A DNA stretch of 64,000 bases. Origin: Epiperipatus broadwayi (Eukaryota > Animalia > Onychophora). Each line of letters opens with the position of its first letter. The stretch's first letter is position 1. This document shows, piece by piece, positions 1 through 64,000 of the stretch. Under the pieces are notes generated by a model. That model saw nothing but the letters and a program-made list of their open reading frames with translations. It did not search any database and was not told the DNA's origin. Both the position numbers and the translations under genes were made by a program. The stretch covers positions 6,386,001 to 6,450,000 of the forward strand of contig JAQFVV010000009.1 of the NCBI GenBank assembly GCA_028023455.1, written 5' to 3'.

Positions 1-366
1 GATTCTAATTTCCCTCTCTTTTATTAATTAAAATATTCTTTCTTCATAAATTTAAATTCTTTTGCTAGTATTCCAAAACACAATATTTAATATTATTTAA
101 ATGTTAAATATTTATGTGTGATCGCAGTATGTGCGATCATTACATTACACAATTTCAATATTTCTAACTTTAATTATTTTTTATTTCACAAAATCTTGAC
201 TTTCGAGGGTAAAAGATAAGAATCTTTTTGATTCTAATCCCCTCTCTTTTATTAATTAACACATTTCTTTCTTCATAATTTTTAAATTCATTTGCTAGTA
301 TTCCAAAACACAATATTTAATATTATTTAAATGTTAAATATCTATATGTGTGATCGCGATCATCAC
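1..366. repeat. Direct duplication, period 229 bp (about 1-143 matches about 230-366)
   Basis: gattctaat..ccctctcttttattaatta...tttgctagtattccaaaacacaatatttaatattatttaaatgttaaata...gtgatcgc occurs at 1 and at 230. Confidence 0.85.
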
Positions 367-846
367 GATATATATTAATGGATCTCTATGCTTCAATTGC
401 ATTCTTGGTTTTTAAATCCAAAATGATCATCATAAACATACCTAATTTATTGGAATCTTGCTTGTTTAAGATTCTTCACATCTTATTCAATGTCCTAAAT
501 CTTTATATTTTGTTTCCTTAATGCTTTTTTTTTTATATCAAAAATCAATTGTTTATAATTAATTTATCAAAGTGAAATTATGTTATCTATATTTTAAAAT
601 CTTAATAATTCAAGTAGAATATCACATTCTTTGTGCTTACCTTTTTTTTTTTTAACTTCTAAAGCTTTTATTTTTTTTTCTCATTATTAAACTATATTTC
701 ATTCTTAACTTTACTTTTTTTTCCCATTATCATATATGAATATAAAATTCTTATATGTTCTGTTCAGCTTTATAATGCATAATTTTTTTTATTAATAGAT
801 TAGCATTTTTATTTTGATTATTTTTTTTGACTTATTATATCCTATA

Positions 847-1726
847 AAGGCAGTCTCTGATCATCATGATTAATTGACTGCAGAAAAGAAAGTATGATCA
901 AATTTATGACAAATGTAGGTCAAAATTTTAGTGCAGTAATTTTCATGTTTATTGGGAACCAAAGCAAATATATAGTACTCATTTTTATTTTTTATATATT
1001 TCCAATATACTGTCCCAACAAATTTTCTTTGGATAAAGTAGGGGATTTTTATGTAGATGTATATAGTGCTGTTCAGCAGACCAAATGTTTTAAAAATTAA
1101 AGATTTTAATGCTAAGAATTGGAAAACAAAATGAAAATGCTATAAATATATGTGATTATGAAAAAAATGAGAGAAGACAAATACTTGGGGAATTTGCAAG
1201 AAAAATTATTTATTATGAATTTCTTGGAAAATATGCTAACAATAATATAGAAGCATCTAGATAAAGCATTGCAGAATTGAATATTCTGATTAACAGAAAA
1301 AATATACTTCCAAACTATATATCACAGAAAATAATAATACAACTGCTTGTGGGATTTGAACCAATGAAAAGACCAAAATGAATCTCAAAAATTGTTATAG
1401 CATAATTGGTTATATACAAATATTTAGAGAAATTAAAAGAAAGGCTCAAAAAGTATAGTTTGTTTATAGATTGAAGATCAACATCAAAAGGCATCCTAGT
1501 GAGTTTATCAAATATTCAAGCTAAGGCTCTTAGTTTGCATGAAAATTGGAAGAAAGAATTAAAAGAATACTACTGTTGAATTTGTAGCAAGATACTAATC
1601 AATAAAAAATAAATACTGTATTTTGAAAATACTTTTTGATGGTTTTTTTTTTACAGACCCTTACAAACAATTTCAACTTGCAAACATGTTAGGTACCAAT
1701 TAAGTTTATAACTAAGGGACTGCCTG
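847..1726 (+). mobile_element. Internally deleted Tigger/pogo-like DNA transposon
   Basis: Imperfect TIRs (TA|aaggcagtctct versus reverse complement of agggactgcctg|TA) with TA on both sides. Frameshifted CENP-B-type HTH remnant at about 1467-1555: *IEDQHQK/ILVSLSNIQAKALSLHENWK. Confidence 0.65.
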
Positions 1727-2419
1727 TACACAGTTGAGAAATACAAATATACCACTAGCAGAAGTGAAATAAGAGACAGAAATGAAGTTAGGCTGAAAAT
1801 TGCTGGGAATTGATAGGCATCCAAAATCTTAAACCAGATCCTAAGAGATTATAAAAGACTGAAAGAGATAATATATATGGCGGATAAATGTGATACATAG
1901 GGAATGGTGGAAAATTGAATAAGAGAAACTAGATTAAACAATATGATAGTATTGTACATATTTTTTAAAATATAGTTATGGGTATTTAAATAAATAACTA
2001 TATAACATCAAATGATTTTTCTATGCTTACATTCAACATACAATTTTAAAAATGTGTTAGATGCAAATAAAGTGTTAAATTATTTGAATTTCTGCTATTT
2101 ACCCAGCCTTGAGATTAATAAATTGATCTAATTTTTAGATTTTTCTCTATGATAATCTCTTCAAAATTTAGTTGAAATGATTCAATGCAAAGTGAAATAT
2201 AATTCGTGCAAACATGCATTTCAAATATTTTGTGAAGAAGTAATAAAATAAATTTTAATGTTAAACTATATCACCCTCCCGCCCCCTCTTTTTTGAAGTT
2301 ATTCCATTGCTATTAGGATTGGGGGGTGGTCAAAATCAGTTTAAGTAGAGCCCACAAAAAATAAATTGCTGTGAACAATTAAAAGTAGTAATTTTCAAGT
2401 ATTTTCTTAAATGTGTGTT

Positions 2420-2559
2420 ATATAGGGTACCTGAACACAGATTTTCACATTACCCACACTGTTCACCATTCTATCATATCACTGATACACTTGAACGCAT
2501 ATATGTCGAAATGATAAATAATCACCAATATATGTATTTCATGCTAAACCAGCAATCGT
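2420..2559 (+). repeat. Unclassified dispersed repeat; inverted partner at 63403-63542
   Basis: tataggg..tgaac.cagattttcac...cactgatacacttga...gataaataatcac.aatat...atttc.tgctaaaccagca.tcgt aligns with the reverse complement of 63403-63542. Confidence 0.75.
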
Positions 2560-3084
2560 TGCTAATGCATTATAAAATATCTAACATGGAAATTCAAAGG
2601 TTGTTTGAATTTTATCCAGTTGTTAAAAGTTTCTGAACCACTGAAAGTCAGATTAAGGTTTGCTGTTATTTTTTTTATGCTTCTATACATATAAAACTAA
2701 AGTAACCAAATAAAATTTTACAGTTGATTTTTAATTTTATATAATAAATTTGTTACTATCTATTTTTATAAACAAAAGTAAAAATAAATAAATTAATAAG
2801 CTTGATTGCATTGGACTGCCTTTTTTTTTTTTCTATTGTTGCAGTTTAAGTTTATAATGAGTGGACAAAAGATCTATTTTTGAACTTAAAAAATTCACAA
2901 ATCCAGAAAAAGTAACAGCATTATTAGCATTTTTATAACATTTTAAAAAAGTCCTAGGGCCTTTACATGATTGATGATATCTATATTGTTGTGTTCTATA
3001 AAAATTAGTTCAGATTTTATACATTTATCATTTTTTGATAAAATGAAATGTAATTGATGTCTTTAAATAAAATTTATTGTACAA

Positions 3085-3207
3085 TGCACTTACTTCGGGA
3101 TTTGCAACTAATTTTGCATATCCTCTCTATAAGTGCTATAATAATGATGTAACTATCCTGGAATTCAGGGTTTTCTCTGTTTTCCCTTGGAAACTTGCAT
3201 GACAAAT
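3085..3207 (+). ncRNA. Box H/ACA snoRNA, copy 1; predicted LSU rRNA pseudouridylation guide
   Basis: Hairpin 1: GCACTTA/TAAGTGC with upper stem GGAT-TTGCA/TGCAT-ATCC. H box ATAATA at 3138-3143. Hairpin 2: TGTAA/TTGCA and GGAA-TT-CAGGG/CTCTG-TT-TTCC. ACA at 3202-3204 plus 3 nt. Pocket arms CTATCCT and GGAAAC. Confidence 0.85.
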
Positions 3208-4383
3208 CTTACCATATATGTTATTATTTCTTCAAAGAAGATAACATACGCATTCATTGTTTTATTTAGTCATAAATTCTTTTGAAACATGAAAAAACTG
3301 CTCATTTTGTTCTCTTAAGTCTAAATTTTATTTTTGTGACAAATAATATAATAAAACTTTTTGGCTCAAACTTTTAACAAAGTTGACTTTAAATATAGAA
3401 CAGTTTTTTTATAGTTTTTATATAAAAAAGATTCTAAAACAAGGTGCCCAATCATTAATTTTGTGTGTAAATGCAGTAAGTGCAACTTCAGAAATAAATT
3501 ATGTACAAGTAGAAACTTGTTCCAAATTCAATGAATTGAAATAATTATATTTTTCTAGTACTTTTATATCAGCTATAATAATATCGCATTCAATGAATAT
3601 TGAATTATTAAAAATTGAGGGCAACACATTGATTTTCAACTATGTGCAATATATAAAATCAAATGATATTCAATTCTAACCATTTTTTTTTTTAAAACAC
3701 AAAAGTAGTAGAGAAATTTGGCAAAACCTTGAAATATCTGATCATTTTTAAGTCAGCCAGTATACCAGATTGTTTTATTTTTATTTTAAACAATAATAAT
3801 GTTTACTTTTTTTTTTTTCAATTAATAATTTTTTTAAAGCAATAAGTACAGCACCACTAATAAAATGTCAAAGCAACAAATATTCCATAATAAAGAAAAA
3901 TATTCTTGCCAAAAATTATTTATTACATAATTTTAAAAAAAAAGATTGATCACATATATATAGTCCAGTTGAACACATTCAGTTTCATTTGTTCATTATA
4001 GTTTAATAATGTTCTGCTCAGTTAGTACTTCGATGGTGAAATGATATTTAGTGGCTTTATAATTTTTTCTTAAATATGGCAGTACTTTAAGATCTAAGAC
4101 TTATGCTTGCAAATACTTGGAAACTTGTTAAATATCTTACGTTATTTTTCTAGAGAGTAAAATATGTATTTTGTAGTTTTATTTAGTCAAAATTTTGCTG
4201 AAAGTAATTATTATGTATTTTTTTAAATTAGTAATCAATAAAATGTGTAAAAATATTAGACCTTTGTGTGTGAGGTCTTTGAGCTGTTGAAATTGATTTA
4301 GAGTTGAGAATTTTTTTATGTACTTAGAATGAGTTTCTTTTGGTTGATAAAAACTATTTATGTTTTAAATTGAAAATATAAGA

Positions 4384-4508
4384 TGCACTAAGATTTGGGA
4401 TTTGCAACTTATTTTGCTAATCCTTTCTTATAAGTGCTATACTAATTATGTAACTATCCTGGAATTTAGAGCCATCTCTATTTTCTGTTGGAAACTTGCA
4501 TAACATTT
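4384..4508 (+). ncRNA. Box H/ACA snoRNA, copy 2 (paralogue of 3085-3207)
   Basis: Same architecture: H box ATACTA, ACA at 4503-4505, identical pocket arms CTATCCT and GGAAAC. Structure-preserving stem change TAGAG/CTCTA versus CAGGG/CTCTG in copy 1. Confidence 0.85.
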
Positions 4509-4916
4509 TGCCATGTGTTTTGTTTTATTTCTTCAACATTGCATTATAAATGTGGATTTATACATATTATCTTGACTACATATATTTTGAATGGAATATT
4601 AATATTATTAAAGGAATTTAAAACTTAACAAAAATCTCGTAACTTATAGTATGAATGTTTTAATTTCTTTTATTGTAATCATCACAAAAACTGCTTTGGA
4701 AAATAATGGATATAATTTTTGTATTTTTATTCATATTTTAAACTTTTGTATTTGAAAAAAAAATCCTTTTAAATGTTTCTAAGAAAATAAATTTGGACAA
4801 ATTTTATGTAATATAATTTTTAATTTTTTTGTTGTTGTAAATTTTTAAAAAAGTTATAGATATATATACATGATTAAACTGATATGCTAAGATTCCATGG
4901 TTATCATTATCATTTT

Positions 4917-5226
4917 GTACCCACTATTTTGATTTACAATTATTTACTACAACAATCTCATCTGAAAATAAGACCATTTGTGTTAAAAAATATAGGGCAG
5001 TACAAAGTTTACTCATTATACAGATACAATATTTCGATTACAGAATTAAAATATGATTAATATATTTATCTAATTTTCATTCAATATTCTTACAAGACAA
5101 AGCATTGCTTTGGACTGCTCTACATTAATTTTAACACGTTGCTTTCACATTAGCATTATATTATGTGGTTGACATATATAAAAAAAATAATTTTTTAGTC
5201 TTTATAGTAATCAAAATAGTGGGTAC
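4917..5226. mobile_element. MITE-like element with ~20 bp TIRs
   Basis: gtacccactattttgatttac at 4917 is the inverted copy of gtaatcaaaatagtgggtac ending at 5226. TA lies outside the CCC/GGG termini. Inner imperfect IR gggcagtacaaag / ctttggactgctc. Confidence 0.65.
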
Positions 5227-5559
5227 ATGTTAAATGAGTGTATATATGTTAATACTCTTTATATAAATGTATGATTTAATAAATGTCCTAATATTTTGAT
5301 GTAATTTTAGGATTGGTCATTTTGAATGGGAAGATGTAGCAGTTAATTTTGTTACAAGTCATCATGACATTAGCATCTTGAGAGTTAAAGAGCAGTATTA
5401 TAAGAGCATACAGTTGGATGAATTTTTTTTTTTAATTTGATAAATTAAATTATAAGCACTAGGAACACTTAACTAAGAAAAACTCAAGTTTCAAATTTTG
5501 TTAGGTACCAAAAATGTACAAATATTACTATATATATATGGGTCAGACTTAGCATAGTT

Positions 5560-8410
5560 CATTTATTTACATATTCTCTTTTTATTTGATGTGATGTACA
5601 GTACTTTGGCATTTCTTTTCTCGAAGTCAGGAATCTCTCAGCCACTGTGCTAGAGAAACCTGTTAGCCATCTTTCCTTTCTATTCCCCACCCTAAGTTTT
5701 TCCCATATTCTTCTCTATCTTGCTCCATCCCATTTCCATGCCATCTTTGTCCTTGTCCACTGTATGGCCTTTACATCTAAACCCCCTTATCTTTTTCTAA
5801 ACCCAGCCTAAAAACCAAGAATCCACTTATTGTATAATTACTTTATTTATATTTATTCTCCCACAACTTCATTATTTGTACCCTTTCTGCTTGTAGGCAT
5901 TAACATTCAATTAGCAGACGCTTTATGCTTTCCTTACATAACTTGTAAGCTAAATCATCCATATTTTTTCATTTATGTATTATTCCCTTGTTGCTAACGA
6001 TCCTGTTTGAGCCTTAAACAGTAAACTACTTTCTTTGATATTATCATAAACTCTCACCCAATATTCTGTTTATTTCTATATATATTTAAACGCTACTCTC
6101 CATACTAGTTCTACAACTTCCTGTTTTTATTAATACTGCATCTATTCTTCTATCCCATTCTTTGCAGCTATAACACTCGTCAATTCCCCTAACATAATCA
6201 TACCACCTTTTGTATAAATATACTGACATGAAGTCTTTATCCAAATCTTCTGCATATTGTACTGTTTTTCTTTAATCATCTTGTTGCCTTTCCTTTACTC
6301 ATAACTATTAAATACTATTTTGGCTATTCTCTTATTATCCATAAATTGCAATCTATCGAACATTTTCATTCATTTTGTATCTCTCATATAAAAACTTGAC
6401 CATCCTTATTTCTCCTTGAATTGCCTCCTTTGCTGCCCACATATCTGCATCTAATGCATGTCTTCCTACTTCTCTTTGTACTTTTTTAAGTAATCTATCA
6501 CTCTTATTAATCCATTGCATCATTACCATAAGTTAACTCTAGTACTGCCACACCCATACAATTCTAGCTACATCATATTTATTATATGAAAACACTTAAT
6601 TTCCTTATTCCTTATTATAGTCCCTTTTCTTTGCTTCATGTACCAATTTTTTCTCCCATCCAAGCAATTTCTCTGATTGCTTAAGGCAATTCCTAAATAG
6701 TTATACCTATTCACCACATTTAACTTTATATCCCCAATAAAAATTCTTTGTCTTTCCCCAGCATTTATCATTACTTTTATTTTACTTCACTAAATTTAAT
6801 CCTTATCTCTTTACCCACCTTTGCGCATATGTCTTCAACATAACTTCCATATCTTCCCTACTTTATGTGCACAAGAAGATATCAGTAAATAACAGACCTG
6901 ATAATATATATACTGCCTTGCCATCTATTAATGGTGTGTCTAAACTTCTTCCTAGTCTTTTTATTTCCCTCAAATATAACAAAATAGGTGACATGATGCA
7001 TCCTTGCCATAGTCGCACCCCATTGTTAACTTTAACTGATTCTATATTTCCTAATTGATACGTATAGTAATTATTTTCATACAATCTCTTAATAATGTCC
7101 ACTAAAGCTCAATCATTTCTAAATTTGTTAAACTTAGCCATAATTATTTCTATTTACTCATTTATCACGCCTTCTCTGTATATTTAAAGATCATAAATAA
7201 CTATCTACCTGTAAGTTGTATGACTACAAATAAATTATCTTCTGTACACCTATACAATTGAAAACCTCCTTTCATTTCTCCCACTATTATTTTGTTATCC
7301 ACCTTGCGACCCTTCCACCCACCGTATATGCAAAACCTTTATATAACATTGATGTTACCGCTATCAGTTCTATAATTGTCTATGATCCTTACTCTTTCTT
7401 TTAAATAATAGCCATAATCTTTTATTATTCCAGCTATCTGGAAATTCTTCTATGCCATCTTGTGCTGCCCATCGATCTAAACCTCTTGCCTCTGCACTTG
7501 TCAATTTCTTCCCTGTCTCGTTCAATTCATTTTCTGTATATCTAATATTTTCATTACTATATGCTTTTGTTTGTTATCACTGTCCTTCATATATATCTTT
7601 TCTATATCCATTACATAATTAAGATTGTTTCTAATTCTTTTCTAGATCTACAATCTTTTTCCTCATTTGTCTCTTAATTCTTTTCTAGATCTACAATCTT
7701 TTTCCTCATTTAATAATATTTCTCTCTCCCCTACATTCCTCCCTTTAATATATTTCCAACATTTTTTACTCCCATCTCTTCCATTTATATTAATATCCTC
7801 CAATAATTACTATTTAATTTCTCTATAATTATCTACTTTAGCCAACTTATTTTTTTTTAAAAATAACTTTCCTATTTAATATCATCTTTTTTCACTTTTT
7901 ATTTTTAATAGCATATTTATATTCTCTGCATGCTTTTTCCCTCTTACTAATTCTCACTTTTCTATTACTTTAATTCTTCTGAATATTCTCACCTAAAACC
8001 CTATTTGCCACTTTTCTACTTCACCACACCAGTTCTTATATTCATCCCCAACAAACTCTTACATGATTTCTTCTAGTTTTATTTTATATTTTTTTATCAT
8101 TCATTCTCCATCCACATCTTTCACTATTCTTTTTATTATTTTCTATCACATTACTAACCATTTCTATTATAAAGAAATTATGATCACTATTACATACTCC
8201 CTTCATTATCAAACATTTTAATTTTTCATATTTATTCATTCCCTCTTTTTCTACTAATACATAATCTATTGTGTGAAATATATTATTTCTAGACCATAGC
8301 TCAAATTTACCTGACAAAAATTTTTCAAAAGCTGTCCGTTCTTGTTATCCTCATCATCAATTTCTTCAATATGCCTATTTATATCCTCTATAACCATTAC
8401 TGTCTACCCC
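5560..8410 (-). mobile_element. Decayed non-LTR retrotransposon (APE endonuclease + RT; RTE/L2-like, clade uncertain)
   Basis: Endonuclease motifs VMVIEDINRHI..NKNGQLL, TIDYVLV and CNSDH (8084-8400). RT motifs GVRLWQGCIMSPILL (6863-7102) and YNYLG (6568-6771). Many stops and frameshifts; boundaries approximate. Confidence 0.85.
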
Positions 8411-9079
8411 CTTTTTTTTTTTTTTGAAATTCTGTATTTATTTACATAAATTACATGGACGCCACCACCTGGCTTTAAACATAAGGAAAAAAACTAATAT
8501 GTATATTTAAAACTATTTTATACAATATAAAAAAATAACCATTACACAGCCCCATTTGCAGTACCAGGCTAAATTGTGAACTTAAGTTACTCCCGATGAA
8601 TGACGGTAGACCATGCAATCATACATAAACAAAACAACATCATATAATAATTTATTTACAACTGTACTTATTAGTTAATGTACAATTTATTTTCTTTAAT
8701 AAAATTAACAAATGAAACTAATTTATTTACAAAATATAATCATTAATTGATATGCAATTTATTTCTTTAACAAAGTCCTTGGACTTTTATAGATCATGGT
8801 CTCAATATATTCATAGATAATATAAAACATTCGCTGTACCCTGACTTCAGTAAACAAATATAATTATGCATATATGAATTCATAAATATAAACATTTCTT
8901 TGACTTTTGTCTCCTCATGCTTGCATACATATGTCTGATATGGGATAGTCATTAGGAATGGCCTTTTGGTTCTAACCTTAACTTAATAAACCTATACAAT
9001 AATTACGAGGAGTGACCTTTTGGTCTTAAACCTAATTTAAAATACAATTCTACCGGAATGACTTGTTAGGTGATTGATC

Positions 9080-10380
9080 TTTAACTCATTAAACTGATAG
9101 GAATGTATTCTCCCATATGGATGCAAGCATATGTAAACTATTAAACATTGAACAGATAACTGCGTCTATATAAATCCAACTACGTAAAATCCAATTTTCT
9201 CATGGATTGATCAATATATAACAACCCTCTTCAATGGACACTACATTATGGAAAACGGCTGGCCAATGGGACTAAAAAGTGGAATAATATCCAGCATTGC
9301 TCCCTAAGTATTCTGAAAACAAACCTGGGATAATATATACGTGGTACATTGATGTCTTTATCTGAGCTCCAAATTAATATCAAATGAACTCTAGGAGAAA
9401 TTTGCATTAATCTGGTACCATAGAACAGGAAGATTCCTTCAAAGGAATAAAATGTCTTATGTATACATCCAAAGAGAGATTGCCCAATTAAATTACAAAA
9501 TGTTAATCGTATTCATCGAAATCAGGTTTTATATATTCTGAATCCGTACTCGCATAAATATGTTGGTCTGACATTTCTATATAAAAATTCAAACTTATGC
9601 AAATTAGAATCGGACCACTCTAGGAGAAATCTGCATTAACCTGTACCATAGAACAGGAAGACTCCTTCAAAGGAATAAAATGTCTGTATACATCCAAAGA
9701 GAGATTGCCCAATTAAATTACAAAATGCTAATCGTACTCATCGAAATCAGGTTTTATATATCCTGAATCCGTACTCACATAAATGTTGGTCTGACATTTC
9801 TATATAGAAATTCAAACTTTTGCAAATTAGAATTGGACCATAAGTCTGATATTGAAAAATACATCAAGTTATGGGTTAAAATATGTGATGCTCACTAACA
9901 TTCTCAACAAATTTTATAAGATCTTGTCCTATAGCACCTGGCAACAATCCCTGGATATCACCATACTATATCCCTAAAGTATCCAGAAATATAAATAAAA
10001 TATTCTGATTTATATAGGATCAGCCTTCACACTATCCTCAGTAAATAGATCGAACAATAATTCCCACTGAATATATCCCTCACACTGTCTACAAAATTGC
10101 TTGCACCCAAACTGACTTCAATACGATCTACTTTGGAGAATCACATGCCAACCTAGCAACAAGATCATCCCAACATCAATACATTTTACAGAAGAGCTAA
10201 AAGAAATCAGATCAAAAATCCATGTTTGTGGAACAGCAAACAAATTTGGCCATGTATTTGAATCTACATCAGCCAGTGTCATATGGTGTTCTAAGCATAG
10301 AATAAAGGCAGCTTGGCACATTGCTAATAATCATAACTAAATAAAAAGGAATCCTGCTTTCTCTAAAAAGTGGGCGATTT
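9080..10380 (+). mobile_element. Decayed Penelope-like element (RT + GIY-YIG endonuclease)
   Basis: RT motifs TLFNGHYIMENGWPMG (about 9220-9270) and IYTWYIDVFI (about 9333-9362). GIY-YIG remnant VYKIACTQTDFNTIYFGESHANLATR..QH (10087-10175). Confidence 0.8.
9388..9840. repeat. Tandem duplication, period 229 bp, inside the Penelope-like element
   Basis: actctaggagaaat...gaacaggaaga.tccttcaaaggaataaaatgtct...aaattagaat.ggacca starts at 9388 and again at 9617. Confidence 0.9.
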
Positions 10381-10580
10381 AAATCATTTGTATATATTTA
10401 CTTTAATTTATATTGTACTTCTTATCCATCAGTCATTGTTATGAATATACAAAGACCAAGATATGGAAAGCAGCTTAGTCTAATATAATAAACTTTGAAA
10501 CTTGAACTTTTCTTAGTTAAGCAAACCTAGCACTTATAATGTAATTGAAATTTGCCTAACAAAAGTTATTAACATATATA

Positions 10581-10840
10581 TAATATTTCTATATTAAATA
10601 GACAATCACCATCTTAACACTTTCAAAAAAGTAGCTGGAATCTGAAGATGTAAAATATGCAAATTAGGGTGGATTAGATGTTCATTGACCTAGATTTGCC
10701 ACTTCCTGGAGATGGCGTAAAATGTTTCTTTTTTATTCGTCTACTTCTTTGAAAATGAAGGCTTAGACCTTCGAAAACGCTAAAGTACAAAATTTATCAA
10801 TTGTTAAGACGGTGATTGTCTATTTAATATAGAAATATTA
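10581..10840. repeat. 39 bp inverted repeat (38/39) flanking a Penelope pseudo-LTR-like segment with a decayed hammerhead motif
   Basis: taatatttctatattaaatagacaatcaccatcttaaca (10581-10619) versus the reverse complement of 10802-10840. Internal TACTT-CTTTGAAAA-TGAAGG-cttaga-CCTTC-GAAA-ACGCT-A-AAGTA at 10742-10787. Confidence 0.75.
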
Positions 10841-12189
10841 TTTATATATCTTATAGTTTACGTGTGTATATTAATACAATATAGATTTTACAGATATTTA
10901 AACTAACACATAGTTGAGCATTAAATATTACAACATATATATAATTAATTTGATTTTGTATTTAAAAAATTTTTTTTTAATATTCACAATTTTTATTTTT
11001 GATACATTTTCTGATTTGATCATACTAAAATCTTCATGTAAGAAAATGTTTTATAAAAATAAAATATTTTTCACTTAGACATTGTGTAAAAATAAATTCA
11101 AATAAAATATTTAATATATTTTGACTTTTTATTTTATTTAGTTGCAAAAATTTACTGGTTACATTGTATTTGATTTTGATCTATAACTAATATTGTAAAC
11201 AATTTATTTTATAAGATATTCTTTTATAAGCATACAGTTTGACAACACATTAGCTCTGTATTTTTTAGATGCAGTAATTCACACCATTTTTTTCTATTGT
11301 GGGATCATACATAGGTATTATATTTGCATTCCTGAATTAGTTTCTGGTTCTTTGACAGTAAGGAGCTTTGAACTACTTGCACCTGCATATCTGGCCACGA
11401 CTGATAATTCTTACAAAGCTAATAGCCTGAGATTTTAAACCAAATCAATTTGCTAGTGTGGTTATATAGAATTCAACTAATTTTGTATTAACTGTATTTT
11501 TAGCAAGAAATATATATATACTAATAAATCTGAATACAGTCAACATTTGCTTTTATATGCAATAATTTTGCTTTTTGTCTATCGCAAGTCAAAATAAATT
11601 AATACTAAATATTTAAAAAATGCTGCAATATAAATGAATGATATTGCTATATCCATCCAGACTTCTTGTTTACAAGTAATGGTTATGATATGAGTATATT
11701 AGAGTATTTTTTTCAATAAACTACATCCAGTCCCTTATAGCTTTCTCCTATGTAATGTATATTAGTTTTTAATTCAAAAATAAAGTCGTAGACATGGGCA
11801 AAAATATAAATGAATAATGTAGATACAAAAACAACAGCAAATGATTAATGATGGCACCTATATTACAAGTGGACATAATTTAAATTTTATGAAATTGTAA
11901 TTTTAATATTGTTTTCATGTAGGACAGTGACTGCAGATAGATTACTGTATAAAATATATTTATGTATTCCATTTATACTTGAAACTCATTTTGGTTATAT
12001 TAAACATACTGACCAATATATACATTTTAAAATATTTTTGACACGTTAAAATTGATAACTTAAAAATTGTAAATAAAGTTGTGAAGATATTAACAAATTT
12101 TGATAAAAATAAAATTGCAAATTTGAACAATTTATCCTGCAAGATTCAATACAAAGCTTAGAAAATAACGAAAGAGTTTAGTCCTCATT

Positions 12190-14165
12190 TGGAACATAAC
12201 ATTATAGAAGCAATGATTTTAGCAAAGCTACATTCCATGTCATCCAGGCATTCATGGAAAACCTAAATTTCTGCTGGTCCACCATAGCCAGTTATCAGTC
12301 CCTATAATTAAGAACATGCTCAACTATCTAGCAGAATGCAGGTTATCTCTAACTTATACCCCATAGGACTGGTGCCTTTTTAAAAAAGACAACCTTGTAA
12401 ACAGACTCGTATTGATGACTCCACTGTTTATCAAAGTGATAGAATCCATAATAAAGGACAGCATACAAGAAAAAATTCTATCGCAAACCACAGCATCCCA
12501 ATTTGCCCAAAAGGGGTCTTCTGCAATGGTAGCTATAAGCATTGTCAGGACCCTTATAGATGAAATCAGAATAGCGAGAAAGTCAACTGATTGCTGTACA
12601 GCCAGATATCACCAGCATTTGACTCTGTCCGAATAGACTAATGAACCTTCTTGAAGACGGACATTCCAGCATCCATAATAAATATACAAAACCTGCTAAA
12701 TAATAGAAATTTCCATTTCACTAAACGGGAAACTTTCCCAGTCTTTTAAACTGGATCTTTCCATTCCCTAGGGCTCTTCCCTCAGTGCCCTATTATTGAT
12801 CGTTTATATAGACCCTCAAAGAAAATAGATCTTGAACTCCCAGGAATCTACCACAGACTACACAAAAGTCATCAACACCGTTGCATACATGGACGATGTT
12901 CTTCCCTCAAAACTAATATTCTAGATCAATTCCACCAAGCTTCAGGACTTGAAATAAACAATCTAAAATCAGCCACATATTAAATTTACGCAGGAACAAA
13001 AATCCATTCTAAGTACACAGCTCAACCACAAAAATTACTTGGGTTTGCAATTGCAAAATCGGCAACCCAAATGTTCCGAGAAATACACCACTCCATCATC
13101 AACTCAAAGGATCTTTTAACAAAAACTTGTCACAGTCTACCTATCTCTTCAAGGAAAGGTCCTAAATATGAAGATTATGTCAAAAATTAACTACTACCTT
13201 ACCACCATTAAACTAACCAAAACCACCAACAAAATTAACACAGCAGCCAGACTTATGGAAAGAGGAAAGATTTCAGCATTAAAATTATACAATGGCCAAG
13301 AAAACTAAATGGAAGTCTTTGCATTCCATAAAAGCCTATAAAATCCAAAAAGACTGCCTACTAAGACAACTGATAAATAAATCTACATACGAAGTTATTC
13401 TAAACCCGGTTTCTCCCACAGATCGTCATCCACCTCTTAAAATTAACTGGTTAGACAATTATTAATAACCACAAAAAACATCTAATATCCGAACAAGCAT
13501 TCATAAACAAATTTAAAAATCTGGGATGCCTATTCCCTCATTTACTACCAATAGAGGGATTGCTATCAATCACAAACTAAAAGATAGCAAGTCTCTTCAA
13601 GTTTTGGGACATGGAACAAATACTTTAGCCTCAAAATAAGCATGAATTCCATGCCTACAAATGGGTTCCTAAATTACAAAAGGGATATCAAAATTAAACT
13701 CCATATGTCAATTATGTGAAAAAGATGAAACCTTTGCCCATTTAATTAGATCATGCACAAGGCTAAACACAAATCATTTATGAAAAGGACAAAAATGGAC
13801 TACACAATTACCTCGCTGAAGAGTAGTATCCAAACCAATTTGCTATAAGACAGTTCATCACAATGGCTCATGAGATGCCACAAAACCTTCCACTTCCCTC
13901 AACAAAATGAGACAAACTTTCTAAACAATAAATAAATTAAGAGACAGACATGGCCTCACCAAACCAACACAAAGACACCTGGATGTTATTCGATGTCTAA
14001 ACAATTCCACAAAGCAAGAAAGAAAACAAGCACCATGATTAGTTGAACAAATACACACTTATTAAGACAACAAAATCATACACTTCAATGTCAGCACTTT
14101 ACACAAATAATATGTAGAACAACTACTTTTATCTACTTTGTATAGCTTTTACCTGAATAAATATT
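12190..14165 (+). mobile_element. 5'-truncated, decayed L1/Tx1-like LINE
   Basis: RT motifs: PLFIKVIESII, SPAFDSV, IP*GSSLSALL, AYMDDV (about 12890). C-terminal zinc finger CQLCEKDETFAHLIRSC. AATAAA near 14156. Confidence 0.8.
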
Positions 14166-17100
14166 TTGAGAAATAGAATGTAAAATATGACCAAATTCAT
14201 AGGTTTGCTTGTAATGTCATATTAGAAAATTGTCAGAAAATGCAATAATAAAATTAGCTAATTTTCTAGAATAAAATATTAAAAAATCAATTTTTGCAAA
14301 TGTGTAAAATTACATTCTAATGAATTCGTTAAAACATCACTAGGTATAAACAAATCAAAGTTTGGTTACATTTAATATTAATCAAAATATATCTTCTAAC
14401 AAATCAATTCTGGGTGCTTGTCTTATAGCTAAAGATGCTGTTGGATGGTGCCGTTTTCACGCTAAAACTAAAATATGAACATTCACGGGCTGTTGATTGT
14501 AATAATTTTTCTTGGCTTTTTTGTAATGCGAAAATAAAAACAAAATCGTCTTTTTTAAATATTTTTTTATTAATGTATACAATTTAAATGTAAAATAAAA
14601 CCAACAAATTACAATTTTATTCGTGTTTTTTATATCGTATACTTTTTAAATTGTGTTGTGGCTTTTTTTATCAATTTTCTATCAGATATTTTTTTACTTG
14701 TGTTATGACTTTTTTTGTTGTTTAACTAAAAAATAATCGTAATAAGTAGAAGTTACGGTTAGATTTAGGGTTAGTGTTCTGTTTGTAATGCTAAAATAAA
14801 AAAATTCAAAACCGTACTCGTACAAAAGAAACTCAAACTTTTTTAAACAACAACAAACACATACAAATGTCTTCTTTACTTATTAAACATGTTTATAATA
14901 TTTGCTTTTTATGAAATTTACAAAAAAACCTGTACATTTGGACTTTTCTTACTGGATATTTTTTTCGTACCGCTCTTTTTTACTTCAAAAATGTACAGAC
15001 TGTAGAATCTTCTTTGTCTTGTGGAATGTTACTAACAGTACATTACTTGACACGTTACCTAATTGCAACTCAATAAAAACAGATATTTAACATTTTCCAA
15101 AATAAAAGTTCAATACAGTACATTGTAAAAAGTCTTATAATTATTGCTTTAAAAAATATGAACATTTCAATAGTTTAAAATAAAAAAAAATCCAATGAAA
15201 ACATTTCAATACAATTCAAATACAAACTCTCATCAAGCCGTAGTTATTTTATAAATTGTGTGAATTTGGAAAATGTATTTGTTGCTATGCGACACACATG
15301 CTGTACTGTGATGCAACATAGCGGCCTGATTTCTGTAGCACAACAAAAGTTGTATTATAGAAAACGCAGATTCGAACGTGTTGGCCGCGGAAACAGCATT
15401 TTTATGTGTTTTGGCATGAAAACTGCGCCATCTTTAGCTAAAAAACGAGTACCCAATTCTGTTAAAAATTCATAATGTGCTGAAAAATCATATTTACCAT
15501 GTTCACCAAAATAATTTGTAACGTTTAAAAATAGGAAAATTTATAACTGCATCTGCTGTTGAATAAGATAGACAAATTTGGTGCTCGTGAGTTTTCAAAT
15601 AAACCAAGATAATAGCCCATATTTTTAATAATTTCGGGGAGTACCAAAAAAATGCATGCTATAGAATGTGGCCATATTTAGCATTTTTATTAGTTTTTAT
15701 AAAAAAATTACAATATTTAGTTTATTTTCCTATTTTTTAGATTAACAAAAATGGTGTGGGTTATAAATACAATATTTATACTATTTATGTTGGTAGCTTG
15801 CAATCATATTAACACAGCAGGATCCTGTACCTTTGGAAATATTCTGTGAAAAAAAGTTGCCAAATTTTTGTTGACAATTTACTGAAAAAACTGACAAAAA
15901 GATGCTCTGAAATGGAATTCAGAATATATTCCTTTTTTAAAATTTTTTCTTTTAATTTAAAAACGACATTTTTGATAGATTATAGACTTGAAATTATATT
16001 TATCAAAAATACAGGCTGCCATCTATGTTTACTCGAAAACTTGCAACTACACAAATTTTTAATATATTTTCTGTTGAATTAGTTAAAATGATAAAGGTAA
16101 TGCTAAACATTTGGTGATATTAAACGTTTCATGCTAAAACTTTAATTTTGATACAAGTGATAAACTTATGATAAATGCAAGATTTATACGTCCACTGAAT
16201 GGGATTTCATTAAAATATAATTGATTGGTTGATTATTCAATGAAATACTTTGCACATAAAGTACAATTCTGTAGTTGGACAATGTGCAAATATTTAATAT
16301 AATTTTAATGTCAATTAGATTTTTTTTTAAAAGAACTTAGAAAAGATTTTTAAAAAATCTGATATTTTGACATTTATTTTCTTTTAAATAAATACTGAAT
16401 TTTTAATATTAGAAAAATTATTTCTTCAATAAAAATGCTTGACATTTAAAAAAATTTACATTAGGACCTGAATTTTTTAATTATAACTGGGATAAAGCCA
16501 ATCCCATCTAAAGAATAATTACAATATCGTTCCAAAATTGACCAGTTTTTTTTTTTAAAGATAAAATTCACATTTTTGGTTCTAGTAAAGGCAGTGGCTT
16601 AACTAGAATTTTTAGGTCCTATGCAAAATTCATCAAAGTCCTTTTGGTAATGTGTGTGTGTGTTTTGAATGTGTATATATATATCTTCATATGTTTCATG
16701 ATAGCCAACAGTCAATTTCCTATGCTATTGTATCAATTTAATATCTTGAAGACTAAATAAAATTTATATATGCATATGATAAGAAATGAAAAAAATTATA
16801 TTTCACCATACATGTGGTTGAGTAGTAATTTTGTAGAAATGGCCGCCAGTATGTGATCATTGTCCCACAGTTGGATTGCCATTTGTAACAAGATTTGGGA
16901 TTAATCTGGAGTGATGGCACTCATCAATCCCAAGTCAATGACTCAAAATTGAAATATTAAATATAAAAGGAATGAGCATTAGCTCAACACAACTTAAGTT
17001 CATCAGCATTATCCAGAAGTAATATTCATTATCATGAATAATAAAAATAAATCAATCTGATGACTGGATTTGAATGGATCTACTATAAACCAAGCTAATT

Positions 17101-18018
17101 ATTTAGTCCTTGGGGCAAATTATTTAAACATCAATTTGGATGTGTAAACTTAAGTGCTAATCCATCAGAATGTCACTTCAGTTCTAACAAATACTAAACA
17201 AAATGTAGTGCACGGACTTTAAAGAATATCCCTGTGTGCCAATTCAGGATCATCAACTAGATGCCCATAAACTAAATATAAACCCCTTTTATATATATGG
17301 GACTTATACATGAATCTGATTTTGAGAACAAAAGCTCTAACTGTTACTGTGAGCAAGAGATAATAGAACATTCTAAAACTTTAGGATTGAGTATGTTCTT
17401 TGGAATAATTTTAACAAAATATTAATTTATTGATAATTAAAATGAAATTAAGGTTGATTATGCCATAAATATAAATTCAGCATTTTGATTTTGATTAATA
17501 TACAATTAGCTATCCCATTGTGATTTATAAAGACCTCAACAGGTTTACATAAAATACCTATTTATCAGGATACAGATGTGCTTGTATAATATAAAATGAA
17601 CATATTTAAATTGCCATAAACCTAGAAATGTTCATTTTTGTCATATGACTTTAACATGTGTCATATAATACAAAAAAAGTTTTCATTTTTTAATGATGCA
17701 TGAATAATGACATTTCACATATATAATAATGTTCACACATGTTTTTATATTTTAATTTGTCAAAATAAAATTAAAAATATATTTTTCATAATTCCATGTT
17801 GAAAGTATACATAGAATCCACACATATGTGTCCATATAAAAATAGAATCGGTTATTAAATTATTTGATAGCCCTTCGTTTTTTGTTTTTTTTTAAAAAAA
17901 AAGTAATATCACATCTTTGCCTGGTTACTGTTGATTAATTATAAATATGTTTAAAAAATATTCCAGCAAGTTCCTTTGTTTTCCAATCTAAGAATAGTTT
18001 TGGAATCTATATATATAT

Positions 18019-21000
18019 TGTAACAGTCAAGTTTGTACATTCGCATAACACAATTCAGAATCCAAGCAAAAGAGACAAGCTGACCAGACTAAGACTGTGA
18101 CATCCCAAGTCCGTTCACACTTCAACTCGTGAGCCAGGATTCCAAGACTCTAGATCCTACGAATGACCACCTTGAAATTACACAGTATAGCTCCTTCCAC
18201 ATGGCCGACATAGAGACTCAATAAGACTGATGAATAAAGAAGGGTTCTTAATTGACTAAAATATATCACTAATCTAATTTAACTTAATGCAGTTTTCACA
18301 TATATAGACTATAAATAATAATTAGAATTGGATTGAATTAGATCAATATCGAGACAGAACGAAATACATTAAACTAATTATACATTTATTTGCAATTGGC
18401 ATGAAATTGATGTTTTACACATTTCAGCGTTGAATGTACACAAACATTGGGTGGATAAGAGACATTCTTTTTATATACAATTCAAAATAGCTTTATATAA
18501 AAAATTTCATTTAATTTTCATACATGGGTTTAACATATGCCCATATTATGAGTTGCTTTACAATTAATACAATCAATCACTACGTTATGTCTATAAATCT
18601 AGTTAAGCCAAATTCTACTACATTTGTGGCTGTTATATAAATAATTATATTGAACTTTGATCATGAATTCATTTACTAAAAACAATGACTTAATAACGAG
18701 CGCATAAACCAGCTCAAGTAATGATCGATTGAACATGGCTTTCAAGAGAAAATTTCAGAATGCTGAAAGCGTTATATAAAGGTGGGAGAGTTGGCTGAAA
18801 TAAGATTTTACCAATGCGCTATGGCACAGGTAAAACAATAATAGGAAGTCGCTCTGCGGATGGATGAAATAACTTCAGGGTTCTTGTGACAAACGCCGGT
18901 ACCCTGTAACCGATCGTAATGCGTGAAAAGGAGCATTATGTTCAGGAATGGTGGGGGACTTGCGTGCTAACCTGGCCTTAGCTCAGGCTTCGCTACTGCT
19001 CTACCCTATGAGGTGCTGGCAACACCGTGGCTCCATCTTAGTATACGTATATTATGTATAGCAGCAAAACGAGAATAATTTTATAAAATACTATATCACA
19101 CCCGCCAAGCAAAGAATAGTACATTTCATACTATGAAATACGAGTTAATAGCATATTAGCTCTATCAAATTGGGACCAACTCTTGTGTAGCCTGATAATA
19201 AATGTCTATGCTACTAAAGGGAATATTAATACATCTGTACTTTGACATGCTCGATCTATTAAATTACTTATAGATAAATATTTAAGGAGGGAAAGTATAT
19301 TTCTATGGACTTAAGAATTTAAATGTCAAATATACTTATAAATACAATCAAGGCTAAATTTAATTGTAAATAAAACTAAGGTTAAGTTTTTAACTGGTTG
19401 ATTAAGAGCCACATTTACATATTAAATCATTTAAATAATAAAAAAATAGGATTTCGAAACAGCACAGAAAGTTGATGCTATAAACAAATTACGCGAAGAT
19501 TTTCAAATAATATCTTGAAAACATGAAATTAAGTGCCCATTGTTTCGAAATATTGGCATATAAAATATAATAAGCATTTAAAATAAGCAAAGAAATATAG
19601 ACACAACCGCAGTGATATAACTTTAAACTAAATAATTTACTTTGAAGTGAATGGAAAATATAAATAAGTCCGATTATTTAAACTTTAACACATTAAATTT
19701 TGATAGCAATTGACATATTTAAAATATTAAATCTTTAAGTTTTGATTACATTTAGCTTTATCATTATTTTAAAAAGAGAGCTAACTTATATAGATAAATC
19801 TACACAGAGCTCTGCGTTTTGAAAAATAAAACGGTACCGGTATTATTTATCTGGACTGCAAGTTCTTGGCTGTATGTTTGGTGAGTTTGACTGGGTGGCT
19901 GGTGGCATCATCTTTCCCATTATGTTAGGCTTGTCTCTTCTATTGGCATGATGGTGGTTTAGGCATTTTGACAGAAACCCTGTTCTCCCGCGGAGTAATA
20001 GCAACAAAATGCCTGCTTTTAGCCGGACATATACATTAACATTTGTGAAGGATGGCTGCAATTCTCTCCAAAAATATGGCTGTCTTTTCTTGTTAAAAAT
20101 ACAGAGTATTTATATCTTTTCCTTATCGGAATCTATCGCCTCAAGACTCACTAAACTCAGGAATTTAATTAAATATTTTTCAATTTATAATCCAGATCTT
20201 AGATAACTTATGTTAGAAACATTCCATAAGCTATTATTATAATTAAGATTTTTCGTTGCAAACAATTGTCCAATTTAGATTTTAAAATAACTTAATCTTA
20301 TATAAGGAGATTTTAATTAGTAAATTTTGAACTAGTTTTACTTTTTACGAATTCCAGTGTGGTCGTTAATGACACTTGTTTACAACCAGAAATCTTTTTA
20401 ATTACTTGACCAGCTTTTATTTTTAATCTTACATATAATAGAAACTTTTTATTTAAAAACAACCTTTTAACATTTTTTTTAAAACGCAAACCTTTTTACA
20501 TATTTATTAAAAATAATTTACAAATATATTTTGATATAGCTTTTAAATATATTTTTGAGAAACTTTTGCCTGAAATATATTTAAAACCAGAAATCTTTTA
20601 ACAATTTTTAAAGACATTCAATATTATTTTTAGATAATGGCTTTTACATATTTTAAAATCATGTCTTTCTTCTATATAGCAGATTATATATCCACATACG
20701 AAATTACAATATTAAACAACAAAATTAATAATTTACTCTTAACTTAAATAATATAATGAACATTTTTAGAAATATTAAATAAATTTAGTATGCTATAATT
20801 TTCCTAATCCTAATTATAGCGTTGGTTCGCACGCAAATATATAATACTGTTTAGACAGACATGAGCGAATTTTAAATTTATTAACATTTAAATAGGTTCA
20901 AACTTAGCACAGATGAGTGTGTCATTAGGTTTGATGGTGAAACGATAGGGGCTTGGAAAGTTATTGTTTCAATATAACAATCTATGAATCAATTCTTTAC

Positions 21001-21318
21001 TTTTAGACTTAATTCAAGCAAAAATTATTTACTTATTTTTATATTATATATTTTAAATGTCATTTTAAAGGAATTATTTAAAACAATATCAGCTGCACTT
21101 TATATACTTACGACACAGCACATTTATCTAGTTCTCTGCATAGATAAAACATATAATTAATTCTTCAGCAAGATGATGGACTCTGGGTAATCTGTTCTCT
21201 TCTAAACGGTAGACTAGCATCTTATTGGAAATGGTATAATCCAGGTAACTCGGATTGCAGTGATCTCCCTGCAGTCTCCCATTTGATCAAACTTCCAGCA
21301 AGCCAGTTATCTTATACA
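18019..21318 (+). mobile_element. Probable solo LTR (~3.3 kb), Gypsy type
   Basis: atat|TGTAAC start and ...cttataCA|ttat end (TSD 3/4). The terminal gcagtgatct...gatcaaa...taca resembles the U5 end of the LTRs of 21651-31005. No coding capacity. Confidence 0.6.
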
Positions 21319-21650
21319 TTATATACAGACTAATGAAAATGTTTGATCTATCTTGATTGAAAAAAAGTTAATGACTTTCAATTCAATTTAATCCTTTGAA
21401 AAACAACTTACAGGATTTTTATCAAAATTTGTTATACAAGATTTAATTAAAATATTTCTTTGATCAAAATTGGAATTTTATAATTACCAGTATATTATAA
21501 CAAATATATCCTTGTTTTAATTTCAAAATCAGAATTAATAAAATATAAGAATAAGCTTTAATTCAATGAAAAAAAAATCTTGACAAATTCTTTGTTTATT
21601 GTACTAATGTGGCAAAAAGAATGTATAGAGCTTCTGTTTATGATATATAT

Positions 21651-24600
21651 TGAACCGGATGCTTTATCCAATTCAATGGTTTCGTTGCCAAAAATAAAAC
21701 CAACTTTTATTTCAATGAAATTCTAAAGTTTAAAAGGAAGACTTTAAGAGTATGTGTAATAATGTTCATACTCAGTTATGTTTTAAAATGTCATTTTACT
21801 TTTGTTTTCTATCTCTTTTATCGCTTTTTTTTTTGTAATTTAAGTAAGTAAATACAAACAAACTTAATCCTTTAAAAGAAATAATAATTTTGAAAAAAAA
21901 AAAAAAAATCCTTTCTGAAGAAAACATCTTAGTTTGGGAAAGTTTTTTTTAATTGCGTTCTTGTTTTGATTATAATCAATTTCTAATTTAGTTTAAATAA
22001 GCTGAGACTTGCTGTTACATGGTAAATAAGATTAACCTGGTTGGAATTTTTAAAATTGAGATTAAGATTTGCCCTGGTCTAAAACTAATTAATAATTAAA
22101 AGAATAAGGAGTCTTATAAATAGCCAGGCTTAGGAACTGATTCTATTCTACTGATTACTCTTCAGCAACTGACATCTGTTCAATTAGATTAGTTCAACGT
22201 TTAGTACATCAGTCAATATAACCATTTAACTGCTTTGGCTCTTTGAGTGCTTGTCGGATGATGTGTTTTCTTTATATAGTGAGGTAAAAAGTATAAGCAT
22301 GACATCAAACAAAATATAAGCATTTGATAGCTGTCGTGATTCCAAAAATGTCTACCTCAAAAAAATCCTCTGAAATTTGGATTTTTGACAGTTTTAATCG
22401 ACCAGTATTTTATTTTTTGATAATTTTTGTAATTATCATGAAGCGATAAAAGACAAAAAGTGGTTTATGACCTGCAAGTGAAAATTTCTCCGGTTATTCA
22501 TAAACAAGGTCTATAATAGAGTTTCAACGTAATGACTCTTAAATATAAAATTTTAATTTTTTTAATATTTTACTTTTTTTGAAAAAATTATCTTTTTTCA
22601 TTAATTTTAGTTTGTAGTGAGTGTGCGTTAATATAAAATATATTTATTTATGCTCATATAGAATTCATATCTACCTTAATTTTCTAAAGTTCTAATCCAC
22701 TTATTTTATAAAAATAATGATTTTCAAAAAGTTTTATAATTTATTATTTATAATTGTTTATATAATATGTTTGTGTTTACAAGTAATGAGTTATAAAACT
22801 AATAATCAAATGTATAGAAAGATTGCATACGTAGGCATATAAGAAAATTCTGATTCTTGTTTATGATTATTCTTGTTCATGCTTTGGAGTCACTCTGGTT
22901 TTGCTATGTTTCATAACATTATTTTCAAGTCTATAGCTAAGAAATGTACTATATGCAAATAAATTATATCTATGTGATACAATAAATATAACAAGATAGC
23001 ATCACTTCTGTGCATAAAGAATATAAACGTCCATAAAGAATATAAATATCACAAGTACACAAAAAAATATAAAATGAGATGAAATTCATTTTTATCAGGG
23101 ATATAGGCAGTAGCCTACAATTTCTAGTTTTAGATAGACAAGAAGCCAATTGCTATGATGATTTGTTTTGTATCTTTTATTAGGATGAATCTTTTTCTTT
23201 ATAGATGCCTTTGACATTTGGGGTACAAGATAAAAATGAAGTCATATCCGACTTTTGGAGATTGTGAAATTATGGATTATCTCAGGTAAGATGTTATATG
23301 TTTAGAAAGATAATTTTGTGAGGAATACAAAGAAATTATCACTGAAGATGTAATTTGAATTTTAGTTAATGTTAATTTCCAAATTATGAACAAACAAATA
23401 GTAATTATTTCGGATGTGAAATTTTTTCCCCCCTTATTCTAACACAATTAAAACAAGTTATTGTGAAAATTGTGTCTCAGGTCAGTATTTAAAAAAATTC
23501 AATATGGTGTTTTAGACTGAAGGGGCTAATAAACGGAATCATCTCTTCAGAATGCCTAAACAAGCCTCTATGAAGAATATTACTTATGCGATGTTGTGCT
23601 AAACCCACTCAAATCTCATAACTAAATGCTCCCTGCTAAACAGGCCTTAAAACATACAAAAACTGGTCCAGTAATGCCTTCTTAACAAAATGGAGTCTTC
23701 GCTGGAGTTCCCCATGGAATGAACTGTGCCATGCTGAAAGACCTCTGCAGTTTTAAATTTATACCTCGAGGTAATGTTTCCATATTGTAATCAGGGTTTA
23801 AATCTATCTAGTCTCAGCTTAATCTTTAGTGTTACCTATCATTTATTTGCTTATCATTTTATTTTATAGTATGTCTGGAATCTTAGTTTTAAGATTCCAA
23901 GTTTATTTTCCATTTTAGTTATCAGAGTGTATTGTGAGATTATTTTTTATATTCTTAATATGTCTCCATTTATTACTAACCCTTGCTAAATGCTCTGGCA
24001 GTTTTTCGTAATTTCACTTTGCTCACCTGTCCCCCTATTTTATCGTCCAATAAGTAATTTTAAATACGTTTAAATTGTTTCTTGCAAACTGCAAATCTTT
24101 TGGCTGGCGGTTTATTGTTTGCTATTCTAGTTTTTCTGTAGTCGATTTCTTTTCTAGATTATGTGAGATTGTAATCATATATATTTTTTGGTCTTGTATG
24201 TGAAATCAACCATGAATTGCCTTAAATGTGATACATCATGAGCTGTGCTACCGGCAATGTTCTTGGACTCAACACATTATTATGGGCCAAGAAATGCTCA
24301 CGGCGCTGTTTCATTGATTTCCTACAAGACCATTCTGAATTAGTAAGCTAGAATTAGTTTTTATAAATCACCAGCAGGAAGATACTATTAATTCTCTTTT
24401 AAATTGTAGGTGAGAAAAATTCTTGTTGCCAGGGCATTTAATGTTTTAATATTTGCTGAATTCATATGCACTCTGATAAATACGCTTATAAAAATCTAGG
24501 TCAAACTTTTGTATTCTGTTTGCTAGATTTTCTGCCTATTACTTTTTTGAATTTAATAAAAATTTCAAATTAGTTTAAATTATTTTGCTGTTTGTCTTAG

Positions 24601-24768
24601 TTCTTTTATTTCTCAATTGTCTGAACAATATTCTCAAGCTCTTGCTGTCTCAGTCTAGTCAGTGCAAAGCATCATCTCCATCCGCTTGATCAAGTAAACA
24701 AATTTTCCAGATATGCAGTGATCTGGTGGCACCCTCCATGATCAAAGGTAGATTGAGGGATCGTTACA
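21651..24768 (+). repeat. 5' LTR of element 1 (~1.8 kb plus a 1.3 kb piggyBac insert)
   Basis: Colinear with 29053-31005 apart from 22230-23529; roughly 90% identical by eye in the first 125 bp. Confidence 0.9.
22230..23525 (+). mobile_element. Non-autonomous piggyBac remnant inserted in the 5' LTR of element 1
   Basis: Absent from the 3' LTR (ccatttaataaatgg is the empty site). Flanks TTAA / CTAA; right end gactgaagggg. Frameshifted remnant DES..LYRC...YKIKMKSYPTFG/IVKLWII at about 23185-23290 resembles the piggyBac DE...KP.KFGIK.W block. Confidence 0.65.
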
Positions 24769-25479
24769 TACTTATTAAATTTTAGCACAGCCAATATAGG
24801 GCTTTGAGTTTTAAGCCCATGTGAGATTTTCTTCGGACAATTGAGGAATATTTCAGGTGTAGGAGGCAAGATTTAGTAAGTAGGGATGAGTTTGTATTAT
24901 TTATGGTATGAATTGTTAGGGCAGTTTGGTATTAGGGGATTCGTCTTTGTAATATAATAATATAAAACAGTTAAATAACATTTTTCTGTGAAATTATAAA
25001 AAAAAAGTTAAATATAGTTGTCTTTTCATATGAGATAATAATAGTTAAATAGTGTTTTCTTTCAGAATTAATTTTGGAATTTAAAAGAAAATAAATAAAT
25101 ATTGGGAAGTCTTTTTCATGTGACATAAATAAATAAATAGTTAAATAGCATTTTCTTTTAGATTGATTTTCCAACATAGTGTTAAATAGAAATAAATATT
25201 AGTAGTCATATTTCTAAAGTTGAAAGATAGAGTTGGGAAATAAATAGCTGTACCAATATGAGAGGGCAAATTCATAAGGAAGTTGAGAATAGGCAAATTA
25301 AACCTCGAGTTACAAGAAAGATCCTGATAAGTTTTCATGGTGGATAGTAGAAAGTCCAGCTGCGCAACTTGAAAGCCTTCAACAAGTGTTTCAGTTTCAC
25401 AAATGGAATGAACAAGAAAAGATTGCAGTGGCTTGTAATCATTTACAGTGTGACCAAAGAGTGGTGGCATACTTTAAGC

Positions 25480-28400
25480 ATAAAGCCACAAACATTTGGG
25501 GATTATAGGTACACTATCATGGAGTTTTTGGTGTGAAGAGAGAATGTATCTTTAGAAGTCTCGCAGAAAGCATATTCCAGAGGGGAAGGAAGAACTTATA
25601 TGCAGTTTTTCTGTAATCAAGCTGCAATATGAAGTTGACAGCACTGTCTTTGCCAGAAAGCCAGATAATTACAATAATAAGCAATATGCCAGCAGCAGTA
25701 CAAGCTATGTTGGTTAATAATAAAATGCTTATGGAAGAAATAACATTGAGAGATTGATTATAGTATGGATAGATAGAAGATGGAAAGCACACATGATGGA
25801 TATGAGGGAGTTAACCAGACTTGTCCCATCATAAGTATAAAAATTGGACCCATCACAGCAAGGCTCTAATTGATTCTGGGAGTCAGATTTCCCTGCTTTC
25901 ATCATTTTTATTCGCAGTTAAAACAATTTTCCTGTATACACTTCCTTTAAAAAGAATGCAAGTTACATTGGCTAATGAAAAAAAGGTAAATATAGAGACG
26001 AAGCCGGTTTGGATCCAGCTGCCTAGGGCACATGGAAGTAGACCAGGTCTTTTTGATAATGCCCTGGTTGATACAAGATGTAGTGGGAGATTTTCTTCAG
26101 CATAAATGTGTGCTTGATTATGGTCAAAGCTTATTTTGGTGTACTGAAAGCATAATACCCCTAGAGGGATTGAAAAATTATCAGTTGTTGCAAATACACA
26201 ATCAGTCTTAGATACCGCTGAAATGAAGAAGGTGGACGTCTTCACTGAAGGGGATGGAATAACATCTTTTAACCTAGATATTAAGTGTTATAGTTTTTTC
26301 TAATAGACCTGGCTATTGAAGGGTATGTTCATCGAATTAAAGTAAAGGAGGAAAACCATTTTCAAAGTCGTTCCTATCTCATTCTGTTTCAATATAAAGC
26401 CGAGGTGGATAATCAGATACAACAGATGATTGAATGGAGTGTTATTGGTGAGCAAGCATAATCATATATTAACCCTTTGATGATAGTAAAGGAAATGGGG
26501 TAGTTAGAATGTTTGGATGCTCGCTGTTTAAATGCTTTCATGATTCCAGAGATCCTCCTATAATAATAAAAATTCTGGCTAGATTGCAAGGGAAAACTAT
26601 CTTTAGTATGTTGGACCTGACTTCTAGTTATTGGCAGATACCTCTTCATCCATTTGATCACCAATATACGGGCTTTCAGTATGAAGGGTAGATGTATGTC
26701 TTTAACTGGATGCTGTTTGGGTTGATCAGGATTGTTTAGGTATTTGGATCGGATATTGTTGAAGGTTAAAAATATTGTAAGTTTATGGATGATGTGGTTA
26801 TTGCATCGAGAAATATTGAAGAATACTTGGAGCATTTGGAGATATTTTTGAGAGTGCCATAAACAAAAATGTCATGATCAATCTGCAGAAAAGTTACTTG
26901 GCCATGGATGAAGTGGCATTTTTAGGCTTCTTAATCAGGAAGGATGGTATTAAACCTCATCCAGATAAAGTCGCTGCAATTGAGCATTTCTCTATACCTG
27001 CTAACAGACATCAGGTGAGTTCATTTTTGGGACTCTGCAGCTTTTACCAGTTTCTATGAAAATTTTGCTGTAGAATTGTCATCTTTAGTCCAGTTATTAA
27101 GAAAGGATCAGAAATAGATTTGGGATTCACAACAGGAGCAGGAGTTTCATCTCATCAAGTTTCTGAAACAAGTAATTCTGACTTAATTGTCATCTTTAGT
27201 CCAGTTATTAAGAAAGGATCAGAAATGGATTTGGGATTCACAACAGGAGCAGGAGTTTCATCTCATCAAGTTTCTGAAACAAGTAATTCTGACTTACCCT
27301 GATTTTTCTCAAACTTTTCATGTACAAACTGATAGTAGTCGACATGAGTTGGAAGTAGTCTTATTCCAGATTGATGAGCAGAAACACTACAAGGTGTTAT
27401 ATTTTTGTAACTGTACTCTAAAAGGGGATGAAAATAATTAAACGACTACCAAAAAGGAGGCTCTGGTTATTGTACGGGCCTTCGGGAAGTTCAAACAATT
27501 TTTTCTGGACTCCAACATCGTTGTCATTACTGACCATAAGTGTTTGGAATTTCTAAACAATAGCTACCTGACAAACGATCGGCTGATTCGGTAGAGCTTG
27601 ATCTTACAGAAGTTTCAATATAGAGTGGTCTATTGCCCTGGACAGGATAACATTGTGGTCAATGTCTTAAGTTGGCACCTTTAGCATCACCTGCATTCTG
27701 ATAATTTAAGTTTTGCTGTGCTTACATTGGTTGTAGATTCTGTGGAGCAGGATTTACAGAAACTACCAGAAATACAGGTAAATGATCCAGATTAAGCTCT
27801 GATGGTAGCATACAAGACAGGACCACTGAATCCCTCACTAATAGACCTATGCAAGTTAGAACAAGGAGCCTATTGTATTGACGATGGTATCCTTCAATAC
27901 AAGGTTACCATGGAAGGTTCCTGGAGAACCCTTGTACCTAAAAAGCTTAGGAATCGTTTGATTGAATATGTGCATTCTCTTTATGGACATTTTGGACCAC
28001 CTCAGGTTGAGTATGTGCTCTAAGAATTATTTTATTGGCCAGGGATGTACTCTATTTTATTGGTTCTCAGAACCTGCTACACCTGTTTCCAAACAAAACC
28101 CGTAAATAAATTTTACTGGAGTCTTGCAACCAATTTTGGCTCATGATCCTAATGAATTACTAGCTATTGATTTTTACAGTCCATTGCCTGCGTATTGGCG
28201 CTGATTCTTAGTTGTCATGTTAATGTCTTTTCAAAATATGCAACAGCTTATCTATTAAGAAAGGCTGATGCTTTAAAAGCCTCAATGTATACTCTCACCA
28301 TGGAACACCCCTTAAATCCCATCAGTGGAAGCATTGGCTTCAGCCACAGGGTATCAAACATTTATTAATGTCCATATGTAACCCTCAATCTAACCCCTGT

Positions 28401-28870
28401 GAGCAGGTTATGAGAGCCTAACCATTTCTGTTTTGGCTGTACGTCAACCAGAACCACAGAGAATGGGTGAAACAGACTGAGAAAGTTAACTACATTAATT
28501 GGACATTAAATGAGTCCAGAGAGTTTACACCCATTAGGTTGCATTTTGGAATTATCCAATATTTATGAAAGCTCCATTACATATCAATCATGGTAATATT
28601 AATAAAAGAACAGGGAAAGGGCTAGGATAAAATTAAAGCACATGGATGAATTGCGTGTAAGACGAGCAAACCGGCATCCTTGACAATTTGATACTAGTGA
28701 CTGGATTTTTGTTAGAAAACCTTGTGAGTACCAACACAGCATCAATACAAAAAAATTTTCCCCAATATATGATGGACCTTTCACTATAAAAAATATGGCC
28801 AGAATGCCTTTATTCTGGAAGACAGGTCTGCAGTTGAGGGGTCCTATAATGCCTGTAGTCTTAGACCTGC
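25480..28870 (+). pseudogene. Disrupted gag (C-terminal part) and pol of element 1
   Basis: Protease ALIDSGSQISLL. RT LDLTSSYWQIPL and FMDDVVIAS. RNase H FHVQTDSS and VITDHKCL. Integrase HSLYGHFG, NELLAIDFY and KKFSPIYDGPF. Numerous stops and frameshifts. Confidence 0.9.
27074..27296 (+). repeat. 111 bp in-frame tandem duplication within pol of element 1
   Basis: aattgtcatctttagtccagttattaagaaaggatcagaaat.gatttgggattcac...gactta at 27074 and 27185. Copy 1 has TAG where copy 2 has TGG. Confidence 0.92.
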
Positions 28871-29052
28871 TGAACAAAGGATCAATAAGACATAGGACAA
28901 GTGTTGAGCTTTTGGTAAACGAACAAAAAAATTTGTTACCGAATAATGAGAATGGAGGAAGGTATTTTAGTAAAATATTTTTTTGAAAATGTTTAAAGTG
29001 TTAAAAAAAATCACAGGAATGCTTTTTTTTCTTCGTTGCGCTATGGGGAAAT

Positions 29053-31005
29053 TGAACCGGATGCTTTATAACCGATTCAATGGTTTAATTGCCAAAAATA
29101 AAACCAACTTATTTCAATGAAATTCTAAAGTTTAAAAAGACTATTTGAGAGTATATGTAATAATGCACATACTCAGTTGTTTTAAAATGGCATTTTACTT
29201 TCAATAAATTTTTAATTTTAATAGTTTTCTTTTATCGCTGGTTTTTTTTTTTTTGTAATTTAAGAAATTAAAGATACGCAAACTTAATCTTTAAAAGAGA
29301 ATCGCTTGTTTTTTTTTTTTGTAATTTAAGAAAGTAATTTAAAGACGAGCAAATTTTTAATCTTTAAAAGAAATATTTTTTTAAAAAAAATTAATCCTTT
29401 CTGAACAAAACATTTTAGTTTGGGAAAGTTTTTTTTAAAATTGCATTCTTGATTTGATTGTAATCAATTTCCAATTTAGTTCAATTAAGCTGAGATTTGT
29501 TACATGGTAAATAAGATTAACCTGGTTGGAATTTTTAAATTGAAATTGGGATCAAGATAAAAATTTGCCCCGTCTAAAATTAAATAATTAAAGATGACAT
29601 GGGAGATGAGTCTTATAAATAACCTGGCTTAGGAACTAAATCTATTCTACTGATTAGTCTTCAGCTATTGATCTGTGTTCAGTTAGTTCAACTTTTAGTA
29701 CGTCAGTCAATATAACCATTTAATAAATGGAATCATCTCTTCAGAATGCGTAAACGAACTCTATGAAGAATATTACCTATACGATGCTGTGCTAAACCCA
29801 CTCAAGATGAATCCCAGAGCTAAATTGTCCCTGCTAAACATGCCTTAAAATGTATACAAGAACTGATCCAGTAATGCCTCCTGAACAAAATGAAAACCAA
29901 GTCTTTGTTAGAGTTCCCCATGGAATGAACTATATAAGCAGTGCCGAAAGACCTATGCAGTGTTAAATTTATACCTCAAAATAATGTTTCCATTTTCTAA
30001 TCGGTTTAAATATGTCTAGTCTCAGCTTAATCTTTAGTGTTACCTATCTTATATTTAATTGCTTATCGTATTTTGTAGTATGTCTTTGGAATCTTAGTTT
30101 TGATTCCAAGTTTATTTTCCATTTTAGTTATCAGATGGTGTATTGCGAGATTATATTTTATATTAATGTCTCCCTTTATTACTAACTCTTGCTAAATGCT
30201 CTGGCAGTTTTTCGAAATTTCAGTTTGCTCACCTTTCCCTATTTTATCGTCCAATAATTAATTTTAAGTAGGTTTAGTTTGCGTCTCTTACAAACCGCAA
30301 ATCTTTTGGCTGGCAGTTTATCATGTTTGCTACTAGTTTTTATGTAGTTGGAGATTTTCATTTCTAGATTACGTAAGATTGTAATCATATTTTTTTTTTT
30401 GGTCTTTTATGTGAAATCAACCATGAATTGTCTTAAATGTGGTACGTCATGAGCTGTCCTACTGGCAATATGACGTTCTTGGATTCAACGCATTATTCCA
30501 GGCCAAGAAATGCTCGCCGGCGCTGTTTCATTGATTTCCTACAAGACCGCATTGTTTTTCATATCTCTGAATAAGGAAACTACAATTAGTTTTTATACAT
30601 CATCAGCAGGGAGATACTATTAATTCCCTTTTAAATTGTAGGCGAGAAAATGATTCTTTTGGTCTGGGCATTTAATGTTTTAATATTTGCTGAACTCGTG
30701 CACTCTCTGATAATTACACTTATAAAAATCTAGGTCAAACTTTTGTATTCTGTTTGCTAGATTTTCTTAGTTAATTTTTTGAATTTAATAAAAATTTCAA
30801 ATTAGTTTAAATTTTGCTGATGTTTGTCTTAGTGCTTTTATTTCTCAATTGTCTGAACAATATTCTCGAGCTCTTACTGTCTCCAAGTCTAGTCGGTGCA
30901 AACCATCATCACCATCCACTTTTGATCATGGTAAACAAATTTTCCAGATACACAGTGATCTGGTTGTGCCCTCCATGATCAAAGGTAGATCGAGTGCCCG
31001 TTACA
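29053..31005 (+). repeat. 3' LTR of element 1 (1953 bp)
   Basis: Starts TGAACCGG after a weak purine run (atggggaaat) and ends CCCGTTACA. Confidence 0.9.
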
Positions 31006-31510
31006 ATGTATATAGACATTTACAGTTCACCAATTTCCTTTCCCTTAACATTAGGCTGGCCTCTATTTGTGGGTGGCTATTAATAATAATGAATAAACAT
31101 TAAAGTAAATAAATTAGAATTCAGAAATTTTCTAATATGAAAAGCAAGCTGTTTGATTAAACATGGAGGAAAAAATTTAAGAATATACTGAACTAAATAA
31201 ATCAAAGCTTTTTCCTGGATGGATAAATATGAATAATACTAAGGATAGTAATATTAATTTGTCTGCCTTGGGATTTTGGGTTTGTGTGTGGAGGAAGAGG
31301 GGTACTTTTTCTATAATCTTATCAATATGGTTATATAAATGCATAATAATGTCATACTTTCATTTATTGTATAACATTGTAACAGAAATTCAATTGCAGC
31401 TCGAAATAGTTAATTACAAAGCTGCATGGTTAAAAAAGTTTAAAATACCCCAGACAGATTAATAAATGTATATATTGCCATGTGTATGAGCACTCATACT
31501 CAATATATAT

Positions 31511-34500
31511 TGTAACGGCCAGTTTCGTATGCCTCAACACACCGAATTCAAGCCCCAGACATGAAACTCAACACTCTAGAAGGAGTTGCCTCCCAGAAAT
31601 CTCAAGTTCGAAGCCAGGGTCTATACTCCATGGCGCCACCTATGTGACAATGCATCTGATGCTACTGATAGCATAGTTTCTTGCCGGTGCTGGTGGTCAG
31701 GGAGAAGCAAGAGACTATATTAAAATACATCATTAAGTTTGCTATCTAATGTCTATAGATGGTCAAAATATATATATATAAATGATATAGACCGAGGTAA
31801 TGGAGTCAGACCATCTCATTTAATTATAAAGAAAATAAATTTAAATGAAGTGCCATTTACATTTACAATAATGGCTTGTTAATATCAGATGTTCTCTATA
31901 CCCCTGGTTAATGCAATATATTATAATAATGTGCTCAAGCAAAAGTATAGTTGGATAAAGAAAGGCTGATTTCAAGACATGAGGCCTATAGCAAATATAG
32001 TAAGTGTTTGCTAAACTAGATTTCTATATTTAATATTTGAAAAGAGAATTTATATTGACTTCAAGAATAGTGCGGATGACAGCTCGCTGAGCTTAAGGAA
32101 GTGATTAAGACACGGGCAATTTAAAGAAATGCTAACATTTAATATTAAAGGAGATTGGTGGTACCAGTGAAAGTTTAATGTACAGGATGGAGTGCAGTAC
32201 ATTGAAACTGTGCGCTTTGTAAAATAAAATAAAATACTAAATAAAGCAGACAGGATCGCATCTTGCCATGGATCCATGGAAGGTTTCGTTACAAATCAGC
32301 CTGAGCATCCTATCATGAAACTTCATGGCCGAGTGACTCGTGCGTAAAATTCCTAAGTATGGCTTTCTAGCACATACTCTATATGGGAACCACAAGGAGA
32401 GATAATGGCCTCAGCCATAAGTCTTTGAGAAAATCAAAGCAGGCCTCAAAAACACCCAATACACCTACACTGGCAACACACAAATAACGTACATAAAATT
32501 ATATAAGCGGGCTGATTTTAGTTGAGCAAAGGCACTTAACCAATTCCTAATAATTTTAAGGTCTGCACATTCTCTACCTCAAATTTGACAATTCTCAAAA
32601 TAAACTACAATTACAAGAAAATAAGTTATTTTAAATAAAAGGGTGGGGAGTGCATGATTAAACAAAGATTCACGAGATTATACGCAAGCATGAATTTCTA
32701 TATTGTATTCACTTATTAATTTCGCACATATCCTCGCATTATATTTAAAAAAGAAATATACCTTTCTTAAAAAAAAATTACTTAAACGATTATAGTTATA
32801 AACTGTCCTGAAAGCTCTTGGTGGTAACTTTTGGATAATATTACTTATGTTTAACAGCTTCATTATCTGTGCGCAAAGCATATATATATATATTGTTTTT
32901 AAACGATTATAGAACATGAAATAAAGTAGCCTTTGAATGAGCGATTTTATAAGATATTTAATAGAGGGTCATTTTATAATTACTCCACAATAATATGGCG
33001 ACATACTAATTCAAAAGGGGGAAAAGAAGTTATTCGCTCGTTCAATGACTATCTAGGCACATTATCATAATGAAAGACAAATTAGCAAAATTTAAAATAT
33101 TAACCCAAGGATAGAGAAAAAGGCACACAAATTAGATTAGAAAGACATTTAGGTATTGAATGATTACGGAAAAATTATTTAAAATAGCTATAGCTCAGAG
33201 GGAATATATGTCACAAGAGCTCTTGGGTTAATTGGGTTACCTCATATATGATGGACAGTCTGTGCACATTTTGCTTTCTTTGGCTGATTTGAATTGGAGA
33301 CTTTAGTGGAAGTTAAATGGCAGCACTTATTTTGATGTAGCAGCTTCTTTGGTCCAGGATCAAATTAGATTGGATTTTCAGTAGCAGCAGTTTACCGTAG
33401 GTACAGGGCATGTAATGGTATGATGTACCACAGGATGATCATTCTGAGAAGGAAAAGCTGTCCTGCCAGCTTCTACTCAGACATTCTACTTTACTTGGCA
33501 AAGGCTAGTAAGAATAGTTCTCTAATGGTATAGAGTTGGCTTTAGCTTGTAATAAATTTGAAATATATCATCGAACTTCAGTTTTAATAAAATTAACTTC
33601 TTAAAATATGACCACTCTGTAAAATCAGTAAACTATATCTCAACAATATGGCCACTAAGAAAAAATTCAACTAATCAAGCAGCATAACATCAAAAACAAT
33701 ATACCAATTAATAAATTCAGCTCTATATATACCAAGGGAGATCACAATAGAACTACCCTGCAGTGATCAATAGAACCAAAAATAGATTTGCTATAAACTA
33801 AATGCCGTTATTATCTTATCCAAATATCTAAAAACAGGTTTTATAATTAATTTTACTATTGTTGCTTGCTTCTAAGATATTTGGATTAGAACTTTAATTT
33901 TGTTTTAAAACTAATTTTAATTAAAAAATACCAAAGTGGACATCTGTTGTTTATCTCGATGGTCAAATATATTCAAGCCATTCATGAATTTTAGAAAATA
34001 TTAATTAAGCCTATTGTTGTCTTCCCAACCCTCATTTACTTTCTACATAAAATTTGTGGTGTGATTTTAAAATTCTAAAATAAAATTATTTACTTTTTAA
34101 ATTCTAAATGTTTAAATCCATTCAAAAGATGAATATTATTTGATATTTAATGAAAACAAATATTATGAGTGTAATATTTCTAAATTATTTTTAAGTTTTA
34201 AAATATATTATTGCAGTATGTGCATAAATACGACATATAACCTACTTTTTAAAATGAATATGTATACATGTACAAACTCACAATTTATAAATTATTAATG
34301 CAGGAGTTATTAAATTATATCACACGAGCATTTATACTCTTGGTCTAAATTAGGCGTGATTTAGTCATATAATTGCAGTACTGACACACTATGATACGTT
34401 GGGGTTTAAAATAGGGTATGAGGGTAGGAAAGAAATGAGAAAAGGTGAAATGAACATTTGTAAAGCAAATCTTACTGTTTCAATACGCATAACTAAATTA

Positions 34501-35456
34501 TACCATTTTAAAAAACTAAAGGAAAATAAATCTAAAGTTAATCACATTATTAAAGGCTTAATAAAAGAAAATTAGTCTATAGATTACTAATTAAATATTT
34601 TATAAACTTAATGTATTTTGTAAAATTAGGTTTAATAAGGCGATAACTTGCATTATGTAAGGGAAGAAAGAAAAATTAGATAATTTAAGTTTTAGTGAAT
34701 GCAAATGAAATAATTTGCCATTTCTTATACTAAATTGAATGGTAAATCTAAATATATTAAAATTATAAGGCACTAAAATTAAGAAAGATAACAATTTTTA
34801 AAAGTTGGTCATGATTTTTTTTCTTCGTATCATTACTATAAATAAATAAGAAAAAACTTTTATTATTATTTATAAAATAATTTAAGGAATGCAGAAAATA
34901 TCAAAAAATGTGAAAAAAATATATAAATCAAGTCATTAAATCTAGATAAAGATGTTTTTTGATAAACATCTTCATATAAACACAGTCTTGATTACATGTC
35001 AGGCATTTTAAAAAAGACGCTAGACGTAAATGGTTTGAAAAGGTAAACAATAGTAGTAGTCTAAGTATTGAATCAAGAAGAAAGCAACGCAATATTGCAT
35101 TAAGATTAAAACACTAGTTAAATTTCCCACAGAATGGTTTGGATAGCCCGCACCTTGCTGTTTTAAAGTATTTTTCAATATTCCATCTACCACAGCAAGA
35201 ATGATGACATTAACTAGTGGAAGATTATTTACCACGAGTGGTTAAAAAATTTAACCATGCTGGTCAAGATCTGGAACTATGCAATTGCATCCATACAAAT
35301 GCTGAAGTTTGCTAAAATATAATATTGCCTGCATTAAAGAAGAAAACCAAACATAAGGAAAGAAGTGGATTCTGTTGTAAGACTTGCCATATATTTCTAG
35401 TGGAACTCATCTGCAGTCTTTATTATCATCAAGGTCCTAAGAGGATATTATTTACA
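31511..35456 (+). mobile_element. Probable solo LTR (~3.9 kb); right boundary uncertain
   Basis: atatatat|TGTAACGG start similar to 18019. The end ctgcagtct...atcaa...ttatttACA resembles the end at 21318. No matching TSD on the right. Confidence 0.45.
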
Positions 35457-37531
35457 AACAGGACAGAATTGACAGACTTGATAAAGATGCGTGCATAATT
35501 AGTAAATATAAAATTATTTTTTCTTTTCAATATTTTATATTGTATTTATTATATTTATCTAGTAGCATTTGCAAAATTATAAACAATGATTTCATGTATT
35601 ATAATAAATTGTTAGCTTATTTTTTATTATTAATAATTTAGTTTGTTTTTTCTATTAGAACTCAATCTAAACATATACAATTAATATCCACTAATACTGA
35701 GAAATCATATAATCCACTGGTAAACATACAGGGATAATGATAGTAATTTAAAATGAAGCTGATTAGCGGTATTAAGATTTACAGAAGTAAATTTTTAATT
35801 TAGAAAATTTGGCATTTTAAAATTTATTTTAAATTGAATCTAGAAAAAGAAATTAAAATACATTTGGAACAATTATATTTAGTTTAACTTTCAGTGCTAA
35901 GTTATAAGTCTATTTGATCATCATCATCATCATATATGTGATTTTGCTAATCATTTGTAATTATTAATATTTACATCTTAAAATATATTTATCCACATTT
36001 CTATTCGTTATAATATATAACAAAAAAAAAATTGTTAAATTCAAAACTCAAAATCTAGATATCACTGTATATAATGCATTGTTGTTAATATTTATATTTA
36101 GACAGAAGAGAGTTAGTAAATAAAAAAACTATGACAAGCAGAAAAAACTCAAGAGAAAGCACTTAGTACTTCAATATCATCTGGTGTTTCAAATAAATAA
36201 ATCTTTTGGTAGAGGCACCAAGTCTTTTTCTCAATTTACTCATTTCTCTATCCTGACCAAATTGATTTATTTTGTTAAACTACATCTTAACTAAAAAAAA
36301 AAAAAAATAGATTTTTTTTTCTCTTATAAAAACAAAACACCTGCCAAATTTAACAAAAATATTACAAATTAGTATTTCTAATATTTTTTATTAGCTCATA
36401 ACATAATATCACTATACACCTACTTAAATAAATGATCTATTTTTAAAATGCATTTTTCATTAAACCCGCATTCTGTTGGTCTAGCTCACAATCTTTTTCA
36501 TGTTTTCATTATTTTTCTTTAGTATTTGTCAATATTATGACTAAAAATAACAGAATCTTTAGCCTAGTAAATGTTTAGCAGGTACCATTAATATATTTGT
36601 CTAAAGAGAATGTTGTCAAACTTATAAATGCAGAAAATTTGGATTTGTAAATCACATTGTAGTATATATACATACTATAGAGTTAAGAATTATTTGTAAA
36701 TAATTATAAATTGTACATATAATATCAAGTTATAATTACTTCTTTATCATCCAACACATGCATAAAATTTATCGAGATAAATCATGGGCTCAGAAATCAT
36801 GATAGTATAATACTTATCCCACTAATGATAATCATAGACTCAATAACCAGTGATGAAAGCTATATCTTATAACAATTGTATTTTTATTCTCTAGTTCAAT
36901 GCATCCTTTGATATTCGTGACCAATTCAAATTAGTCTGGAATCTATTTTTCAGTTAATAATATTTACTTATTGGTCAATATTGAATGGAATGGCTAAAAT
37001 TATACTATACATCCTTAATAACAAACATTTAGCATATAAATACCAATTTTCTTTTTTTTTTTTATTTGGTCTTTTAAACTAAAGCCTCTCCATTTTTATA
37101 ATTCACAACACATTCAAAAAATATTTAATTTGCTTTTGAAAAAGATCATAGTTATTCTATATAAAGCATTTTATAAGTCTAATTTAAATGTCAATTGTCG
37201 TATTTTTGGAGATCAAAACATTTTTTAAAATTTTAAATAGATTTTGCAAACTGCACCTCCCATTTATTTTTCTTAGTTTCCATCTTCTGTAATAAGAATT
37301 CAAATATTAATATTAATGGATCTATCTATGGTTTTTCTTTTAATTTTAAAATATCTTAAATTTGTAAATGATTATGAATACAACACTAAAAGAAAATGAT
37401 GTAAATAACATTATATATGTAAAATTGTGTTGAAATGCATAAAAATAAATTATAATTATTTAGTTAACATTTTATTTAAATCATTTTAAAATTAATTAAA
37501 ACAAAGAAATATAGTACATTAAAAAAAAACA

Positions 37532-37729
37532 TTATTTAATATTCCGTGTAATGCGTCTTGCATGTTGTGATTTCACTTCCTGAAGAGCAGCATCTAACTC
37601 TTGAGTTAAATGAATAAGATTAACAGGATCTGTTTGTAAAATTTTGATTTCTTTTTGTCCATTATTATTTAAATGAAGTTTTAAGATAATTAATGGATCT
37701 GTACTTTGAAAAAGACATCTACTGGCTAA
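37532..37729 (-). CDS. COMMD2: COMM domain-containing protein 2, last coding exon (198 nt, includes TAA)
   Basis: tttctag|LASRCLFQSTDPLIILKLHLNNNGQKEIKILQTDPVNLIHLTQELDAALQEVKSQHARRITRNIK*, recognisably the COMMD2 C-terminus (LASRSL...LQTDP..L.HL...LE.AL.E.K...RR..RNIK). Confidence 0.95.
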   Translation of the reverse strand, partial: LASRCLFQSTDPLIILKLHLNNNGQKEIKILQTDPVNLIHLTQELDAALQEVKSQHARRITRNIK

Positions 37730-37857
37730 CTAGAAATATAAAGAAATTAAAATTGAATTATTAAATATATAAATATCTCATGTATTTTTTTCAATTGATT
37801 AGATTTATTGAATAATTATATAAAAAAAATACTATAAGAAAAATAATCTTCACTTAC

Positions 37858-38031
37858 TTTGATATCAAATCGCCATTCTAAATTATGATAATGAAGGGAA
37901 TAAGGTGTTAAATGATTCAAAAGGTTTCGAATTTCTTTTTTATTATCTAAATAATACTGAATTATTTCTTTCAGGATTGGTTCTGGAAGCATTAAGGTCA
38001 CAAGAGAATCTTGAAGGTCAAGTTCATTGAT
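37858..38031 (-). CDS. COMMD2: COMMD2 internal exon (174 nt, phase 0/0)
   Basis: ttttag|INELDLQDSLVTLMLPEPILKEIIQYYLDNKKEIRNLLNHLTPYSLHYHNLEWRFDIK|gtaagt; carries the YHNLEWR.D COMM motif. Confidence 0.95.
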
Positions 38032-39559
38032 CTAAAAAAATAATATTTATTAAATGTATTTATATTGTATTTTCTGTTTGACAAGCAATATAAAAATAGT
38101 GGTTGTTACATAATAATAAAATAGGTAATCCCTACTTTTTCACTGATTCTTTGAGTCTAAAATTAGATTCAAAAGAGAATAATTTATTTCATAACCCAGT
38201 GGCATTCATTCTACAGATCATAGATTCCTATTGAACAATTATAACATCATTTTTAATCAATCTTCTATTAAAAGCTGAACAATCTTTCTTTTCTAATATC
38301 ATAATAAATTTCTGTAGAAAACAGATTGCTGAATCTGTTGATTTCAAAAAAGGAGCAAAAGTTGAACATTTCTGATATATTAATGACTAAAATGTCATTA
38401 AAAGTATATTTAATCTATTTCTTGAGAGAATGTATATATAATTTATATAAGTTCAATTTGATTACAGATGACTAGAGATAATTCATAAAATCTAAAATCA
38501 CAAAAATACATTACTCAGATTGCTGATTAGGATTTTCACATATAGGAACATAAATTCTCTCTATATATAAATTATACACATTTCAATACAAATTAGTTTT
38601 ATTTCATAATTTGCTTTCTTTAATGAAGAGTTCATTTATCATGATGAAGTCTGATTTCTAAGTGGAGACAATCTTGATCACGAGGATCTGTATCCATTAT
38701 TAAGCTGTCTAATAGAAAAAAAAATCCATATGCCAAATAAATGTATATTTTACCTAAAAATAGATTGAGAACTATAAACATTTGATCATTGGGAAAGGTA
38801 GTTTGCTATTATTTGCTACTTATCTCATTTAAATTTACATCATAAATTCTAATCGAGTCTATTACATTCTTAAGATACATCAAACTAAGTATATTAAAAT
38901 ATATAAGTTGCAAGATTACTGAAACAAATATATGAAGCATAATTTAAATAGCCCTCAGTTAAATTAAATTTTGGAAAAGATATTTAAATAAGAAAAAAAA
39001 TATCTAAAAAAATCAATACAACATTGACAAAAGTGATTGCTTTATTCTTCTCTGCTCTATGTGATTAGAGAGGTGGATTCACAACTAAAGAAATGATTCT
39101 CGGATGACTAACATAAATACTTAAATTTCAACTAATCAATTGAATGGAATTATTGTGCTCAGCTTAATCCTAGAATATTCAGATATCATCATTGAGTAAT
39201 TAACCATGTGATTATGTATTTTATTCTCTTTTCTGAACATGTCTATGTGGTCACCCTTTTTTTAATTAAGGAAAATATATGTATAATTACAATATAAATC
39301 TTGTTGGTATACATTTGTTTAGATTTGTTACACTTACTATAACAATCATTAATAAATAATTTTTCCAAATTAGAAAATATACCCGTTTGATACATTAGTT
39401 ATTATTATGACAAATTAATTTCATGATCAGAGCAAGAAGCTCATCATTCAAACTTAGTCTATAATGCTCTTCATTTAGTGACTTAGCCAGTGATAATTGT
39501 GCAGTCCATATTTTGATTGGCAGTGATCTTTTGTCATTCTCCATCTAACTGGAACATTT

Positions 39560-40660
39560 ATTTTTTAACCTTGAATTAATTTTTAATTAGCATGCCTGAG
39601 GATAGGCTCTTCATCCAGTGGCCTAAGTTGCCCCATGTGTCCCTGAAGAGCTTTTCCGGTGTTAATAAGAGATCCCTGAACATAGTCTGAATAAATTTTT
39701 TACATATCTCCCATGGTTCTTTACTGCCTTGCTTAAAAACAAAATAATTCCTAGTTAACCACATGACATAAAGCAGGAACATTCCCATTCTAATCGCAGC
39801 AAAAACACCACTCGTTATAGCATCCTTGATTCTTAGAATTTTCATGTTAGCTGGCAGTACTCTGGTTATATTTTGTCTAGCAGGACTCAAAAATGGCCAA
39901 GCAGTAAAAATATGTCCAATAGCTTCATCCGCTACTTTACATAAGCTACATAGTGGTTCTATTTTAAGAAATTTCTATGATTTACTAAAAAATGATTCGT
40001 TGGCAAGGCTTTCAAATTAGATTTTATGATAAAGTCAATATGTTTGGCTTCCAAATAACAAAATTTTAATTTCCTGATTAGTAATCTGGTGGATAAATCA
40101 AGCTTAGTAGTTAATTCAGTAATGTTTGCATGCATGTATTTGTAAACTTGTCAGTAAGGGTTAGTATTGTCTATATCATCACATGATCACCATCTCTTAT
40201 ACTAGCACAATTGTTATTAAACAATGCAAAACTCTCCATACAGTAATGCCACCCTGTGCCAACCAGAGTAATCAATGGATGCATTGATTACTCTGGTTGG
40301 CACAGGGTGGCACTACTGTATGGAGAGAGTTTCGCCTTGTTTAGTATTGTCTATAATTGATGCCGTAACTTTGAAGAATTTTTTGGCATATGCTAGCAAC
40401 CCCATGGCCCATTTACTTTGTATGGGTGGCGGCGTGTCAGTAGGTTCAATCTCATCCTGTAATGAGTCCACTGGCAATCTTGCATTCATCGCCTTAAACA
40501 TTGAGAGGGATTTCTGAATGAAAAAGGTGTTAGATCATACAACCCGAGCCCATTCAGGTCTTTTGGTCTCTGCATCTTGACTAAACTGACGGTTACTGTT
40601 TTCCTCTTCCACAAGATGCACTGTGAGGTAATAACTAAGCCTTTTCATTAACAATTTTAG
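39560..40660 (-). mobile_element. 3' fragment of a decayed L1/Tx1-like LINE in a COMMD2 intron
   Basis: Zinc finger CSLCKVADEAIGHIFTAC, followed by a C-terminal region with W..RNYFVF and AATAAA near 39560. Confidence 0.7.
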
Positions 40661-40749
40661 ACTATTCCTACACAAAAAAATATTTCAGTGGAGAACGGAG
40701 CCAATGGTTGCAAAGATAAGTTTAAATACAGCATCTAATCTATTTCACT

Positions 40750-41310
40750 AATAATTATGTATAATGTGATTACTTTAATCTCTTCTCTGAACATAATTTG
40801 ATATCATTAAATTAGAAGAAGTTAACTATATAAATATCTTGGTCAGATTATTAATACTAATGGAAACATAATGGTTGAAATTAATCACAGAACAAAAAAT
40901 AAATATAAATATATTTTATCAATGTCTACTTATGAGGATGAAACTTGGACCTTAATAGAAGAGCAATAGAGACTTCAGACCACATTGTCGAATATGAAGA
41001 TATATATTTTGGAAATAAAAAAGATGAATTGACAGTGAATATATTGATAAAAAAATAAAATACGGTGGCATCATTGAAAAAATTAAGAGACTGAAATAAA
41101 TTATGCTGGATATGTCACTAAAAAAGATGGTAATAGTTGGACAACTGAAGTCTTAAATGGGATCCCAAGAGAGTGCGAAAGACATAAAATAGACACCTGT
41201 GAGATGGATGAATGAGGTAAGCAATTTTATAAATTGTTGGAAAAGAGAAGATGTAGATATGGGTAATTGGATTAAACTTAAAACAATGGTAATAATATTT
41301 ATATAATAGT
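40750..41310 (+). mobile_element. 3' fragment of an RTE-clade LINE
   Basis: LEEVNY.KYLGQII....EINHR, TYEDETWTL, YAGYVTKKDGNSWTTEVLNGIPR and RWMNEV motifs, frameshifted. Confidence 0.7.
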
Positions 41311-41484
41311 TTCAAGGTCATTTTATATATAGATTCATTTATTTTCTTTTTAATAAGGTAGAGCGGTAATAAATATTGTATGATGGTTCTGCAATAAACT
41401 GCTTATAAATATATAGAAATTATAATATCTAAATACAGTCAGAAAGTAAATTGAAAAAAAAAAAATTAAGTTTGAAGATAATAC

Positions 41485-41567
41485 CATTAGTTTTGCAGAT
41501 TCTGTGAATAAATAGATGATACCTTCTACACAATTACGAATAGATGTAACTGGGACATCAAGTTTTT
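41485..41567 (-). CDS. COMMD2: COMMD2 internal exon (83 nt, phase 1/0)
   Basis: ttttcag|AA-KLDVPVTSIRNCVEGIIYLFTESAKLM|gtatt; matches COMMD2 KLNV...VEGL.YL.TES.KLM and splices in frame to the 38031 exon. Confidence 0.92.
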
Positions 41568-43369
41568 CTGAAAAACAGATAAATTAAAAATTCTATTGAG
41601 CTATATTAACATTTTAAAAATATTCTCTATATATGAAGCAAAATAAAAATTACAAGTACAGTTCAGCAATATTATAATTTTCTATATTTACATACATTTT
41701 AAATAGCAGTGACTTCTTATCTCTAGAACTAATTCTATATTAATACTCAATAATCAATGCTCATCATATATCAATGCAAAAGTGAATTGCTCTTACTTTA
41801 GGGACCATTGTTTTACATAAAATGCATTCAGTGGCCATATATTATATTAATCAAAAACCAAGGGCTTAAAAATTTTAAATACCATAATGTTTAAGTACCA
41901 TTCAAAGAATATCAAAATTTCACTGTACAACTACTTAGACTTCAAAACAAAAAAATTGCTAGGCAAATAAAAAATATTTTAGTTTTTTGGTGTAATTATC
42001 ATAATAAAAATTGAATATTTAATTTATTTAAAAACAAAATATCTATTATTATTACTAGCATTTCCAAAATTATGTTTTTATCTATGACAAGAAACTGACA
42101 AATGCAGTAATCAATATAATGGAGATATAGTTAAATTTAATCCATTAAATTAAATAAATCATTTATTTAAAATGAAGTTGTATATCACTCTGATTTTTAT
42201 AATATATCTATTCAGTGGACAAAAATTTCTGGATCATATTACAAAAAAAGTTTACAGTGTTTATAACATTACTTCTTCAAATGTTAATTCTTTTACATCA
42301 TGCAATTACTGAATCTTCTATTTACTAAAGATCATGTAGTTTTATTATTATTCATTTATTTATAGTATTATAAAGTGATTATGCCAATAGTTAACAAAAA
42401 TAATCCACATATACCACTACACTCCCAGCTCCTTCAAAAAGATATAGTTTGAAGTTACAAATGAAATGCAAGTTAGCATTATCTATTTAATAAAACAATC
42501 CTTTTTTTAAAACACTGTTTTATCATTATTTTAAAAAAATTAAAAAAATACTCTGCTTTTTATACTTAAACTATTAACAGTTTCAACTGATCCACAATTT
42601 TCATCAGGATTTTACTACATTCGTTTGAATAAAAAAAATTTAGAAAAGCTCTGATGACGACTAGTCAAAACAGTTAGGTGAAATAAATTTTTTTTATAAA
42701 AAAGCATTGTATTCAAGTACACAAGAATAGATCTTTAAAGTTTTTCTTAATATGCTACTTGTACATAAATAAGTGAAATATAAAATGACATAATATTGCA
42801 ATTATTATATATAAGCCTAATTCTAATAGAAAATAATATTAAAATTTATAAAATGAAGCTGCCAGCATATTACATTATAATTTTTGCAAATACAAAATGT
42901 GAATACTTTGGATGAATGATATATATAAGGATAATTCTATCAAAACATATTAAAATTCTCTGATAATATAGGTATTATATTATTAGAGCTGAATATAAAA
43001 TACTTTACTGATAAAAGCCATTCTATTTGAATGATATAGTATATTTATAATAATTATTTAAGAGTAGTATTATCAAATGTGAAATAATATTGTGTGCATT
43101 TGCAAAAATATAAAATTTCACAATATTTAAACTAGTAAATTTGTTCTGAATATCTAAAGATTCATGTTGATGAAATTTTTAAAAGACCAACAATCAATAA
43201 TTCTTTAAGATGGTAAAAAAATGTTACCTCAGAATTTTTATAAAATCACATCTTGATTAGCTTTTAAAAAGATGCCTTAGTTTTGGTAGATAACACTGAA
43301 GATAGTTAACAGTTGATTACATTATGCTGAACAACAATTTTACTTCATGACTGAAAAGTATTCATGGTG

Positions 43370-43660
43370 AGTGATAAGTGTACTAGTTTGCTATGATCAT
43401 AATCTGTCTTACATTATGGTACAGCAGAAAATGCATAAGCCTATCATGATCATAACTTTATTTACATCATAGAATATTAGTAAATATATTAGCTTGTTAT
43501 AATGGCATAGTGACAAGTGCACTAGCTTGCCATGATGATGACTTGATTGGGTAGTCTAAGTACATTATTCTGCCATGATCATGATATGACTTACATCATT
43601 GTGTAATACTAGGAGTATTAGTATTTCATGATCATGACATACATCATGATCATGACCTGA
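43370..43660. repeat. Degenerate minisatellite rich in (C)ATGATCAT(G)
   Basis: Repeated gtga.aagtg.actag.ttgc.atgat.at.a and atgatcat.a....ttacatcat modules. Confidence 0.55.
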
Positions 43661-44732
43661 GATTTAAATCTTTTAATACTTGAATATGTTTTTAGGCATC
43701 TGAAGATTTTTTAAACAAGCTTATATTTTTTCATATGATCAAGCTACATTGGACATTTCAGATAAAGTTGAGATTGCTTATATAAAAAAGTATAACTGTA
43801 ATACGATGAAATCTTCCTAACTGGTGAAGGAGACATGATACATATTTTGCCACTTAGTTCCTGGTTTTTCTATCCACGATCAAATTATTATTCAATCATA
43901 CAATCTCATTAGCAGTTATGAAATTAATACATCATATCAAGTAAACAGAAAAAAATTATCTGACAGATAAAAAATAAAAAAAAGATCTGATTAATAATAA
44001 AGAGAGACTAGAATGAAATAGTGAATAAAAAAAAAAGTACAAAAATTTTTGATATAATTTTTTCTTCTATTACATTTATGAGAGGGTAAAATGTTTATGA
44101 TGGAATTTTTGGTATAACATGATGAGAGAAAAAGTCAAATATTATTCCAGTACTATGTTGGTAGACTATTTAAATTTTTTCTTACATTTTCCTCAATTGA
44201 GATTCGGCCCAGAAAGTATTAATTTTGCTCTTACTATTGAGCTGGAGAATTTACAGAAATTTAATAAAAGAAAAATAAGGTAAAAAAAAATATTTAAAAC
44301 AAAAAAGATGCAAAGAGAATATGAAAACTAAAGAAGACACATTTTGCTATGCATATAAAAATCAAAATCGATATAATTCTAAATGTGCCAATTACCATGA
44401 TCACAATTGCTGACTTCTACTAACATCAACATATGCAATTCATGGATGTCCTTTTGCAATTTAAAGCTTAGTAGAAAATAAATACTAATGAAAAGTGATT
44501 TATCAATATGAGCTACATTCTTGTCATCACCCAATACTCTAATGGAGGAATTAATCTATAGTAACTATTGATTCATCTTAAATAAATTCTTAATTAAAGA
44601 AGTTTATCATGCAACTGAAGTCAAAAACAATATCACAAAAAAGAATACAACATTCCAGTCTCAGAATATTGAGAAAAATGGAACTAAAAATATAGTTTTA
44701 GTAGACATATATAATTTTAGGATAATATATAT

Positions 44733-47700
44733 TGTAACCATATATTTTGGCTCTATCACAGTAAGCTTTATTCCGTGATCCAGTATGGAAAATTTTAATT
44801 AGTAATAATTTATTAATATATTGAACATCAGTGTGTAAAAATCAGTTATAGATTGAAATGCTTATTGGATTATAATTTTCCAATTAAGCAAAAGCTCACT
44901 AAGAAATATTCTGAAAGTGAATATGACTTGGACTGTTAAAGACACTGGAAAATCTGATAGAGTGGATATTTATCTCATAAACATTTTATCGCAAGTTCCA
45001 GTGATAGCTATTTCAAATATTTTAATAGTATTAAACCAATTTGGAAGTATGAAAATATTTAACACTTTATTATTATTATTAAACAGTAATTAAAAGAAAA
45101 GAAAACAATTTATAATTCTTCTAAATTTTGTGAACAATCTTCCAATATATTGTATTTTAATTTAAATTGAAATGTAACAGTCTAATTTCTTTTCACTAGA
45201 GGGAGAGATATTAATTTATTCACATTTTATAGTCATTGGCTCATTTAGTACCATCATGCATTGTAATACAAGGTATAAATAATATAGCAAGTTTGTAGGG
45301 GGGAGGGGGACTATTAAGAGAAGAAAATCGGAATAAGAAGACTTCAATTCTACACTTATAAAAAAAAAAAGTAAAAAGAAAAGCTGAAAAGTAATAACTT
45401 TGGGAATTAATTTGAACAAAATTTCAGGATTATGTGGAATTAAAAGGATGGAGAACTTTATAACCTTGTATTGTTTCAACACTGTTTTTCATCGATCTTA
45501 TGATTCCTAATGTGTCTACTGGAGAAGCTAGAATGACCACCATCTGGATCATTATTTGTCTCAACAAATACTATTTCAAACGAAGAACAATTCCAGAAAA
45601 TGTACGCAATTACTTTTGTTTTATTTATATCAGTCAATTGTCAGATTTAAAAATAACACAGAAATTATTTAGGTTTAAAAGACAAAGATTAAAGTGTTTT
45701 AGTTTTCGCACTCTTATTATAAAGCAGAAAAAGACGTTTGCTTATAAATTATCATCTCAATAAAAATAATTCGAAATAATTTTGAAGAAAAGTTTCAGGA
45801 CATATAGTAAACAAACCTAAAAGTCATTTTAAATCGTATAAAGTTTAATAAAATTAAAGGAAGAATGCGTGAATATATTCCTTATTCTCATTGAAGAAGA
45901 AAACTCATCTGCAATGGTGTTTCAGTGCGAGTTTGCCTAGTTATTGAAAATAGAAAAATGACAGATTATTAATGCCAAGTATATTGTATTGATAATTGCT
46001 CACCATTGAATAAATTCTTCTTAATATTATTAAACACATTAATTTGCTGATAGAAAGGAATAAATCAATATTTACTTTTTAGTCTTATTGTGCAACTTGC
46101 AAATTAATAATATTTTAAAATTGTCTAAATCATTTAAAATTATGACAAATATATTCGCAGAGGGAAAAACAAAATAACGAATCAATAAATGATTTTTAAA
46201 AGTTAAGCTTGTTAATTGTAAGGAATCTACAAATTCATTTTAAGGAAAATTATCTATAGAAAGTATAGATAAACCTAATTTTTTTAATTGCACTGAACAT
46301 GGAAGCGTTTAAATATTATCTCACTATGCTGACATCGATAAATAAATCAATAAATGGTTATCTCACTATGCTGACATCAATAAATAAATCAATAAATGGT
46401 TTATAAAGAAAATTTGTTTTAAAGATCATAATAGACCTACAAATTCAGTTAAGGAAAATTATCTTTAAAAAAAAATATGGATAAACTTATTTTAATCGTC
46501 TTACATTCGGAAAAGCTTTTGAATATTTTAACTATGTTGGCATCAAACATAATAATCAAAATATATATATGCATTACTTAGGAATGTTTGCTCAGGATTT
46601 GTTTTCTTGTCATTTTGCTCAGAAGGATGGAATAAACTTTGACTAATAGGATAAAATCAAATGAGAGAAATGTTCGTTTATTTATTTTTTTATTGGTATG
46701 TTTAGTATTATAATAAGTTTTTTTTTTTTTTTGTCATGTATTATTCAAGGATTTATATATATATATATTTATTGTGGTATAAAATAGATTTAGTAAGGAG
46801 GAAGAAATGTATAAAGATATATACATTTATTACACATATTTTTGTTATTTTTCCAGTCAAGGGAAAACAATATTAAATATCATTTATTTAGACAGAAAGA
46901 GAGAGCTATTTATCTCTCGTATTTTTTAAACAGATTTTAGTGTATTATTTAAAGGGTGAACAGACAGATTAAATTTGTCCCAGTTATACACATGATGACC
47001 CCATTGTTTTATTATATGAAATAATTAATATAAGCATTTTCCATTTCTTAATTTTGCCTATGAATGAACATGTTCACTTTAAATATAAAATGTAGGTTGA
47101 TCTTCATTGTTTACGTGTGTATGGCTTGCTATAACAAAAGTATAATTATTATTTTAAAATAATTAATGGTCATTTGAGTTTTATATTAGTGGTTTGTTTA
47201 TTAATATATTAATAGTTTCTGCATTGTGAAATAAAATATTTATGTTTTGACTTTTATTATTAGGATTATTTTATCTTGCTATTGAATTAATACGGATTTG
47301 TGACAGCTTTCAGCTGATAAGTATATGCCACATACTATGGCATCAAATAAAATAATATTAATATTGTGCATGGGCTGATGGAGGATTCCCCATTGCTGAT
47401 TAAATAAGAGGATGATATTGTCAAGGCTCATTCATAGTTAGTTCTTAGTTAGCATAGTTAATCCCAAGAGAGGATGATACCCATGGTCTGAATTCTATTT
47501 ACCTGTGATGAGGTAATGCCCACACTTATATACCTATGGAAAGGTATCAGAATTGGCCATATTATTGTACAACTATTATGTTGTTTTGTAGAGCCTTGTT
47601 TTATTGTTTGGTCCCTCATGAGATTATATAGTTAGTTTTCCACTGTGTATGGTGAAGTTTAGTATTTCCAAATCAAACGGCAAGGATGAGATAAAGCTAG

Positions 47701-50700
47701 ATTAAGGGACACTGGTCTATCTATAGTGTTTGCCTAATTTGAATAGTGTCTTTATAATGTTGTAGGATCTTCATCAGTTTATAAACAAACAAACCCAAAA
47801 CTTACTAGTGATTGTAGAACTTCTAATGAAAGAGTAAGAGATACACATGGGCAATGTGGATTTATCTTCATCAAGCAGTGACTCTGATGAATTGGTAAGA
47901 TAAGTTAACTATTAAATGATTAAGTTGTGGACATAGGCAATGTTGTGGGTGTCATGTGTGCATTTGTCTATCTTCACATCAATACAATGAATTTTTTTAT
48001 AGTAAATGATAAATTATTAATTGTGCTGCATATGATAATTTCCCTTATTATATTCGGACAAATAAAATAGCTACAGTTTAATACACTAAATTATAACATA
48101 GAGTTTTAGATTTAAAAAGTTAAGTATATCCCAAAGACCTAAATATATTTTGTTTTATAATTTAAATGCTAAGTTAGCTTAAAGAAAGTTTAACTATCTT
48201 ATTCTATAGGATAGAATAATAATAGAAATGTAGCCCATAATGATAGCGATACTATGAATATCACTGTATTGATTTATTTGATATCATATATGTATAGTCA
48301 ATGGGATACCAATTATTGTCAATCCCTAATTTTATTTAATGAATTTGACTTATTTCATGCAAGGTCTCTGAAATAAAGTTGTAAATAATGTAAATAAATT
48401 TTGTTGTGTTAAAAATTTATTTAGTTGTCAGTAGTCTTATTGCTAATCAATCCACACACATATTATTATTGTTATTGCTATCGACATATCATCTGATTAT
48501 ATGGATATCATCATCGATCAACATTGTATAAGTCACTATATTATAACGGTCGGGGATGATGATGAAGTATCCAGTCTTACCGTATCTGCCGACAGAGCGC
48601 CACTAGGCTACTTAGAAAATTTATAAAGTAGACAGATACGTGCTGGTAAGATCATGACCGCAGCCCTAGCCACTAGCTCATGGAGTAGCAGAGTTTTAAA
48701 ACATTTATCAATTATATTTCTTTTAATAAATAATAATAAAAAACAATCACTGTCAGTATTAATAACACAAAAAAGATTTTATTTACGTATATAATTAATA
48801 ACGCACAAACTTTAAAATTATTATATAAGAAAAAATTATATTTTATGTTTCATTATTATTTACTATTATTTTTATTTGTTTTTGACTTTTATTTTTAATC
48901 TTAGAAATGTTGAGTATAAATGAGCTACCTAGAAGCACTCACAAATTTTCAAATCACTTGACTTCAGACTAAAAATCCGCAGCCACACCAATACTCGCTT
49001 CCAGATATATATCAGCAACCAATACAATGTGAACATGTTAGCATAGAATCACGTCGACAGGAATGTGCGTCTGAACAGCGTGATATTATTGGAGAAAACA
49101 TGGCCTTCGTCCTGCAGGAAGGTGTATCTGTCGGGCGAAGGAAACATGCATATGAAATAATAAAAAGAAACGATACGTATGGATGGGAGAGCGGTCTTAT
49201 CTTGCCGACTTATCTTCTCAATCCATAGAACTGGAATGGGTCAAGGGCGCAGGAAATACGTCTGCGTCCGTTTCAACAGTATGACTACCTCTTTGGGGTC
49301 ATGCATTCAGTTGGACTCATCGCCCTAGGTGCTAAAACACTTCACATTACATTGATATAAATGTCCATATATCTCTCCACCAGCATTGACACAACTATGA
49401 AACAAATAGTCCGAAATCAAAACCCTCTTTAAAAATAACATATTTAAACTAGTCTAGCAGCCATCTACACTCAACTAACATTTAAATCATTTTATTAATT
49501 TAATTCAAAACAAAAAATCTTTAGTTTAATTAAGGTTTTAAAATCATTTTAAGATAACATTTATATTTTAATTTATTTTTTTTTACTACAAATTTATATA
49601 ACCTACTTTTCTTTTTAAATTTAATAATGCACAAATAACGATATACGTTTCTATTTTTAAATTTAAGTTTGCAATCGCAAACCCCTACCCTATTACAAAC
49701 ATATTAATTAAACATGAATAAACAAAGATAAAATACAATACATTTTTTTAAAAGATTACATTGAAAACTTTAGCCAAGAGTTTAAAATCGCAAAGTTTAT
49801 AGAAAGATAAGAGTTCAGGTTTGCTCAGAAAGAAAGTCTATAGTTCATTTTAAAGACACATAAAGTTTGAAGATTTTAAACTTAAGAGAGTTTATGTTTC
49901 ATTTATAAATTTATACTTTTCTTTGTTCGTGCTCGTTCCTTCGCGAGGAAGATCCAAATTTATACAAGATCCATTTCTTGTGGGCGATGACGATTTATGA
50001 AGACGCATTTATGATGTTTTCTGAAGATGGTACCAGTGGTTTAACCCTGGGATCCGTGGAGATGAAAGCTGCCTTCGGCCGGCCGCGCCGAAGGAAGCAC
50101 CATGAAGCTAATTACATTTTTTTTTTTGTGACAGCGATAACTTTTAAAATTATTTTTATGGATGAAGTCAAAACTTTAATTTTCTGATTCTCTCTGTAAC
50201 TAATTAATTATATTTTTGGATTTTCCTTTTATAGTCCTCAGGCACCTTATCTCTGGAATGCAGGATTCTTCATACATATTCCATATCTCTATTTTATTGG
50301 TTAATTCAGTTTGTGGCCAAGTAGATTTTGGGTTTTCCACTGAGGTCTGTGTCTCTATCTCTGGGCGGGAACTCTGATCTATTTCGTAATCATTTTTTTT
50401 ATTGTCATTTTGCCTTAAGGATTTGTTTGTAATTTTTATATTTGAAAATTAAAAAAATCTTCGCTATTATTAAAAAGGTTTTTATTTTATACTTTATTTA
50501 AAGATTTAGAATCTTTGTTTCGATTCTATACTTTTTTTTTTAAAGCTTATTTTAATATTTAAATCAAACATTAATAAATTAATAATTCGTTATTTGTGCA
50601 TTTTGAACATTTGTGTTTTTAATTCAGTATTAGATATTTGCAAAACATTACGTATTAGAATTTAAATGTAACGCATATATATATCCCGTTACAATATGTT

Positions 50701-52052
50701 GGTATATCATAATGATTTTGTTAAGTCCTGCGGTTTATGAGGACACCTAGGCATCATTACTTAATAATCAAATATTATTAACCTAGAGTGCTTATTATTT
50801 TAAGTGGTATACTAAAAGATAAACCCTTAATATTAGTTTAATCAGTTTATTTGAACCCGCAGATCTATCATTCACTGATCTTGATCACATTGTTTATAAT
50901 TAATTGAGAAAAGAAGTTGGTAAGTTATTGTGTTTAGCTATTGAAAAGTTATTCATATTTCTTGAAGCTCCAAGTATATAATAGTTATGGAGTTTATAAG
51001 GTTTCTTTGAAATTAATAAATATTGTTTGGTAATTCGATTTGGTATTAAGAGCTGTTTTATGCGTTATATTTGGGTAGTGGCAAAATCCCTCTCACTGAC
51101 CCAAGTATATCTTGTATAACAACCTTTAAGTTATGTGAACCCTGAGAAAAATAAGTTATATTAATCTGCAATATAGGATTTGAATTTATGGTAAATTTTA
51201 TATCTAGTTATTTATTGCAGTTGGATTTGAGTTGTGTTATACTCACTGTTTTATAAAAGTCAACCAAACTCTAAAGTATAAATTGCTTCTTTCGTCTTAA
51301 AGGTATAGCTTGTTTTGACTTTATAATAAATATTCTGGTTTTGGTAAGTTTGGAATCCCTATTTTATTTAGTTATCTTATGATCATTTAATTCAATATCA
51401 ATTTAGAGTTCTGGACATCATCTTTCATCATCATCATTCTTCTCATCTGTCATTTCAATCTTTCTTTATTCTTCTTTCATCCTAATTCATTATTCTAATT
51501 AACTCACCATTCACTAGCTCTTATTCCATTATCATCTTAATCATCCATTAACTCTTATTCTACCATCATCTTAATGATTCATCATTCTGATACATCTTCA
51601 TTCTTTTCTCTTCATTCTCAGACTCCTTTCATTTTATTATTTAATTATTACTTATTTTCATCATCCATTTAGTCATTTACATCCTAATTTACTTATTGCT
51701 TAATTTATAATTTTAATTTCGTATGCATTCCATCGATCTAATTATTATTTATTTATTCGTTTGATGAATATTAAATTTATTTTGTTTGTTTGTGGATTTT
51801 AAAGTTAGTTTGAACAGAAGTTATTATCTTCATTAACCACCTTGTGATCTTCTTTAGGTCCATAGTTTCATGCGAGCTTAATCAATAAAGAAATCCTCTC
51901 TTTAGTTTAACATTTATTTTAGGCGTATATTCTAGATTGATTAGATTAGTTGTAGCTAAGAAGGTTACAGAGGAGGTGTACGCTGACTAGCTAGATTAAG
52001 AAGGTTACAGAGGAGGTGTACGCTGACAAGCTAGATTAGTAAGAAGGTTACA
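44733..52052 (+). repeat. 5' LTR of element 2 (5164 bp excluding the nested insert)
   Basis: 44890 onward is colinear with 57855-62841, about 95% identical by eye in the first 117 bp. Ends aagaaggttaca. Confidence 0.9.
48542..50693 (-). mobile_element. Solo LTR (2152 bp) nested in the 5' LTR of element 2
   Basis: Absent from the 3' LTR (empty site tcactatatgttgg). TSD ATAT at 48538-48541 and 50694-50697. Termini tataacgg.../...cccgttaca. Orientation inferred from similarity of the left end (reverse complement) to the U5 of element 1. Confidence 0.85.
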
Positions 52053-52062
52053 GGGGAGGATA

Positions 52063-52079
52063 TGGCGCCCAGAAACATG
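52063..52079 (+). promoter_or_regulatory. Primer-binding site, tRNA-Lys-like (TGGCGCCCAGAAACATG)
   Basis: Lies 10 nt after the LTR end. TGGCGCCC is the canonical start of tRNA-Lys PBSs; the rest is diverged. Confidence 0.65.
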
Positions 52080-52645
52080 TCAGCCTGAGTATTAAAGTAT
52101 TGATTATTGCTTGAGATGTTGTAGTCATTCTAAAAGAATTATTGTTAAGATAGAAGCAGTGTGACCAAGTTGGGAATGATGTTTCTCAATTTAACAAATG
52201 ATATTAACTTAAGATTATGTCGATGATCTTGACTTAAATAAGTTTTAGAAATGATCATAAATAAATTACATGGTATACTTTGTATAATACTATTATATAA
52301 TAAAATATCCTCAATAGCAATAGGGGGGGGGGTTGTTTAATAAAAGTTTGGGGGTGGGGGGGGTGGGTTTTTTTTTTTGGGGGGGGTTTTGTTAAATGGT
52401 GGTATTATTGGCATAAGATTGCAACATGTTTAGAGTTTTACATTGATGTAGGCATAGGAACTTAAAATAGTGAGATAGAGTATATATTGTCTAGCATATG
52501 GTCAAGTGTTTTTTCTTCTTCTTGTGTAAACTTATGTGGAATTGTGGGTCGATGGAGAAAAGAGTAGTGTTGAGATGTATACAGGGTTAATTCAAATTAA
52601 GTAGTATAATCATAAATATAATAATTATAAGAAAATATTTACAAA

Positions 52646-54748
52646 ATGAGTGAATTAGAATATAGTCCCATTCCGATAGATGCTTCTATGCCAGAAGTAC
52701 CCATAGTAAGAGATTCGGATGTTTTCTACTTTGAATCTGAAGAAACCGAGAAGTCTGAAGAGGAAATCCCTACTGGTGGTACTAATCTTGAACCAATTGA
52801 TACAAATATATCAAACCCTAATGAAATTTATGAAGAGATTAGAGAATAAAAGGAAGAAAATAAGAGAGTATGAGGGAAGTTGGAAGAAAAAGGGGAAAGA
52901 AAATAAGAGAGTAGAAGGGATGGGAAAGAGAATGGAGAAGAGGATTGGAAGATAAAATAGAGAATAATAGAAAAGAAAATGAGAGTATAAGAGAGTTGAA
53001 AAGTGAAATGAAAGAAAATAATGAGAATATGATTAGAGAGTTGGAAGATAAAATGGAGAATAATATAAGAGGATTAGAGAATAAGATTGAAGAAAATAAT
53101 AAGAGTATAAAGATGTAAGAAGATAAGATGGAGGGATTTGAAAATAGAGTTGAGGAAAAGATTGAGAAAAAGATAGGAATATCAAGGGAAATTTTGAGGA
53201 AAGAGATAACCCAAAACAATGAGGATGTTAAGAGTTCACTGGAAAAATCTATAAGAGTTCACTGGAAAAATCTATAAAAGAACAGTTGGAAGGTTTTAGG
53301 AACACTGATATAGATGAACTCAAGAATCGATTTGTGAGTTTAGAGTTGAGTCGCAATCATAATAATGTGCGAGCTAAGGAAGATAATAATCTGTGCCATG
53401 ATTTAGAGGCTAGCAGAGATGATACCAAAGAAAAATTTACTCTATTGCAGAATGAAGTTGAAAAGGTAAAGATAAGCGTTGAGGAAGAGATTAAGCATCA
53501 ACAAATTCAATTCAAATTAGAAATGAGACATGAAATTGAGGATGTTTTCATCAAATACCAATGAAATACAGAAGAAAATCTCAAGTTTAAAAATAAAATA
53601 GGAAACACTGTAGAAGAATTGCGGAAAGAATTTAGTGAAAGTTTAATCAAGGAAGCTATTTATTCAGACCGTGTTAAAGAACAAAAGATTGAATTTGATA
53701 AACATTTCACAGAGTTTAAAAAGGAACAAGAAAAGTATGTAATAGAGCTACTAGAGAAGAGTAATAGGGAATCCCAAATATTAAGTACAGATAGTAGAAT
53801 GGAAAGTATCCAAGAAAAGCCAACTATTGTGTCCAGAGAGCTAAATGACAAAACTGATATTACTTTGGTTAGTCCAACAGAAACTTGCATGAAACAAGAA
53901 ATTCCTACTATTAATAATGATAATATGTCACTAAAAGAGAGAAGGCCTGTTGTTACCCACTTTTCAAAGATAAACCAGACAAAACGAACCATAGAAGCAA
54001 ACCCGAGCACTATCAGCTCTATGGCTCTACAGTTTATCCATAATCCTCTCGAGTACTTAGATAGTTTAGAGGAGTTGTTCTCTTTGTATGGATTGGCCGA
54101 AAATGAGAAATTGGCCATATCATGCAACCATCTGTATGCTTTGGCTAGAGATTGGTGGCAGTCTCTGTTTGATAAGCCAACCACATATGGGGACTTTAAA
54201 CACATGATACTCAGGTCCTTTTGGGGTGATGATAAGCAGGATAATATCCGCTATCAAATCTCCCAAGAAAAATATAGCCCATATAAAGTTATTCCCAATT
54301 TTTCCGAGGGCAAGCGGTGAGATTAAAAACGCTGATAGCATTCCCTCTTTCAGAGCATCAGATAGTGAGGATTCTCTGCCACAATCTACCTAGATCAATA
54401 GAGCAGATCCTAATTGCTGCTGATCGGTATGCTATTGAGGTGCCAGAAATCCTTGATGCTCTTGAAATCTCTGAGTATACTGGGGAAAATCATCCCAAAG
54501 TTAATAAAGAAAGACCGAATTATCCTTTAACAAATATAAATGTGAGGGAAACCCCAAGGGTTCAGAAACCTTTTGAAATGAGATATATTCCTCCTAAGCT
54601 GAGGCCTTCTCCATATTCTGGTGCCAATAGGCATTTAAGTAGGTCAAAAAGCAGACCAGTTATATTAAATCCTAAACCTTCAACTAGTGGTACAAACACT
54701 ATAGATAAGAAAGTTGGGGTAAAGCCCAAAATAAATCTGAAACTTTAA
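52646..54748 (+). pseudogene. Disrupted gag of element 2 (coiled-coil N-terminus plus capsid-like domain)
   Basis: MSELEYSPIP start, E/K-rich repeats at 52850-53220, and NPLEYLDSLEELF...ARDWW...TYGDFK..IL..FW retrotransposon gag signature. Broken by stops and frameshifts. Confidence 0.85.
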
Positions 54749-54813
54749 ACTGAACAGGTTCTTGTACAATAGTTCCTTCTTACAAGGACCTTCTGCTAAC
54801 AAAAGGAGGGACA

Positions 54814-57800
54814 ATGTGGATCTTAAACACCCTTGATCTAGATATTGATTATCTAGAACCCTGCACCCCAGATGAACCACCCATTATGTATAACTGCCCA
54901 ATTATAAAATTGGTTATTGAGGGGATAAGTATAGATGCTCTAATTGATTCAGGCAGCCATGCATCTATCTTGTCTGAAATTACATATGATAAAATTTCAA
55001 ACTTATCATCTGGTGTTCCCTCTTTACCAATAAAACAAATTCAAGTAACATTAGCTAACGGGAAAAGGATCAAACTTTGTAATCAACAGGTCTGGATAGG
55101 TTTTAAAATTAATCAAACTGAGTTTGAACATGTGTTTCTTGTTATGCCTGGACTGATTCATGAAGCTATCATAGGCTCAGACTTTATGATTAACAATAAT
55201 TGTATAGTTGATTATCAACAAAATTTATTTACCTGTAAAAATCAGGTCTTTCAGTTAGAATATGGATATCATAATTTCCCCAGTCAATTAATTACTGTGC
55301 ACCCATGAACCATCAATTGATGTTAGTATCAAAACTAAAATTGCCACCTTAGTTTTCTAAATTTAGGAGTAGTGGAAAATTTATATCAATTGACGTGTAA
55401 ATACAAAAACATTTCCTCTAAAGTCCCAGGTATAATAGAAGGATATACTCATAGGATTAAGTTGAGGAGCACTGAGCCTTTCCAACAGAAAATGTACCCC
55501 ATTCCTTACCAATATCAAAGTGAAGTACAAAGTCAAATTGACAGGATGCTGGAATGGCGAATTATTAAAAAGTGCCTTCTGCTTACGTTAACCCTCTTGT
55601 AATTATTAGAAAGAAGGATAGCACTATTCGAGTTTGCCTGGACGCTCGAATGTTAAACCAGATGGCTGTCCCGGAGAATGATATTCTTCCACCAGTACGA
55701 GCTCTTAGTAAAAGGAGGTCAATTTTCTCCACATTTGAGATTACGGCCAGTTATTGGCAAATACCACTCATGATGACCAAAAATATACGGCTTTCCGTTT
55801 CCAGGGCCAATCATATATTTTTACAAGGATGCCCTTTGGTCTTGCTAATAGTGGTGCTGGTCTGATCAGATGCCTAGACATGATTTTTTCGAAACAATTA
55901 AAAGAGAAAATCATCATGTACATGGACGATATCGTCATCGCTTCAAGTAATTTGGCAGAGCACATGGAACACTTGCAAATGTTTTTCCAAAAGTATGCCT
56001 CCAAAAATTTAAAGATTAACTTGGAGAAATGCAGTATTGCAGCAGAAGAAATCATTTTCTTGGGGACATTTAGTCTACGCTCATGGGATTAAGCCCCATC
56101 CAGAAAAGATTGCTGCTATACAAGGTTTCCCTATTCCTAAAACTAAAAAGCAACTTCGCTCTTTTCTCAGTCTATGCAACTATTATCACAAATTTTATGA
56201 GGACTTTGCCGGTGATACTGTTCAATTATACAACTTGTTCTGAGAGTTCGGGTTGGACTACTGATCATACAAAAGAGTTTAACACAGTCAAGACTAATTT
56301 CCTCAAGAAGGTCATCTTACATTACCCTGATTTTAAAAAAGAAATTTTTTGTACAAACAGACAGTAGTCACTAGGGTCTAGGAGTAGTATTATATCAACT
56401 TAATGATAATCAGGAGCCTCAAGTTCTCGACTTTTTAAGTAGACGTTTGAAAGGGGCTGAACTGAACTATTCCATCACAGAAAAGGAAGCACTAGTGGTT
56501 GTTTGGGCATTTCAGAAACTGCGCCAATTCTTGTTAGGCTCGGAAGTGATTGTTTTATCAGACCATAGAAGTTTAAAATTTTTAAACCAAAGTTATCTCA
56601 ATAATGAGAGACTTATTAGGAGCTTATATCTACAATTCAACTATAGCATTGTATATGCTGAAGGTAGAAATAATATTCAGCTGATATTCTGAGCCGCCAC
56701 CCTGTCTGTATTGTGCCCCAACATCCAAATACTCAACATATTATTGTAAATAACTTAAACCAAATTGTGGACGAATCTATAGTACAAGACTATGATCATT
56801 TTGCCTCTATTCAGAATCAAGATGCAAAATTAAACAATATTATCTCTACTTTGGAAAATTCTCATCTTAGGAATAATAATAATGATAAGAATATTCAGAA
56901 AATAATTGTAAGATATAAATTTAATCATGGGATCTTGATGTATAAGTCTAATTTAAAAGATGATAAATCATGGCGAGTCGTCGTACCATCATGTGTTGTA
57001 AATAAATTAATCGACTATGCCCACGGTAAATATGGACACTTTGGTGCCCCAAAGATCTACCATGTATTAAAACCTTATTTTTTTTGGTCTCACATGTATA
57101 GAGACATTGTGAAAAAGATAAATACATGTAATATTTGTATGAAATTAAAATATTGTATCAAATCATTTGCCGGTATTTTACAGCAAATAATTCCCAGTAA
57201 ACCAAATGAATTACTCGTGCTTGATTTTTACAGACCTCTCCCACTCTACAACCGGCAAAAATTATATTAGTTGCATATGACGGGTTCTCTAAATTAGTTT
57301 CCACATATCCTATACCAAGAACAGATGCTAAAAGTACTATCAGATACTTAACTGATTACCAGTTTTTATTGGTTGGTAAACCCGATATAATCTTGACTGA
57401 TCATGGCACTGCCTTTATATTAAGAAAATGGAGCCAATGGGTTCAAATGCAAGGTATTAAACAAATTATGAGTTCAATAAGGAACCCTCAGTCAAATCCT
57501 TGCAAGCGTGTGATGCGGGAGCTCAGTAGACTCTTTAGGGTCTATGTGCAAGGTGACCATAAACAATGGCTTAAAAAGCTTTCTGAATTGACTCACTATA
57601 TTAATGTTACTTTCAATGAGTCTACAGGATTTACTCCAATCCGATTACACTATGGGCAGCACGAATCTCTGCTCATTAAGACTCCCATTACCCTTCATTA
57701 TGGAGGAGATTGATAGACAGTGACATAGTTAGGGCACATAATAGGCTCATAAAAATGGGTCAAAAACGGGTGAAACAATCAAAAACTAAGCCATATCCAT

Positions 57801-57850
57801 TTAAGGTCGGAGACCTTGTACTACTGTGTACCCCTCACATTAGCAATGTA
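54814..57850 (+). pseudogene. Disrupted pol of element 2 (protease, RT, RNase H, integrase)
   Basis: IDALIDSGSHAS; SYWQIP, RMPFGL and YMDDIVIAS; NYSITEKEAL and SDHRSL; HGKYGH...CNIC, ILTDHGTAF and PQSNP; ends FKVGDLVLL. Confidence 0.92.
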
Positions 57851-57854
57851 CAGT

Positions 57855-60800
57855 AAAAGCTCACTAAGAAATATCCTGAAAGTGAATACGACTAGGACTG
57901 TTAAAGACACTGGAAAATCTGATAGAGTGGATATTTATCTCATAAACATTTTATCGCAAGTTCCAGTGGCAGCTATTCAAATAATATTTTAATAGTATTA
58001 CATCAAATTGGAAGTATGAAAATATTTAACACTTTATTATTATTCTTAAACAGTAATTAAAAGAAAAGAAAACAATTTATAATTCTTCTAAATTTTGTGA
58101 ACAATCTTCCAATATATTGTATTTTAATTTAAATTGAAATGTAACAGTCTAATTTCTTTTCACTAGAGGGAGAGATATTAATTTATTCACATTTTACAGT
58201 CATTGGCTCATTTAGTACCATCATGCATTGTAATACAAGGTATAAATAATATAACAAGTCTGTAAGGGGGCGAGACTATTAAGAGAAGAAAATCGGAATA
58301 AGAAGACTTCAATTCTACACTTATAAAAAAAAAAGAAAAAAGTAAAAAGAAAAGTAATAACTTTGGAAACTAATTTGAACAAAATTTCAGAATTATGTAA
58401 AATTAAAAGGATGGAGTAGACACTTTATAACCTTGTATTGTTTCAACACTGTTTTTCATCGATCTTATGATTCCTAATGTGTCTACTGGAGAAGCTAGAA
58501 TGACCACCATCTGGATCATTATTTGCCTCAACAAATACTGTTTCAAATGAAGAACAATTTCAGAAAATGTAAGCAATTACTTTTGTTTTATTTATATCAG
58601 TCAATTGTCAGATTTAAAAATAACACAGAAATTATTTAGGTTTAAAAGACAAAGATTAAAGTGTTTTAGTTTTTGCACTCTTATTATAAAGCAGAAAGAT
58701 GTTTGCTTATAAATTATCATCTTAATAAAAATAATTCGAAATAATTTTGAAGAAAAGTTTCAGGACATATAGTAAACAAACCTAAAAGTCATTTTAAATC
58801 GTATAAAGTTTAATAAAATTAAAGGAAGAATGCGTGAATTTATTCCTTATTCTCATTGAAGAAGAAAACTCGTCTGCAATGGTGTTTCAGCACGAGTTTG
58901 CTTAGTTATTGAAAATAGAAAAATGACAGATTATTAATGCCAAGTATATTGTATTGATAATTGCTCACCATTGAGTAAATTCTTCTTAATATTATTAAAC
59001 ACATATTAATTTGCTGATAGAAAGGAATAAATCAATATTTACTTTTAGACTTATTGTGCAACTTGCAAATTAATATTTTAAAATTGCCCAAATAATTTAA
59101 AATTATGACAAATATGTTCACGGAGGGAAAAACAAAATAACGAATCAATAAATGATTTTTAAAAGTTAAGCTTGTTAATTGTAAGGAATCTATAAATTCA
59201 TTTTAAGGAAAATTATCTATAGAAAGTATGGATAAACCTAATTTTAATTGACTACACTGGAAGCATTTAAATATTATCTCACTATGCTGACATAAAATAA
59301 ATAAAAAGGTTATATTGTGAATTAAAATAAATAATAAATGTTATCTCACTATGCTGACATGATAAATAAATCAATAAATGGTTTTTAAAAAAATTTGTTT
59401 TAAAGATCGTAATAGACCTACAAATTCAGTTAAGGAAAATTATCTGTAAAAAAAAAAATATGGATAAAGTTATTTTAATCGTCTTACACTCGGAAAAAAG
59501 TTTGAATATTGTCACTATGCTAGCATCAAACATAATAATCAAAATATAAATATGCGTTACTTAGGAATGTTTGCTCAGGATATCAGTTTTCTTGTCATTT
59601 TGCTCATAAGGATGGAATAAACTTTGACTAATAGGATAAAATCAAATGGGAAAAATGTTCGTTTATTTATTTTTTATTGCTATGTTTAGTATTATAATAC
59701 GTTTTTTTTTGTCATGTATTATTCAAGGATTTTTTTTATATATATATTTATTATGGTATAAAATACATTTAGTAAGGAGGAAAAAATGTATAAAGATATA
59801 TACATTTATTACACACATTTTTGTCATTTTCCCAGTCAAGGGAAAACATAATATTAAATATCATTTATTTAGACAGAAAGAGAGAGCTATTTATCTCTCG
59901 CATTTTTTTTAACAGATTTTAGTGTATTATTTAAAGGGTGAACAGACAGACTAAATTTGTCCCAGTTATACACATAATGACCCCACTGTTTTATTATATG
60001 AAATAATTAATATAAGCATTTGCCATTTCTTAATTTTGCCTGTGAATGAACATGTCCACTTTAAATATAAAATGTAGGTTGATCTTCATTGTTTACGTGT
60101 GTATGGCTTGCTATAACAAAAGTATAATTATTATTTTAAAATAATTAATGGTCATTTGACTTTTATGTTAGTGGTTTATTTATTAATATATTAATAATTT
60201 CTGCATTGTGAAATGGAATATTTATGTTTCCACTTTTATTATTAGGATTATTTTATCTTGCTATCGGATTAATAAGGATTTGTGACAGCTTTCAGCCGAT
60301 AAGTATATGCCACATACTATGGCATCAAATAAAATATTGTGCTTGGGCTGATGGAGAATCCCCCATTGCTGATTAAATGAGAGGATATTATCGAGGCTGA
60401 TTCATAGTTAGTGCTTAGTTAGCATAGTTAATCCCAAGAGAGGATGATACCCATGGTCTGAATTCTATTTCCCTGTGATGAGGCAATGCCCACACTTATA
60501 TACCTATGGAAAGGTATCAGAATTGGCCATATTATTGTACAACTATCATGTTGTTTTGTAGAGCCTCCCTTTATTGTTTGTTCCCTCATGAGGTTATATA
60601 GTTAGTTTTCCACTGTGTATGCTGAAGTTTAGTATTTCCAAATCAAATGGCAAGGATGAGATAAAGCTAGATTAAGGGATACTGGTCTATCTATAGTGTT
60701 TGCCAAATTGGAATAGGGTCTTTATGATGTTGTAGGATCTTCATCAATTTATAAACAAACCAACCCAAAACTTACTACTGATTGTAGAACTTCTATATGA

Positions 60801-62841
60801 AAGAGTAAGAGATACACATGGGAAATGTGGATTTATCTTCAAGCAGTGACTCGCCGATGAATCGGTAAGATTAACTATTAAATGATTAAGTTGTGGACAT
60901 AGGCAATGTTGTGGGTGTCATGTGTGCATTTAACTTATGATGTCCATCCCCACACCAATACAATGAATTTTTTTATAGTAAATGATAATATATTATTAAT
61001 TGTGCTGCATATGATAATTGCCCTTATCATATTCGGTCAAAAAAATAGCTACAGTTTAATACACTAAATTATAACATAGAATTTTAGATTTAAAAAGTTG
61101 AGTATATCCCAAAGACCTAAATATATTTTGTTTTATAATTTAAATGCTAAGTTAGCTTAAAGAAAGTTTAACTATCTTATTCTATAGGATAGAATAATAA
61201 TAGAAACATAGACAATAATAATAGTGATACTATGAATATCACTGTATTAATTTATTTGATATCACATGTGTATAGTCAATGGGATACCAATTATTTTCAA
61301 TCCCTAATTTTATTTAATCAATTCACCTTATTTCATGCAAGGTGTCTGAAATAAAGTTGTAAATAATGTAAATAAATCTTATTGTGTTAAAAATGTATTT
61401 AGTTGTCAGTAGTCTTATTGCTAATCAACCCACACACACATTACTATTGTTATTGCTATCGACATATCATCTGATTATATGGATATCATCATCGATCAAT
61501 ATTGTATAAGTCACTATATGTTGGTATATCATAATAATTTTGTTAAGTCCTGTGGTTTATGAGTACACCTAAGGCATCATTACTTAATAATCAAATATTA
61601 TTAACCTAGAGTGCTTATTATTTTAAGTGGTATACTAAAAGATAAACACTTAATATTACTTTAATCAATTTATTTGAACCCGCAGATCTATAATTCACTG
61701 ATCTTGATCACATTGTTTATAATTAATTGAAAAAAGAAGTTGGTAAGTTATTGTGTTTAGCTATTGAAAAGTTAATCATATTTCTTGAAGCTCCAAGTAT
61801 ATATATATAATAGTTATGGAGTTCATAAGGTTTTTTTGAAATTAATAAATATTGTTTGGTAATTCAATTTGGTATTAAGAGCTGTTTTGTGTATTATATT
61901 TGGATAATGGCAAAATCCCTCTCACTGACCCAAGTATATCTTGTATAACAACCTTTAAGTTAAGTGAACCCTGAGAAGAATAAGTTATAATAGTCTGCAG
62001 TATAGGATTTGAATTTATGGTAAATTTTATATCTAGTTATTTATATCTAGTTATTTATTGTAGTTGGATTTGAGTTGTGTTATACTCACTGTTTTATAAA
62101 AGTCAACCAAACTCTAAAGTATAAATTGTTTCTTTCGTCTTAAATGTATAGCTTGCTTTGACTCTATGGTAAATATTCTGGTTTTGGTAAGCTTGGAATC
62201 CCTATTTTATTTAGTTATCTCATGATCATTTAATTCAATATCAATTTATAGTTCTGGACATCATCTTTCATCATCATCATTCTTCTCATCTGTCATTTCA
62301 ATCTTTCTTTATTCTTCTTTCATCCTAATTCATTATTCTAATTAACTCACCATTCACTAGCTCTTATTCTATCATCATCTTAATCATCCATTATTCTGAT
62401 ACATCTTCATTCTTTTCTCTTCATTCTCAGACTCCTTTCATTTTATTATTTAATCATTACTTATTTTCATCATCCATTTAGTCATTTACATCCTAATTTA
62501 CTTATTGCTTAATTTATAATTTTAATTTCATATGCATTCCATCGATCTAATTATTATTTATTTATTGGTTTGATGAATATTAAATTTATTTTGTTTGTTT
62601 GTTTGTGGATTTTAAAGCTAGTTTGACCAGAAGTTATTATCTTCATTAACCACCTTGTGATCTTCTTTAGGTCTATAGTTTCATGCGAGCTTAGTCAATA
62701 AAAAAATCCTCTCTTTAGTTTAACATTTATTTTAGACGTATATTCTGGATTGATTAGATTAGTTGTAGTTAAGAAGGTTACAGAGGAGGATATGGCTCCC
62801 AAACGTGTACGCTGACTAGCTAGATTAGTAAGAAGGTTACA
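57855..62841 (+). repeat. 3' LTR of element 2 (4987 bp; first ~157 bp and polypurine tract missing)
   Basis: Homology to the 5' LTR starts abruptly at aaaagctcactaag (44890 versus 57855), directly after integrase sequence. Confidence 0.9.
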
Positions 62842-63402
62842 ATATATATACAGTATATATACAATCTTTATTAAAATGTGTTAATGAGTGTACTCCTATT
62901 TAAAACTAATTATTCTTTAATCTATACCAATTAATTTTAATTTTTATTTAATGTAATCTTTTTAATAGTGTATATATCCTTAGATGAAAACATATGAAAA
63001 TGTTCTTTTCTTCTTTTAAATGCTTATAAAATAAAATCTTTTAACAATTATAAAACAATGAAAAATGTGTACTGCATAGAAACTGTTAATTTTATTATGA
63101 CAGAGAAAATTTCAAATAAATCTTTAATACATATTTTATAAAACTACATAGTATATGTAGATAAGTATTACAGTCAGCTTTATATGCATCTGATTACTTC
63201 AATGAAATGGGTAGGATGAGAAGGTTGGCACTAAGGTGGGCTTTGGGTGTTCCATCATCAGATTGTTAAGGAAGTGGATGGCTGAAGAATTGTGGGGTGG
63301 AGTAGTTTGAAGACTGTCCATTGAAGTATGAAGATTGGCTATCTTAATATAAGCTGAGCTTTGATTGTATATATGTGTGGAGATGATAATCTGGACCAAC
63401 TG

Positions 63403-63542
63403 ACGAGTGCTGGTTTAGCACGAAATATGTATATTAGTGATTATTTATCTTTTCAACATGTGTGTGATCAAGTGTATCAGTGGTATGAGATAACATGATG
63501 GTTGAGGATCACGTGAAAATCTGAGTTCAACCCCCCTATATA
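63403..63542 (-). repeat. Unclassified dispersed repeat; inverted partner of 2420-2559
   Basis: Reverse complement aligns with 2420-2559 over about 140 bp. Confidence 0.75.
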
Positions 63543-64000
63543 TTACATATATAAGTGCAGGTATGGAAAAAGCCTGTTCTGCAGATAAAAATTCAGGGAA
63601 GAAGTAAAAAATGCAATAAAATTTCTATCTATACAGAAAGAGCTACATATTTAATAAATATAAATATGATGTTATACATATTTTCAAATTAAAAAATGAC
63701 TTAAATAAATAAGACTCATCTAATTCCTGACTTGTGTGTCTTGTCTGGAGGGGTGTGCTAGGTAAAAAAAAGAAGTTCTGAAACTAAAGACTTTAATATT
63801 GTGTCCTTCCTTGTACTTCATTATTTTCCAGGAATTAGCAAAATAGAAAACTTGTTAGGAATTTATATCATTTACTCATGTACTATTCAATAATTATGTT
63901 AATAATAAGAAATATAACAAGTAAAATTGATCACTATAGAAATTTTTAATTTCTGTAAGACAATATCAGAGTATTTCTCACTGAGAATGATCTGATTGAA

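Follow-up and report, generated by a model that had tools for sequence, protein, structure and literature searches.

The window, by which we mean the whole 64,000-nucleotide stretch of Epiperipatus broadwayi DNA that was analyzed, contains on its plus strand two closely similar elements that we interpret as candidate genes for a box H/ACA small nucleolar RNA (snoRNA). Copy 1 occupies positions 3085 to 3207 and adopts a double-hairpin fold with a predicted mature RNA of ~123 nt, and copy 2, identified by its fold and its covariance model score, occupies positions 4384 to 4508. The two are direct repeats of ~125 nt with a start-to-start distance of 1300-1301 nt and ~83% identity (21 differences in 123 aligned columns), as anticipated by an earlier sequence-only reading that had noticed a repeat of this size present twice, ~1.3 kb apart. 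A covariance model built from these two copies only (R1) scored them at 148 bits (copy 1) and 152 bits (copy 2). When copy 1 was compared by BLAST with the 5.6-Gb E. broadwayi genome, the only matches were copies 1 and 2, and a genome search with R1, in which 150 first-look candidates were scored, returned the same two copies and no others. The spacer between them (1.1 kb) is unique sequence except for one low-complexity stretch. With only two copies found in 5.6 Gb, the element is not like a transposable element, and the two-copy count together with the unique spacer ruled out a dispersed repeat; the many scattered genomic copies that the earlier reading had named as evidence against snoRNA genes were seen in neither search.

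Similarity between the two loci was limited to positions 3053 to 3235 and 4356 to 4536 (i.e., the snoRNA and ~30 nt on either side), outside of which identity fell to the 30 to 35% background of DNA with 25% G+C. The ~30-nt flanks are alike between the copies, and the downstream flank includes a TTATTTCTTCAA block; this resemblance could reflect a signal for processing or splicing, or merely the edge of the duplicated segment. Between the two intact copies, positions 4116 to 4203 (plus strand) contain the 3' guide arm CTTGGAAACTTG and the downstream flank, with 70% identity over 103 nt to positions 3186 to 3287 (E = 2e-4 in a small search). This weak match may mark the decayed remnant of a third copy.

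RNAs of the H/ACA class are stable nucleolar molecules of ~120 to 140 nt that are bound by dyskerin, Nop10, Nhp2, and Gar1; they are characterized by two hairpins, a single-stranded hinge carrying an H box (ANANNA), and an ACA box three nt from the mature 3' end, and the target position precedes the H or ACA box by 14 to 16 nt. Both copies folded into a hairpin-H box-hairpin-ACA arrangement with an internal loop in each hairpin, consistent with what had been proposed from the letters of the sequence, and the folding energies were -38.3 kcal/mol for copy 1 (z = -6.5) and -35.1 kcal/mol for copy 2 (z = -5.4), with z scores computed against dinucleotide shuffles. The 5' hairpin of copy 1 (3086 to 3136) has a small internal pocket with the arms CUUC(G) and (U)CUCUA, and is followed by the H box ATAATA (3138 to 3143), which fits ANANNA and lies 14 nt past the top of the 5' pocket. 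The 3' hairpin of copy 1 (3147 to 3200), as delineated by the fold and by pair counts, comprises a lower stem (ATGTAA/TTGCAT), a pocket, and an upper stem; its 5' guide arm CTATCCT (3153 to 3159) and 3' guide arm GGAAAC (3189 to 3194), both assigned from the target scan described below, precede the ACA box at 3202 to 3204. In copy 2, the H box ATACTA (4439 to 4444) has one substitution and is still ANANNA, and the target scan and the alignment of the copies placed the same two arms at 4454 to 4460 (CTATCCT) and 4490 to 4495 (GGAAAC), with the ACA box at 4503 to 4505. Written as RNA, the 3' hairpin consists of the lower stem AUGUAA/UUGCAU, the arms CUAUCCU and (C/G)UUGGAAAC, and the upper stem GGAA..CAGGG/CUCUG..UUCC, and one base separates it from ACA. 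In both copies, the guide base opposite the nucleotide 5' of the target U is 14 nt upstream of ACA, and the 3' pocket of each copy and the 5' pocket of copy 1 fall inside the 14 to 16-nt rule; a pocket 14 nt from ACA had also been given in the sequence-only reading.

The differences between the two copies are unevenly placed. In the 3' hairpin (54 columns), 0/27 positions of the guide arms and lower stem differed, compared to 8/27 elsewhere in that hairpin (p = 0.002). No differences were found in the ACA box, the 3' guide arms, or the 3' lower stem, in keeping with the earlier description of CTATCCT and GGAAAC as invariant, and three of the four bases in the apical loop of the 3' hairpin differ. 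Elsewhere the changes fall in loops or preserve base pairs, and one pair is lost from the 5' lower stem of copy 2 (U-A to an A.A mismatch). In the stems, a C-G pair is fully compensated as U-A, a G.U pair becomes A-U, and a G-C pair becomes G.U; the first two of these changes correspond to the CAGGG/CTCTG to TAGAG/CTCTA change that had been correctly read from the repeat. In the 5' hairpin, an internal mismatch is displaced by one pair between the copies. Covariation support from two sequences is thin, and a shuffle control of the pair changes is uninformative at n = 2, so the constraint argument rests on the location of the changes.

To define possible targets, the rRNA sequences of the species itself were used. 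One rDNA locus (L021) contains the 5.8S and the full large subunit (LSU) sequence (2320 bits), another (L023) contains the small subunit (SSU) sequence, and LSU positions are given here in L021 numbering. The target string was found in true LSU rDNA at L021 and also at L015 and L016, i.e., the complementary site whose lack would have counted against the proposal is present. A large nuclear contig contains, at locus L013, an LSU pseudogene that has decayed but is of the divergent, G+C-rich type seen in this rDNA, which is therefore endogenous. The matches to a first 16-mer pattern were rejected as rDNA, and the true rDNA was located with a longer pattern. Several places outside rDNA also carry the 16-mer GTTTCCCTCAGGATAG, which is more frequent there than its NNN-pattern neighbors and may belong to a repeat; among these places, L003 (G000:C6:14748377-14751392), L008, and L009 gave no rRNA match. 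Several other rDNA-derived sequences were encountered: L013 (G000:C6353:2683304-2686326) is LSU-derived and heavily mutated towards A+T, and L018 (with L014 on G000:C6362) is a full-length, low-scoring LSU (1613 bits) with a rearranged segment and with neither SSU nor 5.8S upstream. Both L013 and L018 are dispersed rDNA pseudogenes, each lying in a contig of several megabases at a distance from any complete rDNA unit. On a 57.6-kb contig (L023/L024, G000:C14004), a minus-strand LSU lies ~8 kb upstream of a plus-strand SSU, head to head rather than in the usual tandem order, which reflects either a misassembly or an inverted junction within the rDNA.

All uridines of the LSU, 5.8S, and SSU rRNAs were scanned using the pairing geometry of H/ACA RNAs with a few registers allowed. 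For the 3' pocket of both copies, a single site stood out, LSU U1003 in cgaaguuuccc[U]caggauagcgga, with a match score of 14 compared to 9.5 for the runner-up rRNA site. The 5' arm CTATCCT pairs with LSU AGGAUAG (1005 to 1011) and the 3' arm GGAAAC pairs with LSU GUUUCC (996 to 1001), giving 6+7 Watson-Crick pairs (13 bp), or 8+7 (15) when two lower-stem pairs are opened, with duplex energies of -8.5 and -8.8 kcal/mol. Shuffled arms reached the U1003 score or above in 0/300 and 1/300 controls, and the chance expectation for 13-bp matches of this kind is ~6e-4. The guide is thus complementary to the UUUCCC-U-CAGGAUAG site, and the scan of the species' own rDNA and its controls support the 13-bp pairing of GUUUCC and AGGAUAG that had been proposed from eukaryotic rRNA in general, with the U of CCC-U-CAGG as the predicted target of the 3' pocket. 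In the canonical H/ACA pocket, the two arms pair with the target sequences that flank an unpaired U-N. Here, the guide U at position 3188 lies opposite C1002, the 5' neighbor of the target U, forming a mismatch found in both copies, and because C1002 faces this U three bases (C-U-C) are left unpaired instead of two. The earlier placement of the target U in the pocket therefore stands, but it passed over these three unpaired bases.

The position of this uridine relative to known modifications was established from published data. A human RNase T1 fragment, UUUCCC-Psi-CAG, was assigned by mass spectrometry to 28S 1658-1667 (PMC6182160), and from this span the modified base is 28S-1664 (1677 in the new numbering), which is 96.7% modified (PMC6182160). 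A second human pseudouridine, Psi1670 (1683 in the new numbering), is found 6 nt downstream of 1664 as the U of GGAUAG (PMC6182160). Yeast 25S rRNA has Psi960 (guided by snR8) and Psi966 (guided by snR43), which are likewise 6 nt apart and are both marked conserved (PMC5699541). The human homologue of U1003 is 28S Psi1664/1677, and from the equal spacing of 960/966 and 1664/1670 we infer that its yeast homologue is 25S Psi960. The sequence-only reading was right that the target uridine is a conserved pseudouridine of yeast and human, and wrong in naming yeast U966 (snR43) and human 28S U1683; the actual site is 960/1664 (1677). The U of GGA-U-AG (Psi966/1683) is not left unpaired in the pocket and cannot be the target, because in this model it is paired inside the duplex with the 5' arm CUAUCCU.

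The arms of the 5' pocket differ between the copies (CUUCG/UCUCU in copy 1 versus AUUUG/UUUCU in copy 2), and the 5' pocket of copy 2 can close on itself in the fold. Both 5' pockets can nevertheless pair with LSU AGAGA-U-U-CGAAG around U2466, the best rRNA site for this pocket (5+5 Watson-Crick bp for copy 1), since the C-to-U differences turn G-C pairs into G.U pairs. Shuffled arms equaled the U2466 score in 96/300 and 209/300 controls, so no significant rRNA target was obtained for this pocket, consistent with the earlier view that it is not conserved and has no assignable target. Moreover, the canonical register leads to U2466, whereas the homologue of human Psi3709 (in AAAU-Psi-CAA-Psi-G, 72% modified) is the adjoining U2467. 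U2466 was accordingly set aside as a target, being no better than shuffled arms and lying beside, not on, the Psi3709 homologue. Probably, the 5' hairpin has a structural role alone, or else it guides a target that is not assignable from these matches. We regard as unlikely the idea that both pockets work in a register with one more unpaired nucleotide on the 5' side of the target U, such that U1003 and U2467 would both be modified. If it were true, one velvet-worm RNA would join two conserved sites that are served by separate guides in humans, and the shifted register would make the three-base pocket the normal geometry of this RNA.

The surroundings of the copies were also inspected. Open reading frames within 20 kb of the copies yielded no credible Pfam match and no credible coding exon, and neither a host gene nor a promoter was identified near them. 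Given that introns in this genome are very large (PMC9985152), the entire window may lie within an intron. Clear coding signals in the window are confined to an LTR-retrotransposon protease and integrase at 54.8 to 57.7 kb; the string of open reading frames at 53619 to 57713 (plus strand) has aspartyl-protease, integrase zinc-binding, and integrase core domains along with a faint Arc/gag capsid match, and represents an LTR (Ty3/gypsy-like) retrotransposon that is apparently broken into several frames. A weak ceN36-1-like match at 40165 to 40325 (minus strand) was discarded as a snoRNA on the basis of a perfect palindrome: positions 40232 to 40327 are an inverted repeat of 46 bp, perfectly paired and closed by a loop of 4 nt (-101 kcal/mol for a 171-nt stretch). 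Its appearance is that of a fold-back or terminal-inverted-repeat structure rather than of an RNA gene.

On this evidence, the two elements are, in our judgment, quite probably paralogous genes for one box H/ACA snoRNA of E. broadwayi with U1003 as the predicted 3' target, and the sequence-only identification of the repeats as H/ACA snoRNAs is supported by fold, boxes, spacing, constraint, and target match. The architecture, the box spacing, the occurrence of the target in the rRNA of the species itself, the excess of the match over controls, the constraint, and the copy number were observed directly, and from them we infer expression, assembly into a ribonucleoprotein, and modification of the target. 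Dyskerin, a gene for which is present in the genome, would join Nop10, Nhp2, and Gar1 on each RNA; the 3' pocket would hold LSU GUUUCC-CUC-AGGAUAG through two short duplexes with the arms GGAAAC and CUAUCCU; and U1003 would thereby be presented to dyskerin for isomerization to pseudouridine. The U.C mismatch and the three unpaired target bases in the 3' pocket count against this interpretation, as do the failure of every Rfam family to reach its gathering score, the thin covariation support, the lack of a host gene or promoter among the surroundings inspected, and the A.A mismatch and self-closing 5' pocket of copy 2.

The same mismatch, found beside the target in both copies, is one of several features that would fit relics of a former snoRNA gene, unexpressed or nonfunctional, with another guide elsewhere serving the site. 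In copy 2, the 5' lower stem is weakened and the 5' pocket can close on itself, a possible decayed third copy lies close by, and no host gene was seen near the copies. Dead copies, however, would not retain the pattern of constraint described above, in which the guide arms, 3' lower stem, and ACA box are intact while the loops and surroundings have diverged to background, and no other guide with both arms was detected in the 50 kb scanned at the dyskerin locus (part of a possibly larger gene). We therefore consider relics improbable. Less probable again is a genuine H/ACA RNA acting on some other substrate (an snRNA, an mRNA, or another rRNA site), for which the LSU match would be coincidental or secondary. 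The 3' arm would pair perfectly, and over more bases, with a sequence of the GUUUCCAA form, and the LSU match requires the mismatch beside the target U; against this, the match comprises 13 to 15 Watson-Crick pairs at a pseudouridine site that ranks among the most conserved, far above the controls, and a Cajal-body (snRNA-directed) RNA is unlikely, given that a CAB box is absent from the apical loops (CUAAUU, UUUU/CCAU). Finally, a chance pair of hairpins or a repeat fragment is highly improbable, for although hairpins and A-rich boxes are common in a region of 25% G+C and the reverse strand also folds well (z = -4.9), plus-strand G.U pairs become A.C mismatches on the opposite strand, the constraint pattern, box spacing, and target match are specific to the plus strand, and the genome holds only the two copies, with unique sequence between them.

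Taking the elements as a functional pair of snoRNA genes, their main value lies in annotation. No report of snoRNAs in Onychophora was found in the literature searched, and the genome paper (PMC9985152) makes no mention of them, so that, going by this literature, the present case is the first well-argued H/ACA snoRNA for the phylum. The genes were previously unannotated and would encode an ordinary housekeeping RNA of a well-known class that holds no surprise for a specialist; annotation aside, the understanding of snoRNAs is unchanged. The assignment does predict that velvet worms, too, make the LSU pseudouridine common to yeast and human, and it offers a natural test of mismatch tolerance beside the target in an H/ACA pocket.

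Comparison to curated families placed the element in the class but in no family. The Infernal/Rfam scan that had been suggested as a check gave sub-threshold matches running from end to end of the element exclusively for H/ACA families and exclusively on the plus strand (SNORA40, 24.9 bits; ceN43, 21.2 bits; snR189; S_pombe_snR90; and snopsi28S-3316), and no family at its gathering score when the window and each copy were searched at gathering and permissive thresholds. Because no match approaches a gathering score, the element is H/ACA by architecture and a member of no curated family. SNORA40 and ceN43 provided the best end-to-end alignments, which reflect a generic likeness of H/ACA shape; their scores are far under the gathering thresholds of 51 and 50, respectively, and the consensus pocket arms of SNORA40 differ from those of the velvet-worm element.

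By predicted target, the closest human RNA is SNORA56 (ACA56), which guides 28S-1664 and is located in DKC1 (PMC6466398; PMC10696674). The two share the target nucleotide (28S U1664/1677), the class, the size, and the two-hairpin form. They differ in sequence, with no detectable Rfam family match for the velvet-worm element (SNORA56 and snR8 were absent from the matches to a 138-nt stretch even at E <= 10), and in that SNORA56 also guides 18S-296 (PMC6466398), whereas no such second target was found here. Their genomic settings differ as well: vertebrate SNORA56 lies in an intron of DKC1, whereas the dyskerin gene of E. broadwayi (DKCLD and TruB_N exons) is on contig C11 and the copies are on C9, which ruled out dyskerin as the host gene. 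The yeast RNA snR8 resembles the element in guiding 25S Psi960, the counterpart of the U1003 site; unlike what was found for the element, it also guides Psi986, and the element gave no Rfam match to snR8. In yeast, most snoRNAs are transcribed independently. The RNA named in the sequence-only reading, snR43, also belongs to the H/ACA snoRNAs and works on the same helix region of LSU domain II. It guides 25S Psi966, 6 nt downstream, and 5.8S Psi73 (PMC5699541). The likeness of predicted target thus supports the velvet-worm element as a putative functional counterpart of SNORA56 and snR8 at the U1003 site.
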